Origin: an uncultured bacterium
GTDB lineage: Bacteria; Patescibacteriota; Patescibacteriia; Magasanikbacterales; UBA922
Assembly (NCBI GenBank): GCA_937861125.1
Contig: CALMAY010000038.1
Span: 190,921 to 254,920 of the forward strand
Reading direction: 5' to 3'
Length of the DNA: 64,000 bases
Under the pieces are notes generated by a model. That model saw only the letters and a program-made list of their open reading frames with translations, was not told the DNA's origin and did not search any database. This document shows, in pieces, positions 1 to 64,000 of the stretch. A program made the translations under genes and the position numbers. How positions within the stretch are numbered: position 1 is the stretch's first letter; each line of letters opens with the position of its first letter.

Positions 1-376
1 CCATCGCAATGTAGTCAAGAAGTGATTGTTCCAGAGCTGTAGTAATTATATCTGGTCTGTTCCCATTGGTGTCAAGTTTTATTAAAAATCCTTTTTCTTT
101 AATTTTTTTGAGAAATGAGAGAAGATCTCCTTGGACTGTTGGCTCACCGCCGGATATCACAACACCATCTAGTAGGCCTACACGTGAATCTAAAAAACGA
201 AGAAATGCATCTTCTGTGATAAAGGTATCTTTGATTTTGACAATCATTTCTGGAAGTACAAATTCAGGATTGTGACAAAAACTACACCGCATGTTGCAGC
301 CTGGTGTAAAGGCAATACATGCGGTGTGTTCTGGATAATCTAGTAGAGTGAATGGTTGTACTCCAGAGAGAAACAT
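1..376 (-). CDS. nrdG: anaerobic ribonucleoside-triphosphate reductase activating protein (radical SAM); C-terminus cut by window edge
   Basis: Hand translation from ATG 376-374: MFLSGVQPFTLLDYPEHTACIAFTPGCNMRCSFCHNPEF...VISGGEPT. It has the CxxxCxxC cluster motif plus GGEP and lies directly downstream of nrdD. It is absent from the ORF track because it runs off the window. Confidence 0.85.
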   Translation of the reverse strand, partial: MFLSGVQPFTLLDYPEHTACIAFTPGCNMRCSFCHNPEFVLPEMIVKIKDTFITEDAFLRFLDSRVGLLDGVVISGGEPTVQGDLLSFLKKIKEKGFLIKLDTNGNRPDIITTALEQSLLDYIAM

Positions 377-378
377 AC

Positions 379-591
379 TTATGCTGTGCAAGTGCTTGTT
401 TCGAGTGCTTTGTTATATTTTGCTAAGAATTGGCTATTGGCCGCGGCGCAGGCAGTAAAATGTTTGCGTGAATAATGTTCTGCTTTTTTACCGATGTTAA
501 AATGTGAGACTGGGCGATGGTATCCCATGACACGAGTCCAGATTTCACATTTTGTTCTCTTGCTATTGTCGACTGTGGATTGGTGTTCCAT
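379..591 (-). CDS. detached C-terminal glycyl-radical segment of class III ribonucleotide reductase
   Basis: The 70-aa ORF contains TRVMGYHRPVSHFNIGKKAEHYSRKHF, the NrdD glycyl-radical loop signature (RVxGYxRPVxxxNxGKxxE). It is in the same frame as nrdD, separated by a single TAA and 11 sense codons. Confidence 0.6.
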   Translation of the reverse strand: MEHQSTVDNSKRTKCEIWTRVMGYHRPVSHFNIGKKAEHYSRKHFTACAAANSQFLAKYNKALETSTCTA

Positions 592-624
592 ATGTATGTT
601 GGTTAAGAATAAATAATATGTTGT

Positions 625-2514
625 TTATTTCTCTGCATGTGTACTCGTGTATGTTTTACGATAGTCGGTATCAAATACAGGTGCGTTCGTGATACCCAGT
701 TCATTGTCACAAGTCGGACAGTAGTCGTGTTCACCAGTGAGATATCCATGTTTGGGGCAGATAGAAAACGTTGGTGTGATAGTGATGTAGGGGAGTTTGA
801 AGTTAGAGAGGATTGATTTGACCAAAGACCGACAGGCCGTGCCGCTACTGACGCGTTCGTTGAGATAGCAGTGCAGCACGGTGCCACCAGTATATTTTGT
901 TTGCAATTCATCTTGGAGTTCAAGTGCTTCAAATACATCATCTGTGTAGCCAACTGGGATTTGGGATGAATTGGTATAGTATGGTGCTTCTGTGGTGCCA
1001 GCTTGGAGAATGTCTGGATATCGTTTTTGATCTTCTTTGGCAAAACGATAGGTAGTGCCTTCTGCTGGTGTGGCTTCTAGGTTATAGAGATTACCTGTTT
1101 CTTCTTGGAATTGGACGAGGGTCTCGCGCATAAAATTAAGCATTTCTTTTGCCATCTGCTGTCCAAACGGGGTCGTGATATTTTCTTTGTCATCAGTGAA
1201 ATTACGGATTGCTTCATTAAGTCCATTGATGCCGATGGTAGAAAAATGGTTGCGCAGATATCCGAGGTACCGTTTAGTAAATGGAAAGAGTCCAGCATCA
1301 ATCCAATATTGAATTTCTTTTCGTTTCATCTCAAGGGAGAGGCGAGAGAGTTGCATGAGATAGCGTAAGTTGCCATAGAGTTTTGCTTTATCACCTTTGT
1401 AGAGGTGTCCAAGTCGTGCGCCGTTGATAGTGACGACACCGATGGATCCTGTCATTTCAGCAGAACCAAAGAGTCCACCGCCACGACGTTTGAGTTCTGT
1501 GAGATCCAACTGGAGACGACAACACATACTTCGAACATCCCCTGGATTCAAATCTGAATTGATAAAGTTTTGGAAATACGGTGTGCCATATTTGGCAGTC
1601 ATTTCAAAAAGTGGGAGGTTTCTCTCATCATTCCAATCAAAATCTTTTCCAATATTATATGTCGGAATAGGAAAGGTGAAGGTGCGCCCCTTGAGATCAC
1701 CGGCAGTCATGACTGCAATATATGCTTGGTTGATAATTCTCATCTCACTCTCTAGTTCTCCGTATGTATACGCAAATTCTGTTCCTCCAAGTATAAGTTG
1801 TTTTTCTTTGAGATCAGTGGGGCAGTTCCAATCCAGTGTGATGTTGGTAAATGGTGTTTGTGTACCCCATCGTGATGGAATATTGAGATTAAAAACAAAA
1901 GATTGCATCTGTTGAAACACGTGAGAATATACTTTTTTGTTGATATATTGTTCTGTCTCTGTGTCAAAAGTGTATTGCCAATCTCTGATCGTGCCTGCTG
2001 GTTCAGGTGAGGTGATAGGAAGTTTTCCTATTTCTTCCTTGAGTTCATGTCTGAGTTCGAGTTCGTATTTTTTTACAAATGGAGCAAGATATGTGTCAAA
2101 ACTAGAAAATGCCTGTGCGCCTGCCCATTCATTTTGGAGTGTACCGAGGAAATTGACCATCTGGGCGACAGCAGAGCTAAGATGTTTTGGTGGACCAGAC
2201 TCAATACGATTTGGTACACCATTAAACCCTTCTTCAAGGAGTGCGCGTAGTGACCACCCAGCACAATATCCAGAAAACATATCGAGATCATGTATGTGAA
2301 TGTCTGCACGTCGGTGTGCATCACCAACTTCTGCTGGATAGACAGATGAAAGCCAGTAGTTGGCAGTGATTTTTCCTGCCATATTCAATATCATACCGCC
2401 CAGAGAATATCCTTGGTTTGCGTTTGCATGTACTCGCCAGTCTACTTTTTCGAGATATTCTCGAATGGTTGTGTGAGCGTCGATGTGTGGTGCTGATGTG
2501 TGTGATTGTGACAT
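625..2514 (-). CDS. nrdD: anaerobic ribonucleoside-triphosphate reductase, large body (lacks the glycyl-radical loop)
   Basis: 629-aa ORF that looks like NrdD throughout (HIHDLDMFSGYCAGW, SMCCRLQLD, GSIGVVTING, FTNSSQIPV region). It ends after the Zn-ribbon CPKH...CPTC. Confidence 0.93.
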   Translation of the reverse strand: MSQSHTSAPHIDAHTTIREYLEKVDWRVHANANQGYSLGGMILNMAGKITANYWLSSVYPAEVGDAHRRADIHIHDLDMFSGYCAGWSLRALLEEGFNGVPNRIESGPPKHLSSAVAQMVNFLGTLQNEWAGAQAFSSFDTYLAPFVKKYELELRHELKEEIGKLPITSPEPAGTIRDWQYTFDTETEQYINKKVYSHVFQQMQSFVFNLNIPSRWGTQTPFTNITLDWNCPTDLKEKQLILGGTEFAYTYGELESEMRIINQAYIAVMTAGDLKGRTFTFPIPTYNIGKDFDWNDERNLPLFEMTAKYGTPYFQNFINSDLNPGDVRSMCCRLQLDLTELKRRGGGLFGSAEMTGSIGVVTINGARLGHLYKGDKAKLYGNLRYLMQLSRLSLEMKRKEIQYWIDAGLFPFTKRYLGYLRNHFSTIGINGLNEAIRNFTDDKENITTPFGQQMAKEMLNFMRETLVQFQEETGNLYNLEATPAEGTTYRFAKEDQKRYPDILQAGTTEAPYYTNSSQIPVGYTDDVFEALELQDELQTKYTGGTVLHCYLNERVSSGTACRSLVKSILSNFKLPYITITPTFSICPKHGYLTGEHDYCPTCDNELGITNAPVFDTDYRKTYTSTHAEK

Positions 2515-2584
2515 ACAAATAAATAAAAACCCACCTATGGAATGGTGAGCTTCAAGAGCTTCTCTGAGTAAAAAATAGTGTTTA

Positions 2585-2812
2585 TTATTCTGATTGTTGA
2601 TTTTTCTGACTATCGATATACACCCGGCGAGGGCAATAAGGGATCATGCAAATCAGTTCGTTGAGTGCAGATCCTACTAGTGTATTGAATGTGTTACATT
2701 GTTTGCATTTGATCTCTATTTCACTATCTATGAGCACCCCTTTACACAGTAGCTTTTTGCAGCTACGACAGCGGTATTCTTTATACCATTGTTTGGGTGT
2801 GAGTGGTTCCAC
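2585..2812 (-). CDS. small zinc-ribbon protein (CxxC...CxxC, Com-like), first gene of the nrd operon
   Basis: 75 aa with RCRSCKKLLCKG...EIKCKQCNTFN. Same strand as nrdD and 70 nt upstream of it. No other recognisable domain. Confidence 0.5.
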   Translation of the reverse strand: MEPLTPKQWYKEYRCRSCKKLLCKGVLIDSEIEIKCKQCNTFNTLVGSALNELICMIPYCPRRVYIDSQKNQQSE

Positions 2813-2816
2813 ATGA

Positions 2817-2865
2817 ATACTAGATATAGTAGAATAAAGTGATTTATTACTACAAGATATTGTGT
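2817..2865 (-). promoter_or_regulatory. possible tandem NrdR-box-like palindromes plus an extended -10
   Basis: The 16-mers atactagatatagtag (2817-2832) and ctacaagatattgtgt (2850-2865) match the remembered NrdR consensus acaCwAtATaTwGtgt at about 12 and 13 of 16 positions. Their spacing is 33 nt. A minus-strand TGtTATACT lies at about 2871-2879. The match is weak and AT-rich, so chance is plausible. Confidence 0.2.
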
Positions 2866-2993
2866 TTCATAGTATAACACATCTTTTTTATTTTAGCAGC
2901 AAGTCTGGGTGTGGATAACGTGATAATGCGAAGTGTATTTTATCCATGTTTGGTATATACTAGAAGTATCTTTTTATTCATAAGTATACACAT

Positions 2994-3338
2994 ATGATTG
3001 TAACTATACACACGACCAACATTGAGACTACACCAGCAATCAAAAAGTATGTGGAGTCAAAAGTGAAAAGTATTGTAAAATTTTATGATGCGGTGGTGAG
3101 TATGTCTATTGATATCGGGTTGACATCCAAACACCATAACAAAGGAAAGATTTTTTATGCCGAGGTGACGATTAAGTTACCAAAGAAAACAGTTCGTGTT
3201 ACCAAAGAAGCAGAAGACCTCTACAAAGCGATTGATAAAGTGCGTGACCATCTCAAACTTGAATTGAAAGAAACCAAAGAAAAGCGCGTGTCTCGTGACA
3301 AAAAAGTATTGAGAAAAATGAAAGAGTATCAAGAATAA
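2994..3338 (+). CDS. hpf: ribosome hibernation promoting factor / RaiA family (short form)
   Basis: 114 aa: MIVTIHTTNIETTPAIKKYVESKV...FYAEVTIKLPKKTVRVTKEAEDLYKAIDKVRDHLKLELKE. This is the typical HPF/YfiA pattern. Confidence 0.9.
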   Translation: MIVTIHTTNIETTPAIKKYVESKVKSIVKFYDAVVSMSIDIGLTSKHHNKGKIFYAEVTIKLPKKTVRVTKEAEDLYKAIDKVRDHLKLELKETKEKRVSRDKKVLRKMKEYQE

Positions 3339-3346
3339 TCACAAAA

Positions 3347-3377
3347 TACACCCTCCTCATTTTTTGAGAAGGGTGTA
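3347..3377. terminator. hairpin downstream of hpf, usable in both directions
   Basis: TACACCCTCCTC / GAGAAGGGTGTA pair at 11 of 12 positions around loop ATTTTTT. The mismatch is C-A on the plus strand and a G-U on the minus strand. The minus-strand reading is followed by TTTTGTG. Confidence 0.55.
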
Positions 3378-3395
3378 TTAATATATAATGGTGTC

Positions 3396-3740
3396 CGCCG
3401 GCCGAGGTGAGTCGGCCGGCGTGAGCACCTGCGTGTCAGCCCATCCAGGGCCAGAAAGCGCGTCGCCATCGCCCAGCTTGCGCGTCCCAGACTCGCATGA
3501 GATTCCCTGTGAAGGTCAACGTGCGACCGTACGGTGGATCGATCTGTGTGCTCTTGTCGATTCCCTGTCGAAGAAACACAGGTTTAGGACCTCGTGCAAG
3601 TCTGTGTGCTGTGGCGGCAGGAACCAGGATGGACGTACATGTGTTGGTACTTAAGGATTCCCCCTTGTCTGTGGCCCACCGAGATGGTGAGCAAACTGCG
3701 CAAAATATACATAGTTAAGCTCTTTTTGTCAAGCTTTTTT
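3396..3740 (+). ncRNA. unclassified structured RNA candidate (about 345 nt) with its own -10 box and terminator-like 3' hairpin
   Basis: TATAAT lies at 3384-3389. A 10-bp GC hairpin spans 3396-3421. Nested long-range helices are 3441-3445/3683-3687, 3448-3452/3673-3677, 3462-3468/3612-3618 and 3477-3484/3593-3600. Local hairpins lie at 3514-3528, 3533-3565 and 3653-3666. The 3' end has AAGCT/AGCTT plus a T-run at 3717-3740. Hand count gives about 57% G+C over 3421-3660. Strand is assigned from three G-U pairs. No family was recognised. Confidence 0.55.
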
Positions 3741-3777
3741 GAGTGGGTAACTCTGTATGGACAGAGGAGGGGAATAG

Positions 3778-3786
3778 TGGTATGAT
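3778..3786 (+). promoter_or_regulatory. extended -10 element (TGgTATGAT) for secA
   Basis: The sequence tggtatgat lies 28 nt upstream of the secA ATG and downstream of the RNA's terminator-like hairpin. Confidence 0.4.
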
Positions 3787-3813
3787 GCCCTCCGTATATT
3801 ACCTTTATTTGAT

Positions 3814-6693
3814 ATGAATATTCTCTCTGTTCTCTTTGGTGATCAAAACAAAAAGACACTCAAACGCTTCACTCCGCTTGTCCCAAAAATCCAGGCACTT
3901 GAACCGCAGATGCAGGCACTCTCAGATGAGTCACTCCAGACCAAAACAGCCGAATTCAAAGACCGTCTTGCAAACGGTGAAACACTCGATGATATTCTCG
4001 TTGAGGCATTTGCTGTTGTGCGTGAAGCATCTCGACGTGTGCTGAATATGCGTCATTTTGATGTGCAGATGATTGGTGGCGCTGCGATTCATCATGGGTT
4101 TGTCGCAGAGATGCGTACTGGTGAAGGAAAGACACTGGTCGCTACGTTACCGACATATCTCAATGCACTTGAGGGAAAAGGTGTCCATGTCGTGACGGTG
4201 AACGATTATCTCGCGAAACGTGATGCGGTCTGGATGGCGCCATTGTACAATTATCTTGGCATGAGTGTTGGTATCATTCAGAATCTGCGCGTGTCATATG
4301 TGTATGACAAGGATCAGGTATCAATGAATACTAATCAGGAAAGTAGTGAAGTGGTGGTAGAGGATCAGTTCCTTCGCACGTGTTCACGCAAAGAGGCGTA
4401 TGCTTGTGATATCACGTATGGTACCAACAATGAATTTGGGTTTGATTATCTGCGTGACAACATGGTGCAGGAGTTTGGTGAGATGGTGATGCGTCAGAAC
4501 TCTGCGATGCGATTTGCGATTATCGATGAGGCGGATTCTATTTTGATTGACGAAGCACGTACACCATTGATCATTTCAGCGCCAGCTGAGGAGGCGACAG
4601 ATCAATACTATCGTTTTGCCAAACTTGTGAAACAGTTGGCGGTCAATACTGATTATAATGTCGATGAAAAACTACGTGCTGTAACGCTGACAGCTGACGG
4701 TATTGCAAAGATGGAACAGTCACTGGGTATTGAAAACATTTATACCGAAAGTGGTATCGGCGTGGTTCATCATATTGAGCAAGCACTCAAGGCGGAGGTG
4801 CTGTTTCGTCGTGATCGTGATTATATTGTCGACGGTGAAGAAGTGGTCATTATTGATGAGTTCACTGGACGCAAAATGCCGGGTCGTCGCTATAGTGATG
4901 GACTTCATCAAGCGATTGAGGCCAAAGAGTTGGTTCCAATTAAACGTGAGAGTCGCACTCTCGCGACAATTACATTCCAGAATCTGTTCCGCATGTATGA
5001 CAAGATTGCTGGTATGACAGGAACAGCAGAGACAGAAAAAGAAGAGCTCTACAAAATTTACGCACTCGACACACTCGTAGTGCCGACCAATCGAGTGGAT
5101 AGTCGCACCGATCATCCAGATCGTATTTATAAAAATGAAAAAGGGAAAAAGAAAGCGATTGTTGAGAAAATCAAAGAATGTCAGGCAAAACAACAGCCAA
5201 TGCTCATTGGTACCGCGTCAGTTGAAAAAAATGAAGAACTCTCTGCATATCTCACACAGTGTGGGATTACTCACGAAGTGCTCAATGCCAAAAATCATGA
5301 ACGTGAAGCGGAGATCATCGCACAAGCTGGTCGTCCAGGTGCGATTACACTGGCGACCAATATGGCTGGTCGTGGTGTGGATATCAAACTAGGAGGAAAC
5401 CCAATTAGTGAGGAAGAAGCTGAAACTGTCCGCAAAGCGGGTGGACTCTTTGTGCTGGGTACTGAGCGTCATGAGGCACGTCGCATCGATAATCAGCTTC
5501 GTGGTCGTGCAGCGCGTCAGGGAGATCCTGGTGAGACACAATTTTTTGTCTCGACTGAGGATGATTTGATGCGTATTTTTGCAGGAGATCGCATGCGCAA
5601 TCTCATGGAGCGTCTCAATGTGCCAGAGGATATGCCAATCGAACAAGGGATGATCACAAAGATGATAGAGACTGCACAGAAAAAAGTAGAAGGTCATAAC
5701 TTTGATATTCGCAAACATTTGCTCGAATACGATGATGTGCTCAACAAGCAGCGTGTGGCAATGTATCGTCGACGCAAAGAAGTGCTGACGTTGTCTGGAA
5801 ATGCAGAATTAAAAATGCAGAATGTAGAATCGCCAGATAGTCTCTCACAATCTCAAATCTCAAATCTGAAATCTGAAATTATTACTGAATCAGGTGAAAT
5901 TTTAGAAGGGCAAGATGTTCAAACACACAAATCTTTGAAAGATATTATTCTGGAGATGTTTGAACAAGAGATCGAATACATTGTGTCATTTCATACCAAT
6001 CCAAACTCAACTACTCCTGAGGGTGGTAAATCTAATGAGTGGAACATGCAGGAGATTATTGAAACAGCGAAAACAATGTTGCCTATTGATGATGCAGTAT
6101 GTGAACAGATTCGTACTCTAGGTATTCATGAGCGAAACAAGATGGATGATATAGAAGCACGAGAAAGTATTGTTTCATTGCTTATTGATGCGGTGCGTGC
6201 ACAATACGCATTGCTCGAAGAAAATATTGAGGCAGCGAGTCGAGCATTTGGTGCCGTGGGTGAGTCTGACACACAAACACGTGCGATGACTGCGATTGAA
6301 AAAGGGATGTTGCTGCGTGCTATTGATTCACAATGGGTCAATCATTTAATCAACATTGATCACTTGCGCAAAAGTATTGGTTTGCAGGGCTATGCACAAC
6401 GTGATCCACTGATTGAATACAAACGAGAAACATATCATCTTTTCCATACACTCGAAGCAAACATCCAAAAAGAAGTAGTGTATGCGTTCTTTAAAATTTC
6501 TGCTGGTCTCAAAATCGCACCAACTATCATGAGTACCGCTGGTGCAATGCTTTCTGGTGCTCAAAAGACGAGTGAAGAAATACAATCTGAAGCCTTGGGT
6601 GAACAAGAATCACAGGGTGTTGGAAAAATTGGACGCAACGATGTGTGTCCGTGTGGAAGTGGAAAGAAGTATAAGAAATGCCATGGAAAATAA
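3814..6693 (+). CDS. secA: preprotein translocase ATPase SecA
   Basis: 959 aa with MRTGEGKTLVATLP, IIDEADSILIDEARTPLIIS and TNMAGRGVDIKLGG, plus the C-terminal Zn finger CPCGSGKKYKKCHG. Confidence 0.98.
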   Translation: MNILSVLFGDQNKKTLKRFTPLVPKIQALEPQMQALSDESLQTKTAEFKDRLANGETLDDILVEAFAVVREASRRVLNMRHFDVQMIGGAAIHHGFVAEMRTGEGKTLVATLPTYLNALEGKGVHVVTVNDYLAKRDAVWMAPLYNYLGMSVGIIQNLRVSYVYDKDQVSMNTNQESSEVVVEDQFLRTCSRKEAYACDITYGTNNEFGFDYLRDNMVQEFGEMVMRQNSAMRFAIIDEADSILIDEARTPLIISAPAEEATDQYYRFAKLVKQLAVNTDYNVDEKLRAVTLTADGIAKMEQSLGIENIYTESGIGVVHHIEQALKAEVLFRRDRDYIVDGEEVVIIDEFTGRKMPGRRYSDGLHQAIEAKELVPIKRESRTLATITFQNLFRMYDKIAGMTGTAETEKEELYKIYALDTLVVPTNRVDSRTDHPDRIYKNEKGKKKAIVEKIKECQAKQQPMLIGTASVEKNEELSAYLTQCGITHEVLNAKNHEREAEIIAQAGRPGAITLATNMAGRGVDIKLGGNPISEEEAETVRKAGGLFVLGTERHEARRIDNQLRGRAARQGDPGETQFFVSTEDDLMRIFAGDRMRNLMERLNVPEDMPIEQGMITKMIETAQKKVEGHNFDIRKHLLEYDDVLNKQRVAMYRRRKEVLTLSGNAELKMQNVESPDSLSQSQISNLKSEIITESGEILEGQDVQTHKSLKDIILEMFEQEIEYIVSFHTNPNSTTPEGGKSNEWNMQEIIETAKTMLPIDDAVCEQIRTLGIHERNKMDDIEARESIVSLLIDAVRAQYALLEENIEAASRAFGAVGESDTQTRAMTAIEKGMLLRAIDSQWVNHLINIDHLRKSIGLQGYAQRDPLIEYKRETYHLFHTLEANIQKEVVYAFFKISAGLKIAPTIMSTAGAMLSGAQKTSEEIQSEALGEQESQGVGKIGRNDVCPCGSGKKYKKCHGK
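5849..5876 (+). repeat. 7-bp tandem repeat (AATCTCA x2, AATCTGA x2) inside secA
   Basis: The direct read is aatctca aatctca aatctga aatctga. It encodes part of the segment SQISNLKSEI, which appears to be lineage-specific. Confidence 0.9.
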
Positions 6694-6717
6694 TATAGAG
6701 AAATGTTTTTATGTAAT

Positions 6718-7116
6718 ATGAAAATAGAGAACATAGTATCAGATAATTATAAAACAAGAGGTAAGTATTCGTTGGCCAAAAAAGTAGATATGGGTAGTTT
6801 TTACATGATCTATGTTTCTGGGTTTCAGCCGCCAAAAAATGATACTAATGAAGTAATCACTAAAGATGTTGGAGAGCAAACAAGACTGGTATTTGAAGAA
6901 ATTAGTGCAGTATTAAATTTAGCAGGATCTCACTTAGATGATGTTGTCAAGTCTGTAATTTATTTGACTGACATGAAAGATTTTGATGTTGTTTCGAGTA
7001 TAAGAAATGAGTATTTTAAAAATTCAATGCCGGTTTCAACTATGGTAGAAGTGAATAGAATGACTAGAGATGGTGCTAAAATAGAAATTGAAGTAACGGC
7101 TATTAAAGAAAAATAA
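6718..7116 (+). CDS. RidA/YjgF/TdcF (endoribonuclease L-PSP) family protein
   Basis: YVSGFQPP...GEQTRLVFEEISAVLNLAGSHLDDVVKSVIYLTDMKDFDVVSSIRNEYF...PVSTMVEVNRM...KIEIEVTA. The start could be 6703 or 6718. The gene is visibly AT-rich. Confidence 0.8.
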   Translation: MKIENIVSDNYKTRGKYSLAKKVDMGSFYMIYVSGFQPPKNDTNEVITKDVGEQTRLVFEEISAVLNLAGSHLDDVVKSVIYLTDMKDFDVVSSIRNEYFKNSMPVSTMVEVNRMTRDGAKIEIEVTAIKEK

Positions 7117-7227
7117 TTAATTTTTTAGAGTCGGGAATTAATGTGTTAAATAGATTGAATATTTTATAGTAAGGCATTGTTCGCGGTATATAACATAAGA
7201 GATATTGTGGAATGTAATATATTTTAT

Positions 7228-7482
7228 ATGAACATCGAAGAACGAATCACTGCAATCGAACAGCGAAATAAACGAGTTGAATTAGAGAAAGCATGGGAAA
7301 TATCGGTTACACGAAAAATTTTAGTTGCCTTATGCACATATATTGTTATGGTGTGTGTAATGGTGGCACTCAACACTGAACGACCTTACTCTAGTGCACT
7401 TATTCCTACATTAGGCTTTCTCCTTTCAACTAGTACCTTTTCCCTTATAAAACGTGTCTGGATAGCTAAAAAACGTAAATAG
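7228..7482 (+). CDS. hypothetical small membrane protein
   Basis: An N-terminal charged helix (MNIEERITAIEQRNKRVELEKAWE) is followed by two hydrophobic spans. No recognisable family. Confidence 0.4.
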   Translation: MNIEERITAIEQRNKRVELEKAWEISVTRKILVALCTYIVMVCVMVALNTERPYSSALIPTLGFLLSTSTFSLIKRVWIAKKRK

Positions 7483-7484
7483 TA

Positions 7485-7513
7485 TTGACCTTTCTCTCCT
7501 TTTATCATACACT
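7485..7513 (+). promoter_or_regulatory. sigma70-like promoter for secDF
   Basis: TTGACC (7485-7490), a 17-nt spacer and TACACT (7508-7513), 10 nt before ATG 7524. Confidence 0.45.
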
Positions 7514-7523
7514 GGTGCTCACT

Positions 7524-9587
7524 ATGCAAAAATCTAAAAAACAATATAGTAACACAGCGTCGACCATGTCTTCGCTCTATTGGGGTTTGGCAGGTATTGT
7601 CATCCTTTTTCTCTTTACTGCGTCGTTTATTGCTCCAACATACGCAAACAAAGCAATTGATGCAGTAAATAATACAATCGCTTTGGGAATTCCTCGATTT
7701 TCTGAGGAACCATTCAAACTTGGTCTGGATCTTCGTGGTGGTGCACACTTAGTATACACCGCAGATGTTAGTGCAACACCGGAGGCAGACAAAACCAAAG
7801 CGCTCGAAGGTGCACGTGATGTGATCGAGCGTCGTGTCAACGCACTCGGAGTTGGTGAAGCCAGTATTCGTACTTCAAAAGTAGGGGATGAGTATCGTAT
7901 TGATGTGGAAATGCCTGGTGTGACTGATGTAGGTGAGGCAATCGCACGTATTGGAGATACTCCTATATTAGAGTTTAAAGAAAAAAATACAGAGCCACCT
8001 CGCACTCTCACAGCGGAAGAAAAAAAACAAATTGCAGCGTATAATGCAGAAGCAAAAAAACGTGCAACAAGTGCGTTGAATCGCGTTCGTAAGAATGAAG
8101 ATTTTGCAACAGTGGCAAAAGAGGTCTCAGAGGACAGTACAAGTAAAAATAACGGAGGAGATGTTGGGTTTCTTGCGAAAGACACTGTAGATGCAACACT
8201 CTATACTGCTGTAGCAGAGTTGAAAGATGGACAAGTCCGCTCAACTCTTTTGGATACGCCCGATGCATATTTTGTTTTAAAAAGAAATACTACAAAAGAT
8301 GGTGCAAAATTTGCTGATGTCAGTCATATTTTGATTTGTTCCAAAGATATACCAGGGTGTGGTAGTACACTAAGTGATGAAGAGGCAAAAGCAGAAGCAG
8401 AGAGAATATATGGTCTTGCAACTGCAAACAATTTTGCTGAATTAGCAAAAGAATATTCTCAAGATCCTACATCTGCTACTATGGGTGGTTCGCTTGGTGA
8501 ATTAAAACAGGGCATTCTTGCAGAACAATTACCAACGCTTGATACAGCTATTTTTGCAGCAGAATCCAATCAAATTATTGGACCAGTACAAACAGAGCTT
8601 GGATATCACATTGTATATATACAAAATAAAGCAGTATCAAAAGAATATCAAACTCAACTTATTTCTATTGGAAAACAAACCGAAGCAAGTGTTCTCGGAC
8701 CACAAGATCCATGGAAATTTACTGGATTATCAGGAAAACAACTTTCTCGAGCTGAGGTGGTCACTGATCCACAAACTGGCGCTGCGATGGTTTCGCTAAA
8801 ATTCAATGATGAAGGTACGCAGCTATTTGCTGATATTACAAAGAAAAATCTCAAACAACCTGTGGCTATCTTTTTGGATGGTGTACTATTGTCTGATCCA
8901 GTTGTACAGGTAGAAATTACCAATGGTGAAGCGGTGATTTCGGGTGTGGGTACTATAAAAGATGCGCAACTGCTCGCGCAGCGTCTCAATGCTGGTGCTT
9001 TACCCGTACCAGTAGAACTTGTCTCACGAGAAACTATTGGAGCAAGTCTTGGGGCAGAGTCATTAAGTCGAAGTATGAAAGCTGGGATTATCGGTTTGGT
9101 GATCGTTATGGTATTGATGACACTGTATTATCGACTTCCTGGGTTCCTTGCTACTATCTCACTTGCACTGTACATCACACTGACATTATCAGTATTCAAA
9201 ATGATGGGTGTGACCATGACTCTTTCAGGTATTGCTGGTTTGATTCTTTCTGTGGGTGTTGCTATGGATGCAAATGTGCTGATATTTGAGCGTATGAAAG
9301 AAGAGCTACAACGTGGTAGAAGTCTAAAGAATGCAATGGAAGAAGGATTTGTTCGCGCCTGGTCCTCTATTAAAGACAGTAATGTGTCAACGTTAATTAC
9401 CGGATTGCTACTTGCTTGGATTGGCACTAGTTTTGTTCAAGGATTTGCAATCACGCTCGCACTTGGTGTTGTCATCAGTATGTTTACTGCAATTACAATC
9501 ACTCGTGTTTTCTTGCGTATTGTCGTTACCTATTTTCCGTCCCAAGGACACTGGTTGTTTCTTGGATATACCAAAAAAAGTTCTTAA
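7524..9587 (+). CDS. secD: protein translocase subunit SecD with inserted parvulin-like PPIase modules
   Basis: LGLDLRGGAHLVY, ARDVIERRVNALGVGEASI, P1 base (VAIFLDGVLLSDPVV, LNAGALPVPVELV) and a 6-TM C-terminus (GVAMDANVLIFERMKEE). The track start 7485 is a TTG inside the -35 box, so I use ATG 7524. Confidence 0.93.
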   Translation: MQKSKKQYSNTASTMSSLYWGLAGIVILFLFTASFIAPTYANKAIDAVNNTIALGIPRFSEEPFKLGLDLRGGAHLVYTADVSATPEADKTKALEGARDVIERRVNALGVGEASIRTSKVGDEYRIDVEMPGVTDVGEAIARIGDTPILEFKEKNTEPPRTLTAEEKKQIAAYNAEAKKRATSALNRVRKNEDFATVAKEVSEDSTSKNNGGDVGFLAKDTVDATLYTAVAELKDGQVRSTLLDTPDAYFVLKRNTTKDGAKFADVSHILICSKDIPGCGSTLSDEEAKAEAERIYGLATANNFAELAKEYSQDPTSATMGGSLGELKQGILAEQLPTLDTAIFAAESNQIIGPVQTELGYHIVYIQNKAVSKEYQTQLISIGKQTEASVLGPQDPWKFTGLSGKQLSRAEVVTDPQTGAAMVSLKFNDEGTQLFADITKKNLKQPVAIFLDGVLLSDPVVQVEITNGEAVISGVGTIKDAQLLAQRLNAGALPVPVELVSRETIGASLGAESLSRSMKAGIIGLVIVMVLMTLYYRLPGFLATISLALYITLTLSVFKMMGVTMTLSGIAGLILSVGVAMDANVLIFERMKEELQRGRSLKNAMEEGFVRAWSSIKDSNVSTLITGLLLAWIGTSFVQGFAITLALGVVISMFTAITITRVFLRIVVTYFPSQGHWLFLGYTKKSS

Positions 9588-9597
9588 TTGAGCCTGT

Positions 9598-10518
9598 ATG
9601 ATTCAACTTCTTGACTATCGAAAAATTTCTCTTTCTCTTTCGGCTACGTTGTTTGCATTGAGTATTCTTGCCATGGTGTTTTTTGGCCTCAATGTTGGTA
9701 TTGATTTTACCGGAGGTTCATTGCTTGAGGTAGAGTTTACTAGTTCTCGTCCTGCCGTAGAAGAAGTATATGGTGCATTGAAACCGCTAGATTTGGGTGG
9801 TGTGGTTGCACAGCCAGTTGGTGACCAAAATATGATTATGAAGATGAGGTATATTGATGAAACACAGCATCAGCAGATTTTAGGTGTTTTGCGAGATACT
9901 TTTGCACAAGATGGTATCAATACTGTGCTCGAACGTCGTCTGGATACTATTGGGCCATCTGTAGGTGAACAGCTTCGTAATAGAGCGCTGTATGCGGGGG
10001 TTGCTGTCCTTCTTGCTATTTTGGGATATATTGCTTTTGCTTTTCGTGGTGTGTCACGACCAATCCCATCATGGCAGTATGGTGGCGCGGCCATTATTGC
10101 TTTGGTGCACGATGTGGTGATTACTATGGGTGTATTTGCTGTGCTTGGTCACTATTTTGGTGTAGAACTTGATATTGCTTTTGTAGTAGCGATGTTGACA
10201 GTGCTTGGATATTCAGTAAATGATACGATTGTGGTCTTTGATCGTATTCGTGAAAATCTTCTTCATGATGGTCCACGTCAGTTTACTCAAACTGTAAATA
10301 ATGGTATCAAAGAAACACTGGTTCGCTCAATCAATACGGGTATGGCAACACTTATTTCTCTTACTGCTCTTTTTGTGCTAGGGGGAGATAGTATCCGTTA
10401 TTTTTCATTAGCGTTAATTATTGGTATTATTCTTGGTACATACTCATCAATTTTTGTGGCTAGTGCGTTGTTGGTTGTCTGGAATGAACATATGATTAAA
10501 AAAGAGAGTAAGGTATAG
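9598..10518 (+). CDS. secF: protein translocase subunit SecF
   Basis: 306 aa with GIDFTGGSLLEVEF, ALVHDVVITMGVFA and GYSVNDTIVVFDRIREN. Confidence 0.95.
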   Translation: MIQLLDYRKISLSLSATLFALSILAMVFFGLNVGIDFTGGSLLEVEFTSSRPAVEEVYGALKPLDLGGVVAQPVGDQNMIMKMRYIDETQHQQILGVLRDTFAQDGINTVLERRLDTIGPSVGEQLRNRALYAGVAVLLAILGYIAFAFRGVSRPIPSWQYGGAAIIALVHDVVITMGVFAVLGHYFGVELDIAFVVAMLTVLGYSVNDTIVVFDRIRENLLHDGPRQFTQTVNNGIKETLVRSINTGMATLISLTALFVLGGDSIRYFSLALIIGIILGTYSSIFVASALLVVWNEHMIKKESKV

Positions 10519-10532
10519 ATGCCGATTCGTTG

Positions 10533-10563
10533 AAAACCAGAGTATTGGTACTCTGGTTTTTTT
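10533..10563 (+). terminator. intrinsic terminator after secF
   Basis: AACCAGAGTA ttgg TACTCTGGTT is a perfect 10-bp stem followed by a T-run. Confidence 0.85.
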
Positions 10564-10581
10564 GTGCTATACTATAAGTAT

Positions 10582-10761
10582 ATGGCAATGAGTGATAAAC
10601 AAATGACACACCTCGTGTGTGCATGTACAACCGGCGTTAGTTTATTCGCTTGGTTTGGTGGATACTTCTCTGGGAGAGAGGGGTGGTGGTGGACAATTGT
10701 GCTTGTCGCGGCTGTCTATTTTATCACCCTCGGTGTTCTTTCAGGTGGTGGTCATCATTAG
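10582..10761 (+). CDS. hypothetical small membrane protein
   Basis: Two hydrophobic segments with a W-rich turn (GREGWWWT). The track start 10564 overlaps a TATACT box, so ATG 10582 or 10588 is more likely. Confidence 0.35.
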   Translation: MAMSDKQMTHLVCACTTGVSLFAWFGGYFSGREGWWWTIVLVAAVYFITLGVLSGGGHH

Positions 10762-10773
10762 TACAGTGTACAT

Positions 10774-12204
10774 ATGGAGCTCTATTTTGGTTTTTTTTCG
10801 ATTGATCTCACGAGCATCGTGACCTATCTGCAGGAAGCGGGTCCTGTCAATCTGGTGTTGGCATTTTTTGCGTTAGGTGGTTGGTTATTACCGATAAAAT
10901 ACTTTGTTCATACTGCATCACATACTCTTGAGCACCGTGCTTCGCATCGTGTTACACATGGCTGGAAATGGGTGACACTTGCTATTGATATGCCACAGAT
11001 GAATGTACAGACACCGATGGCAGTAGAGCAAATGTTTGCACATCTTGCTGGAGCACTCGATGGTACTGATTTTAAAGGAAAATATTGGACAGGGTTTGCG
11101 CAAAAATATTTTAGTTTTGAAATCGTCAGTATTGAAGGGTATATTCAGTTTATTGTTCGTACTGAAGAAAGTCTTGCTGATTTAGTCCAGACAGCCCTAT
11201 ATGCACAGTATCCAGAGGTAGAGATTACAGAGATAGAAGATTATATTGATTTGGTTCCAAGTACGATTCCAAATCCAACTCATGAAGTGTGGGTGTCTGA
11301 TTTTGGTTTGGCTGAGGATGATGCATATCCTATTCGTTCATATAAACAATTTGAGCATAGTATCTCAAAAGATACTGTACTAAAAGATCCAATGGGGACT
11401 TTTTTGGAAAGCTTTACGCGTATTGGTCCTGGAGAACAAATGTGGTTTCAAATTATTGTTGAGCCTATTGATAATAGTTGGAAAGCATCCGCAATTAAAA
11501 AAATAAATGAGATTATTGGTGCAAAAGCAGATCATCATGGGCATGGTAATCCAGTTGCAGATGCGTTTGTAAAGTATTCTATGCAGACAATTGTAACGAT
11601 GGGGGATTATGCGTTTAATCGTCCTCCTAGTGCTGCGCATGATGAACATGCATCTGATGATGGTCCTCCAAATCAATTATCATATCTCACACCAGGACAA
11701 AAAAAGATAGTTGAATCAATGGAAGACAAAATCTCCAAAATTGGCTTTAAGGTAAAAATGCGTGGTGCGTATATTGCCAAAAAAGAAGTGTTTAAAAAAA
11801 GTCGTGCAGTCACTTCTTTGGTCGGAGCGATTAACCAGTATAATGTTCCAAGTGCTAATTCCATCGTACCAAAAGATAAAAATAAGAAAAAGAAAAAAGT
11901 ACCTGCGCCAAAATTATTTAAGGCATATCGAGAGCGTGATCTGGGTGCAGGTGCGCCTACGTCAATATTAAATATTGAAGAATTGGCAACAATTTGGCAT
12001 TTCCCAATGTCACATGTCAAAACACCGCTGGTACAAAAGGCTTCTATTAAATATGTCGAACCACCTTCTGGCTTACCTACAGAATCAATTGGTGCTGTTT
12101 CAGTTCCTCTTGAGGTGAGTAAAAAGGAACATATCACCAAAACACCATCGGTATACGACACTGATTCTGGGCCACAGTATGGGTCTGGACAGCAGTTTGG
12201 ATGA
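10774..12204 (+). CDS. membrane-anchored protein homologous to the N-terminal half of the 859-aa TraD/VirD4-like fusion (20138-22714)
   Basis: By-eye alignment to the fusion protein: FSFEIVSIEGYIQFIVRT / FTFEIVVRNHLIYFYVEV, LYAQYPEVEITEIEDY / IQAQYPYAEIEEIVDY, EELATIWHFPMSHVKTP / EEMASLWHLPLHSTETP. It has no ATPase domain. Confidence 0.8.
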   Translation: MELYFGFFSIDLTSIVTYLQEAGPVNLVLAFFALGGWLLPIKYFVHTASHTLEHRASHRVTHGWKWVTLAIDMPQMNVQTPMAVEQMFAHLAGALDGTDFKGKYWTGFAQKYFSFEIVSIEGYIQFIVRTEESLADLVQTALYAQYPEVEITEIEDYIDLVPSTIPNPTHEVWVSDFGLAEDDAYPIRSYKQFEHSISKDTVLKDPMGTFLESFTRIGPGEQMWFQIIVEPIDNSWKASAIKKINEIIGAKADHHGHGNPVADAFVKYSMQTIVTMGDYAFNRPPSAAHDEHASDDGPPNQLSYLTPGQKKIVESMEDKISKIGFKVKMRGAYIAKKEVFKKSRAVTSLVGAINQYNVPSANSIVPKDKNKKKKKVPAPKLFKAYRERDLGAGAPTSILNIEELATIWHFPMSHVKTPLVQKASIKYVEPPSGLPTESIGAVSVPLEVSKKEHITKTPSVYDTDSGPQYGSGQQFG

Positions 12205-12339
12205 CTTTTACTACAATACGTGGGCACTACAGCAGAGAAACACACTGCCTTTGACATTTGAGTGTTTTGATGATAGTATTCGCGTGTTTTATTATTTTAA
12301 TTGGTCAAGTGTTGTGGTGTTTTTTGTGTTATAGTGACT

Positions 12340-13305
12340 ATGTGGATCAAAAATATTCTCAAAGATAATCGTAACATCCTCGCCCTTTCGCCAATGGCGG
12401 ATATGACTGACTCTCCATTTTGTCAGATTGTTCGTGTTATTGGTGGTGCTGATGTGGTCTATCGTGAGATGGTGTCAGCCGAAGCGCTGGTACGGGAGAA
12501 CAAGAAGACACTCGATATGACTGATTTTGTTCCTGCTGAACGTCCAATTGTGCAGCAGATTTTTGGATCAGATCCACTTACTATGGCTCATGCGGCGAGT
12601 ATTGTGATGGAACATGCCAATCCAGAGGGGATTGATATTAACATGGGTTGTCCTGTATATAAGATTACGAGTAATTTTAATGGCTGTGCGCTCATGAAAG
12701 ATCCTGTGGCGGCAGGAAATATTATTCGTGAAATGAAACGTGCAATTGGTGATACACCGTTGTCAGTCAAAATTCGCCTCGGTTGGAGTGATCCAGATGA
12801 ATGTCTGACGTTTATTCCTATCATTGAAGATGCTGGCGCTGACCTTATTACCATTCATGGACGTACCAAAGCACAAGGGTATAGTGGTGTGAGTGATTGG
12901 GTTCGTATTGGTAAAGCAAAGCAAATTGCTCGTGTACCACTGATCGCTAACGGTGATATTCATAAACCTGCACAAGTAGAAAAAGCGCTTAAAATCACTG
13001 GTGCTGATGGTGTTTTGATCGCTCGCGGCGCACTGGGAAATCCATGGTTTTTTTCACAAGTACTTGGAAACACCGACACAATTGTTTCAATGGAAGAGCG
13101 AAAACAAATTGTCCTAAAACACGCGAGACTTCATATCATTCGTTATGGTGAAAAGGGTATGGTGACATTTCGCAAACATCTGGCGTGGTATTTCAAAACA
13201 GATCGTATCGGATATGAACTTCCAGGCGTCAAGGATATTCGGATGCAGTTGATGAAAATATCGACATATCAGGAGTTAGAAGATGTACTCAAACAATTGC
13301 ATTAA
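12340..13305 (+). CDS. dus: tRNA-dihydrouridine synthase
   Basis: LSPMADMTDSPF, GIDINMGCP, VKIRLGW, ITIHGRT and LIARGALGNPWFF. I use ATG 12340 rather than the track's TTG 12301. Confidence 0.9.
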   Translation: MWIKNILKDNRNILALSPMADMTDSPFCQIVRVIGGADVVYREMVSAEALVRENKKTLDMTDFVPAERPIVQQIFGSDPLTMAHAASIVMEHANPEGIDINMGCPVYKITSNFNGCALMKDPVAAGNIIREMKRAIGDTPLSVKIRLGWSDPDECLTFIPIIEDAGADLITIHGRTKAQGYSGVSDWVRIGKAKQIARVPLIANGDIHKPAQVEKALKITGADGVLIARGALGNPWFFSQVLGNTDTIVSMEERKQIVLKHARLHIIRYGEKGMVTFRKHLAWYFKTDRIGYELPGVKDIRMQLMKISTYQELEDVLKQLH

Positions 13306-13318
13306 AAAATCCACTCGT

Positions 13319-14173
13319 CTATGAGCGGATTTTTTTTTGTGCACATTGAGCTGTGTTTGCAAGAAGATGAGCGACGGTGATAGGTCCGACACCACCAGGT
13401 GTGGGGGTGACAGCAGATGCTTTATGTACTATTTCATCAAAAATAATATCTCCAACCATCTTCCCATTTACAAAATCAATCCCAGTATCTATCACAATCG
13501 CACCTTCACGTATCATATCTCCTGTCAGGATACCATGTTTACCAACGCCAGTGATAATAATGTCAGCATTGAGACATTTTTCTTTTGTATCTCGTGTGGC
13601 GGTGTTTATCGTTGTGACACTTGCACGAGCGTTGATACACATGACAGTGAGTGGTTTACCCACCAGTGCCCCCACACCAATCAGTGTGACGTTTTTGCCA
13701 ACTAAGTCTATAGAAAGGCTTTCAAGAATAGAAAACACGGCTGCAGGAGTCGGTGGAAGGATTTCTTGGGTATTCATGAGTAATTTCCCTTGATTCTCAT
13801 TGGTGAGGCAGTCTACGTCGATGCTTGGGTCAATTGCGTTAAGAACAGTTGGTGTATAGAGATGATCTGGAATAGGGAGTTGGACGATTAATCCTGTCAA
13901 TTTGTTTTCTGCCTGGATTCGTTTCATCTCTTTCATCAACTCAATCTCAGTAATATCCGCTGGGTAGGTAAAGAGATCAAAACGAATACCGAGTTTTTCA
14001 GCAGCCTCACCTTTTTTTCGTACGTATGTTGCAGATGGTTTATCATCACCAACAAACACAACGCCAAGATGTGGAGTGACACCTTTATCTATACATTCAG
14101 CCACCATTTTTTGTGTATTAGTGTGAATGCTTTCTGCAATAATTTTACCATCTATAATGTTATTTTTGATCAT
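13319..14173 (-). CDS. folD: bifunctional methylenetetrahydrofolate dehydrogenase/cyclohydrolase
   Basis: 284 aa from ATG 14173 (MIKNNIIDGK). Motifs include VVFVGDDKPSATYVRKK, LIVQLPIP and TPTPGGVGPITVAHLL. The 407-aa track ORF is an artefactual 5' extension that overlaps the asparaginase gene. Confidence 0.92.
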   Translation of the reverse strand: MIKNNIIDGKIIAESIHTNTQKMVAECIDKGVTPHLGVVFVGDDKPSATYVRKKGEAAEKLGIRFDLFTYPADITEIELMKEMKRIQAENKLTGLIVQLPIPDHLYTPTVLNAIDPSIDVDCLTNENQGKLLMNTQEILPPTPAAVFSILESLSIDLVGKNVTLIGVGALVGKPLTVMCINARASVTTINTATRDTKEKCLNADIIITGVGKHGILTGDMIREGAIVIDTGIDFVNGKMVGDIIFDEIVHKASAVTPTPGGVGPITVAHLLANTAQCAQKKIRS

Positions 14174-14262
14174 AATATACCTTAGTATAGCAGAAAAAAT
14201 GTTTTTTGTAAATATGTCCAACGGCTTGTATTTTTTATTCAATTTGGTATGATAGTACGCAT

Positions 14263-15270
14263 ATGCATACACCAAAACTTCTTTTGCTTTTTGCTGGCGG
14301 TACCATTGGTATGGTACATAATTCTCAAACCGGCGCATTGGAACCAGCCGCCTCTGCCTTGGAACTTTTGCAACATATCCCAGAACTTCATGAAATTGCC
14401 GATATAGATTTTGAGTTGATTGATAATGTGGACAGTTCAAACATGACACCAGACCATTGGCAACGTCTGGCACAACGTATCGCTGATACATATCATCAGT
14501 ATGAGGGATTTGTAATTGCTCAGGGAACCGATACCATGGCATACACCGCTAGTGCGCTTTCTTTTGCTCTCGGTAATTTAGGAAAACCTGTAGTGTTGAC
14601 TGGATCGCTGATTCCTTTGAGTAAGGTAGGATCAGACGCGAGAAATAACCTAGTCTATGCGTGTATGACAGCTTCTCTTGATATTGCTGAAGTATGTATT
14701 GTACTTTCCAACACTATCTTGCGAGGGAATCGTGCAAAAAAACACCATGAATCATTTGTTGCAGCGTTTCACTCTCCTAATTTCCCCCCACTTGGAGAAT
14801 TGGGACGTCCAATCATGCTAAACGAATGGTGTAAAAAAAGACACACAAATACGCTTGAACTCAGAGCAACGTTTGATCATCGTATTATGGTAGTTCGCTT
14901 ATTCCCCGGTCTGGATCCACAAAATATTATGCAATTGCTTGATATGGGGAATATTCGCGCACTTATAATAGAGGGATTTGGCCCTGGGAATGTACCCTTT
15001 TTGAACCATTCTATGATACCCGTCATTGAGCAAGCCACATCAAAAAACATTCCAGTGATTATTGCAAATCAGATGGAACATGGGAAAACGAATCTCGAAG
15101 CGTATGGGGCTGGTTTACGCGCTGCGCAAGCTGGTGCGATCGGTGCTGAAGATATGACAGTGGAGGCCATTATTACCAAGACGATGTGGGCTCTCGCAGT
15201 GACGGCAGACATAGGTGTTTCAATACAAAAAATACTTCAAACAAATTACGCCGGTGAGATGCATGTATAG
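14263..15270 (+). CDS. type I L-asparaginase (AnsA/GatD-like)
   Basis: LLLFAGGTIGM, GFVIAQGTDTMAYTASALSF and VVLTGSLIPL. An extended -10 (TGgTATGAT) lies upstream. Confidence 0.8.
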   Translation: MHTPKLLLLFAGGTIGMVHNSQTGALEPAASALELLQHIPELHEIADIDFELIDNVDSSNMTPDHWQRLAQRIADTYHQYEGFVIAQGTDTMAYTASALSFALGNLGKPVVLTGSLIPLSKVGSDARNNLVYACMTASLDIAEVCIVLSNTILRGNRAKKHHESFVAAFHSPNFPPLGELGRPIMLNEWCKKRHTNTLELRATFDHRIMVVRLFPGLDPQNIMQLLDMGNIRALIIEGFGPGNVPFLNHSMIPVIEQATSKNIPVIIANQMEHGKTNLEAYGAGLRAAQAGAIGAEDMTVEAIITKTMWALAVTADIGVSIQKILQTNYAGEMHV

Positions 15271-15282
15271 AGTAGAAATACT

Positions 15283-16206
15283 CTATATTTTTTTTGGAAA
15301 TAACACTGACAGAAGTAAAGACATGCTTAGTGCACTCATGATAATACCAAATGACATGAGTGATGAGAGGTGAATATGGAAAATACCTGCAAGCATTTTG
15401 GCACCGATGAACATGAGAATAAAAGCAAGTCCTTTTTGGAGATAGTGAAATTTATGTACAACACCCTCGATGAGAAAAAAGAGTGCGCGAAGACCCATGA
15501 TAGCAAAGATATTTGAAGTAAAGACAATAAACGGATCCTGTGAAATTGCAAAAGCGGCAGGAATAGAGTCTACTGCAAAGATAATATCAGTCGCTTCGAC
15601 AAGAAGCACTATCATAAACAATACTGTTGCGTGCCATTTGCCATTTTCTTTCAAAAAGAACTTACCATCATGATAGTTGGTAGTAAACGCAAATATCTTT
15701 TTTGCCCAGCGTAAGATAAAATGGTTATTGAAATCTGCATGTTCTTCTTTCTTATCTTTGAGTAACATGACACCTGTGTACAGTAAAATAGCTCCAAAGA
15801 TGTAGAGTACCCAGTGGAATTGACTAATAATAAATGCGCCTAGTCCAATAAATATGGCTCGAAAAACAATTGCACCCATAATACCCCAAAAGAGTACTCG
15901 GTGATAATATTTTTCTTCAAGCCCAAAGAAGCTAAAGATGAGGAGAATGACAAAGAGATTGTCCACGGAAAGCATTTTTTCAGTGACATAGGCACTCATA
16001 AACGCTGCTGCCTGCTCTCCGCCCATGGACATGTAGATGAGTGCTCCAAATACACAAGAAATACCTACCCAAAAGAGCGATTGTAAAAAAGCAGATTTGA
16101 GTGAAATTTTGTGTGCTTTTCTATTTAGAAAACCTAAATCAACAATTAAAAAACCGATAATAATTGCGGCAAATAAATAAAAAAGGTTGATTTCTGCAGC
16201 CAACAT
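15283..16206 (-). CDS. TerC family integral membrane protein
   Basis: Polytopic protein with LSVDNLFVILLIF and FAVDSIPAAFAI, the motifs typical of TerC/Alx. Confidence 0.85.
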   Translation of the reverse strand: MLAAEINLFYLFAAIIIGFLIVDLGFLNRKAHKISLKSAFLQSLFWVGISCVFGALIYMSMGGEQAAAFMSAYVTEKMLSVDNLFVILLIFSFFGLEEKYYHRVLFWGIMGAIVFRAIFIGLGAFIISQFHWVLYIFGAILLYTGVMLLKDKKEEHADFNNHFILRWAKKIFAFTTNYHDGKFFLKENGKWHATVLFMIVLLVEATDIIFAVDSIPAAFAISQDPFIVFTSNIFAIMGLRALFFLIEGVVHKFHYLQKGLAFILMFIGAKMLAGIFHIHLSSLMSFGIIMSALSMSLLLSVLFPKKI

Positions 16207-16235
16207 AGGATGTGTTGTTAGAATGTTACATAGTG

Positions 16236-16306
16236 CTCGGGGACCTGGATTCGAACCAAGATAAACAGGTCCAGAACCTGTTGTCCTACCATTAGACGAT
16301 CCCCGA
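16236..16306 (-). tRNA. tRNA-Gln (anticodon CUG)
   Basis: Hand-folded cloverleaf. Acceptor UCGGGGA/UCCCCGA. D-stem GUCU/GGAC. Anticodon stem ACAGG/CCUGU with loop UUCUGGA. T-arm CUUGG-UUCGAAU-CCAGG. Discriminator G. CCA is not encoded. Confidence 0.9.
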
Positions 16307-16319
16307 ATAATAACGAACG

Positions 16320-17309
16320 TCAGTATAACACATCTCCGCGTGTTTGTAAATCCCTCAATAGTGGGGTGATATGTGCTATGTCAGACCATGTATACCCAAG
16401 ATTCAAAAACGCTTTTTCATTGGCAAATGGAAATAATGTTTTGTTTTTATATAAAAATACAGTTGATGAGTCACTCGATTTCACTACAGCACCTGATTTG
16501 AGTATCTTTTTTTCATTGTCAAGCGGTGAATGATTGGTTTGTATTTCAATACCATCGGTGTATCCATCTGCATCAGTATCAGCTGATATAAGAGATGTAG
16601 TGTAGTGTAATTCTTGGTTTTTTGTGAGTCCATCACTATCTCCGTCAGTTTCACCATTTTGACGTATGTCAGGAGAGGTAAAAATCATACGTTTTGGTGC
16701 TCGTGTTATATCAACAGTATCAAAATCTCTATTGGCGTCAAGAAGTGTTTGGTAGGAGTATCGATAATTTTCTCCATACCGTGTGCCAGGTTCTTGGGTA
16801 ATAAACTCTTCTGTTGATTCGTCATATCCAGAGATAACAAGTACATGGTATGGAAATGTGCCTCTAAAATGAGGATTTTTGAGCAAATCTGCCATGACAG
16901 GAATGATAATAGGACGCCCAGCGTCTAATTCATCGTGTATCTGTTTTAGTGTGGGATTATCAATAACTACCGCTTCCCAAGAAAGAAATTGGTTGATAAG
17001 AGTAGTGATGGTATTTGCTGATTCGTCTAGGCTTTTTCCTATGTATGTTTGTTTGATGTGAAATATATCGAGTATCTGTTGCTTTGCTGCTGCTTTAGAA
17101 AACGAACGTACATCTCGATAATAGGCATCCACCATTGCAATACTTGTTTCTTCACATGCATTGTGCCATGGTTCGTTCCAATTTCCATACGGTGCTTGTG
17201 ATGTAAACGGAATGGAAATATTTTTGGTATATACTATGTCTGCTGATACTGCGTACATAAAACAACATAGTATATACACAAAAAGATATATACGATATTG
17301 CTGTTTCAT
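16320..17309 (-). CDS. secreted C39-like cysteine peptidase domain protein with Ca-binding (TSP3-like) D-rich repeats
   Basis: Signal/TM segment (YRIYLFVYILCCFMYAVSA). FTSQAPYGNWNEPWHNACEETSIAMVDAYY is a Peptidase_C39_2-like Cys. YHVLVISGYDE supplies the His. DGDSDGLT and DTDADGYTDG repeats follow. I use ATG 17309. Confidence 0.6.
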   Translation of the reverse strand: MKQQYRIYLFVYILCCFMYAVSADIVYTKNISIPFTSQAPYGNWNEPWHNACEETSIAMVDAYYRDVRSFSKAAAKQQILDIFHIKQTYIGKSLDESANTITTLINQFLSWEAVVIDNPTLKQIHDELDAGRPIIIPVMADLLKNPHFRGTFPYHVLVISGYDESTEEFITQEPGTRYGENYRYSYQTLLDANRDFDTVDITRAPKRMIFTSPDIRQNGETDGDSDGLTKNQELHYTTSLISADTDADGYTDGIEIQTNHSPLDNEKKILKSGAVVKSSDSSTVFLYKNKTLFPFANEKAFLNLGYTWSDIAHITPLLRDLQTRGDVLY

Positions 17310-17313
17310 ATAC

Positions 17314-18930
17314 CTACGCAGAAACAATTTGACCACCAAACGCTGTGGTGAGATCTTGAAGTGGAGCTGTGGAATCTTGCACATTTGATTCTTGGTTTGT
17401 GACCACAACATCAATAGAGATATATGGCACAGATAAGAGTGTTGCAAGAGCGGTTGTGAGTGTTGTGTATGATTTTGCCTGTTTTATTTTGTCACTATGA
17501 AAACTATAGGGGACTGAAATAGTGATAGTAGTGTCTTTAACATCTACTATTTCTGCCATATGAACGATAAACGCAAGAGAGGGGGAATTGTTTTCAATAT
17601 ATGTAGTAAATGCTCTCCATATGTCACGAACCTGCTCTTTGGTAATAGATATTATCTGTGTTGTTGTGTCAACATGAGTGGTTTGCGTCTGTGTTTGTTG
17701 GTTTGGTGCTAGTTGAGTGGTAATGGGTGGAGATGATTTGGGTATTACTGTCTCTGTTACTGAAGTAGTAGTGGGCTTGGTAGTTGTATGTGTGGTAGGA
17801 ATTTGTAGTACTTCCTTTACAGCAGAGACATGGTTTGGTGTTGGTGAAGTGGTGTTTTGTGCCAACCATGTATATATGACGAGTTCTAGCGCGTAGGATG
17901 GAAGAGGAAGGACATCGATCTGTCGTTGGCGTTCTACCACAATATCAAATAAAGAGAGTACAGTATTGGTATTTGCTGTGCCGAGTAATTCTTTGATCTC
18001 TGCTTCTGTGAGAAGTTCTCCGTGAGGAATTGTCTTTGTGGTAGTGTAAACCAATATAGCACGGAGTATTTCAAGTATGCGCTCCATGAGAGATTTGACA
18101 TGTTGACCCTGTTCTTGAGCCTCTACGACGCATGTAATAGCTTGTTGTGCGTCATTTATGAGTATCGCCGTAAGATATGATTTGACCCATTCATCCGCTG
18201 CAACTGGAAAAAGAGTGTTTGCGTCTGTTATTGTGATATCTTTTTTACCCAAACCAAGGAGTTGATCCAAAAAACGAACAGCATCACGTCCACAACCACC
18301 GCTTTTACGTACAATACGATCAATGATTGTGTTATCAATAGTAACACCCTCACGTGTTGCAAGAGATGTTATATGAGTGTGCAAAATGTCGTCTGGAATA
18401 TTTTTAAAATGAAAATGCTGACAACGAGAAATAATAGTGTCAGGAAGTTTTTCTGGTTCTGTCGTAGCGAGCACAAAAACAACATGTTTGGGCGGTTCTT
18501 CGAGTGTTTTCAAAAGTGCGTTGAATGCACTTTTGCTCAACATGTGTACCTCATCGATAATAAATATTTTGTAGGGGAGTGAGGTGGGGCGTGTATTGGC
18601 TGACTCTATGATAACTTCTCGGACATGATCAACACCTGTATTACTTGCGGCATCAATTTCAATGATATCAATAGCTGATCCATCGGTAATACTGATGCAG
18701 GTGGCACATGTATTGCATGGTTCGGCTGAATGTTCTGCCTTATGCGTACACGAGAGTGATTTGGCGATGATACGTGCTGTAGTAGTCTTACCGACACCAC
18801 GAGGACCAGAGAATAGGTAGGCATGTGCAGTCCGACCAGTCAATATCTGGTTGGAAAGAGTGGTTGTAATAATGTCTTGTCCAAGTACATCAACAAAAGT
18901 TTGTGGACGGTAGGTGTGATAGAGAGCCAT
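17314..18930 (-). CDS. dnaX: DNA polymerase III subunit gamma/tau
   Basis: GPRGVGKTTTARIIAK, the Zn module CNTCATC, IFIIDEVHMLS and SRCQHFHF. A T/P/Q-rich linker sits in the C-terminal half. Confidence 0.92.
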   Translation of the reverse strand: MALYHTYRPQTFVDVLGQDIITTTLSNQILTGRTAHAYLFSGPRGVGKTTTARIIAKSLSCTHKAEHSAEPCNTCATCISITDGSAIDIIEIDAASNTGVDHVREVIIESANTRPTSLPYKIFIIDEVHMLSKSAFNALLKTLEEPPKHVVFVLATTEPEKLPDTIISRCQHFHFKNIPDDILHTHITSLATREGVTIDNTIIDRIVRKSGGCGRDAVRFLDQLLGLGKKDITITDANTLFPVAADEWVKSYLTAILINDAQQAITCVVEAQEQGQHVKSLMERILEILRAILVYTTTKTIPHGELLTEAEIKELLGTANTNTVLSLFDIVVERQRQIDVLPLPSYALELVIYTWLAQNTTSPTPNHVSAVKEVLQIPTTHTTTKPTTTSVTETVIPKSSPPITTQLAPNQQTQTQTTHVDTTTQIISITKEQVRDIWRAFTTYIENNSPSLAFIVHMAEIVDVKDTTITISVPYSFHSDKIKQAKSYTTLTTALATLLSVPYISIDVVVTNQESNVQDSTAPLQDLTTAFGGQIVSA

Positions 18931-19107
18931 ACATGGAAGAGATATAAACATTGACAGTATAGCTTTTTTTAGACAGTCTGTAAACCAGCAATTTTGACGC
19001 TAGTAGAGTTATACCCTCCCTGTGCTTGCGTCTTTTTTGCCCCCTATGCTATACTGTGGATAACCTCACTTAAGAGGAAATACATTTATTCTTTACGTTT
19101 ACTTGGT

Positions 19108-19365
19108 ATGCCAAGAAAAGCAAATCCAGCATTGATGAAACCAATGACTCTTTCTGCAACATTGCAGGCAGTCGCAGGTGCAGGTCCAATGCCACGTGGT
19201 CAAGTTATGAAGAAGGTTTGGGAGTACATCAAAAAGAACAAACTCCAGAATCCAAAGAATATGCGCAACATCATCGCTGATGAAAAATTGCTTCCACTCT
19301 TTGGAGGAAAGAAAGAGGTAACAATGTTTGAGATGACAAAATTAATCTCAACACACCTAAGTTAA
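19108..19365 (+). CDS. SWIB/MDM2 domain protein
   Basis: 85 aa from ATG 19108: LSATLQAVAGAGPMPRGQVMKKVWEYIKKNKLQNPKNMRNIIADEKLLPLFGGKKEVTMFEMTKLISTHL. Confidence 0.75.
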   Translation: MPRKANPALMKPMTLSATLQAVAGAGPMPRGQVMKKVWEYIKKNKLQNPKNMRNIIADEKLLPLFGGKKEVTMFEMTKLISTHLS

Positions 19366-19397
19366 TTAGGGAAGTAGTCAATAATTAGAAAATAATT

Positions 19398-19430
19398 AAA
19401 ACCCCGTCTATAAAAAGATGGGGCTTTTAT
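19398..19430. terminator. bidirectional hairpin terminator
   Basis: CCCCGTCT ataaaa AGATGGGG is flanked by an A-run and a T-run. It sits between convergent genes. Confidence 0.6.
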
Positions 19431-20096
19431 TTATATTCGTTCAATCGTTGTCCACGTATTTCCACCGCCCTCTGGCACGAGAATAGTGACATGTTGTCCA
19501 GGGATAATCTTGTAGAATGTCGCACATGCTAGTAGGAGCTTATAACGATGCTGTTCATGAATGATAAACCATTGACGTAAGTCTGTATCATACCATGTTT
19601 CACCAATGACTGTTGTACGTTTGACTGGACCAATTTGTTTATAAAAAAATTTACCTTGTGGTGTAATGGTGAGCTTAAGGAAATCGCCTTCAACCAATTT
19701 TGATTTGCTTGCGTAGTTTGGGCTAATGTCGTATTCTTTTCCATCTGAGCCCATCATCTTGTTTCCTGTAAACACGCCTTCAATTACCATACCACTAGAA
19801 ATTTGTGGTTGTGTATATGTTGGGGCGTAGTCAGATTGTAATTGTACAGGTGATGTTGTCTGAAAAGAAGCGTCAATCGTTCGGATTAACTCATTGATCT
19901 GATCCTGTATTTCGTAGAGTTTTTTGCGAATAAGATCTGTATGTAGTAATTGTGGCTGTATTGTTGTTTGTCTGGCTGACTCTTGGTCTATTGGTGTGTA
20001 CTCGTCTGTAGTGGGGGAAGTATTTGGCGTAAATGTGATATCAGGGAGATCACTAAATTTATCTTGCAACAGATCGTGAAGAGGATCCATGGACAT
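19431..20096 (-). CDS. hypothetical protein, third gene of the TraD/VirD4-like operon
   Basis: 221 aa. The N-terminal half is disordered (P/T/Q-rich). The C-terminal part looks beta-rich (EGVFTGNKMMGSDGKEYDISPNYASKSKLVEGDFLKLTITPQG...). It lies 41 nt downstream of the ATPase gene. No family recognised. Confidence 0.6.
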   Translation of the reverse strand: MSMDPLHDLLQDKFSDLPDITFTPNTSPTTDEYTPIDQESARQTTIQPQLLHTDLIRKKLYEIQDQINELIRTIDASFQTTSPVQLQSDYAPTYTQPQISSGMVIEGVFTGNKMMGSDGKEYDISPNYASKSKLVEGDFLKLTITPQGKFFYKQIGPVKRTTVIGETWYDTDLRQWFIIHEQHRYKLLLACATFYKIIPGQHVTILVPEGGGNTWTTIERI

Positions 20097-20137
20097 AGTA
20101 TATTGGTATTATATGTGTATGTTAATAAGTTGTTATA

Positions 20138-22714
20138 TTACAGTGAGGCTTCGATCATATCTGTTTTTGAGGCACTTTCACCTCCACCGAGTTTCGTACG
20201 TTCAAGTATTTCTGCCTCAACAATGCGCCTGTCACGGCCATATTTGAGACGTGAGAGCTCTTTGAGGGCTGCTGCAAGCTCAGGATTACCCTTACGTGGT
20301 GGATGTGCATTGAGGAGAAATGGTTTACTTGCTTGGTTGTCAATGAGCATTTTAGCATAAAAAGAAAATTTCGGTGTGTTTAGGAGATCGTGTGCACCAA
20401 ACACTGGAGCAAATTCTTTGGCCAAAATTTCACTATCTTCCGGTCCAATACGACCAATCATCATCGTACCGACGTTTCCAAGCACCGCATCTTTGATATC
20501 TGATCTTCCTTTATCATCCGTGAGTTGTCCCATGTACTGATGTGCAATAATGAGGTCAAGTTTATATTTACGTGCCTCGGAGAGAATAGTACTGATAGAA
20601 TCAGTAATAAAGTTTTGGAACTCATCGATGTAGAGATAAAAATCTTTACGATCTTCCTCGGCCATATCAGCACGTGCCATAGCTGCCATTTGAAGTTTTG
20701 CGACAATGATAAGACCGAGTAGTTTTGCATTTACTTCACCAGTACGACCTTTCGCGAGGTTGACGAGAAGAATTTTTTGTTCATCCATCACTTCACGAAA
20801 ACTAAATCCTGATCGCTGTTGTCCCATGATATTGCGCATCATTTCATTGCCCACAAAACGACCGACTTTGGAAATCAGATACCCAAGCATTTCGGATTTG
20901 TGGAAATCACTTGTCTTTGCCATTTCTTTTTCCCAAAACGCACGCACGACAGGATCCGTTAATTTTTTGAGGTATTCTTTGACATATGCATCATCGGTAA
21001 ACATGCGTGGAATATCGATAACGGTCCCAGAATCATTGATATCTGCCATCAATGTCAACATAACATTACGCATGTTATGCTCAAACATTGGACCAATCAT
21101 TTCAGGTGGGAACAGTTTGTAAAAAATGCCGATCATTTCTTGGACAGCAAAATCTTTTTGATCATCATTTTTGACCTCAAGCATATTCAGACCGATTGGT
21201 CGCTCAAGATCAGACGGATCAAAAATAATCACATCGTCAGCTCGTTCTTTGGGTACATGTTCAAGCACTGCTTCTACTAGATCGCCGTGTGGGTCGACTA
21301 CACAGACACCTTTTCCATCAAGAATGTCTTGAATAGCAAGATTGGCAATGGTGACCGATTTACCACTTCCTGATTTTCCAATGATGTAGAGGTGTCGTCT
21401 GCGATCAGCTTCCTTAATATAGACATCCTGTTTGTGTCCACGATAATCAACAAATCCCAAAAGAAGACCCGACATAGGTAGGTTTGTGGGCGGAGGAGCT
21501 TGGCGACCGTGAAGCCAGTGGATATTTGGGGTTTCAGTAGAATGAAGCGGTAGGTGCCACAGTGATGCCATTTCCTCAGTATTGAACAATATACGTTTAT
21601 TTTCTTGGAATGAACGATAGATAAAATCTCGAATAAGTTTTTTTTGATTTTTTGGAATAACTGCCTTAAAGCTATTTCCATACCGATACATGTTGTATTG
21701 GGTAAAGGAATTGAGCATGTTGTCCAAATTAAGCTCAGCAATCTCTTTTTCTTTAGAAACAGATAACAATCGAACAGTTACTTCCATTCCACCTTTACTC
21801 ATTTTTTGCTCTATGCCTTTGAGCATTTCTTCTTCCATTTGTGAGAGACGATATTCTTGCTTGACACCATCTTTACTGTGGTTAGCTACAAACATTTCGT
21901 AGAGTACTGAGGCTGTTTTTTTTATTACGGTGAGTATTGGAGAGTGGTGGGTGGAAACTGCTTCAAATTTTTTCCCTTTTTTTACTTCACGGACAATGTG
22001 TACACCAGTAGAACGCCATTTTTTTGGTGCTGAACGAATTACAAACTGTATTGCTGCTGCACTATCATGTTCAAAAATTTTTGCCATGGTATTGAGTGTT
22101 GCAGAGAGCGGATCTGAATCCATTTGACGAAATGTTTTGAATGGGAATACTGATGGATTTTGTGCCAAGAGATATCCACCTACGATAGTACTATCATGAG
22201 TAAAAAGGTTGTAATCTACAATCTCTTCAATTTCTGCATATGGATACTGTGCTTGAATCTGTTGCTCGATAAATGGTTGCCATTTTTTCTGAACCTCAAC
22301 ATAAAAATAGATGAGGTGATTGCGAACCACAATTTCAAATGTAAAAGTATCGTCGCGTCCAAAAAACCATGCGCGAAAACCATGTTGTACTTTGAGGCCT
22401 GCGAGTGTCGAAAAAAGAGTTTCGGTAATACCAATCTCCTCTCGAATTTGTTCAAGCCTATCATCTTGTCCTGTCGATCCACCTTGTCCCTCTGATTTTC
22501 GTTCTTTTGGTACTGTAATTTGAAGCACGACACGGTTAAACGCCTTTTGCGCCTTATTTCCTTCTTGTACAAATATACGAATAAGTGAAAGAATAACAAA
22601 TATGCCAATACCACCGAGAATCAAAAGGAGAAGCACAAAAAGAATGTCACTACTTGCAAGTGATGTGTTTGTGTATGGTGATGAATTTGACAAAGAAAAC
22701 TGAAACATAATCAT
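20138..22714 (-). CDS. fusion protein: lineage-specific membrane N-domain + TraD/VirD4/TraG-type (type IV coupling protein-like) P-loop ATPase
   Basis: N-terminal TM segment. The N-domain is homologous to ORF 10774-12204. The C-terminal half has Walker A YIIGKSGSGKS, VVDPHGDL, Walker B-like FYLYIDEFQNF, and IIAHQYMGQL. The start is GTG 22717, ATG 22714 or ATG 22708. Confidence 0.85.
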   Translation of the reverse strand: MIMFQFSLSNSSPYTNTSLASSDILFVLLLLILGGIGIFVILSLIRIFVQEGNKAQKAFNRVVLQITVPKERKSEGQGGSTGQDDRLEQIREEIGITETLFSTLAGLKVQHGFRAWFFGRDDTFTFEIVVRNHLIYFYVEVQKKWQPFIEQQIQAQYPYAEIEEIVDYNLFTHDSTIVGGYLLAQNPSVFPFKTFRQMDSDPLSATLNTMAKIFEHDSAAAIQFVIRSAPKKWRSTGVHIVREVKKGKKFEAVSTHHSPILTVIKKTASVLYEMFVANHSKDGVKQEYRLSQMEEEMLKGIEQKMSKGGMEVTVRLLSVSKEKEIAELNLDNMLNSFTQYNMYRYGNSFKAVIPKNQKKLIRDFIYRSFQENKRILFNTEEMASLWHLPLHSTETPNIHWLHGRQAPPPTNLPMSGLLLGFVDYRGHKQDVYIKEADRRRHLYIIGKSGSGKSVTIANLAIQDILDGKGVCVVDPHGDLVEAVLEHVPKERADDVIIFDPSDLERPIGLNMLEVKNDDQKDFAVQEMIGIFYKLFPPEMIGPMFEHNMRNVMLTLMADINDSGTVIDIPRMFTDDAYVKEYLKKLTDPVVRAFWEKEMAKTSDFHKSEMLGYLISKVGRFVGNEMMRNIMGQQRSGFSFREVMDEQKILLVNLAKGRTGEVNAKLLGLIIVAKLQMAAMARADMAEEDRKDFYLYIDEFQNFITDSISTILSEARKYKLDLIIAHQYMGQLTDDKGRSDIKDAVLGNVGTMMIGRIGPEDSEILAKEFAPVFGAHDLLNTPKFSFYAKMLIDNQASKPFLLNAHPPRKGNPELAAALKELSRLKYGRDRRIVEAEILERTKLGGGESASKTDMIEASL

Positions 22715-23208
22715 CACTTTTGTTTGTTTTTAAGTGCAAGAATTTTATCTGCTTTAATTTTTGCTTCTTGTTCAAGAAAAAACCTGTTGACACCAGGAAG
22801 GAGCTTGAGCCAATCCATCAACAATGAAAATATTTTTTTGACTTTGACGTGCGTTGCACGAAGAAGATCTCGAATCTGATATGCTGTTTGTTCACCTTTG
22901 ATCTTAAACAGTTCACGATCTGCTGGTGGTAATTGCACAAATGCATCTCGTAACCCTTCTTCCATGATTTTCTCTACTTCAACCGAGATGGTGTCACGTA
23001 CAGGTGCTGCAGGTGTTTTGTTTTGACCTTTTTTACCAAGAAGTGACCGAATACCCTGTACTGCTTGTTCTTTATCCTGCTGTGGCTCCTCTGTAATTCC
23101 ACGTTCTTTTTCTGTTGGTGTATGCTCAAGAGTAGGTTGCATTTCAGCACCATTTTGTGGTATATGTTCCTGTGAGTCTGAGTGTTTAAGGAGATCTTTT
23201 TCTTGCAT
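22714..23208 (-). CDS. hypothetical protein, first gene of the TraD/VirD4-like operon
   Basis: 164 aa from ATG 23208. An acidic/disordered N-terminus is followed by a helical C-terminus (ELFKIKGEQTAYQIRDLLRATHVKVKKIFSLLMDWLKLLPGVNRFFLEQEAKIKADKIL). Its stop TGA overlaps the downstream start codon. Confidence 0.55.
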   Translation of the reverse strand: MQEKDLLKHSDSQEHIPQNGAEMQPTLEHTPTEKERGITEEPQQDKEQAVQGIRSLLGKKGQNKTPAAPVRDTISVEVEKIMEEGLRDAFVQLPPADRELFKIKGEQTAYQIRDLLRATHVKVKKIFSLLMDWLKLLPGVNRFFLEQEAKIKADKILALKNKQK

Positions 23209-23261
23209 AAAGTGCAGTGTAGATATAGTATACCAAATAGCAATAAAATCGCATAGTGTAT

Positions 23262-25082
23262 ATGTCGTCATCAGTAGAAATTCAGACAATCAAAGATAGA
23301 CTTGATGTGGTGACAGTCATCGGACAGTACGTCCAGCTCAAACCAAGTGGTATTAATCACAAGGGTCTTTGTCCGTTTCACAAAGAAAAATCACCATCGT
23401 TTATGGTCAACCGCGATCGGCAGAGTTGGCATTGTTTTGGTTGTGCCAAGGGCGGTGATATTTTTACCTTTATCCAAGAAATAGAAGGAATGGAGTTTGT
23501 GGATGCACTCAAATATCTCGCAGATCAGGCAGGTGTCACTTTGACAAATACAGCAGTGAGTAAAGAGCATGCCAATGAAAAAACACGTCTCAAAGAAATT
23601 ACTCATGAGGCACAAAAATTTTTTCATGGATTTTTGACAAAAATGCCGCAGGCGGCAGACGCACGTGCCTATTTGTCCCAACGTGGGTTGACGCAAGAAA
23701 CAATTGAATATTGGGGGATTGGTTTTGCGCCAGAGCAATGGGATTTACTCACGCAGTATTTACTCAAAAAGGGATACAGTATCGACGAGCTTATCAAAGC
23801 TGGGGTGACAGTACAAAAAGAGGGTGCTGATGTGCGATCTTTACGTGGATTTTATGACCGATTTCGTGGACGTATTATGTTTCCTATTTCAGATCATCAT
23901 GGCGCTGTAGTTGGATTTACCGGACGTGTCTTGGTAGAAAACGAACATTCTGGGGGAAAATATGTCAATACGCCACAAACAGCGCTGTTTGATAAATCTC
24001 GCCTAGTTTTTGGACTTGATCGAGCAAAAAAAACAATTCGTTCGACTGGAAAAATTGTATTGGTTGAAGGGCAAATGGATGTAATAGCGTGTCATCAGGC
24101 AGGTATGACCAACGTGGTCGCAAGTAGTGGTACAGCATTGACAGAGGAACATGTAAAACTATTGTCTCGATATGCGACCACCGTTGCCATGGCATTTGAT
24201 CAGGATAGTGCAGGCATTGCTGCAGCAAAGCGTGGTATTGAGGTGGCGCTGAGTCAAGGATTACAAGTTAAAGTAATTACTATCCCGGATGGATTTGGGA
24301 AAGATCCAGATGAGTGTGTTAAAAAACATAAGGACGTTTGGTTTGCATCGGTTGAGCAGGCACAGGATGTGATTCCGTGGTATTTTGATAGAACATTTGC
24401 TCAAAAAGATATACAAAATCCTCGTGTAAAACAGCAAATTGCTGATGAATTACTGCCTTTATTATTGAGAATGCCACATGTTGTGGAGCGAGATCACTGG
24501 ATACGTGAACTTGCGTCCAGATTGCAGACAGATCCGGCAGTACTAGTAGAACAGACTAAACAAATGCAAAAAATAATAAAAATGAGTAAACCAACAACGT
24601 CTATTTCAACTACACAAACTGCAGAAGTTACTACAGTGCCAGCAAAAATGACTGAAGATCGTTTGTCTCTTTTAGTTGAGCGCCTTTTGATGCTTGTATT
24701 TTTGCGTCCTGAATCACTGTTGATGTATGGACCACAGTTTCCTGATGTCTCTGGTATGTTATCCACAGCACCACTAGGGGGTCTTTACGAAATCATAAAA
24801 AACAGCTATACTGAGGCTAATATTGAGTCACTTCGTGCAAAAATCTCTGATACAGAGGTGAAAGAGCAATTTGATATCCTTAGTATGAAGGCGGAACTAG
24901 AGTTTTCGCAACTTCAGACAAGTGACATTAACAAAGAAATTTCTCTTATTCTCAAAGAAGTAGTATTAGATTACAAACGACAAAAACGCTCACAGTTACT
25001 ACGTGATATTGAAATTGCAGAGCGAAACGGGCAAGGCGATCGTGTGACAGAATTGTTAAAACAATTTCAATCTATTCAATAA
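23262..25082 (+). CDS. dnaG: DNA primase
   Basis: Zn finger [35 protein letters not shown] and [17 protein letters not shown]...AFDQDSAG. The start is GTG 23256 or ATG 23262. Confidence 0.95.
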
Positions 25083-25104
25083 TTTTATTTATAGTTGTAC
25101 TCGC

Positions 25105-26436
25105 ATGAGCATTAAACGATCCCAAAAAAGATCGTCTGTTGCTACTCGTGGAGGGGCTAAAAAGGTGCCTTCAAAAATAGTAGCACGGAAAGGTATTCAA
25201 CCAAGTAAATCAGTGGTTCAAAAAAAACAAATTACATCATCTAAAAAACCTATTAATAAGTTGGTTAAAAAATCAATTCCAAAACAAACCACGTCATTTA
25301 AGCCACGTCCACCAGCATCACCTGATCAGGTACCAACCGAGCCAACTGTGGAGCTCATGTGGCAAACAATTGATAAATCCCGTTCTCGTGGGTTTATTAC
25401 AGAAATTGAAATTTTACGTTTATTCCCACATGTCGAACATTTCCTTCAAACATACGAAGGATTTCTTGACGTGTTAGATAAATGTGCTGTTTCTGTTGTC
25501 TCAGGTGCAGAAGGGTTGCTTGGAGCACGTAAAGAACAAAAAGAGTTTCTCAATCGTATTCAGGGAAAACAACCTGATAGCGTCACTGGATCTTTTGATC
25601 TCGGCACTATTTCAGAGGATTCAATCCAGATGTATCTACGCGAAATTGGAAAAATTCCATTGCTCGATGCTGAGACAGAAATCTCACTTGCCAAACGAAA
25701 AGAAAAAGGGGACAAGGAAGCTGAGCGCATGCTTATTGAAGCAAACTTGCGTCTGGTCGTCTCAATCGCAAAGAAATTTGTAGGAAAACGTCTATCATTA
25801 CTTGATTTGATTCAAGAAGGAAACATTGGTCTCTTTCGTGCAGTCAAAAAATTTGACTATCGTCGTGGGTTTAAATTCTCTACATACGCGACATGGTGGA
25901 TTCGTCAGGCGATTACTCGCGCACTCGCAGATCAATCACGCACCATTCGTATTCCAGTGCACATGGTTGAAACCATCAACAAATTTATGCAGGTCTCTCG
26001 CAGGCTCTTGCAAGATTTGGGACGTGACCCAACCCCAGAGGAATTAGCGGCAGAAATGGGTGAAGAAGTGGACAAGATTAATCATATTATTAAAATTTCA
26101 CAAGAAACTATTTCACTGGAAACATCGGTGGGGGATGGAGACGATGATGACTCATCACTCTCTGACTTTATTGAGGACGTCAAAAATGTCTCTCCATCAC
26201 ACTCAGCTGGAGCAGGATTACTTCGTGACTACATCAATGACGCTATCACAGATCTCTCTCCTCGTGAACAAAAGATTCTTGAGATGCGCTTTGGTCTTAA
26301 AGATGGGGTAACTCATACCCTTGAGGAAGTGGGTAAAGAGTTTGATGTCACTCGTGAACGTATCCGTCAGATCGAAGCCAAGGCGCTTGAGAAAATTCAA
26401 GGAATGGATATTGTGGCGAAGTTGAGAGATTACTAA
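25105..26436 (+). CDS. rpoD: RNA polymerase sigma factor RpoD (primary sigma-70)
   Basis: [40 protein letters not shown] and [24 protein letters not shown], preceded by a basic K-rich N-terminal tail. Confidence 0.97.
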
Positions 26437-26443
26437 TACAAAT

Positions 26444-26478
26444 AAAAACCGACCAGTCAATACAGGTCGGTTTTTTTG
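26444..26478. terminator. bidirectional intrinsic terminator between rpoD and sodA
   Basis: CCGACC agtcaataca GGTCGG has an A-run upstream and TTTTTTT downstream. Confidence 0.8.
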
Positions 26479-27057
26479 TTATACTATTTTTATTAGACTC
26501 CACCACTTCTCCACATATTCTTGTCTACGATTTTGATAGTTTAGATAGTACGCATGCTCCCACACATCGAGTCCAATAATCGGTGTATGACCTTTCATAA
26601 GTGGGGAATCTTGGTTTGGTGTCGCATAGAGTTCGAGTGCGCCGTCAGTGTTACGCACGAGCCAAGACCAGCCGCTTCCAAAGCGATTAAGCGCATTGGT
26701 ATTAAACTGTTTTTTCATTTCTTCTACCGATCCAAATGTAACAACAATGTCTGATACAAGTTGTTCGTCACGCGTATTGCTTGGATCCATCAATGTCCAA
26801 AAGAGTGAGTGGTTTGCGTGTCCGCCACCATGATTTTGGATGGCAGTTCTGTCTGCATCTGAGAGTTGTAGTGTGTGTAGCTCACGAAGAAGTGTTTCAA
26901 TACCTTTATCCTGTAGCTCAGGATACCTTTCAATTACACCATTGAGTTTGTCAATGTAGGCTTGGTGGTGCTTGGTATGATGGATCTCCATTGTTTTGAT
27001 GTCGATGATTGGTTCGAGTGCGTCGTAGGAGTAGGTGAGTGCTGGAAGCGTGTACAT
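26479..27057 (-). CDS. sodA: Fe/Mn superoxide dismutase
   Basis: 192 aa with [27 protein letters not shown] and GLDVWEHAYYL. Confidence 0.97.
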   Translation of the reverse strand: MYTLPALTYSYDALEPIIDIKTMEIHHTKHHQAYIDKLNGVIERYPELQDKGIETLLRELHTLQLSDADRTAIQNHGGGHANHSLFWTLMDPSNTRDEQLVSDIVVTFGSVEEMKKQFNTNALNRFGSGWSWLVRNTDGALELYATPNQDSPLMKGHTPIIGLDVWEHAYYLNYQNRRQEYVEKWWSLIKIV

Positions 27058-27151
27058 ATAATTTATTTAGTTGAACATTGAACTTTATTATTAAGAAATG
27101 CCATTGTCGTTGCATTTTTTTGTGGTTTCCGTACTGTTGGAATCACCCCTG

Positions 27152-27517
27152 CTAGGTGTTATTGTATGTAGACATAGACGCTGGTCTATATAATTTTTTA
27201 TACTCACGAATGTATGCTTTGAAAAAATTTGATACGTCTGTTGTTTCTCCTGTACAAGTAAAAGTTTTCAACGCATAAGTCTCTGGTGTATTTGCCATTT
27301 TTTCAAATTCTCTTACCATCTTTCGTACAGCTGATTCGTCTACTCCATCTTGGCGCACAATTGTTTCAGTATAGGTTGGTGTTGATGTATATTTGTACTT
27401 GTACGGTGTTTGAGTATAGACACACTGACCATCAGTGTTTTTGCCTTTCAGCTCCAATACATTAAAACTCTTAATCTTTAAACCAAAAAATTCAACAGTC
27501 GGTATGGTTTTTTTCAC
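27152..27517 (-). CDS. hypothetical protein (possibly the C-terminal part of a secreted protein split at a poly-A tract)
   Basis: 121 aa starting at GTG. Y/T/K-rich (TQTPYKYKYTSTPTYTE). It is in the -1 frame relative to the upstream 61-aa ORF, across GTGAAAAAAACC. Confidence 0.4.
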   Translation of the reverse strand: MKKTIPTVEFFGLKIKSFNVLELKGKNTDGQCVYTQTPYKYKYTSTPTYTETIVRQDGVDESAVRKMVREFEKMANTPETYALKTFTCTGETTDVSNFFKAYIREYKKLYRPASMSTYNNT

Positions 27518-27699
27518 TTTGGTTGGTGCACATGTTTGGATGCATCTTTAAAACAAGCCCAGGAAGATTTGCAATCTTTTATTTCAGTTGTAACAGCATG
27601 AACACTGAACGGTGTAGAGAACAATAATACACCGAATAATGCAAACATAACGAAAACACTTTTTTCATATATACGTTTATATAGTAAATAATAGTACAC
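27514..27699 (-). CDS. hypothetical signal-peptide-bearing ORF
   Basis: MFALFGVLLFSTPFSVHA looks like a signal peptide. The ORF terminates inside the A7 tract, where the next ORF begins. Confidence 0.3.
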   Translation of the reverse strand: MYYYLLYKRIYEKSVFVMFALFGVLLFSTPFSVHAVTTEIKDCKSSWACFKDASKHVHQPK

Positions 27700-27769
27700 A
27701 GTATGATATGTATTGCCTATAGTGTAAATGATAATGTATACTTGTGTCTAGTGTACTAATTTATATTTT

Positions 27770-29725
27770 ATGAACTCAGAACATTTAGGATATACACCTA
27801 ATCCTGTAGACCCACACCACGAACCCACAATAAAAACGCCAAACGAATTTTCTGAAAGACATCCAGACGATGAGAAGGTAGAGCTAGTACCGAGCAGCTT
27901 TAAACGAATTCTAGAGGATGGATTCCGTCAGCTCGAAAGACCAGCTGGTGTAGAGGCGGAAGAACAAGAAAGACCTCTGGAGGCCATAGAACGCCGTCGC
28001 TTAGCAAAACATGCTGCAATACTTGTTGGAACGGTTTTAGTTTTGGAGGAAGCTATGACCACTATTCCAGACATTGGAGATATACCAAAATTTAAACTGG
28101 ATCGATTTAATATTCTTGGTGCTTTGGATACCCCAGAGAAGAAGGCTGTCGCACAACGTTTTTATATGGAATCATTGCAACGACGCATCGACCTGCTGTC
28201 TATGTGCAAAAAAAGAAATGAGGAATCTCCAGCGACAATATTATCACCCATTCATGCTTTGGAAATTTGGAACCGACTAGCTGCTGAACAACAGGAACTG
28301 TTGAAACATGTTAAAGTTGAAATACCTAAACCATTATCTGGTCTACCAAAACAATTACAAGATCAGATTGCTAGTCACTGTAACAGTGTTAGTCTAAACG
28401 TAGGATGTTCTGCCCGTTGTCCATTCTGTGCTTTTTCTGCAGAAAAAAATGTTAGAGAGATTGTCCCTTTTGCTCAAGCGGCATGGCTTATCATGAACAC
28501 ACCCAAAAAGAATGACACGTTTTTTTATGAGGCCACAGATCCTGGCGACTATGAATACAAGGGCCATACCTATGGTGATATAGTAACAATACAAGAAGCA
28601 GTACGTGGTAATGCATCATACGTCTCTACTGCAGTTCCACATGGTTCTTGGGATAGAATAAAAGCAATGTCAGACTGTGTGAATCGTATCTCAGTGAGTT
28701 ATGCAAATATAGGACGACTTAAAAAGATGGGGGTCCTGACAGAGGTTGATGGCGTTACTCTCCCATCCAACCCTGATGCCACTGACATACTATATCACGA
28801 AGGAGTAGCATCTCTGACTCGCCAATTAGGAATATTACTTGTATCAGTTGTAGGTGAAAAAAAACATGAACGTAATATTGATCCGGAAGCACTTCGCAAA
28901 AGCGTTGCTGCGGCACTTCCTGGTTACAAAAGTGGTGTTGCAGATTTACTAAATGACCATAACTTAAGAGATGCAGGGAAACAGCGTAAAGTAGTCAAAA
29001 AGGGAACAGGTATTGGGAGTTCTATCGAATGTAGGCAGGGTGTTCATGTCACACCCGAAAGAGTACTAAATTACTTGCCTGCGCTTAGTACGGAGAAATT
29101 TCCTGACGGAAAAATAGAGGTACAAATTTCGAATCCTAACGAACAAGATAATGTAGAACGAATTCGTGACATTCTAAAACAACTAAAAGATGGCAAAAAT
29201 GTGGAAATTCAATCCCTAATATCAACCGGACTGATCCAACCAGTTCACGGTGATGGACAGGGAGAAAACGCAGCTATTCTTTTTCGAGAAAAAGTTTCAC
29301 CTCGTCATTCACCTACCTTCCGCATTTTTAGTACAAAACCAGAAGAATCTGTACTGTGGACAACAGAGGTGAATACTATCACACAACACGTGCCTGAATT
29401 TCTGGATCTTTTGACGTCAGTAGACGAATATAAAGAAATAACTAAAAAAGCTTATACAGGAGACCTGTATATTTCTCCAGATTTTATAGGGCATCTTAAA
29501 GTGGCATATGCAAGGAGAATGCAACATAAATATTTGAGAAAGCCAGGTGAAGACATTTTTCTTGACGTTTTTATAAGTGATAGCGATACTTCTTTTCAAC
29601 CACATTCATTTACTCTAAATGTGTATCATTCTGATAGTTTTACAAAGCAAGTCTGGGTTTGTATCTATAATCTCGTTGATGGAAATATTCTAACGCTTCG
29701 TTGCGACGACAACACTAGTGTTTGA
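27770..29725 (+). CDS. large hypothetical protein with a radical-SAM-like CxxxCxxC motif
   Basis: 651 aa. NVGCSARCPFCAFSAEKN lies at about residue 230, followed by FFYEATDPGDY where GGEP would be expected. The long N- and C-terminal regions have no recognisable family. Confidence 0.5.
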   Translation: MNSEHLGYTPNPVDPHHEPTIKTPNEFSERHPDDEKVELVPSSFKRILEDGFRQLERPAGVEAEEQERPLEAIERRRLAKHAAILVGTVLVLEEAMTTIPDIGDIPKFKLDRFNILGALDTPEKKAVAQRFYMESLQRRIDLLSMCKKRNEESPATILSPIHALEIWNRLAAEQQELLKHVKVEIPKPLSGLPKQLQDQIASHCNSVSLNVGCSARCPFCAFSAEKNVREIVPFAQAAWLIMNTPKKNDTFFYEATDPGDYEYKGHTYGDIVTIQEAVRGNASYVSTAVPHGSWDRIKAMSDCVNRISVSYANIGRLKKMGVLTEVDGVTLPSNPDATDILYHEGVASLTRQLGILLVSVVGEKKHERNIDPEALRKSVAAALPGYKSGVADLLNDHNLRDAGKQRKVVKKGTGIGSSIECRQGVHVTPERVLNYLPALSTEKFPDGKIEVQISNPNEQDNVERIRDILKQLKDGKNVEIQSLISTGLIQPVHGDGQGENAAILFREKVSPRHSPTFRIFSTKPEESVLWTTEVNTITQHVPEFLDLLTSVDEYKEITKKAYTGDLYISPDFIGHLKVAYARRMQHKYLRKPGEDIFLDVFISDSDTSFQPHSFTLNVYHSDSFTKQVWVCIYNLVDGNILTLRCDDNTSV

Positions 29726-29752
29726 CAACTTCTAAACCATTTAGCTACCAGA

Positions 29753-30066
29753 CTGTTTCCCTATACAGAAGTACCAACTGGCTCACTCGGACAAGGACTC
29801 TCGGTCGGCGCTGGTATGGCACTCTATGCCAAATCCCAAAAGCTTTCGCACAAAACATATGTGCTACTTGGGGACTCTGAGATGGCTGAAGGGCAGGTGT
29901 GGGAAGCGATGCAGCTCGCAGCGCACTATAAACTTAATAATCTGGTTGCAATACTATATGTCAATCGACTCGGTCAGAGAGGGGAGACAATGTATGGACA
30001 TGATGTCAGAAGCTATCAGAAAAAGGCATCTGCGTTTGGGTAGGAGACGATTGTGATTGATGGGCA
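29753..30066 (+). pseudogene. internal fragment of a transketolase gene (tkt') with a premature stop
   Basis: Collinear with tkt 31843-32156. The shared strings include ctgtttccctatacagaagtaccaactggctcactcggacaaggactctcgg and gggcaggtgtgggaagcgatgcagctcgc. TGG has become TAG at 30041-30043. No start codon and no 5' or 3' portion. Confidence 0.88.
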
Positions 30067-30071
30067 CAGCC

Positions 30072-30450
30072 CCAAAGCGATTAAGCGCGTTGGTATTAAA
30101 CTGTTTTTTCATTTCTTCTACCAATCCAAATGTAGCAACAATGTCTGATATAAGTTGTTCGTCACGCGTATTGCTTGGATCCATCAATGCCCAAAAGAGT
30201 GAGTGGTTTGCGTGTCCGCCCCCATGATTTTAAATGGCAGTTCTGTCTGCATCTGAGAGTTGTAGTGTGTGTAGCTCACGAAGAAGTGTTTCAATACCTT
30301 TATCTTGTAGCTCAGGATATCTTTCAACTACACCATTGAGTTTGTCGATATAGGCTTGGTGGTTTAGTATGATGAATTTCCATTGTTTTGGCATCAACGA
30401 TAGGTTCAAGTGCGTCGTATGAGTATGGTAAGGGTGGAAGTGTGTACAAT
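30072..30450 (-). pseudogene. 5' fragment of a superoxide dismutase gene (sodA') with frameshift and lost start
   Basis: Collinear with sodA 26678-27057. It has a 2-nt deletion (ggtggtttagtatgatga versus ggtggtgcttggtatgatgg). The start CAT has become CAAT. It abuts tkt' directly at about 30067-30071. Confidence 0.9.
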
Positions 30451-30454
30451 ATTG

Positions 30455-31411
30455 TTATTTTGTTATATAAAACGTCGCTTGGTCACCTAATTTTTGTTTA
30501 TTCAGCTCTTGTGCTTGCTGCTCAAATGCAGTAATCTTCTCTCTACTAAACAGCGCGTTTTCTGGATTCTTGAGATATGACGACTCTGTCATGAGGGGAA
30601 TATCTTGTTTGTATTGTTCACTGCCCCAAAATTGAAAGGCGGTCGAATCATACTCTGTCTCTGTATTTTGTAGACCTGCTTGTTTTGTGAGTATATCAAT
30701 ACTCTTTTGGGTATGCAAAAAGAAGTGACGCGGTGGGTCCAGCTGTACCCAGTCTGATCTATATGTTTTCCACGCATATGATCCAGCGACAGGAATACGA
30801 ATAATAATTGTACCGGTATCAGAGAGACGCTCGCGAAGAAGTTGGAGTGTATGAAGCGGGTCAGGGAGATGCTCAAATACGTGATTGAGCAAAATGACAT
30901 CAAATTCTCCCTCTACATCAAGGATATCTTTTTTTTCTACAATTACTCCTCCTGGGTAGACGATATCTTTGGTGAGGTACGGATCGATTCCGTAGAGGTG
31001 TTTATACCCGGCGAGCGAAAGCTCCAGGAGTGTATGTCCACTACCACACCCAACATCGAGTATTCGGGAATCTGTCGTCGCACCAACTTTTTTGACCCAC
31101 TCAAACACAGGAGGTACTCCCATTTTTTTGGCAATCAACGCGCCAATAGGTGAAAAACGTCCGTCAGCATGTTTTGCTCGTTCTTGTTTGAGGTATTTTT
31201 TAAATGCATTGCCTGAAAGTGGATTTTCTTTGCCAAACGAATAGTAGTGAGAAGAGTAGTACTGCGACATATCTTTTGGTCGCTTGACGAGATAGACACA
31301 TTCGCACGATGCACATTCTTCGTACGTAAATACTTCGCGAAGACCAAACATCATCTCACGTGCCTGGTACTGAACATTGTTCGTTGAATTGTTACAAATA
31401 GGGCAAGGCAT
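30455..31411 (-). CDS. class I SAM-dependent methyltransferase with N-terminal zinc ribbon
   Basis: MPCPICNN...CASCECVY gives the CxxC...Cxx[16 protein letters not shown] is motif [15 protein letters not shown] is also present. Confidence 0.85.
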
Positions 31412-31530
31412 ATTGCGTATAGTGTACCGTATTTAGTATACTTACGTAAAGTCTTTTGATGTGTCATTTCCGCCCTCATTTTCATGAGAATAAACTCCGG
31501 CGGGAATCTTAAAAAATCGTATTCATACTT

Positions 31531-33366
31531 ATGATGAATAATCTATCACAAATAACAAAACGCATCCGCCGCGACATCATCCGCTCTACGACAGCAGCTG
31601 GGTCAGGTCACCCATCATCCTCACTTTCCGCTACAGACTTGATGGCGACGCTATTATTCAACGGACATTTTCGTGCAGATCTCAGCAATCCAGAATATCC
31701 AAACAACGATCGTTTGATTTTTAGCAAGGGTCACGCAGCACCACTCTTGTACGCACTGTACGCGGCAGCAGGAAAAGTGAAGGATGCAGAGCTTCTCACA
31801 CTCAGAAACATAGATAGTAATCTAGAAGGTCACCCAACGAGGCTGTTTCCCTATACAGAAGTACCAACTGGCTCACTCGGACAAGGACTCTCGGCCGGTG
31901 TCGGTATGGCACTTTGGGCAAAAACGAATAAGTTATCGTACAAAACCTATGTATTACTCGGTGATTCAGAAATGGCAGAGGGGCAGGTGTGGGAAGCGAT
32001 GCAGCTCGCCGCGCACTACAAACTCAACAATCTGGTCGCAATCCTAGACGTCAATCGACTCGGACAGAGGGGGGAGACGATGCATGGATACGACGTCAAA
32101 AATTATCAAAAAAAGGCAGCTGCGTTTGGGTGGGAGACGATTGTGATTGATGGACATAATCTCAGGGCAATTGACGTTGCTTTTTCAAAGAGCAAAGAAC
32201 AAAGAGCAAAGAGCAAGCCAATAATGATTATTGCAAAAACAATAAAAGGGAAAGGGGTAAAGATGATTGAAAATAAAGAAGGATGGCATGGGAAAGCGTT
32301 GTCGGAGAAAGAAGCGGGGGTTGCATTGAAACAGCTTGGGGTAGTAGAGGAAGTTACAGGAACAATAAGGATGCCTTTGAAAATTTCTAATTCTAAATTA
32401 CTAATTTTTAATAAAATCACCAATTACCAATTACTAGTTACTCATTACACCAAACCAACAGCAACGAGACACGCATACGGAAACGCCCTAATAACACTTG
32501 GCAAAACACTTCCAAATCTCGTCGTTCTCGACGCTGAGACAAGCAACTCCACTGGTGCAGAAACATTCAAGAAATCAGACAAGAAACGATTTTTTGAGAT
32601 GTTTATCGCAGAGCAAAATATGGTCAGTACCGCACTAGGCATGTCACGACGTGGCGCATTGCCATTTTGTTCCACCTTTGCTGCATTTTTTACCCGTGCG
32701 TATGACCAGATTCGTATGTCGGCGTACGCGGATACACCGCTTGTTCTCGTCGGATCTCACAGTGGTGTCTCGATTGGGAGTGATGGTGCGTCGCAGATGG
32801 CGCTCGAGGATATTGCGATGATGCGTGCTATTGAGAGAAGTATTGTACTGTACCCATCTGACGCCGTTGCTACTGAGCGTCTCGTGTTTGAGGCGTCACA
32901 ACAGAAAGGTATAATATATATTCGCACGACTCGCGCAGAGACTCCGATTCTCTATTCACCAAAAGAACAATTTCCAGTTGGCGGATCAAAAACACTGCGA
33001 TCAAGTGACAAAGATGTTGTCGCTGTGTTTGCTGCAGGTATCACTGTCCACGAAGCACTCAAAGCGTATGAGGAATTGAAACATCAGGGGATTATGATTC
33101 GTGTGGTGGATATGTATAGTGTCAAGCCACTTGATGTAGAAGTGATTAAAAAAGCATGTGCTGAAACAAGAGCGTTACTTGTCGTAGAAGATCATCATCG
33201 CGAGGGTGGATTGTATGAAGCGATTTGTGGGTCTGATGCTGTGGTACGTCCGACATATTCGCTCGCAGTGACGAAGCGACCTCATAGTGGGACGATGGGA
33301 GAGTTGTTGAGTCTGGAAGGGATTAATGCTGGGGCGATTGCAGAACAAATAACCAAAATCTTATAA
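31531..33366 (+). CDS. tkt: transketolase (N-terminal and C-terminal halves fused through a repeat-derived linker)
   Basis: AGSGHPSSSLS, GDSEMAEGQVWEA and LDVNRLGQ, then a linker (PLKISNSKLLIFNKITNYQLLVTHY), then TRHAYGNAL, FIAEQNMV and GSHSGVSIGSDGASQMALEDIAMMR. Confidence 0.95.
   Translation: MMNNLSQITKRIRRDIIRSTTAAGSGHPSSSLSATDLMATLLFNGHFRADLSNPEYPNNDRLIFSKGHAAPLLYALYAAAGKVKDAELLTLRNIDSNLEGHPTRLFPYTEVPTGSLGQGLSAGVGMALWAKTNKLSYKTYVLLGDSEMAEGQVWEAMQLAAHYKLNNLVAILDVNRLGQRGETMHGYDVKNYQKKAAAFGWETIVIDGHNLRAIDVAFSKSKEQRAKSKPIMIIAKTIKGKGVKMIENKEGWHGKALSEKEAGVALKQLGVVEEVTGTIRMPLKISNSKLLIFNKITNYQLLVTHYTKPTATRHAYGNALITLGKTLPNLVVLDAETSNSTGAETFKKSDKKRFFEMFIAEQNMVSTALGMSRRGALPFCSTFAAFFTRAYDQIRMSAYADTPLVLVGSHSGVSIGSDGASQMALEDIAMMRAIERSIVLYPSDAVATERLVFEASQQKGIIYIRTTRAETPILYSPKEQFPVGGSKTLRSSDKDVVAVFAAGITVHEALKAYEELKHQGIMIRVVDMYSVKPLDVEVIKKACAETRALLVVEDHHREGGLYEAICGSDAVVRPTYSLAVTKRPHSGTMGELLSLEGINAGAIAEQITKIL
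32380..32446 (+). repeat. AT-rich 7-bp repeat block inside tkt (TTCTAAN units, then ACCAATT x2 plus 2 degenerate units)
   Basis: aaatttctaattctaaattactaattttt...accaatt accaatt actagtt actcatt. It shares the ACCAATT heptamer with mnmA and the AATTWCT units with the inverted repeat at 60170-60267. Confidence 0.85.
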
Positions 33367-33367
33367 T

Positions 33368-33976
33368 ATGGAGAAAATGGAAGACAAACATATTAAAAAA
33401 GTAGTTAGAGAATTTGATATTACTTGTCAGAAGTTTTGCTACTGGGCTTACCTCACAAATTCACACCAACTATTGTACTCAAGAGTATCAAATACTCATT
33501 ATCAGATTGATGACATTACTTATGAAGATGCCTCCTTCATGTCACTAAACTTATTAATGCCAGTATTGCAGGAAAGTTGGAGAATTTCAATTGCAAGATT
33601 GGATGATCCATCATATTTTATAAATCAAAAAACTGGCGAAAAAAAGATAAATGTCTCAGTGAGATTTATTTTAAAAGATGATAAAGATCTTCAAACAGAG
33701 TGGGAAAACGGTATACCTAGAAAATTTTTCAGCTCTATTCGTACACTTAGAAATGGAAGAGATGTTCATAACACCGAACAGGAAATCGAAATAATAAAAA
33801 GCGGAGTTAAAGAATTTTTCAAAACAACAAAAGAAACTCTAGAAAAATATATATTACAGCACAATGTACGAGGAATAGAAATTGTCGACATATCGTATAA
33901 AGAGAGAATGCAATTCCACTTTGTTAAAAAAACCTTTAACGTGCCAGATTTAAAATTTGAAAATTTTCTTACTTAA
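33368..33976 (+). CDS. hypothetical protein, possible HEPN-type (AbiU2-like) domain
   Basis: 202 aa, AT-rich. LRNGRDVHNTEQE fits the HEPN Rx4-6H motif with a following polar run. RISIARLDDP lies upstream. The gene is wedged between tkt (1-nt gap) and pgi (5-nt gap). Confidence 0.35.
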   Translation: MEKMEDKHIKKVVREFDITCQKFCYWAYLTNSHQLLYSRVSNTHYQIDDITYEDASFMSLNLLMPVLQESWRISIARLDDPSYFINQKTGEKKINVSVRFILKDDKDLQTEWENGIPRKFFSSIRTLRNGRDVHNTEQEIEIIKSGVKEFFKTTKETLEKYILQHNVRGIEIVDISYKERMQFHFVKKTFNVPDLKFENFLT

Positions 33977-33981
33977 TATAT

Positions 33982-34947
33982 ATGCTCTCAACCGCAATCC
34001 AAAACCTTCCAACCCAATTCGCATTTAAACCAAAAATCGAAAACGCAAACAAGCTCGCAAAACGCAAGAAATATATCCTCGCCGGCATGGGTGGATCACG
34101 TCTTGCCGCTGATGTGCTCCTTGCACTACACCCATCAGTAGACATTCGCTTCCACAAAGACTACGAACTCCCACACTACGCAGATACAAAAGAACGACTC
34201 GTTATCTGTAGTTCGTACTCAGGAAATACAGAGGAAACCATCTCAGCGTACATTGCCGCCAGAGCCAAAAAACTCCCAGTCGTGTGTATCGCTGCTGGAG
34301 GAAAGCTCATTGAACTAGCAAAAAAAGACAAAACACCCTATATCTTAATCCCAAACACAGGTATCCAACCACGCTGCGCCACTGGATTTAGTCTCATCGC
34401 ACTGATGACGGTACTTGAAATGAAAAAGGAAATTGCACAACTACGAAGTCTAGAAAAAACACTCAAACCAAAGACGATTGAAAAGAAGGGGAGAAAACTA
34501 GCACAAACACTCTCTGGCTCTGTCCCACTCATCTACAGTAGTACCCAAAACAGCGCCATCGCCGAGAACTGGAAAATCAAGATGAACGAAAATGGAAAGA
34601 TTCCAGCGTTCTGGAATGTGGTACCAGAGCTATGCCACAACGAAATGACAGGATTTGATGTGATTAACAACACTAAATCTTTGTCTGAAAAATTTCACTG
34701 TGTATTTATTCTAGACAAAAACGATCATGTACGCGTACAGAAACGATTCAAAATTATTGAAAAACTCTATATTGCACGTGGTTTGAAAGTAGAAAAAGTA
34801 ATATTGGCAGGGAAAACACGAGCAGAGCAGGTATTCAATGCATTATTGTTAGGCGATTGGACATCACTTGCACTATCAGAACACTATGGAACTGAGAGTG
34901 AACAGGTGCCGATGGTAGAAGAGTTCAAAAAACTGATGCAAAAATAG
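33982..34947 (+). CDS. bifunctional phosphoglucose/phosphomannose isomerase (SIS domain)
   Basis: YILAGMGGSRLAADVL, ICSSYSGNTEETI and the C-terminal HNEMTGF region. Confidence 0.85.
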   Translation: MLSTAIQNLPTQFAFKPKIENANKLAKRKKYILAGMGGSRLAADVLLALHPSVDIRFHKDYELPHYADTKERLVICSSYSGNTEETISAYIAARAKKLPVVCIAAGGKLIELAKKDKTPYILIPNTGIQPRCATGFSLIALMTVLEMKKEIAQLRSLEKTLKPKTIEKKGRKLAQTLSGSVPLIYSSTQNSAIAENWKIKMNENGKIPAFWNVVPELCHNEMTGFDVINNTKSLSEKFHCVFILDKNDHVRVQKRFKIIEKLYIARGLKVEKVILAGKTRAEQVFNALLLGDWTSLALSEHYGTESEQVPMVEEFKKLMQK

Positions 34948-35035
34948 GGTGTGTATAACCCACATTGCCCCAACAGTATCGATATAGTACAATAACCCAA
35001 CATAAACATATTATTTATTTGTATATCTCAAATAT

Positions 35036-35791
35036 ATGGAAGAACAACAAACAAAAAAATCCCCATTTGACCTTCTTACATCAAAACAAAGTTTTGTACT
35101 TGGTCTCGCAAGTGGTGTACTTACACTGATTGTTATTGGTTTCTTTGTACTCTTGGGAATGGTATTAAATGGAAGTTCATTTGGTGGTAGCACAACATAC
35201 AAACCATCAACAAACACCAACCCAACACCAGCTCCGACAACAAACACCGGAGCTATTGATGTAAACCTGATTGCAGAAAGTCTCAAGCTTGATATGAAGG
35301 ACTTTCAAGCATGTCTAACAAACGCTGATACCAACGCACTTGTAAGTGCTGATATCACAACAGCAAACGCAGTAGGTGTTCGTGGTACTCCACATACCAT
35401 TGCAGTATTGAGCAACGGAACAGGCGCTGTACTCAACGGTGCAATTCCATTTGAGCAAGCAGACGCAGTCGTTGCTGGACTCCTCAGAGGTGAAGGTGCT
35501 ACAGCTATCACAGGTCTCTCTCCAGTCTCAAAAGACGACCATATTATTGGTGCCAAAAAACCAAAAGTAACATTGATTGAATATTCAGATTTTGAATGTC
35601 CTTTCTGTCAACGTTTCCACCCAACTACTAAACAATTGCTAGAGAAATATCCAAACGATGTCGCGTTGGTCTATCGCCATTTTCCACTTGAATCGATCCA
35701 CCCAAATGCTCGTGCATATGCAGTCGCTAGTGAATGTGCTGCACAACAGGACAAATTCTGGGAATTTGCTGACGCACTCTTTGGGGCATAA
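35036..35791 (+). CDS. membrane-anchored DsbA/thioredoxin-fold oxidoreductase, apparently circularly permuted
   Basis: A TM anchor is followed by a cis-Pro-loop segment (VGVRGTPHTIAV). Only after that come the CxxC half (VTLIEYSDFECPFCQRFHP) and the helical insert (HPNARAYAVASECAAQQDKFWEFADALF). Confidence 0.75.
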   Translation: MEEQQTKKSPFDLLTSKQSFVLGLASGVLTLIVIGFFVLLGMVLNGSSFGGSTTYKPSTNTNPTPAPTTNTGAIDVNLIAESLKLDMKDFQACLTNADTNALVSADITTANAVGVRGTPHTIAVLSNGTGAVLNGAIPFEQADAVVAGLLRGEGATAITGLSPVSKDDHIIGAKKPKVTLIEYSDFECPFCQRFHPTTKQLLEKYPNDVALVYRHFPLESIHPNARAYAVASECAAQQDKFWEFADALFGA

Positions 35792-35807
35792 TCAACGTAG
35801 TTTCTTG

Positions 35808-35842
35808 TAACTCCTCCCTAGTGGGGGAGTTTTTGTTTTTTC
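35808..35842 (+). terminator. intrinsic terminator after the DsbA-like gene
   Basis: AACTCCTCCC tagt GGGGGAGTT followed by TTTGTTTTTT. Confidence 0.7.
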
Positions 35843-35961
35843 ATATTTATGGTATACTATGAACATCATAAAATTCAAAGAAACAAGATGCAAACACCAA
35901 GTACGTTGATGATTTAAATCTTTTGGTTATTGTTTCTTGGTGTTTAGAAATTTTCAACAAC

Positions 35962-37821
35962 ATGCCTACACCACAGCTGCGTAAACAAGGCGAAGGAGAA
36001 ATAGAAAAACCAAATATCTGTCTCTTTGCCCAAACCAATTACCGCAATCAAATGCGTCGTTTTGGTATTAAACTCGATGATCGTCGTCGTCACATGTATG
36101 TAATCGGAAAGACAGGTATGGGAAAGACGACACTGATGGAAAACATGGTACTCTCTGATATCTACTCTGGATATGGTGTTGGTGTTGTTGATCCACACGG
36201 TGATTTTGCAGAAAAAATCCTCGATTATATCCCAAACAATCGTATCAACGACGTTGTTTATTTCAACCCATCAGACATGGAGTTTCCTGTTGGGTTTAAC
36301 ATCCTTGAGGTGATTAGCGAGGAACAAAAACATCTCGTTGTTGCAGGTCTGATGAGTATTTTCAAAAAAATCTGGCAGGATCTCTGGAGTGCTCGTATGG
36401 AGTATATTCTCAACAATACACTGCTTGCCCTCGTTGACAATCCAGGGTCTACACTACTTGGTATCAATCGTATGCTTGCGGATAAAAAATATCGTAAACG
36501 CATTGTTTCCAAAGTAAAAGATCCTGTTATCAAAGCGTTTTGGCAAAATGAATTTGCAAATTATCCAGAAAAATACATGGTAGAAGCAGTTGCCCCAATT
36601 CAAAATAAAATTGGTCAGTTTCTCTCTGCAAGTATTATTCGCAACATGGTCTCTCAGGTCAAATCAACCATCAATGTACGTCAGATCATGGATAGCCAAA
36701 AAATCTTTATCATGAATCTCTCCAAAGGACGTATTGGTGAGGACAACAGTCGTTTACTTGGTGGTATGCTTATCACAGAGATCCAGCTCGCTGCGATGGA
36801 ACGTGTTGATACACCAGAAGCAGAGCGTAAAGATTTTTTTCTCTATGTTGACGAGTTCCAAAACTTTGCGACACAGAGTTTCGCCAATATCCTTTCTGAA
36901 GCTCGTAAATATCGTTTGGCTTTGATTATGGCACACCAATACATTGCACAGCTTGAAGAAGAGGTGGCTGATGCTGTATTTGGTAACGTTGGGACAATGG
37001 TCAGTTTTCGTGTCGGTGGGGCAGACGCAGAAGCATTGGCCAAAGAGTTTGCACCAGTATTTACCGAAGAAGATTTGGTAAACCTCACTAAATTTACGAT
37101 GGTGCTCAAGCTGATGATTGATGGTGTTGCATCGCAGCCATTTACTGCATTTAGTATGCCACCAATTGCTATCAAAACAGGAAATGCAGAAAAAATTATC
37201 AAAGTCTCTCGTGAAAGGTATGGAAAAAGTAGGGCAGAGATAGAAGAAAAAATTGCCAAGTGGAGTGGTATGGATATGGGTAGTGATGAGGAAGAAGATG
37301 GAGGAAACGACGAAATAAACCCTGAACTCAAAGAGATCATACATTCACCAAACGGTGAGTACACAGAAGAAAAAAAACCTGCAGAATCGATAGAGCGCCA
37401 AAAAGAGTGGGGTGATGATGAAGATTTTTTTGTCTCTGATGCAAACAAAAAAAAACTACCAGAAACACAAAAATCTGCAACACAACCATCACCACTTGAT
37501 GCACTGATAAACACAGGCGCGCAAGATGGAGGAGATATACTCAAAGAGCTTGTTCAAAAAAGTATTGCTCAAGAAAAATCAAAACAAGATACACCATCAC
37601 AATCTCAATCCCGCCCCAGTAGGACCGCACCCGAAGAGAAACGACAAGAACAGCAAAAAAAACAAGATCGGAACACAAAAGATCAGCAGCGATCAAAACA
37701 ACAAAACAATCAACAGCAAACAAAAGGACAGATAACTGAAAAGCAAGACCGTCTAGAACTCTCCCAACAAATAACCACAAAAAAACTTCCTCCAAATACT
37801 CCTATTACTTTTGATACCTAA
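35962..37821 (+). CDS. TraD/VirD4/TraG-type (type IV coupling protein-like) P-loop ATPase, stand-alone, with a low-complexity K/Q/E-rich tail
   Basis: RRRHMYVIGKTGMGKT (Walker A), VVDPHGDF, FFLYVDEFQNF and IMAHQYIAQL. Collinear with residues from about 440 to the end of the 859-aa fusion. I use ATG 35962. Confidence 0.85.
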   Translation: MPTPQLRKQGEGEIEKPNICLFAQTNYRNQMRRFGIKLDDRRRHMYVIGKTGMGKTTLMENMVLSDIYSGYGVGVVDPHGDFAEKILDYIPNNRINDVVYFNPSDMEFPVGFNILEVISEEQKHLVVAGLMSIFKKIWQDLWSARMEYILNNTLLALVDNPGSTLLGINRMLADKKYRKRIVSKVKDPVIKAFWQNEFANYPEKYMVEAVAPIQNKIGQFLSASIIRNMVSQVKSTINVRQIMDSQKIFIMNLSKGRIGEDNSRLLGGMLITEIQLAAMERVDTPEAERKDFFLYVDEFQNFATQSFANILSEARKYRLALIMAHQYIAQLEEEVADAVFGNVGTMVSFRVGGADAEALAKEFAPVFTEEDLVNLTKFTMVLKLMIDGVASQPFTAFSMPPIAIKTGNAEKIIKVSRERYGKSRAEIEEKIAKWSGMDMGSDEEEDGGNDEINPELKEIIHSPNGEYTEEKKPAESIERQKEWGDDEDFFVSDANKKKLPETQKSATQPSPLDALINTGAQDGGDILKELVQKSIAQEKSKQDTPSQSQSRPSRTAPEEKRQEQQKKQDRNTKDQQRSKQQNNQQQTKGQITEKQDRLELSQQITTKKLPPNTPITFDT

Positions 37822-37828
37822 AAAGTAT

Positions 37829-40141
37829 ATGTTTCACACTACTGAAGAACAAATACCAACAATCGGATTACGTATTGTGCGCAGCATTACACAGTCTATT
37901 GTGTTTGGTGCATTGTTTTTGATACCGTTATTCTTTTTACCATTCACTCGAGATATACTAAATACCCCGAAGATCATGATACTTGTTGTTACCACGCTTT
38001 TAGGACTTTTTTTCTGGTGCTGGCAGATGATCCTACAAAAGTCAATTACACTTCGTATCATTTCTTCACAATCCTTTTTTCTTTTTTTCTTGGCCAGCAT
38101 CTTGCTTTCAGCTTTGTTTTCTACTATTCCTTCCGTCAGTTTTTTAGGTAAGACATCTACCTTTGTCCATTCAATAACTTTTTTTTATGCTGCAGTTGGT
38201 CTTGGTTGGCTCATGCTTCAAACCATTACAACAAAAAAATTATGGATATGGTCAACCAATATAATGTTACTAAGTAGTACTATTAGCTCACTCCTATTTC
38301 TTTTGAACTCTATTCCTGCTATTGCAAATGTACTTCCAGATACACTCACACATCTCATGAGCCAACAGATCGGTGTTTTTGCAATTCTTTTGGCGACAAT
38401 GAGTACTCTTGCGCTTGGCCGTATCATGCATTGTGGAACAGGAAAAATAAGTTTGATTCTTGCGTGGGTTAGTATGTGTATTACGACAAGTACCGTGTTT
38501 CATATTGGATTTACATCTGGATTACTTACATTGATTGTCGGTATGATTGCCACTGTAGTGGTAGGTATGCGTCTTGTTGATGTCCATCGTTCTTTCATTC
38601 TTTCCACTGCATTTGGGCTTTTTTTGGCATCACTCGGAATACTCTTTTTTGGGACACCTTCATTTATTCGTGCAGAAACACCAACAGAAATTTCTTTGGG
38701 CGCACGTCCGAGTATATACATCGCACAAGAAACCATAACTGATTCGATGAAACAATTTATACTTGGTTCGGGAATTGGCACATTCTCATATGCTTTCTCA
38801 TTGTATAAACCAATCTCATATAATGTTGGAAATCCGATTTGGAACATTCGCATGGAACGCGCATGGAATACACCACTTGAACTCCTGACTGAAGTTGGTT
38901 TGTTAGGTTCGATAGCATTCTTACTTCTCCTCTGTGTACTACTTGGTACAAGTATCTCTTATATACTCCAAAAAACGACACACGCAGACAGTTCAGAGCG
39001 CGACACATACGAACGTCAATTAGCAGCGTCTTTTGTGTTTCCATTTTTTAGTGCACTTACTGCATTGACTGTTGGAATGTTTATTACATCGTTTGATGCG
39101 GTTGCTTGGTGGTTATGGTTTGTCTTGATTGCTCTGGTGTATATCGGCATGTCGTTGCAAACAAATGCACACACAAAAATAGTCCATCGTAATGTGAGTG
39201 TTTCACCTGAGTATAGTATTGCCTCATCTTTTGCATTATTACTGTTATTAAGTACGCTGATGATTGTGTGTGTATTTGGAATCAGGATGTATCGTGCAGA
39301 AATCGTTTATACACAAGCAGTACAAGCAAAAACACTTGCAGATATAGAAACATTTAATGAGCGTGCCATTGCACTTCGTCCAACATACCCACCATACCTG
39401 ACATCTCTCGCAGGTGTGTATATGTCCAAAGCAATAGAGATGTCAAACACATCTTCTACTGCACCTCAATCACTGACGTATATTGGTAATGCACTCAATG
39501 TTGCCAAACGAGCAACCGAATTGTGGAAAAATGATGTTTCTACGTGGGAAACAATTGGTATTATGTACCAAACAACCATTCCGATAACAGAAGAAGCAGC
39601 TACTTGGGCAATAGACGCGTACCAAAAGGCAATCGCACTCGAACCAAATAATCCATCACTTCATTGGAGACTTGGTATTGTGTACGCACAACAAAAGAAC
39701 AGAGAAGAATCAAAAAAATCTCTCAAAAAAGCAATTGAGGTAAAGCCTGATTTTGTACAGGCATACATAGATCTCTCCGCTGTACTCGAACAAGAAGAAA
39801 AGATAGATGATGCAATTGCGCTATTTCAACCCTTATTTCCAGTAATTCAAAACAGTCCTGATGTATTGTTTATATTAGGTCGTTTGTTCTACAATCGTGA
39901 CAAAGAAGGGGATATCGATCGTGCTATACAGCTTTGGCAACGTGCCACAACAATTGCACCAGAGTATTCCAATGCACTCTATGCACTCGGATTGGCTTAT
40001 GAAAAAAAGGGGGAGACAGCCGAAGCGGTAGCACTCTTTAGAAAAGTCCGCGAACTCAACCCAGATAACCCAGATATTGCTAGTAAAATTAATTCACTTA
40101 TCGCACCACCTACACCACTAGGTCCCGTGCCAGTTCAATAA
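37829..40141 (+). CDS. polytopic membrane protein (O-antigen ligase/Wzy-like core) with C-terminal TPR repeats
   Basis: At least 10 hydrophobic spans. The C-terminal repeats are TPR-like (AYQKAIALEPNNPSLHWRLGIVYAQQKNREESKKSLKKAIEVKPDF..., ALYALGLAYEKKGETAEAVALFRKVRELNPDNP). Confidence 0.6.
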   Translation: MFHTTEEQIPTIGLRIVRSITQSIVFGALFLIPLFFLPFTRDILNTPKIMILVVTTLLGLFFWCWQMILQKSITLRIISSQSFFLFFLASILLSALFSTIPSVSFLGKTSTFVHSITFFYAAVGLGWLMLQTITTKKLWIWSTNIMLLSSTISSLLFLLNSIPAIANVLPDTLTHLMSQQIGVFAILLATMSTLALGRIMHCGTGKISLILAWVSMCITTSTVFHIGFTSGLLTLIVGMIATVVVGMRLVDVHRSFILSTAFGLFLASLGILFFGTPSFIRAETPTEISLGARPSIYIAQETITDSMKQFILGSGIGTFSYAFSLYKPISYNVGNPIWNIRMERAWNTPLELLTEVGLLGSIAFLLLLCVLLGTSISYILQKTTHADSSERDTYERQLAASFVFPFFSALTALTVGMFITSFDAVAWWLWFVLIALVYIGMSLQTNAHTKIVHRNVSVSPEYSIASSFALLLLLSTLMIVCVFGIRMYRAEIVYTQAVQAKTLADIETFNERAIALRPTYPPYLTSLAGVYMSKAIEMSNTSSTAPQSLTYIGNALNVAKRATELWKNDVSTWETIGIMYQTTIPITEEAATWAIDAYQKAIALEPNNPSLHWRLGIVYAQQKNREESKKSLKKAIEVKPDFVQAYIDLSAVLEQEEKIDDAIALFQPLFPVIQNSPDVLFILGRLFYNRDKEGDIDRAIQLWQRATTIAPEYSNALYALGLAYEKKGETAEAVALFRKVRELNPDNPDIASKINSLIAPPTPLGPVPVQ

Positions 40142-40485
40142 TGTTGAGTATGTTTTTTTCTACAGATTATCGTAAACCATTTTGGATTGGTTTTTTGCAT
40201 GCATGTATTGTGCTGCTATATACCATATTTACTGTACTGATATATCTTTCTATTACACCATTATTTTTGGGTATAATTTCACCGATAATTGAAATGGTGT
40301 TTGGATTATTTTTGACCGTTGTTTCTCTTGCTATTGGAGCTTACTTTATCTTTTTTGCGCCACTCAAACTCATGCTTCATCACGGATTCAAACAAGGGAC
40401 AGTCATGCTTGCTTCTACCCTAGGATGGCTTTTCCTTTTTCTACTTTTATTTATCGTTGGATTGATGATCACATTTCCGTACTAA
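40141..40485 (+). CDS. hypothetical 4-TM membrane protein
   Basis: 114 aa, very hydrophobic. Its ATG overlaps the upstream stop (TAATG). Confidence 0.5.
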   Translation: MLSMFFSTDYRKPFWIGFLHACIVLLYTIFTVLIYLSITPLFLGIISPIIEMVFGLFLTVVSLAIGAYFIFFAPLKLMLHHGFKQGTVMLASTLGWLFLFLLLFIVGLMITFPY

Positions 40486-40490
40486 ACAAC

Positions 40491-40519
40491 TTGACGGAAA
40501 GTATATTTTGTGCTATACT
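40491..40519 (+). promoter_or_regulatory. strong sigma70-like promoter
   Basis: TTGACG (40491-40496), a 17-nt spacer and TATACT (40514-40519). This would give a 5' UTR of about 90 nt before ATG 40612. Confidence 0.6.
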
Positions 40520-40611
40520 AGAGCTAATTTGGGCAACACAACGTACGTCGTCATAGGTTCCCAGAGTAGCAAGGTCGAATAATTTATTCAAAACTTAGGG
40601 AACAAACGTCT

Positions 40612-40908
40612 ATGGCATTTGGAACTGATCGTCAGATGTTTAATGTGGACTGCACTTGCGCAAAATGCAATGCACACATTTCACAGCTGCCATTCCAACC
40701 AACACCTGGTCGTGACGTCTTTTGTGCAGACTGCAACCGTGCATTCCGCCAAAGTCGTGATGAACGCGCTCCACGCGCTCCACGCCAGATGTTCCAGGTC
40801 AACCTCACTTGTGGTGACTGTGGCACTCAGATTACTGAGCTTCCATTCGAACCACGTGGTGACAAGCCTGTATATTGCAAGAACTGCCTCGCAGCTCACC
40901 GCAATTAA
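40612..40908 (+). CDS. tandem CxxC-x17-CxxC zinc-ribbon protein
   Basis: Two repeats: QMFNVDCTCAKCNAHISQLPFQPTPGRDVFCADC and QMFQVNLTCGDCGTQITELPFEPRGDKPVYCKNC. The gene is GC-richer than its surroundings and has a strong promoter and terminator. Confidence 0.7.
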   Translation: MAFGTDRQMFNVDCTCAKCNAHISQLPFQPTPGRDVFCADCNRAFRQSRDERAPRAPRQMFQVNLTCGDCGTQITELPFEPRGDKPVYCKNCLAAHRN

Positions 40909-40921
40909 TACTAACATCTCA

Positions 40922-40953
40922 AAAGCAATCCGTGAAAACGGGTTGCTTTTTTT
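40922..40953 (+). terminator. intrinsic terminator
   Basis: GCAATCCGT gaaa ACGGGTTGC followed by TTTTTTT. Confidence 0.85.
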
Positions 40954-40982
40954 GTATTTTGATGCTAGGATAAGGGAAATAT

Positions 40983-42182
40983 ATGCCAAGTTCAAAGCCA
41001 AAAGTTCATAGTTCAAAAGACCAAAAAAAACGTGTCCTTGTTTGTCTGAGTGGCGGGGTGGATTCTTCTGTCACCGCTCTTTTGTTGTTGAAACAAGGGT
41101 ATGATGTCACTGGGGCGTTCATGGTCAATTATGATGATTCAAAGAACATAGAACAAGGAACAAAGAACAAAAAACTTGTTGAATGTTGGAGAAAGGACTA
41201 TCGCGATGCTGTACGTGTCGCAGCACACTTGGGTATTCCACTCGTTCGTTGGGATTTTACCAAAGAATACGCTCGTGATGTGCTGAGATATATGGATGCA
41301 GAGTACAGAGCGGGCAGAACTCCAAATCCGGATGTGCTGTGCAATGAATTCGTGAAATTTGGTGCGTGGTTGGAGCGTGCGAAGCATGAAGGGTTTGAGT
41401 ATATTGCAACAGGACACTACGCCACCCTACGGGTGGAAAAACCAAACACCAAATTCCAAACACCAAACCAATTACCAATTACTAATTACCAATTACTCAC
41501 TCCAAAGGACAGCGACAAAGACCAAACCTATTTCCTCCACCGTCTCTCCCAAGATCAACTTAAACACACATTATTTCCACTCGGCCCGTACACAAAAATA
41601 CAAGTTCGTGCACTGGCCAAAAAACACAAACTTCCGACTGCCCAAAAAGAAGAAAGCATGGGAATCTGTTTTATCGGAGAAGTGCCGATGAAGGATTTTT
41701 TGCAATCTCGTATTTCTCAGAAAAAAGGAAAGGTTGTTCTTGAAGATGGGACGATTGTTGGAGAACATGATGGGCTTGCGTACTACACCATCGGACAGCG
41801 ACACCTAAGTCTAAACTCAAAAACACCAAACACCAAGAAACAAAAAATTAATACTCACCAATTACCAATTACAAAACCCTTATACGTCCTCAGTAAAAAC
41901 CAGCAAAAAAACACTCTCACACTAGGTCCAGAAGAATCTCTCTACAAAAAAGAAATTACACTCGAAAATATCCATTGGATCGCTGGACGCCCACCTAAAT
42001 TACCGCTACAATGTGAGGTAAGACTACGACACAGGCAGGCTTTACAGAAAACAGTGATCGAAGAGCAAGAATCAGGAACCATTATAGCAACATTCAAAAA
42101 GCCACAACGTGCACCAACACCAGGACAGTTTATGGTATTTTATCAGAAAGGTGTTTGTCTGGGTGGGGGACTAATTGTATAA
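40983..42182 (+). CDS. mnmA: tRNA 2-thiouridine(34) synthase MnmA, with two repeat-derived insertions
   Basis: The PP-loop VCLSGGVDSSV, CNEFVKFG, IATGHYA, KDQTYFLH and GICFIGE. The insertions encode EKPNTKFQTPNQLPITNYQLL and SKTPNTKKQKINTHQLPIT. Confidence 0.93.
   Translation: MPSSKPKVHSSKDQKKRVLVCLSGGVDSSVTALLLLKQGYDVTGAFMVNYDDSKNIEQGTKNKKLVECWRKDYRDAVRVAAHLGIPLVRWDFTKEYARDVLRYMDAEYRAGRTPNPDVLCNEFVKFGAWLERAKHEGFEYIATGHYATLRVEKPNTKFQTPNQLPITNYQLLTPKDSDKDQTYFLHRLSQDQLKHTLFPLGPYTKIQVRALAKKHKLPTAQKEESMGICFIGEVPMKDFLQSRISQKKGKVVLEDGTIVGEHDGLAYYTIGQRHLSLNSKTPNTKKQKINTHQLPITKPLYVLSKNQQKNTLTLGPEESLYKKEITLENIHWIAGRPPKLPLQCEVRLRHRQALQKTVIEEQESGTIIATFKKPQRAPTPGQFMVFYQKGVCLGGGLIV
41467..41501 (+). repeat. 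7-bp tandem repeat (ACCAATT, ACCAATT, ACTAATT, ACCAATT, plus one degenerate unit) inside mnmA
   Basis: Direct read. It is preceded by CACCAAA-type repeats from 41436. Confidence 0.9.
41826..41880 (+). repeat. second copy of the CACCAAA/ACCAATT repeat block inside mnmA
   Basis: aaacaccaaacaccaag...caccaattaccaatt contains ACCAATT x2 at 41867-41880. Confidence 0.85.
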
Positions 42183-42200
42183 AGAAATATATTATCCCGT

Positions 42201-43487
42201 ATGGAAGGTATGCATAAACTACGAGAGGCACTACATCAATATGACCCATCAACAAAGAGAACTGATGGCCCTTTTGATCGTTGGCAACGGGCTGATTTTG
42301 TCGAAGACCTCATAGCCCAAACACGAAACACAGCACCAGAATACGTTGCACAGACACTGGAGATGGTAGAGCAACTCGAACATGCTGTTGTAAAAACCGC
42401 GCCAGTAAAAAGACTCCATGATATTTTGATGCTCGACAGAGCACCGGTAAACACAGAAAAAAAACCGACTGTCCATAACAGATTTCAACACTCTGAACTT
42501 TTGAGTCACTTATCAATGACAATCGGCTTACGATTACAACTACCGCAGCAAGATGTACTCGCAATGATGCTGGCAGGATGGTTACATGATAGTGGACACA
42601 CCGCATTTGCACATGCAGGAGAAGACGCACTAAACGACATATTTAAAAAAAACCCTCGTTTTGATCACGAACAAATTTCCCATACACATGTAGACAGTAC
42701 AGATATACAGGAAATTTGCACAAAATTAAACATTAATTCTCAGTCAGTGCATGATATTATAGACGAAGAGGGTGTACTAGGGACACTCCAGTCAGCTTGC
42801 GATACCTTATCATATCTCCTACTGGATCTTTCCGAAACAGGAAGAGAGAATCTATTCACTTTAGAGGACGCAAAACATATCCTGGAGACCATTCAGGAGG
42901 TAGGAATATTTGATGGAGAACAAATGCTAGTTGTCTCCAGTATAGAACCATGGCAAAAGCTGTTAGACATCCGTGCAATGATGTATAGAGAAGTATATCA
43001 CTCTTTTGCTGCACGTATTGCGGATAAAGCACTCAGTTTATTACTCTCACACGCAGCAGACAAACATCTAATCGAAGAATCAACCATAATCCAAGGGCAT
43101 GATCGAGAACTTGTTGTAACTCTACATTCATTCGTCTATGGACCTAGTTCACTACCAGGTGGATTGTCATTACCAGAAGATGGACCGCTTTTTAGTCTTG
43201 CAATGGGTCAATATCCAAATATAGACTGGACACAAACGGTATATAATACACAAGAAGAAGCACGGGCGCACACCTCTAACACAGCATTTATTGAACCAAC
43301 ACACATAGTACCAAGAAAGAAAAGGTTGAAACTTTTAATTACAGGCACAGATATACCAGTAACTCTCACTGCAAAAGAACATCAAGAAACAGAACCAATG
43401 CGTTGGGTTGTACTTGAGCCAGTACAGAAAGAGAACTCAGATACTACTAATAAAGAGAACTCAGATACTACTAATTTGGATACATAA
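42201..43487 (+). CDS. HD-domain phosphohydrolase (dNTP triphosphohydrolase-like)
   Basis: RFQHSELLSH...AGWLHDSGHTAFAHAGEDAL resembles the R..HS...HD.GH.PFSH pattern of dGTPase/SAMHD1-type HD proteins. The C-terminal tail has a tandem KENSDTTN repeat. Confidence 0.7.
   Translation: MEGMHKLREALHQYDPSTKRTDGPFDRWQRADFVEDLIAQTRNTAPEYVAQTLEMVEQLEHAVVKTAPVKRLHDILMLDRAPVNTEKKPTVHNRFQHSELLSHLSMTIGLRLQLPQQDVLAMMLAGWLHDSGHTAFAHAGEDALNDIFKKNPRFDHEQISHTHVDSTDIQEICTKLNINSQSVHDIIDEEGVLGTLQSACDTLSYLLLDLSETGRENLFTLEDAKHILETIQEVGIFDGEQMLVVSSIEPWQKLLDIRAMMYREVYHSFAARIADKALSLLLSHAADKHLIEESTIIQGHDRELVVTLHSFVYGPSSLPGGLSLPEDGPLFSLAMGQYPNIDWTQTVYNTQEEARAHTSNTAFIEPTHIVPRKKRLKLLITGTDIPVTLTAKEHQETEPMRWVVLEPVQKENSDTTNKENSDTTNLDT
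43428..43475 (+). repeat. perfect 24-bp tandem duplication at the 3' end of the HD gene
   Basis: aaagagaactcagatactactaat occurs twice. The duplication is in frame (KENSDTTN x2). Confidence 0.95.
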
Positions 43488-43497
43488 TTTCAATTTT

Positions 43498-45147
43498 ATG
43501 AACTTCCTCCAAAAAACAACCGAAATCGGTTCTAAACAACGACTCTGGTTTTTAGGTTTTGCCGTATTGCTTGCGGTTGCATACGACATATTATTTTGGG
43601 ACAAAAGTTTAGGAATCAACTTTGCGATTTTTGTGGTGTTATATCTCGCAGGGTTTTTGACACTGTGCTATAAATATTCTTTGTTTGCACAAAAGAAAGC
43701 ACTGTTTTTGCTCACGCCGATTCTCATCATGACAGTGGACACACAGCTCTACAGCAATACATTAGTACATTACTGGGTTCCACTCTTTATCTTGGTGCAA
43801 CTTTTCATCCTCACTGGTTGGCTCCCAGCCAAAAATCCATCAGGTGTAGTATTCGCTGTCCGAAGAATTCCACTCATTCGTCATTTCGATCTTGCGATTG
43901 CACAATGGGGGAATATCATTCGTGATCTCTCAGCGGACAATGGTACAGGCAGTCGCGCAGTCGCTCGTCGTGTTTTTATTGGTGTCGCTCTTGCCCTACC
44001 GATTCTCTTTTTCTTTGGTGCACTCTTTTATTCCGCGGACCAAGTGTTTGCCGACTGGATCGATAAAATCGATGTAGAGATGGTAGATCTCTGGCGTGTC
44101 ATCCGCACAATTGGATTATCATTGTTAATTGGTGGTATTTTTTATGAAGTAGCAAAAACAGGCTATGGATTTACACAATCACAAAACAAACCAGAAGCAA
44201 AAGAATCTGATCCAATTATTGTAAGTGTTATTTTAGTACTCATCAATATCTTGTTTGGTGTGTTTGTCTTTATCCAATTTCGATATCTTTTTGGAAGTTC
44301 TGCATTTATAACACAAAATGAATTGACATACGCAGAATATGCACGCAAAGGATTCTTTGAACTCCTCGTTGTATCTGGATTTGCCACTATCATCGCTCAA
44401 GCAATCTATCGTGGATACAAACACCTCAAAGCAATGCCTGTGCTCTACATAACAGCATTACTTCTCTTGATTCAGACAGGTATCATTGCTGCGTCAGCTT
44501 TTACACGTTTAAATCTGTATCAAGATGCATACGGATTTACTGTTCTCCGTCTCTATACAGAGTGGTTTATCCTGTTCCTTTTTGGTATTTTTGCGGTGAT
44601 TGGATACGGAATTATTTCAAACATGGAATTCCGAAAGAACTTTCTAGTTTTGTGGGTGTATGGACTTGTTTCACTGACTGTTGTCGTTTCGATAAATGTA
44701 GATGGGCTTATTGCACAAAAAAATATAGATCGTTTTATAGCAGCTCCAGCACAATCACAAGTGGCACAAGATGCACTGGATACATGGTACTTACACATAC
44801 TAGGACCAGATGTAATACCCGTCGTCACACCATTTGTTTTGTCTGAACATTTTACAAGACTGCCTGTTGAACAACAAGTAAACGTGATTCATTCGATTCG
44901 TTTTGATCAGGATTATGATGGAGCGATCGATGCAGATCGAATTGTGCTTAGTCCAGATTGGCAAGAATATCATTTTGGTAGAACGAGCATAGTAAAACAA
45001 ACTGGATTTGATACATTATCAGAAGAAAAACGTCAAGAACTCCTACGAATTGTAAACACGTATGACACACAATATATTCACACACAGGAATACATAATAG
45101 AAGATGAACCTACACTTATTGATTCAACAAGCACAACAACTCCATAA
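43498..45147 (+). CDS. polytopic membrane protein (DUF4173-like)
   Basis: About 12 hydrophobic spans, LNLYQDAYGFTVLRLYTEW, and a soluble C-terminal tail. I use ATG 43498. Confidence 0.55.
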   Translation: MNFLQKTTEIGSKQRLWFLGFAVLLAVAYDILFWDKSLGINFAIFVVLYLAGFLTLCYKYSLFAQKKALFLLTPILIMTVDTQLYSNTLVHYWVPLFILVQLFILTGWLPAKNPSGVVFAVRRIPLIRHFDLAIAQWGNIIRDLSADNGTGSRAVARRVFIGVALALPILFFFGALFYSADQVFADWIDKIDVEMVDLWRVIRTIGLSLLIGGIFYEVAKTGYGFTQSQNKPEAKESDPIIVSVILVLINILFGVFVFIQFRYLFGSSAFITQNELTYAEYARKGFFELLVVSGFATIIAQAIYRGYKHLKAMPVLYITALLLLIQTGIIAASAFTRLNLYQDAYGFTVLRLYTEWFILFLFGIFAVIGYGIISNMEFRKNFLVLWVYGLVSLTVVVSINVDGLIAQKNIDRFIAAPAQSQVAQDALDTWYLHILGPDVIPVVTPFVLSEHFTRLPVEQQVNVIHSIRFDQDYDGAIDADRIVLSPDWQEYHFGRTSIVKQTGFDTLSEEKRQELLRIVNTYDTQYIHTQEYIIEDEPTLIDSTSTTTP

Positions 45148-45151
45148 ATAT

Positions 45152-47050
45152 ATGACCACCATACAACTCCGAGACGCATACCTCAACTTTTTCAAAGACC
45201 GCGGACACGCAATTATTCCGTCGGCATCACTCCTACCAGAAAACGATCCAACCACACTCTTTACTGGAAGTGGTATGCAGCCAATGGTGCCATATCTCCT
45301 GGGACAACCACACCCACTCGGCACTCGCATTAGTGATTCACAGAAATCATTTCGTAGTCAAGATATAGAGGAGGTGGGAGACAACCGTCACACAACATTC
45401 TTTGAGATGCTTGGCAACTGGAGTTTGGGTGATTATTTCAAAAAAGAACAGATTGAATGGATGTACGAATTTCTCACAAAAACAGTAGGGCTGAATCCAA
45501 ACCGACTCTACATTACCTGTTTCCGTGGACTAGACAGTATTCCAAAAGATGAGGAAGCAGCCGGGTATTGGCAAGCACAATTTGCCAAAGATGGTATCGA
45601 GGCACCAATTGTTGATTTCCCAGAGGAGAATGGTATGGGGGATGGACGTATCTTTTACTATAATGAAAAAAAGAATTGGTGGAGTCGTGCCGGTGTACCA
45701 AACAACATGCCCGTAGGCGAACCAGGAGGCCCTGACACAGAGATGTTTTGGGATTTTGGCGCACAGATGGGTCTACACGAACAGTCTCAATGGAAAGATG
45801 AACCGTGTCATGTTAACTGCGACTGCGGACGTTTTATGGAGATTGGCAACAATGTCTTTATGCAGTACCAAAAAACTGCTGACGGCTTTATCGAACTTCC
45901 ACAACGCAATGTCGACTTTGGTGGTGGGCTTGAGCGTATCGCTGCCGCACTCTTTGATACACCTGATGTGTTCAAGATTGACCTCTTTGACACAATGCGT
46001 GAAGCGCTCGAGACTGCGAGTGGAAAGAAATATGGCGAAAACACCAAGGAAACATACGCATTCCGCGTTATTTTGGATCATATTCGTGCGAGCACATTTC
46101 TCATTAGCGACAACGCACTCCCAAGTAACAAAGATCAGGGCTATTTCACCCGTCGCATGATTCGTCGTGCTGTTCGGTTTGGACGTGACCTTGGTATCAA
46201 TACCAACTTTATCACTCCTATCACAGATGCGGTGATCAGTACTTACGAAGGACAGTACCCTGAACTTCGTGAAAAAGCAGAGATAATCAAAGCCGAGATT
46301 GAAAAAGAAGAAACCAAATTCCGTCGCACGCTCGAGGCTGGTATGAAACAGTTTGAGATTGTGATTGAAAAAGTAGGGGAGAGTAAACAGATTTCTGGTG
46401 TCGACGCCTTTGACCTCCTCCAGAGTTTTGGTTTCCCAATTGAGGTAACACAGGAACTCGCAACCGAACGAGGTCTAACTATTGATATGGCGGTATTTGC
46501 AGCAGAAAAACAAAGACACCAAGAACTGTCTCGTACTGCATCAGAAGGGAAGTTTAAAGGTGGACTCGCTGATGCATCCGAAGCAACCACAAAACTCCAC
46601 ACCGCACACCATCTTCTCCTCAAAGCACTACAAATCGTACTCGGTCCACACGTCAAACAGCGGGGGAGTAACATCACTGCAGAGCGCCTCCGTATCGACT
46701 TTGTGCACAATGACAAAATGACAGATGAACAGAAACAAGAGGTGGAACGAATTGTGAATGAGCAAATCGCTCTTGATCTCCCAATGACTCGCAGTATCAT
46801 CCCAAAAGAACAAGCAGAGCAGCTCGGTGCCGAGCATGAATTTGGTGCCAAATATCCTGATATGGTTTCTGTCTACTCACTCGGTCCAAAGGGTGCAACG
46901 GTAGAAAACCCACAATTTGAAAACGCATTTTCAATTGAGTTTTGTGGTGGCCCACACGTTGAACGCACGGGAAACTTGGGGACATTTAAGATTCTCAAAG
47001 AAGAGGCGAGTAGTGCTGGAGTGAGACGTATTAAAGCTATACTTGAGTAA
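45152..47050 (+). CDS. alaS: alanine--tRNA ligase, short form (catalytic + tRNA-recognition + editing domains, no C-Ala domain)
   Basis: FFKDRGHAIIPSASLLPENDPTTLFTGSGMQP, FEMLGNWSLGDYFK, the editing-domain HTAHHLL and CGGPHV. About 632 aa from ATG 45152. Confidence 0.95.
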   Translation: MTTIQLRDAYLNFFKDRGHAIIPSASLLPENDPTTLFTGSGMQPMVPYLLGQPHPLGTRISDSQKSFRSQDIEEVGDNRHTTFFEMLGNWSLGDYFKKEQIEWMYEFLTKTVGLNPNRLYITCFRGLDSIPKDEEAAGYWQAQFAKDGIEAPIVDFPEENGMGDGRIFYYNEKKNWWSRAGVPNNMPVGEPGGPDTEMFWDFGAQMGLHEQSQWKDEPCHVNCDCGRFMEIGNNVFMQYQKTADGFIELPQRNVDFGGGLERIAAALFDTPDVFKIDLFDTMREALETASGKKYGENTKETYAFRVILDHIRASTFLISDNALPSNKDQGYFTRRMIRRAVRFGRDLGINTNFITPITDAVISTYEGQYPELREKAEIIKAEIEKEETKFRRTLEAGMKQFEIVIEKVGESKQISGVDAFDLLQSFGFPIEVTQELATERGLTIDMAVFAAEKQRHQELSRTASEGKFKGGLADASEATTKLHTAHHLLLKALQIVLGPHVKQRGSNITAERLRIDFVHNDKMTDEQKQEVERIVNEQIALDLPMTRSIIPKEQAEQLGAEHEFGAKYPDMVSVYSLGPKGATVENPQFENAFSIEFCGGPHVERTGNLGTFKILKEEASSAGVRRIKAILE

Positions 47051-47060
47051 ATAATATAAT

Positions 47061-47567
47061 ATGTCTGTTGAAAACCCTGCACATGAACGGGAAACACTTA
47101 TCCATAATCTTAGTTTACAATATCAAAAAATCAATCAGGATGTTCGCAGAGAGCTTGTTGCATTTGATGGATTTATACAAACTGCCATAGACACACTCGA
47201 CCCACCAAACAATGTAGGTGAACATTTTTCTCCAGAAGAAATTGATACTCGAGTTACTGATTTAAATGCTCATTTTTCGAGGATGAAAGAATGTCTTTTT
47301 GGGGCACTCACTACTCTGAAACAAACAGAACAAAACAGAGAGAGCCTTATTTTATTAGCAGAGAAAACTCTTCCTGAATCTATCCAAACCCCTTTACGTG
47401 AACTCAAACGTTTTCTTGAACTACATAATCTAGTAAATTTACTTAGTCTCATTAAGTATAACGCTTTACTTGCTCCAGTAGCAGATGAAGGAGAACGGCT
47501 TGGTCTTGCACACGAAGCGCTTTTAGAAACCTTACAACAGATCATAGAAAAAGATTCTATCTTGTGA
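47061..47567 (+). CDS. hypothetical protein
   Basis: 168 aa and probably helical. No recognisable motif. Its stop overlaps the next gene's GTG start. Confidence 0.5.
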   Translation: MSVENPAHERETLIHNLSLQYQKINQDVRRELVAFDGFIQTAIDTLDPPNNVGEHFSPEEIDTRVTDLNAHFSRMKECLFGALTTLKQTEQNRESLILLAEKTLPESIQTPLRELKRFLELHNLVNLLSLIKYNALLAPVADEGERLGLAHEALLETLQQIIEKDSIL

Positions 47568-47947
47568 CACACAATCTTTTTAGACAATTTCTTTCCTACA
47601 CCTGGATCGGCATGAGTGCCGTGCTTTTGGATCTCGTCAGTCTCACTATTCTCAAAGAATTTTTTGATATTCGCCCGTTCATTGCCGTGATTATCAACCA
47701 GGCATTTCTCATCCTCTACGTCTTTACCCTCAACAAACTTATCACTTTCAAAAACACCGACCTCCCACACCGTCAGTTTATCCGTTTCTGCATCCTCGCG
47801 GCGTGGAACTACCTCTTTGCTGTCGGAGCGATGTTTGTCCTCAATGAGCTCTATGAGGTGCACCACCTGATTGTTCGTATCGGGTGTATTGGAGTGGCGG
47901 TGTGTTGGAACTTTTTTTTGTACAAGAAGTGGGTGTATAGACCGTAG
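47564..47947 (+). CDS. GtrA-family membrane protein
   Basis: 127 aa and 4 TM. FRQFLSYTWIGMSAVLLDLVSLTIL and NKLITFKN are typical GtrA-like features. Confidence 0.7.
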   Translation: MTHNLFRQFLSYTWIGMSAVLLDLVSLTILKEFFDIRPFIAVIINQAFLILYVFTLNKLITFKNTDLPHRQFIRFCILAAWNYLFAVGAMFVLNELYEVHHLIVRIGCIGVAVCWNFFLYKKWVYRP

Positions 47948-47956
47948 ACATAGATT

Positions 47957-48027
47957 AAGAATAAGATTAAGATTATTGCCAACTGACGCTTTATCAGAAT
48001 CTCAATCTCAATCTTAATCTCATTCTT
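47957..48027. repeat. long AT-rich inverted repeat built from 6-bp units (AAGATT / AATCTC)
   Basis: The arms 47957-47974 and 48010-48027 pair at 17 of 18 positions around a 35-nt loop. It lies immediately after the gtrA-like stop. The AATCTC units resemble the secA heptamer block. Confidence 0.8.
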
Positions 48028-48160
48028 CAAAACTAGCCACCACCACAAACCTATGCTATACTACACATACGTCTAAGCAAAGGTTATCCACACACAATTT
48101 TCCTTGACATTCATCTGAATTTGGTGTATTATTGCGCCACGTTCACTAACACTCACAAAA

Positions 48161-48379
48161 ATGGCTAAAGAAAGCGATTTTATCGAAGTAAAAGGATCCA
48201 TTGAGGAACTTTTACCTGGTGCAAAGTTTCGAGTAACCCTCGAAAACGGTCTTGGCGTCACAGCTCATTTGGCTGGAAAAATACGCAAAAACCGTATTCG
48301 CATCGGTATTGGTGACGAGGTAAAAGTGGAGATTTCTCCATACGATTTGACCAAAGGTCGAATCACATACCGATACTAA
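48161..48379 (+). CDS. infA: translation initiation factor IF-1
   Basis: [30 protein letters not shown]...[44 protein letters not shown]-17-TATTAT lies upstream. Confidence 0.97.
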
Positions 48380-48508
48380 TCCGTTTATACAATTTATTCA
48401 AAGTGTATCAACCAGTGTGGTGGAGCCATATTCCCTCTGTATATTGCAGATCTGTCTGTTAGGGAAGGCTAAGATATCACGGCAGTGGTTGGTATATTTT
48501 ATTTTTAT

Positions 48509-48646
48509 ATGAAAGTACACACAGGAGTCAAACCTCGCTGTATGAAGTGCAAAATCGTCCGACGTCGAGGGGCGGTGCACTGCATCTGCGAAAACCCACG
48601 CCACAAACAGCGTCAAGGTCACAAGCAACGCACAAAAGCGGGCTAG
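48509..48646 (+). CDS. rpmJ: 50S ribosomal protein L36
   Basis: Hand translation: [45 protein letters not shown], 45 aa, below the ORF-track size cutoff. Confidence 0.9.
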
Positions 48647-48678
48647 TATAGTCACTTAACAGTTTTATTTTTTACGTT

Positions 48679-49065
48679 ATGCGTCTTTCAGGAGTCAATC
48701 TCCCAAAACCAAAACGTCTAGAGGTCGCATTGACCTACGTCTACGGTATTGGGCCTACTCGTGCCAAAGAAATTTTGGCAAAAACAAAACTCAGCGGTGA
48801 CATTCGTGTCAAGGATCTTACTCAAGATCAAGAAGATGCGATCCGCTCATTTGTAGAAAAAGAATACAAAACAGAAGGTGACCTTCGTCGTGATGTTTCA
48901 GCAAACATCAAACGTCTCAAGGACATCAAAAGTTTTCGTGGGAGTCGTCATGCACGCAATTTGCCTGCACGTGGACAACGCACAAAAACAAATAGCCGCA
49001 CAACTCGTGGTAATAAACGCAACATGGCTCCAAGTGGTAAAAAGCCAGTTGCACAAAAGACCTAA
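48679..49065 (+). CDS. rpsM: 30S ribosomal protein S13
   Basis: [33 protein letters not shown]... Confidence 0.98.
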
Positions 49066-49083
49066 TCTTTTGTTTGAAATTGT

Positions 49084-49485
49084 ATGACAACATCGACAGA
49101 TAAAAAAGTAGTTGCTAAAAAGAAAAAGACAGTGAAAAGCGTACCACACGCACACGTCTATATTCAGGCAACATTCAACAACACTATCATCTCATTTACT
49201 GATCAAACTGGTAATGTACTGGGTTGGTCAAGTGCAGGTGCAAGTGGATTTAAAGGTCCAAAAAAAGCAACTCCATACGCAGCTGGACAAGTCGTCAAAA
49301 AAATTGCTGACTCAATCGAGGCGTACGGTGTCAAAGAAGTGAATGTATTTGTCAAAGGCATCGGTGGTGGACGTGAAGGTGCAATCCGCGCCCTCAACAC
49401 ACAAGGGTACACTGTCCTTTCTATTAAAGATACAACACCATTACCACACAACGGTTGTCGTCCACCAGGACGTCGCCGCGTTTAG
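49084..49485 (+). CDS. rpsK: 30S ribosomal protein S11
   Basis: HVYIQATFNNTIISFTDQTGNVLGWSSAGASGFKG.KKATPYAA...PHNGCRPPGRRRV. Confidence 0.98.
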   Translation: MTTSTDKKVVAKKKKTVKSVPHAHVYIQATFNNTIISFTDQTGNVLGWSSAGASGFKGPKKATPYAAGQVVKKIADSIEAYGVKEVNVFVKGIGGGREGAIRALNTQGYTVLSIKDTTPLPHNGCRPPGRRRV

Positions 49486-49539
49486 CCTATTATTTATTCA
49501 GATATTTAACTGGCAAACTGATTAACTGATTACTTCACT

Positions 49540-50160
49540 ATGGGACGTTATACTGGACCAAAAAACAAACTCGCTCGACGCTATGGCGTTGATCTTGGGT
49601 TGAAACAAAACTCATCTAAAGTAGCTCGTCGTTTGACACAAGCTCCTGGTGTACACGGTGCAAAACGCCGTCCAGCATCTTCATCATTTGGAAAACAACT
49701 TGTCGAAAAACAGAAAGCAAAATTTGTCTACGGACTTCGCGATACACAGCTTCGCCGTCTCGTCAATTTGGCTACTGGTATGTCAGGTGATTCTGGTATG
49801 AATTTGATGCAACTCCTCGAAAAACGTATGGACAACCTCGTCTATCGTCTTGGATTTGCAGGAACTCGTGCACAAGCACGTCAGATGGTAACACACAACA
49901 TGTTTACCCTCAACGGTAAAAAAATGAACATTGCTTCACATCTTGTCTCTGTTGGAGATGTGGTTGCGCTCAAGCCTACCAAGGCAAAGAGTAAATTATT
50001 TGATGGATTGGAAGAGCGATTGCAGGCAAAAAATTTGCCATCCTGGGTGTCTGTCGACCCAAGTGCAAAAACAGGGAAGGTGCTCAATGAGCCAGCACAG
50101 GCTGATCTCGAACACATCTTTGATGTGACTCAGATCATTGAGTTCTACTCAACTCGCTAA
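49540..50160 (+). CDS. rpsD: 30S ribosomal protein S4
   Basis: MGRYTGPKNKLARRYGVDL... and the S4 domain RMDNLVYRLGFAGTRAQARQMVTHNMFTLNGKKMNIAS. Confidence 0.98.
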   Translation: MGRYTGPKNKLARRYGVDLGLKQNSSKVARRLTQAPGVHGAKRRPASSSFGKQLVEKQKAKFVYGLRDTQLRRLVNLATGMSGDSGMNLMQLLEKRMDNLVYRLGFAGTRAQARQMVTHNMFTLNGKKMNIASHLVSVGDVVALKPTKAKSKLFDGLEERLQAKNLPSWVSVDPSAKTGKVLNEPAQADLEHIFDVTQIIEFYSTR

Positions 50161-50210
50161 CACTCTTCTTTACTGAGGGAATTTTCCCTCGTTAATCATG
50201 CGTTTTTCGT

Positions 50211-50912
50211 ATGGAACAAATCTTTCTTCCAACATCAATCGATTTTCTTGAGGGCGACCGACCACATGTGGGTAAAGTCGTCATGACACCATGCCGCCAA
50301 GGATATGGTACTACTATTGGAAACGCACTTCGTCGTGTTCTCCTTTCATCTCTTCCAGGTGCAGCAGTAGAAACTATCAAAATTGACGGTGTTGCACATG
50401 AGTTTGCAGCAATTGATGGTGTCCTTGAGGACGTCATTCAAGTCATCCTCAATGTCAAACAAATGTCCGTTATTGTTCATGCAGAGGATACAGTAACACT
50501 GAGTTTGACAAAAAAAGGATCTGGACCGGTAACTGCTGGTGACTTTGCAAAAAATTCTGATGTAGAAATTGTCAACCCAGAGCTGCTACTGATGAACATT
50601 ACTGACCCAAAGACAACCATTAATATGGAAATCACAGTAGGAAAAGGACGTGGTTTTATCCCTGCTGCTGAAAAAAACACAAAAGATCTTCCACTTGGCA
50701 CAATTGCCATCGACTCACTCTATACTCCTATCCGCGATGTAGGATATGATGTAGAGCTTACTCGTGTGGGAGACATCACTGATTATGAACGTTTGACTGT
50801 TACAATTGAAACAAATGGGACCATTACACCAAAAGAATCAATTGCACAAGCAACACAAATTTTGATGGATCACTTCTCATTACTGCTCACTGAAGCAGGG
50901 CGTGAGGGTTAA
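50211..50912 (+). CDS. rpoA: DNA-directed RNA polymerase subunit alpha, N-terminal domain only
   Basis: 233 aa. GYGTTIGNALRRVLLSSLPGAAV and the dimerisation/assembly domain run through ...ILMDHFSLL. There is no linker or alpha-CTD. rplQ starts 14 nt after the stop. Confidence 0.93.
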   Translation: MEQIFLPTSIDFLEGDRPHVGKVVMTPCRQGYGTTIGNALRRVLLSSLPGAAVETIKIDGVAHEFAAIDGVLEDVIQVILNVKQMSVIVHAEDTVTLSLTKKGSGPVTAGDFAKNSDVEIVNPELLLMNITDPKTTINMEITVGKGRGFIPAAEKNTKDLPLGTIAIDSLYTPIRDVGYDVELTRVGDITDYERLTVTIETNGTITPKESIAQATQILMDHFSLLLTEAGREG

Positions 50913-50925
50913 ACACCTATTATTT

Positions 50926-51288
50926 ATGCGACACAGAAAAGAAGGAAGAACATTTGGCCGAGAAAAAGCACCACGCGAAGCGATGATGCGTTCTTTGGCC
51001 GAAAGTCTGATCCTCCACGGATCAATCACAACCACAACAGCAAAAGCAAAAGAGTTACGTCGTTTTATTGAACCACTTGTCACAAAAGCAAAAAGTAGTC
51101 GTGGCAGTGAGGTTTCAAAACGCCGAATCTTGACAAGTGCACTCTACACTGACAAAGTTGTTGTAAAATTGATGAAAGAGGTAGCACCACAGTATGTCGG
51201 ACGTAGTGGTGGATACACTCGTATTACCAAAATTGGCAATCGCTTTAATGATGCCGCCGACATGTCGGTGATAGAATTTGTTTCATAA
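50926..51288 (+). CDS. rplQ: 50S ribosomal protein L17
   Basis: MRHRKEGRTFGREKAPREAMMRSLAESLILHGSITTT.AKAKELRRFIEPLVT. Confidence 0.95.
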   Translation: MRHRKEGRTFGREKAPREAMMRSLAESLILHGSITTTTAKAKELRRFIEPLVTKAKSSRGSEVSKRRILTSALYTDKVVVKLMKEVAPQYVGRSGGYTRITKIGNRFNDAADMSVIEFVS

Positions 51289-51289
51289 T

Positions 51290-51688
51290 ATGCCTACACG
51301 TAGACAGATCCAAGTCAAATCTGCTTCTATTGCGGACAATCTCCGCAGTACGCATGAACTTGACGCCAAAGACATGGCAGTGGGACGCTTGGCAGCAGCT
51401 ATAGCGACATTGCTTATGGGCAAACACAAACCAGAATTCCAATCTCATATTGATTGTGGAGACTATGTTGTGGTAAAAAACGCAGGAAAATTGAAATTTA
51501 CTGGAAAAAAATTGGTGCAAAAAGATTATTACCACCACACCATGCATCCAGGTGGTATCGTTCGTACACCATTGGCACATGTATTTGCTACTGATCCAGG
51601 TGAAGTAATCCGCAAAGCAGTCAACGGAATGTTGCCAAAAAACAAACATCGCGAAGTTCGTATGGCACGTTTAACTATCAATTCATAA
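51290..51688 (+). CDS. rplM: 50S ribosomal protein L13
   Basis: DAKDMAVGRLAAAIATLLMGKHKPEF..HIDCGDYVVVKNA and MLPKNKHR. Confidence 0.95.
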   Translation: MPTRRQIQVKSASIADNLRSTHELDAKDMAVGRLAAAIATLLMGKHKPEFQSHIDCGDYVVVKNAGKLKFTGKKLVQKDYYHHTMHPGGIVRTPLAHVFATDPGEVIRKAVNGMLPKNKHREVRMARLTINS

Positions 51689-51692
51689 TTGT

Positions 51693-52106
51693 ATGAAGGA
51701 AAAAGCTACAACAAAAGACACTTCTACAACTCGTGCAGTTGGACGACGCAAAGCTGCTTCAGCTCGTGTTCGTTTGAGTCTTGGTAAAGGTATTGTCACA
51801 ATCAACGGAAAAGAGTTGACACAATACTTCAAAACACCTATTTTGCAGCAAACAGCAACTGCACCACTACGCACTGTTGGACGTCAAGACAGTCTTGATG
51901 TGTCAGTCAAAGTAGTTGGAGGTGGTACAACAGGTCAGGCTGGTGCGGTACGACATGGTATTGCACGTGCACTCGTTGCATGGGACGAAACCCTCAAACC
52001 AATGCTCAAAGCAGAAGGTTTTATGACACGCGATGCTCGTTCAAAAGAACGCAAAAAGTTTGGTCAGCCAAAAGCCCGTCGTGGACGTCAATGGAGAAAA
52101 CGTTAA
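51693..52106 (+). CDS. rpsI: 30S ribosomal protein S9
   Basis: GRRKAASARVRL..G.G.VTINGKEL ... GGGTTGQAGAVRHGIARAL ... RDARSKERKKFGQPKARRGRQWRKR. Confidence 0.97.
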   Translation: MKEKATTKDTSTTRAVGRRKAASARVRLSLGKGIVTINGKELTQYFKTPILQQTATAPLRTVGRQDSLDVSVKVVGGGTTGQAGAVRHGIARALVAWDETLKPMLKAEGFMTRDARSKERKKFGQPKARRGRQWRKR

Positions 52107-52130
52107 TCTCATTTCAACATACCAAAAACT

Positions 52131-52155
52131 CATGTGTACTGCACGTGGGTTTTTT
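52131..52155 (+). terminator. probable intrinsic terminator after rpsI
   Basis: CATGTG tactg CACGTG forms 6 bp including one G-U, followed by GGTTTTTTG. Confidence 0.5.
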
Positions 52156-52193
52156 GTTTGTCTTTCGATGTAAAACAGAGTACAATAGACACC

Positions 52194-53624
52194 ATGTCCA
52201 TCCACACCATTGCCAAAAATACCTCTTTTATTACCGCTGCATCAGTATTGCAGAAGGTTTTTTCGTTTATTTATTTTACCCTTGTTGCACGCACGATTGG
52301 AGTAGAGGCGACAGGACAGTATACATTTGCATTGGCATTCACCACTGTGTTTGTTATTTTTATCGACCTCGGATTTACTCAGGTATTAATCCGTGAAGGT
52401 GCCAAACAAAAAGACAAACTACAGACATACTTTTCTAACATTTTGTTTGTCAAAATATTTGCAGGGTTTATCACGTACATTACACTTTGGATCATTACCA
52501 GCAATTCAGAATACAGCACAGTAACACAGACATTGATACTGATATCTGGTGTCACCATGTTGTTTGATTCACTACATTTGACCAACTACGCAGTACTGCG
52601 CGCACAAGAAAACTTACGCTACGAAGCGCTTGGTCTGATTGGTAGTCAAGGCCTAACACTCTTGATCGGCTCATGCTTTCTTTGGTATGGTGCACCGCTA
52701 CCATTTCTCATGTTAGCATTTTTAATTCCTAGTGTTTGCAACGTACTGTACTCATTTTTTATATTGATTAAACGCTACAGCATATATCCAATTCCAACAT
52801 GTAACCTCGATGTACTGTCACCGCTCATCAAAATGATGATTCCATTCGCAATAGCAGCGATTCTTGCACGTTTATATTCGTATGCTGACACACTTATCCT
52901 CGCACACATGGCGGGGGAGAGTGCCGTCGGACTCTATAGCGTCCCATATAAAATCACGTATGCATTCCAGTTCATTCCACTGGCTCTTGGGGCAGCACTG
53001 TACCCAAAGTTTAGCTACTCATTTGAACATGAAAAAGAAAATATTCCAAAATTACTACGTCAATCAATACAGTATCTTTTTTTATGTGTCATACCTATCT
53101 CAATAGGTTTGAGCGTCCTTGCACCTACTATTATTCCGCTTATTTACACAGATGCCTATACTGGATCAATACTAACACTACAAATTCTTCTCACTGGTTT
53201 AATTTTTTCTTTTTTAACATTTCCACTGGGCGCATTACTCAATGCATGTAACAAACAGCATATCCAAACAGGTATTATTGCCTGTGCACTCGTTTTGAAT
53301 GTTATTCTCAATATTATTTTAATTCCAGCTTACTCTATTATCGGCGCAGCACTTGCTGCACTACTTGGCAATATATTCTTTGTTGTTTGTGGTCTATTTG
53401 CTGCGCGCACGCTCGCTCGTGGTTGGTTTATACAAGCATATACATCACTAGGCGGTATCACGCTCTCTGGAATCATTATGGGGGGTGTTGTGTGGTACAG
53501 TACACACTATATTCATTTTATCCTCTCTATCGGACTTGGTGCGCTCGTGTACGTTGGATGTCTCTTTTTGTTTCATATTGTAAGTATAGCATCACTCAAA
53601 CAGATGCTTCGTATATCTCAATAA
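52194..53624 (+). CDS. polysaccharide/oligosaccharide flippase (Wzx/MOP superfamily)
   Basis: About 14 TM. The N-terminus KNTSFITAASVLQKVFSFIYFTLVARTIG is typical of the Polysacc_synt family. I use ATG 52194. Confidence 0.8.
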   Translation: MSIHTIAKNTSFITAASVLQKVFSFIYFTLVARTIGVEATGQYTFALAFTTVFVIFIDLGFTQVLIREGAKQKDKLQTYFSNILFVKIFAGFITYITLWIITSNSEYSTVTQTLILISGVTMLFDSLHLTNYAVLRAQENLRYEALGLIGSQGLTLLIGSCFLWYGAPLPFLMLAFLIPSVCNVLYSFFILIKRYSIYPIPTCNLDVLSPLIKMMIPFAIAAILARLYSYADTLILAHMAGESAVGLYSVPYKITYAFQFIPLALGAALYPKFSYSFEHEKENIPKLLRQSIQYLFLCVIPISIGLSVLAPTIIPLIYTDAYTGSILTLQILLTGLIFSFLTFPLGALLNACNKQHIQTGIIACALVLNVILNIILIPAYSIIGAALAALLGNIFFVVCGLFAARTLARGWFIQAYTSLGGITLSGIIMGGVVWYSTHYIHFILSIGLGALVYVGCLFLFHIVSIASLKQMLRISQ

Positions 53625-53631
53625 TGCTCGT

Positions 53632-54759
53632 ATGAAAAAATCACTCCTCATCACACTCGAATTTCCACCCACTATCGGCGGTATTGCAACATACTGTGAC
53701 AACCTAGCAATATATCTATCATCTGACGTCGTTGTATTGCAACATGGAAAAAAGAATACAAAGACGATCAATGGACAAACACATTACACTCGTCCACTTT
53801 TCTTCCCAAAAATACTCTGGCCTCGTTGGGTACGTGGATTATTTCATGTTTGGTACATCGCACGAAAAGAAAAAGTTGAAACACTCTTAGTTCATCATAT
53901 ACTACCTATTGGTACTATCGCATATATCCTCAATATATTTACTAAACGAACATACATTCTTTTTTTCCACGGCACTGATATTATCATGGCCAATGAGCGC
54001 CCAATGAAACGATGGCTCGCTCGTCATATTATTCGACGTGCCAAAGCGTGCATTGTAAATTCAACATTTGTAGGTAAACAAGTAATTGAACTAGAAAAAA
54101 GTGCTGAACAAAAACTGCATACTATCTATCCAACACCGCAAGCATGTTTTCTCGCTCCACGAGATGAACAAAAGATACAAACACTCACAGATACACTTGC
54201 ACTCAATGGTAAAACAGTGATGCTGACTGTCAGCCGCATTGATGAAGGAAAAGGATTTACCCACCTGACGCGCATCCTCCCAAAACTCCTCGAACAGATT
54301 CCCCAGCTCACATGGCTCGTCCTAGGAGATGGACCAAAACGAATAGACTGGTGGAAACAAGTAGAGTCTGCCAAATTGCAAGGGAGTGTCCGCTATATTG
54401 GTTCTATACCACAAGAGCAACTTCCTCACTACTATGATCTCGCTGACTGTTTTGTCCTTCTCACACACACTGACGACAAGCGGCAAGAAGGAGCGGGAAC
54501 AGTCTTCCTCGAGGCTATGGCACGCAATGTGCCAGTAATCGCTGGACGAACTGGTGGTGTCCCAGACATAGTACATAACAATGAAAATGGCACACTCGTT
54601 GACGTTTATCGTGGAGACGATCTGATTATCGATGCTATTATAAAAACACTAACAAACAAAGAAAAGACGATACAACAAGTAACAATCGCACACCAAGAGG
54701 TAGTCAGCACGTATAGACCAGAAAAACAGTTTGAAACACTCAAAACACTTTTGTCATAA
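53632..54759 (+). CDS. glycosyltransferase family 4 (GT-B)
   Basis: LITLEFPPTIGGIATY and the C-terminal EGAGTVFLEAMARNVPVIAGRTGGVPDIV. Confidence 0.85.
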   Translation: MKKSLLITLEFPPTIGGIATYCDNLAIYLSSDVVVLQHGKKNTKTINGQTHYTRPLFFPKILWPRWVRGLFHVWYIARKEKVETLLVHHILPIGTIAYILNIFTKRTYILFFHGTDIIMANERPMKRWLARHIIRRAKACIVNSTFVGKQVIELEKSAEQKLHTIYPTPQACFLAPRDEQKIQTLTDTLALNGKTVMLTVSRIDEGKGFTHLTRILPKLLEQIPQLTWLVLGDGPKRIDWWKQVESAKLQGSVRYIGSIPQEQLPHYYDLADCFVLLTHTDDKRQEGAGTVFLEAMARNVPVIAGRTGGVPDIVHNNENGTLVDVYRGDDLIIDAIIKTLTNKEKTIQQVTIAHQEVVSTYRPEKQFETLKTLLS

Positions 54760-54760
54760 T

Positions 54761-55456
54761 ATGAGCCAACCACTCATTAGTATTGTCATTCCTGTCTGGA
54801 ATCCAAAACCAGGTGTTTTGGATCAGGTACTCAAATCAATTGACATGCAAACATACAAAAATCTGGAAGTGATTGTAGTCAATGATGGTGGCGTAGAATT
54901 ACCCGTTACGCGTTACCCATTACGCATTACATATATCAACCAACCACACTTAGGAGCACCGGCAGCACGTAATAATGGCTTACGCAATGCTTCAGGTGAA
55001 TACGTTATCTTTTGGGATGCAGATGTCATCGGAAACAAAGACATGATAGAAACACTTGTTGGCGCACTTGAAAAAAACCCAAGTGTCTCTTTTGCCTATT
55101 GTAATTTTTATTTTGGTTGGAAAAAAATGAAAGGACAAAATTTTAATATTGAAAGATTAAAAGATTGTAATTATATTACTTCGACAACCTTAATAAGAAA
55201 AAAAGACGCGATACAATGGGACGAATCGTTGAAACGTTTTCAAGATTGGGATTATTTTCTCACACTCGCAGAGCTGGGAAAGCAGGGGATTTGGGTGGAT
55301 GAATATCTATTTCGCGCAATAACTGGTGGTACGATGAGTACATGGCTCCCATCGTTTGTATACAAAAAACCATGGTGTTATCTGCCATGGTTTAGAGAGA
55401 GGGTTGAGAAATACAAAAAAGCAAAAGAAGTGATCATAAGAAAACACTCGCTATAG
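54761..55456 (+). CDS. glycosyltransferase family 2
   Basis: ISIVIPVWN, EVIVVNDGG, ARNNGLRNASGEYVIFWDADV. Confidence 0.85.
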   Translation: MSQPLISIVIPVWNPKPGVLDQVLKSIDMQTYKNLEVIVVNDGGVELPVTRYPLRITYINQPHLGAPAARNNGLRNASGEYVIFWDADVIGNKDMIETLVGALEKNPSVSFAYCNFYFGWKKMKGQNFNIERLKDCNYITSTTLIRKKDAIQWDESLKRFQDWDYFLTLAELGKQGIWVDEYLFRAITGGTMSTWLPSFVYKKPWCYLPWFRERVEKYKKAKEVIIRKHSL

Positions 55457-56371
55457 CTGCGTATCCAAAAACTGTTTTCCATATCCTCGAACAAACTCCT
55501 CCACACTCATCACAGATTTCCCTTCCAGCTGAATTTGCTCGATTTCAACACTAGAATCACCAGTACCGATAAAGAGGCGAGAACCATCAACAACAGCCTT
55601 CCCAGGGCTGTTTTTGCGCTCTGAGGGCTTGATGGCGAGAAGCTTGAGTCGTTTGTCACCCCACATCGTCCAGATACCTGGCCATGGGGTGTAGGCACGG
55701 TACATATTGTAAATTTCTGCGGTTGTTTTATTCCAATCAATTTTACCATCTTCACGAGAAATCATTTTACATCCAGTCGCTTGTGTGTGGTCTTGTTCCT
55801 CTGGAATAAGACTTCCGCTGAGATACAGTGGAAGCGTGGTGTTGAGCAGTGTCGCTCCGATCTCTGCCATACGTGCATCGAGCTGCGGATATGTTTCGTC
55901 TGGAAAAATCTCAATCGTACTTTGTGAGAGAATCGCACCAGTATCCATGCCTTTATCCATTTTCATAATCGTCACACCAGTTTGTGTCTCACCATCTCGC
56001 AATGCTGATTGGATAGGGGATGCACCACGATATTTTGGTAGCAAAGATGTGTGAACGTTGATAATTCCTTTTGGAAACAAATCAAGCACAGATTGAGGAA
56101 TAATCGCACCGTACTGTGCGCAGACTGCAAACTGACAGTCTTCTGAGATTTCAATCTTTTGATCTTTCAATTTCTCTGGCTGAAATACTGGAATGCCATA
56201 CTGTTCTGCAAGTATTTTTGTCGCTGGTTTTTGCATCTCTTGTTTTCTCCCTACCGGACGATCTGGCTGAGTCACGACAAGTTCAACAACACAGCCTGCG
56301 TCAATGAGGGATTGAAGGATAGTTTTGGCGAAGTCGTGGGTGCCGAAGAAAACTAAAGAAGATTTTTCCAT
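55451..56371 (-). CDS. fmt: methionyl-tRNA formyltransferase
   Basis: VFFGTHDFA, QPDRPVGRK, INVHTSLLPKYRGASPIQ. Confidence 0.95.
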   Translation of the reverse strand: MEKSSLVFFGTHDFAKTILQSLIDAGCVVELVVTQPDRPVGRKQEMQKPATKILAEQYGIPVFQPEKLKDQKIEISEDCQFAVCAQYGAIIPQSVLDLFPKGIINVHTSLLPKYRGASPIQSALRDGETQTGVTIMKMDKGMDTGAILSQSTIEIFPDETYPQLDARMAEIGATLLNTTLPLYLSGSLIPEEQDHTQATGCKMISREDGKIDWNKTTAEIYNMYRAYTPWPGIWTMWGDKRLKLLAIKPSERKNSPGKAVVDGSRLFIGTGDSSVEIEQIQLEGKSVMSVEEFVRGYGKQFLDTQL

Positions 56372-56871
56372 ATTTGATTAAATATTTCTCTTGCAAGACG
56401 TTCAGCCGACTGAGAATCTTTATGATTATTAAAATGAATTTCATTTTGAAAAGTTGGCCACTGTTTTTTATGTTGACGAACCAAAAAACAAAACTCCGCT
56501 TCAACAACCTCAACATATTCCCGATCATTATCGTACTTATCATCGAAAGTGTATACATGTAGTACCATTTCTCGCTGTAAATTATTTTGTGGACTTATCC
56601 ACTTATAACCCCCATACCCAGCTTTTTTTATACCAGTTTTAGCATATGTGTTATAACTTCTAAAACCCCTATTCATTCTTTCTTTTATAGAGGTATTTGT
56701 TTCACCTACATAAAAACAATCACTCTCGTGGCTAACGATATACAGTTTTCTACGAATTTTTTTAGTAGATAAAAAATCTTTTACACTTTCTGGAAAAATT
56801 TCAAAACTGCATGTTTTATTCGCATGATCTTTTATTTTTAAAAAATACTTTTCTAGAAAAAAAGACGTCAT
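56353..56871 (-). CDS. GIY-YIG nuclease-domain protein inserted between def and fmt
   Basis: 172 aa, AT-rich. KLYIVSHESDCFYVGETNTSIKERMNRG gives GIY...YIG plus the conserved Arg. VEAEF supplies the Glu. It overlaps the fmt start by 19 nt and begins 1 nt after the def stop. Confidence 0.6.
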   Translation of the reverse strand: MTSFFLEKYFLKIKDHANKTCSFEIFPESVKDFLSTKKIRRKLYIVSHESDCFYVGETNTSIKERMNRGFRSYNTYAKTGIKKAGYGGYKWISPQNNLQREMVLHVYTFDDKYDNDREYVEVVEAEFCFLVRQHKKQWPTFQNEIHFNNHKDSQSAERLAREIFNQIWKNLL

Positions 56872-56872
56872 G

Positions 56873-57397
56873 TTATATACTTAAATCTTGCAATCTAACA
56901 GGCTCGGACTCATCCTCTGATAGCACCCGATACATATTGGTCGCTTTCTCAACAAACAAGACACCATGGAGATGATCCACCTCATGCTGAATCACACGAG
57001 CAAAAAAATCTGTCGCATCAAATGAGAGTGGTTTGCCCATGATATCGAGCGCATCGACATAAATTTTTTTATATCGAGAGACATCACCGTAGACATTGGG
57101 AATTGAGAGACACCCTTCAGCATCAATCACTTCTTTTTTTGATAGTTTTATCCAAACTGGATTAATCAGAACCAGATCTTCTTTCAACATATTTGGAGCT
57201 GCGTCTTTACTAATAACACAGACAGAGATTCCAGCGTTCACCTGAGGGGCAGCGAGACCGACACCACGTGCTGCACGCATAGTAGGGGAAAGCTCATTGG
57301 CAAACATACCAAAATCAGCACTAGCGATTGTCTCTGGTGTGACGAGTGCCGTTTCGGCTTTTAGAATTTTATTTGGAATGGTTATTATAGATAACAT
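56873..57397 (-). CDS. def: peptide deformylase
   Basis: GVGLAAPQVN, EGCLSIP, QHEVDHLHG. Confidence 0.95.
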   Translation of the reverse strand: MLSIITIPNKILKAETALVTPETIASADFGMFANELSPTMRAARGVGLAAPQVNAGISVCVISKDAAPNMLKEDLVLINPVWIKLSKKEVIDAEGCLSIPNVYGDVSRYKKIYVDALDIMGKPLSFDATDFFARVIQHEVDHLHGVLFVEKATNMYRVLSEDESEPVRLQDLSI

Positions 57398-57485
57398 ACA
57401 CGAGATTGATTCACGAATTGAACAGATTAAACAAATTTGAACGAATCAGTAATAATCAGCCAAATCCGTTTCATTTGCGAATCTA

Positions 57486-59339
57486 TCAAAAACTGAGTAA
57501 GTTGATAGGATTTGGATCGACTTTAACATCAGCCGCAAACAAACCATTTAAGAACAAAATATCATTGACCCAGGTCGCCATCGGGATATGAGCCACTATA
57601 CCGTACCAGTGGCGGCGCTGGACAAACGATGGACTCATTTGATACGGCCGTTCTAGTATAATAGGACTCTTTTTTTCTGTCAATGTGGCTAAAATCGTAT
57701 CAAAATAGCGTTGTGCTGTCTGTTTTGAAAGCTCGAGCGTCTCTCCTGGGATACAATATTTGACGAGACAAAAATACGGAGGATAGGAGACCACTTTACG
57801 AGTTTGAAGTTCGGTACGATACCAGCGTTCTTTTTCATTCAGAGAGCGAATCACAATGTGCTTCGAATTGTGTGTTTGCAAAAATAATGTACTTGTGCCA
57901 GTACGATAATAATTGAACGACTCAATCGTATGCCATACTTCCTCATGTGAGAGAAACTCCGGCATCTGTAACTCACTATCCACATCCACATACACAATCG
58001 TCTCAAGTGATGAAAAGGGGAGACGACTCAGTATCGCCCGCGTACCAATAAAAATAGTTCGTTCACGATACGAGACAAATGTCTCAGTATCAACCGTCGC
58101 ATCAATACGAACAATACGATGAGTTTTCCCATATCGCTCTTTGAGTTCTTTTTCCAGTCGTTCTGTCCCAATCCCAGCCAAATGGAGGATTGGGTGCTGA
58201 CATGATGGGCAACTTGGTGGTAACGGGCCGGTTCTTTTGCAATGTCCGCATGATAACGTTTGTGTTTTTTCAAAATACTTGGCCGCACCGCCGCAGACTG
58301 AACAAACGATACTTTGGTGACACGACTTACACACCACCGCCTGAGCAAAACCAGTACGGTTGATATAGCACAAGACATTGCCGGTATGACTCGCAATATG
58401 TTCATGAATTGATTCAGCAAGTGTGCCTTTCATTCCTTTTTTCCATTCATTTTCGATCGAGATAATTTCTTGTGGTTTTTTTGTGGTTGATAACACTAAT
58501 TCACCATCAATCAAACCCTTGCGTACACCAAAAAATGTACTAGTACTCGGCGAAAAAGAGGTGTAAATAGACTGTGCACCATAAACACGAGCTAGCAATG
58601 CAACCATATCACGTGTATGGTATCGTGGTGCTTGGTCAGACTGTTTGTGCTGTTCATCATGTTCGTAATCAAGAATAATGGTGTAGAGCGCAAAAAACGG
58701 CAACATCGCGACACTGCGCGTCCCAATAATAATTCTCTTTTGTCCATTTCGGATCTGCCACCAGTGCTCAAATTTTTCTTTTTCAGTGAGTTCTGCATGC
58801 CAGAGAATAGCCTCATCTTGCATATGCTGTGGCATCAATTCAAGCACCTCATCAATACGCTCGATAGTGGGGACAACAATCAGTGTGTACCCCTTGCTAT
58901 GTTTTTCCAGCACTTGCGCATGTTCTGATGCCATATCATATCCCAACCAGCATGCTTTTTTTATCTCTTTTTTTTGTTCAATCAAACGAGGCGTCACGCT
59001 CATCTTTTTTAACTTCGTTTTCTGAAGTGGTGACATACTCAGGAGCAGTACAGTCGAAATGTTGATGCGGTATACCTGCGCAATCACACCATACAAATCC
59101 AACTGTGTTTGAGTATAGAGCGGCTCAATAAACACAATCGAGGAAAGTGTTTTCAATACTCGATTCGGCTGTACATCGTTATGTAAAGCCAAAACAAGCC
59201 CGAAACATTCGGACTTGCGAAAAGGGATAGAGACGAGCTGACCGACTGCAATGCCTGATTCAAGTGCACTTGGTACTTCGTAATCAAACTCTGCTTTGAT
59301 GTTTGGCAGTCGGACGAGCGGAACGACACGAGCAATCAT
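57486..59339 (-). CDS. priA: primosomal protein N' (PriA)-like, without a recognisable Walker A motif
   Basis: N-terminal 3'-DNA-binding-like domain. IILDYEHDEQHKQ is a DExH-like box. IIIGTRSV. The Cys-rich Zn module is CKSCHQSIVCSVCGG...CGHC...CPSC. No GxGKT is present where PriA normally has GVTGSGKTEVY. I use ATG 59339. Confidence 0.8.
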   Translation of the reverse strand: MIARVVPLVRLPNIKAEFDYEVPSALESGIAVGQLVSIPFRKSECFGLVLALHNDVQPNRVLKTLSSIVFIEPLYTQTQLDLYGVIAQVYRINISTVLLLSMSPLQKTKLKKMSVTPRLIEQKKEIKKACWLGYDMASEHAQVLEKHSKGYTLIVVPTIERIDEVLELMPQHMQDEAILWHAELTEKEKFEHWWQIRNGQKRIIIGTRSVAMLPFFALYTIILDYEHDEQHKQSDQAPRYHTRDMVALLARVYGAQSIYTSFSPSTSTFFGVRKGLIDGELVLSTTKKPQEIISIENEWKKGMKGTLAESIHEHIASHTGNVLCYINRTGFAQAVVCKSCHQSIVCSVCGGAAKYFEKTQTLSCGHCKRTGPLPPSCPSCQHPILHLAGIGTERLEKELKERYGKTHRIVRIDATVDTETFVSYRERTIFIGTRAILSRLPFSSLETIVYVDVDSELQMPEFLSHEEVWHTIESFNYYRTGTSTLFLQTHNSKHIVIRSLNEKERWYRTELQTRKVVSYPPYFCLVKYCIPGETLELSKQTAQRYFDTILATLTEKKSPIILERPYQMSPSFVQRRHWYGIVAHIPMATWVNDILFLNGLFAADVKVDPNPINLLSF

Positions 59340-59360
59340 ACGACGTGCACACAACAAATA

Positions 59361-60155
59361 CTAGAAAACAAAATTACCCACCAAGTATCCAACCCCAAAT
59401 GGAGCTTCGTACGAATAATTTTTAAAGGTATAATCCATATCGCGAAGCATACCAAGCAAAATCAATGTACTGCGATAGGAACATTCTTGTGCATCTTTTA
59501 TCACTGTTTGGTCCATCTGTGTAATCCCAACAGTATTACGTGTTTGCAATAATTCAATCAATGTATCATCAAACACTTTTCCGTTTGCATGAAATCCACC
59601 AGGAGCGCCCTGCGCAAGACAATGTGACATATCACCAGAAGCAATCACAGCCACACGCTTGTCAGTATCAAAGATAACATGTTTGAGCAGCTCACCAAAT
59701 GATAAATGCATTTTTGCATCAAGCGCAGAATACCCAACAGGGACAATTTTTACCCCATCAAGATGTGAACAGAGGAAGTGTAGGGGAATACTCACACCAT
59801 GATCCAGTTTTTCTTCACTAATCAGACGAACCGGAAAACCATCTTTTTCTACGGCATGTTGTGCGATACGAGCCCCAATGTCTGGGATTCCTTTCCACTC
59901 TTTCTTGACAGAAAACTCGCCAAACTCTTCGTAGTTTGCAAAAAAATGTGTATGCGCATTGATCGTAAACGCCTCCTCAAAACGTCCGGTATGCGGAGAA
60001 ATAATGACAACAACCTGTGGTTTGGCAATATAGAGGTCTTGTTCGAGTTGCTCAAACGCAGCTTTTGTTTTTGCCAACTGCTGCACTTTATCTTTTCCAA
60101 TTTCAGGAATAAGAAGTGGTGGATGAGGGACAATACCCGCAAAGACGAGAGACAT
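59361..60155 (-). CDS. LigB/MEMO1-type (class III extradiol dioxygenase subunit B-like) family protein
   Basis: FAGIVPHPPLLIPEIG, VVIISPH, DHGVSIPL, ASGDMSH. Confidence 0.6.
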   Translation of the reverse strand: MSLVFAGIVPHPPLLIPEIGKDKVQQLAKTKAAFEQLEQDLYIAKPQVVVIISPHTGRFEEAFTINAHTHFFANYEEFGEFSVKKEWKGIPDIGARIAQHAVEKDGFPVRLISEEKLDHGVSIPLHFLCSHLDGVKIVPVGYSALDAKMHLSFGELLKHVIFDTDKRVAVIASGDMSHCLAQGAPGGFHANGKVFDDTLIELLQTRNTVGITQMDQTVIKDAQECSYRSTLILLGMLRDMDYTFKNYSYEAPFGVGYLVGNFVF

Positions 60156-60169
60156 ATGTTTGAAATGAC

Positions 60170-60267
60170 AAATTTCTAATTACTAATTTCTAATGAAACA
60201 ACGAAAAGAGAATGGATAGTAGCATTGGAAATTTCATTAGAAATTAGATATTAGTAATTAGAAATTT
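60170..60267. repeat. long AT-rich inverted repeat built from 7-bp AATTWCT units
   Basis: The left arm is aaatttctaattactaatttctaatgaaa (60170-60198). The right arm is tttcattagaaattag[atatt]agtaattagaaattt (60232-60267). The right arm overlaps the last codons and the stop of the carboxypeptidase gene. Confidence 0.85.
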
Positions 60268-62567
60268 TTAAGTGCCCATGTTGCCAATCGCTCAGGTTCA
60301 ACAAACCGATTCCTATAATCTGGATTTCCCATTGTAAGAATAATAAATTTCTTTTTATCTTTTGGACGTTGCACCACCATGATCAAATTTGACCCAGCCT
60401 CATCGAGATACCCCGTTTTACTCTCAAGTATAGTAAACCCTAAATCTGTCTTTCCTGCAAGTTTATTCGTATTTGTATCAAAATGAGTTGGTTTACCATC
60501 TAAATCTAGCACCTCATCATATGAATATTCTGTCTTACGCAAATATTCACTTATAGTACTATTTTCAGTCAGCATCTTAAAAGCATGTACATATTCACGT
60601 GGTGTTGCAATATTTTTTACCTCTTCTCCCGAAACATCCAAAAACGAAAATGTAGTCAGTCCATCAGCATGTAACCGTTTGGTCATTGATCCAAGAAACA
60701 CCTCGTCTTCAGAAATATTTTGTACCAACATTCTTCCAGCCCGATTGAGTGATGAAACAAGAAACGAATCCATCAAGTCTGAATTTCTCACCACTTCACC
60801 TGGGGCAATACGAAAATAATTATACAATACACGATGTTTCGCTACATCATACGCAGTTTTTTTACTCAGAGAAAGTCCATCTTTGAGAAGATAGTATGCT
60901 GTGAGCGGTTTGACCAATGAAGCAAGTGGACGCAGTGTATCGACATTTTTTCCAGCCAAAATTTTTAGCGAATCATACTCGGCAACAATATAACTATCTA
61001 CATTGGTATCAAATTTTGTACCAATAAACATTGTTTCCTCTGTTGGTGTCACAACCATCTCTCCTTCAGTGAATAAAAAAGAAGTATTTTGAACAACATC
61101 TTCTTTGACTGAAGCGACGGTATCAGTCAAAACAGGAGAAACGACTGGTTTTGAGACAGCAGTAGGTGTTGGTACTGCTGCTACAGAAGACCCGTCGGTT
61201 GCATCAACCGAAATAGGCGCGCCTGTTTTGTGTGCCAATCCAGTGGCTTCGTTTACCACAATAATATTTTTCTTGTTATATCCAAGTGCAGTAAACAGTT
61301 CATCTGATTTGATCTGTCGTTTTTTACCACCGTCAATGACATATATACGTTCACTACCCACCATCTGCATCAATGAACCGTTTGGAAGTAACAAGTTACC
61401 CGCATCAATAAGTCCATTTAACTCCGCTCTGTTACCGGCATTTTCTTTGAGTTTAGGATACGCTGCGAGCGCAACTTTAGGATCAGGAACAGTGTAGAAA
61501 GAATCACCCTTGATCAATATCAAGGCATCTGGATTTTTGACACGAACCAAGCGGCCTTGAGTATATTTTTCACTCCCATCAATGACACTACCAAGCTCAT
61601 ATCCTTCAATATCAGCTTCTGTGGCTTCTACTATCTCATCTGGATTGTATCCAAGTTTACGCACCACCTCGGCATTCGCAAATGGACGAACAGTTTCGAA
61701 ATCAACAAGATAATAGGTATCATCCACAAGAAGGATTGAATAATTTGGAAATGTAATCGGAGACCCCTCTTCGTATCGTGCAATTTCTGATGCAGGCACT
61801 GTGACAATAGTTGCTGTGTTGTATCGTGAGTGGAGCACAGACATACTCGAAATTAAGCGCTTCTTTCCACCTGAGAGCACGTAGACTCCTGGACTATCCG
61901 CACTCTTGAGTAGTGTCCCATCAGGATATGTTTGTCCAAACCAAGACTGCCAGAGCTTCCAAAAATTTTCGTTTCCCTGAAGATGTGGCGTATACGTATA
62001 CAAAAACGCCGTTGCCATTGTTTTTGGTGTCACAGACTCACCATTGATAGTGTACGTAATATCTTTCTTTTTGATAAATCCTTGTGTTCCAACATTATCA
62101 TAATACCAACGCATAATACCAGCAGCACTATCTACCTGTTTTCCAAATCCTTTATTTTTTTGGATTTTTGGATCATCCATACTACAACTATCACACACTG
62201 CATACCCTGCTGCCCAGTCGAGCTGCTTTTGAGTTGGTGCTTTCGCTGTAATAAGACTCTGTTCTTTTTGTAGTTTAACCAAAATATACTTTGGGTTGAT
62301 CTTGTACTCTTGGGAAGCACGATAGATCATATCAGCCACTGTTCGTTTCTTTCCATTCACATCTGATGTTTTTAATTTTGCAAGCCCACTCTTTTTTTCA
62401 CGTAAAAAAAGCTGGATATCAGATTTACTCATACTTTTATAATCCGTCAGCTGCTCATCTGAGATAATATAATCAGGATTAAACGAAGAAGTGGCAAACG
62501 TCACCTGTGGAGCAACTACTGTTGCAACAAGAAAAACAAAAAAGCTTTTTTTGAGAAAGGTATTCAT
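60258..62567 (-). CDS. secreted D-alanyl-D-alanine carboxypeptidase (S11-like) with a large N-terminal repeat-containing region
   Basis: Signal peptide. The C-terminal penicillin-binding module has SxxK (PLASLVKPLTAYY) plus SLNRAG and TGYLDEAG. The N-terminal region has repeated YVLSGGKKRLI / YVIDGGKKRQI units. Confidence 0.75.
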   Translation of the reverse strand: MNTFLKKSFFVFLVATVVAPQVTFATSSFNPDYIISDEQLTDYKSMSKSDIQLFLREKKSGLAKLKTSDVNGKKRTVADMIYRASQEYKINPKYILVKLQKEQSLITAKAPTQKQLDWAAGYAVCDSCSMDDPKIQKNKGFGKQVDSAAGIMRWYYDNVGTQGFIKKKDITYTINGESVTPKTMATAFLYTYTPHLQGNENFWKLWQSWFGQTYPDGTLLKSADSPGVYVLSGGKKRLISSMSVLHSRYNTATIVTVPASEIARYEEGSPITFPNYSILLVDDTYYLVDFETVRPFANAEVVRKLGYNPDEIVEATEADIEGYELGSVIDGSEKYTQGRLVRVKNPDALILIKGDSFYTVPDPKVALAAYPKLKENAGNRAELNGLIDAGNLLLPNGSLMQMVGSERIYVIDGGKKRQIKSDELFTALGYNKKNIIVVNEATGLAHKTGAPISVDATDGSSVAAVPTPTAVSKPVVSPVLTDTVASVKEDVVQNTSFLFTEGEMVVTPTEETMFIGTKFDTNVDSYIVAEYDSLKILAGKNVDTLRPLASLVKPLTAYYLLKDGLSLSKKTAYDVAKHRVLYNYFRIAPGEVVRNSDLMDSFLVSSLNRAGRMLVQNISEDEVFLGSMTKRLHADGLTTFSFLDVSGEEVKNIATPREYVHAFKMLTENSTISEYLRKTEYSYDEVLDLDGKPTHFDTNTNKLAGKTDLGFTILESKTGYLDEAGSNLIMVVQRPKDKKKFIILTMGNPDYRNRFVEPERLATWALKNF

Positions 62568-62665
62568 AGTGGGTATAGTATAGCAGAAAAGTAGGAGAGC
62601 GACAATGTTTTTGAGATAAAAACGTAAGTTGCAAAAAGCCCTCTATTCTGGTATAGTTTCAACAT

Positions 62666-62799
62666 TGTCATCCCGAGCGAAACCCCGCGATAGCGAGGTG
62701 AAGCCGAGGGATCCCTTTCTTACGCCTGACCTAGCCCGAACGAAGTGAATAAATGTTCAACCCGATCAAAAATGATCCTTCACTGCGTTCAGGATGACA
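62666..62799. repeat. inverted pair of short palindromic GTCATCC[CT]GA...GGATC repeat units
   Basis: Unit A (+) is tgtcatcccgagcgaa[...]gccgagggatc at 62666-62713, with an internal expansion. A partial unit, cccgaacgaagtgaa, lies at about 62745-62759. Unit B (-) is tgtcatcctgaacgcagtgaaggatc at 62774-62799. All lie in the rsmI upstream region. Confidence 0.7.
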
Positions 62800-62813
62800 A
62801 CCAAAAAAACCAT

Positions 62814-63479
62814 ATGCTCTCCATTGTCGCCACACCTATTGGCAACCTTAAAGATATTACACAACGTGCACTTGAAACATTACGCGAGGCTGATTTGGTA
62901 TTGTGCGAAGACACAAGAAACACCAAAAAACTCCTCGACGCATATGAAATCAAAACACCAACCATGAGCTACCACCAGCACAGCGGGGGAGGAAAAGTGC
63001 GTGACATCATTAATCTACTCAAAGAAGGAAAACACCTCGCTCTGGTGACCGACGCTGGTACGCCAGGTATCTCAGATCCAGGCAATGCCCTCGTCGCACA
63101 AATTATCAAAGAAACCAATAAACAAATAGAGATTTCACCGATTCCAGGGGCTTCTGCTATTGCCGCAGCCCTCTCTATTTCTGGCTTTCCGACAGACAAA
63201 TTCATGTTCATGGGGTTCCCACCCCACAAAAACAAACGTAACAAGTACTTTCAAGAAGTAGCTGACTGCGAATACACGATCGCATTCTACGAATCCAACC
63301 ATCGCATCAAAAAAACACTCTCTGAACTCGCAGCCGTGCTCGACCCAAAGAGAGAAGTGTGCGTCTGCCGCGAACTGACCAAGCAGTTTGAGACCATCTA
63401 TCGTGGAACGATTTCGGAGATTATAGTGATGGAGGTAATGGAAAAAGGAGAATTCGTTGTTATTATCAATACACTTTAA
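62814..63479 (+). CDS. rsmI: 16S rRNA (cytidine1402-2'-O)-methyltransferase
   Basis: MLSIVATPIGNLKDITQRALETLREADLVLCEDTR and VTDAGTPGISDPG. The track's 5' extension reads through the repeat units, so I use ATG 62814. Confidence 0.92.
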   Translation: MLSIVATPIGNLKDITQRALETLREADLVLCEDTRNTKKLLDAYEIKTPTMSYHQHSGGGKVRDIINLLKEGKHLALVTDAGTPGISDPGNALVAQIIKETNKQIEISPIPGASAIAAALSISGFPTDKFMFMGFPPHKNKRNKYFQEVADCEYTIAFYESNHRIKKTLSELAAVLDPKREVCVCRELTKQFETIYRGTISEIIVMEVMEKGEFVVIINTL

Positions 63480-63481
63480 AT

Positions 63482-64000
63482 ATGAATAAAAACTACTACC
63501 TCACCACCACCCTCCCATACGTCAACTCCGACCCACATATCGGTTTTGCTTTAGAAATCATCCAAGCTGACGCGCTCTGCCGCTATCACCGCATGAAGGG
63601 TGAGACTGTGATTTTTAATACTGGTACTGACGAACACGGTTTAAAAATCTATCAGAAAGCGCTCGAAGGTGGACTCGAACCAAAAGAATACTGCGACGTC
63701 TACGCCGCCAAATTTGATGGTCTGCGTCAAGCACTTAACCTCACCTACACCAATTTTATCCGTACCACCGATGAGCACCACCTCGCTGCAGCACAGGAGT
63801 TTTGGAAACGCTGTGACGCAAATGGCGATATCTACAAAAAAACATACAAAGTAAAATACTGTGTTGGGTGTGAACTCGAAAAAACTGACTCTGAACTCGT
63901 CGATGGTCGCTGTCCGATCCACCCAAACCGTGATGTTGATTTTATTGACGAAGAAAACTACTTTTTCCGTTTTTCTAAATATCAGGAACCACTTCTGCAA
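63482..64000 (+). CDS. metG: methionine--tRNA ligase, N-terminal part (runs off the window)
   Basis: Hand translation: MNKNYYLTTTLPYVNSDPHIGFALEIIQADALCRYHRMKGETVIFNTGTDEHG...YCVGCELEKTDSELVDGRCPIHPN. Confidence 0.95.
   Translation, partial: MNKNYYLTTTLPYVNSDPHIGFALEIIQADALCRYHRMKGETVIFNTGTDEHGLKIYQKALEGGLEPKEYCDVYAAKFDGLRQALNLTYTNFIRTTDEHHLAAAQEFWKRCDANGDIYKKTYKVKYCVGCELEKTDSELVDGRCPIHPNRDVDFIDEENYFFRFSKYQEPLLQ

Follow-up and report, generated by a model that had tools for sequence, protein, structure and literature searches.

The window, as we call the whole 64-kb stretch of DNA analysed here, contains hpf and secA in the same orientation, separated by a spacer of 475 nt (Table 1). This spacer holds a GC-rich island, showing a GC content of 0.56 to 0.70 across positions 3350–3700 in 100-nt windows, compared with 0.31 for 3250–3399. 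The island noticed in the preliminary description of this DNA is real: nowhere else does the GC content, which averages 0.41 over the 64 kb, exceed 58%, and the island is present as a single copy within the window. In that description, it was regarded as an independently transcribed orphan RNA of about 345 nt having a promoter and a terminator of its own, and the plus strand was favoured. A separate unit, of about 350 nt and with a GC-rich, folded RNA, was recovered in our analysis as well, but the conserved promoter and the U-tract terminator both lie on the minus strand. This points to a single-gene unit which would be transcribed divergently from secA, starting from a near-consensus promoter of the sigma-70 type (3732–3704), and which would comprise, in this order, the promoter, a 5' hairpin, a Shine-Dalgarno sequence, a small ORF (3654–3436), a GC hairpin, and a terminator facing hpf.

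Table 1. Positions of the genes and predicted signals in and around the spacer between hpf and secA (numbering of the window).
Feature	Position	Strand	Remarks
hpf	2994–3338	+	flanks the spacer
Intrinsic terminator	3335–3379	-	15-bp stem 3345–3379 and U-rich tail; faces hpf
GC-rich 3' hairpin	3390–3429	-	directly after the stop codon; 10-bp core 3396–3421, extended 16 bp, -29 kcal/mol
Small ORF, 72 codons and TGA	3436–3654	-	frame aligns with the ORF of L088
Shine-Dalgarno-like AAGGGGGA	3659–3666	-	upstream of the small ORF
5' hairpin GCUCACC-AUCUC-GGUGGGC	3674–3692	-	7 bp; in 6/7 strains
-10 hexamer TATATT	3704–3709	-	TATATT in 6 strains, TATAAA in L089
-35 hexamer TTGACA	3727–3732	-	small-gene promoter; invariant in 7/7 strains
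secA promoter TGGACA-17-TATGAT, extended -10 TG	3758–3786	+	divergent from the small gene
secA	3814–6693	+	flanks the spacer

By its SecA, the organism falls among Magasanikbacteria-like Patescibacteria. Six contigs encoding a SecA 79–95% identical to that of the window served as relatives (L086, L087, L088, L089, L093, and L094), and the whole comparison rests on n = 7 sequences. The strains represent different species, as secA revealed a dS of 0.5–1.1 within the genus and of more than 1.9 to L089, with a dN of 0.02–0.05 within the group. At such dS values, neutral DNA should be scrambled, and conserved non-coding blocks are therefore considered to be under selection. These blocks are the minus-strand promoter, the adjoining leader, and the secA promoter together with the 5' region of secA; pairwise BLAST gave 96% identity to L086 over 3751–3827 and 94% identity to L087 over 3702–3827. 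Across the relatives, the DNA in the middle of the island could not be aligned.

The small gene stays beside secA whatever lies on its other side. In the window, L086, and L087, hpf directly adjoins it there; in L088, L094, and L002 to L005, the neighbour encodes a secreted protein of 494 aa, while five unrelated genes occupy this side in L089. In L088 and L094, the small gene is followed by a terminator and then by a separate promoter and the gene for the secreted protein of 494–499 aa. The neighbouring 494-aa gene is deleted in the window, and the hpf of the window is just 71–75% identical to that of the relatives. No match to the island was found by nhmmer in 80 secA loci from GTDB species; in these relatives, whose SecA reaches at most 71% identity, the spacer is occupied differently. 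Among distant relatives, e.g., L008 and L010, other small minus-strand genes were seen in the same spacer.

The promoter TTGACA-17-TATATT showed 11 of 12 consensus matches and was the top promoter in 2800–4000 in a consensus scan, its 17-nt spacer being fixed in all seven strains. Judged by its position, transcription would start at about A3697, and the signals together predict a transcript of about 360 nt, reaching from about 3697 to about 3338. The -35 hexamers of the small gene and of secA stand back to back, 25 nt apart, and the extended -10 described earlier for secA was found as part of the promoter of that gene. The 5' hairpin, missing in L089 only, is canonical in 41 of 42 cells, and both sides are changed in four of its seven pairs in a compensatory manner; it is likely a 5' stabiliser of the transcript.

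At the other end of the unit, the 10-bp GC hairpin recognised in the preliminary description pairs perfectly in its core (3396–3405/3412–3421). The region 3389–3450 is 95% identical to L088 despite a secA dS of 1.1, and a strong GC hairpin of -21 to -33 kcal/mol follows about 5–30 nt past the stop codon in every strain, though with differing sequences. The terminator behind it was detected on the minus strand only and is probably shared with hpf. In L086, L087, L088, L089, and L094, the hairpin is likewise succeeded by such a terminator, whereas the sequence of L093 ends before this position.

While the preliminary description saw no credible protein in the island, the minus-strand frame 3654–3436 runs uninterrupted, and its translation is conserved in L088. 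The Shine-Dalgarno position reads AAGGAGG in L087, L093, and L089, AAGGGGG in the window and L088, and GGAG in L086. The start codon, situated 4–7 nt further on, is ATG in L087, L093, L094, and L089, TTG in L088, and GTG in L086, the arrangement being AAGGAGG-N4-ATG in L087 and L093 and AAGGAGGG-N6-ATG in L089. Across the seven strains, the ORFs comprise 43–85 codons, and in all seven the stop codon stands just ahead of the 3' hairpin. None of these ORFs was called by gene callers, which sometimes called spurious ORFs on the wrong strand in the relatives. In the window, the conserved start position is occupied by TTA (3654–3652); translation from a GTG that stands in frame at 3579, preceded by GAGG at a distance of 10 nt, would yield 47 aa. 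This copy may start at the internal GTG or at a non-canonical codon, or it may have been silenced recently.

Several lines of evidence bear on translation of the small ORF. Over their full length, the ORFs of the window and L088 share 29 of 69 residues (z = 13 versus shuffles) with many synonymous differences, and even their N-terminal halves align in frame, where 11 residues are identical, with seven synonymous differences among them. The local BLOSUM score of the ORF frame exceeded that of the best other of the six frames in each comparison, namely 79 versus 47 for the window and L088, 190 versus 147 for L087 and L093, 93 versus 48 for L087 and L094, and 45 versus 21 for L087 and L089, and the six-frame scores within peptide types reached z values of 6–33 against shuffles. 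Since stop codons penalise the other frames, the test was rerun on the 3' halves with their nucleotide alignment kept fixed and free of gaps; here again, the ORF frame surpassed all other frames in BLOSUM sum in each of the three pairs. Its pN/pS values in this alignment were 0.47, 0.78, and 0.89, compared with 0.53–1.28 in the other frames; they were the lowest in two of the three pairs and the second lowest in L093–L094 (0.89 versus 0.85 in an antisense frame). Mismatches by codon position summed to 124/119/168. The pN/pS is high (0.5–0.9) and the third-position excess modest, and the encoded protein would accordingly be a fast-evolving one. The chance of a frame remaining open from the start to the hairpin is 0.07–0.16 per strain and about 0.005–0.02 for the seven strains combined.

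As conserved hairpins lie inside the ORF, part of the amino-acid conservation could reflect a constraint on the RNA. L089, however, keeps the C-terminal peptide motif DPxxGxVxRRxW...G-stop of type B with the RNA hairpin in a different register, and a synonymous CGG-to-AGG change in L093 disrupts a stem pair, suggesting that the protein constraint would outweigh the RNA constraint. Combining these lines, we consider the evidence for translation as good, but not conclusive.

Three or more apparently unrelated peptide types share the same slot of promoter, leader, and terminator. Type A is found in the window and L088, type B in L087, L093, L094, and L089, and type C in L086. Peptides of type A are basic with a pI of 10–11.5, those of type B are acidic with a pI of 4–6, and the peptide of type C is Cys-rich and zinc-ribbon-like. 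Homology between types A and B received an hhalign probability of 0.8% and is not supported. The window and L088, though both of type A, are not sisters, and L089, carrying type B, is the outgroup. This distribution of peptide types off the SecA relatedness, together with the divergent hpf of the window, suggests local recombination.

None of the seven peptides displayed a membrane segment, the maximal Kyte-Doolittle value of a 15-residue window ranging from -0.2 to 1.5. The AlphaFold prediction from the single sequence reached a pLDDT of 50 with four beta strands in residues 35–67, too poor for a fold search. The product would be a soluble small protein of 43–85 aa and is probably beta-rich; our guess is that it serves as an accessory, lineage-specific small binding protein and not as a core factor.

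The peptide alignments A2 and A4 revealed no homologue among 5.8 billion clustered proteins, and no homologue of the peptides was found in Pfam, PHROGs, NCBIfam, PADLOC, and the PDB, or by BLAST in phages and plasmids. Run exhaustively on the window peptide, phmmer gave 63 matches, all of them to proteins that were matched over several stretches; Pfam, applied to four of these, identified three WD40 proteins and one protein with a different tandem repeat. In the window peptide, “STQIDPPYGRTLTFTGNLMRVWDAQAGR” resembles one WD40 blade (residues 34–62, “RVWDAQAGR”). The likeness is probably due to chance and amplified by repeats, because the L088 peptide gave no WD40 matches and the Pfam WD40 model did not match in scans with a maximal E of 10 and of 1. 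A fragment of an Rhs/YD-repeat or WD40 protein was accordingly rejected as a candidate, the similarity being weak, repeat-amplified, and not shared by L088. Scanning metagenomes with the promoter pattern uncovered three unrelated consensus promoters and nothing else, and viral contigs scanned with the 3' hairpin and the 3' end of type B gave no match.

The small ORFs revealed a GC3 of 0.55–0.68, compared with 0.27–0.39 for nrdD, hpf, secA, and secD of the window; secA of the relatives ranges from 0.23 to 0.43. Measured against dinucleotide shuffles, the fold of the ORF region reached z values of -8.4 in L087, -4.5 in L093, -3.5 in L094, -3.3 in L089, -2.8 in L086, -2.0 in L088, and -1.6 in the window. 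In the consensus hairpins of type B, comprising three sequences, 84.5% of the cells are paired versus 73% in shuffles, and 13 pairs are changed on both sides versus 5.5 ± 1.7 in shuffles and 2–6 in slid controls; the covariation term of RNAalifold is about 0, however, and the alignment tested had also supplied the structure. From these comparisons, the mRNA fold appears to be under selection, which would explain the GC-rich island: its GC richness would stem from the codon choice visible in GC3 and from hairpins within and around the ORF. Transcript stability and/or control of translation may be the reasons for such a fold, or the RNA may have a separate function of its own.

In our opinion, the island is probably an orphan gene for a small protein, missing from the annotation and giving rise to a structured mRNA, on the minus strand opposite secA. 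The same strand could instead give rise to a non-coding structured small RNA, its ORF being a by-product of stop-poor, GC-rich sequence. We regard this as unlikely, even though it would fit ORF regions that are far stabler than shuffles (z down to -8.4 in L087), the excess of type-B pairs changed on both sides (13 versus 5.5 ± 1.7), peptides without homologues, the TTA at the start position of the window, and a GC3 far above that of the host; an open frame of such a length, moreover, has a chance of 7–16% per sequence. A non-coding RNA would leave unexplained why AAGGAGG stands 4–6 nt before an ATG in three relatives, why the stop codon always precedes the 3' hairpin, and why the ORF frame scores best by BLOSUM in every comparison and shows the lowest pN/pS for two pairs out of three. 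The motif of L089 is kept in the peptide, but not in the register of the hairpin, the RNAalifold covariation is near 0, and types A, B, and C differ completely in sequence and structure, which is unexpected for one fold. Applied to the window copy only, a further explanation sees a dying remnant, i.e., a captured or decaying GC-rich fragment with one WD40-like blade, which has lost its start and yields no product. The TTA at the start position, the blade-like residues 34–62, and the location in a rearrangement hot spot, where the 494-aa gene was deleted and hpf is 71–75% identical, would agree with it. Against this, all 72 codons are open and in frame with L088 throughout, the promoter, 5' hairpin, Shine-Dalgarno sequence, 3' hairpin, and terminator are all intact, neither the L088 peptide nor the Pfam model gives a WD40 match, and the in-frame GTG at 3579 with its upstream GAGG is available, so that we find a remnant quite unlikely.

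The plus strand had been proposed to encode an RNA of about 345 nt, reaching from TATAAT at 3384 to a T6 at 3717–3740, held together by long-range helices and possibly related to the raiA motif. We consider such an RNA highly improbable. The helices listed for it do pair fully in the window (5/5, 5/5, 7/7, and 8/8), the TATAAT is present at 3384–3389, and G-U pairs favour the plus strand, but the helices are not kept in the relatives, where the long-range ones retain 2–5 of 5–8 pairs, which is the level of chance, so that the multi-helix model is not supported. As a promoter, the TATAAT fails, having no -35 and being absent in all relatives, L086, L087, and L088 included, while the “weak hairpin plus T6” turned out to be the minus-strand -35 region with its upstream A-tract and is lost in L086. 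The fold of 3390–3745 gave z values against shuffles of -2.7 for the plus strand and -3.7 for the minus strand, and that of the ORF part alone -2.3 and -1.7, respectively; as both strands fold somewhat better than shuffles, stability does not tell the strand. The direct repeat GTGAGCA..CTGCG exists at 3421–3433 and 3687–3700, its second copy having been placed one base off. Read as CGCAG..UGCUCAC in the 5' and 3' UTRs, the repeat is absent in L088 and L086 and was treated as chance.

The island, described earlier as an orphan, gave no credible match to an Rfam family. At the gathering score, Rfam 15 gave a single match in the whole 64 kb, a tRNA at 16236–16306, and its covariance models for RNase P, tmRNA, SRP, 6S, and the large orphan classes did not match in the window. 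Searching 3300–3850 on both strands by cmscan at E ≤ 10 produced eight chance-level matches with neither raiA nor a housekeeping RNA among them, and the six relatives gave no Rfam match at either threshold. The raiA-motif RNA (RF03072) comprises about 200 nt with helices P1–P6, two pseudoknots, and 51 highly conserved nucleotides, and is located upstream of raiA/hpf in 66% and downstream of comFC in 74% of the cases (PMC10861870). Like this RNA (PMC10861870, PMC5737381), the island is a GC-rich orphan element adjoining a gene of the hpf/raiA family. In contrast to it, the island lies downstream of hpf with its conserved unit on the opposite strand, other genes part it from hpf in L088, L094, and L089, and it displays neither the P1–P6 helices nor the pseudoknots nor the 51 conserved nucleotides. 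In addition, the phylum here is Patescibacteria, whereas raiA-motif RNAs occur in Bacillota and Actinomycetota. The suggested kinship with raiA therefore does not hold, position and strand relative to hpf being wrong and cmscan being silent for this family.

Returning to the small-protein gene, the nearest counterpart is the unannotated small ORF, or sORF, a category employed when GC-rich intergenic regions are screened (PMC11109978). Resembling such sORFs, the gene lies in a long intergenic region that is rich in GC amid an AT-rich genome, was missed by gene callers, and shows a coding-type conservation pattern (PMC11109978). It is likewise not placed to regulate a main ORF: its own terminator is present in every checkable strain, and the next gene after the terminator is either the convergent hpf or one with its own promoter, as is the case for the 494-aa gene in L088 and L094. 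Unlike usual sORFs, it has no homologues, at least three unrelated ORF types occupy one slot, and the mRNA is far more structured.

Structured small-protein mRNAs and dual-function RNAs are represented by the type I toxins hok, aapA1, and bsrG, by RNAIII/hld, and by SgrS/SgrT. The unit shares with them a folded transcript of 200–400 nt, a strong promoter of its own, and a peptide of less than 90 aa. It differs from the type I toxins in having no hydrophobic peptide (maximal Kyte-Doolittle value of a 15-residue window below 1.6) and from type I toxin-antitoxin loci in having no conserved antisense promoter, none being found on the plus strand inside the island. Its hairpins are located inside the ORF and not beside it as in the mRNAs of type I toxins and dual-function RNAs. 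SecM, MifM, and VemP are regulatory nascent peptides adjoining sec genes, and here, too, a small ORF lies beside a Sec gene and ends in an aromatic, Arg-rich C-terminal motif (RRWWWGCG, RRAFWPWMG). Unlike these peptides, it is encoded on the opposite strand and has no signal or membrane segment; being transcribed away from secA and having its own terminator, it cannot influence the translation of secA in cis.

Two further candidates were rejected. A Trp attenuator or leader peptide, considered because of the WWW codons before hairpins, would lack a downstream target in the window, L086, and L087, and in L088 and L094 the downstream 494-aa gene has its own promoter. For a mini-CRISPR with repeats spaced by 58 nt, just half-repeats match, which are specific to the window and whose two copies lie in different reading frames.

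Our findings remove a false lead, as the island is neither a new large RNA class nor a raiA relative, and they add a probable orphan small-protein gene that automated callers missed in every relative. The case illustrates cleanly that an intergenic stretch of high GC content, embedded in an AT-rich genome, can represent a structured small-protein mRNA, which is useful for interpreting screens of such regions for non-coding RNAs. A broader proposal, which we put forward tentatively and hold to be unlikely, is that the spacer between hpf and secA forms a conserved “expression slot” with a fixed strong promoter, 5' hairpin, Shine-Dalgarno sequence, 3' hairpin, and terminator, in which unrelated, GC-rich, hairpin-laden small ORFs are swapped by recombination and are expressed as dual-function transcripts. 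If this were true, the transcripts would combine a structured RNA with a hypervariable small protein and could constitute a diversifying accessory system of these episymbiotic bacteria. The exchange of ORF types and the selected mRNA fold, if shown, would bear on how reduced episymbiont genomes diversify their accessory small proteins.

The protein encoded by hpf in the window (2994-3338) shares only 71-75% identity with its counterparts in relatives that are 92-95% identical in SecA, whereas the hpf proteins of three relatives' contigs, namely L086, L088 and L094, are 94-97% identical among themselves and that of a further relative, L087, is more divergent (79-83%). This low identity at hpf, set against the high identity of SecA, points to a replacement of the hpf locus of our strain through recombination, as judged from the sequences. 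In sister strains, a gene for a protein of 494-499 aa, carrying a signal peptide and revealing no Pfam domain, is positioned between hpf and the small-gene unit (the minus-strand promoter, leader, small ORF and terminator of the spacer), and the contigs with this gene include some encoding an hpf protein identical to that of the window. Since tblastn detected no trace of it anywhere in the 64 kb, the window strain and its sisters are, by sequence comparison, distinguished by an insertion or deletion of roughly 1.9 kb located exactly at the hpf stop codon.

Within the GC-rich island between hpf and secA, public annotations place plus-strand ORFs of 43-73 aa, which show no conservation between strains. 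Judging from the sequences, these calls appear to be spurious and to mask the minus-strand gene.

The island of the window also harbors two exact 10-nt direct repeats, reading ACAGGGAAUC and AGCACACAGA on the minus strand, and the Shine-Dalgarno site of the small gene bears a third motif resembling them (ACAAGGGGGAAUCC). The copies occupy different reading frames and the repeats were not found in L088. They may represent internal Shine-Dalgarno-like motifs, GGA-type protein-binding motifs, or chance. The 13-14-nt repeat reported in the preliminary description is indeed present, at 3687-3700 and 3421-3433, but neither L088 nor L086 has conserved it; on the minus strand (CGCAG..UGCUCAC), one copy lies at the extreme 5' end of the inferred transcript, the other directly after the stop codon.

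Sequence comparison of the secA promoter and short leader (3751-3827) revealed 96% identity to L086, and the wider stretch 3702-3827 showed 94% identity to L087, despite synonymous sites in secA being close to saturation (dS ~0.8). No obvious Shine-Dalgarno site was found in the window ahead of the secA ATG (3814).

Features of the hpf-secA region in the window and in other contigs
Feature	Location	Strand	Remark
secA promoter TGGACA-17-TATGAT	within 3751-3827	+	extended -10 TG
Inverted repeat GGAGGGG / CCCTCC	3766-3772 / 3788-3793		inside conserved secA promoter/leader stretch
10-nt direct repeat, first	3501-3510 / 3559-3568		copies 58 nt apart
10-nt direct repeat, second	3543-3552 / 3601-3610		copies 58 nt apart
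Public ORF call	L001 3504-3725 (window 3497-3718)	+	
Public ORF calls	L087 3440-3571 / 3694-3888	+	
494-499-aa protein gene	L088 815-2299; L094 1963-3459; L002-L005 downstream of hpf		absent from window
68-aa membrane protein gene	L008 spacer 2066-2501	-	AT-rich
136-aa membrane protein gene	L010 spacer 747-1448	-	GC-rich (72% GC island)

Matching of the small-gene promoter pattern also retrieved an unrelated metagenome contig, L090, in which a GC-rich, structured-looking stretch (145-400; GGGGAGAGCCGCACCC...) adjoins a consensus promoter and may be a candidate housekeeping RNA.

In two more distant relatives (contigs L008 and L010), the hpf-secA spacers carry different minus-strand small genes in the same position. 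Both genes have a promoter of the TTGACA type as well as a Shine-Dalgarno site. The hpf-secA spacer appears to serve generally as a slot that lineages fill with small genes of their own.
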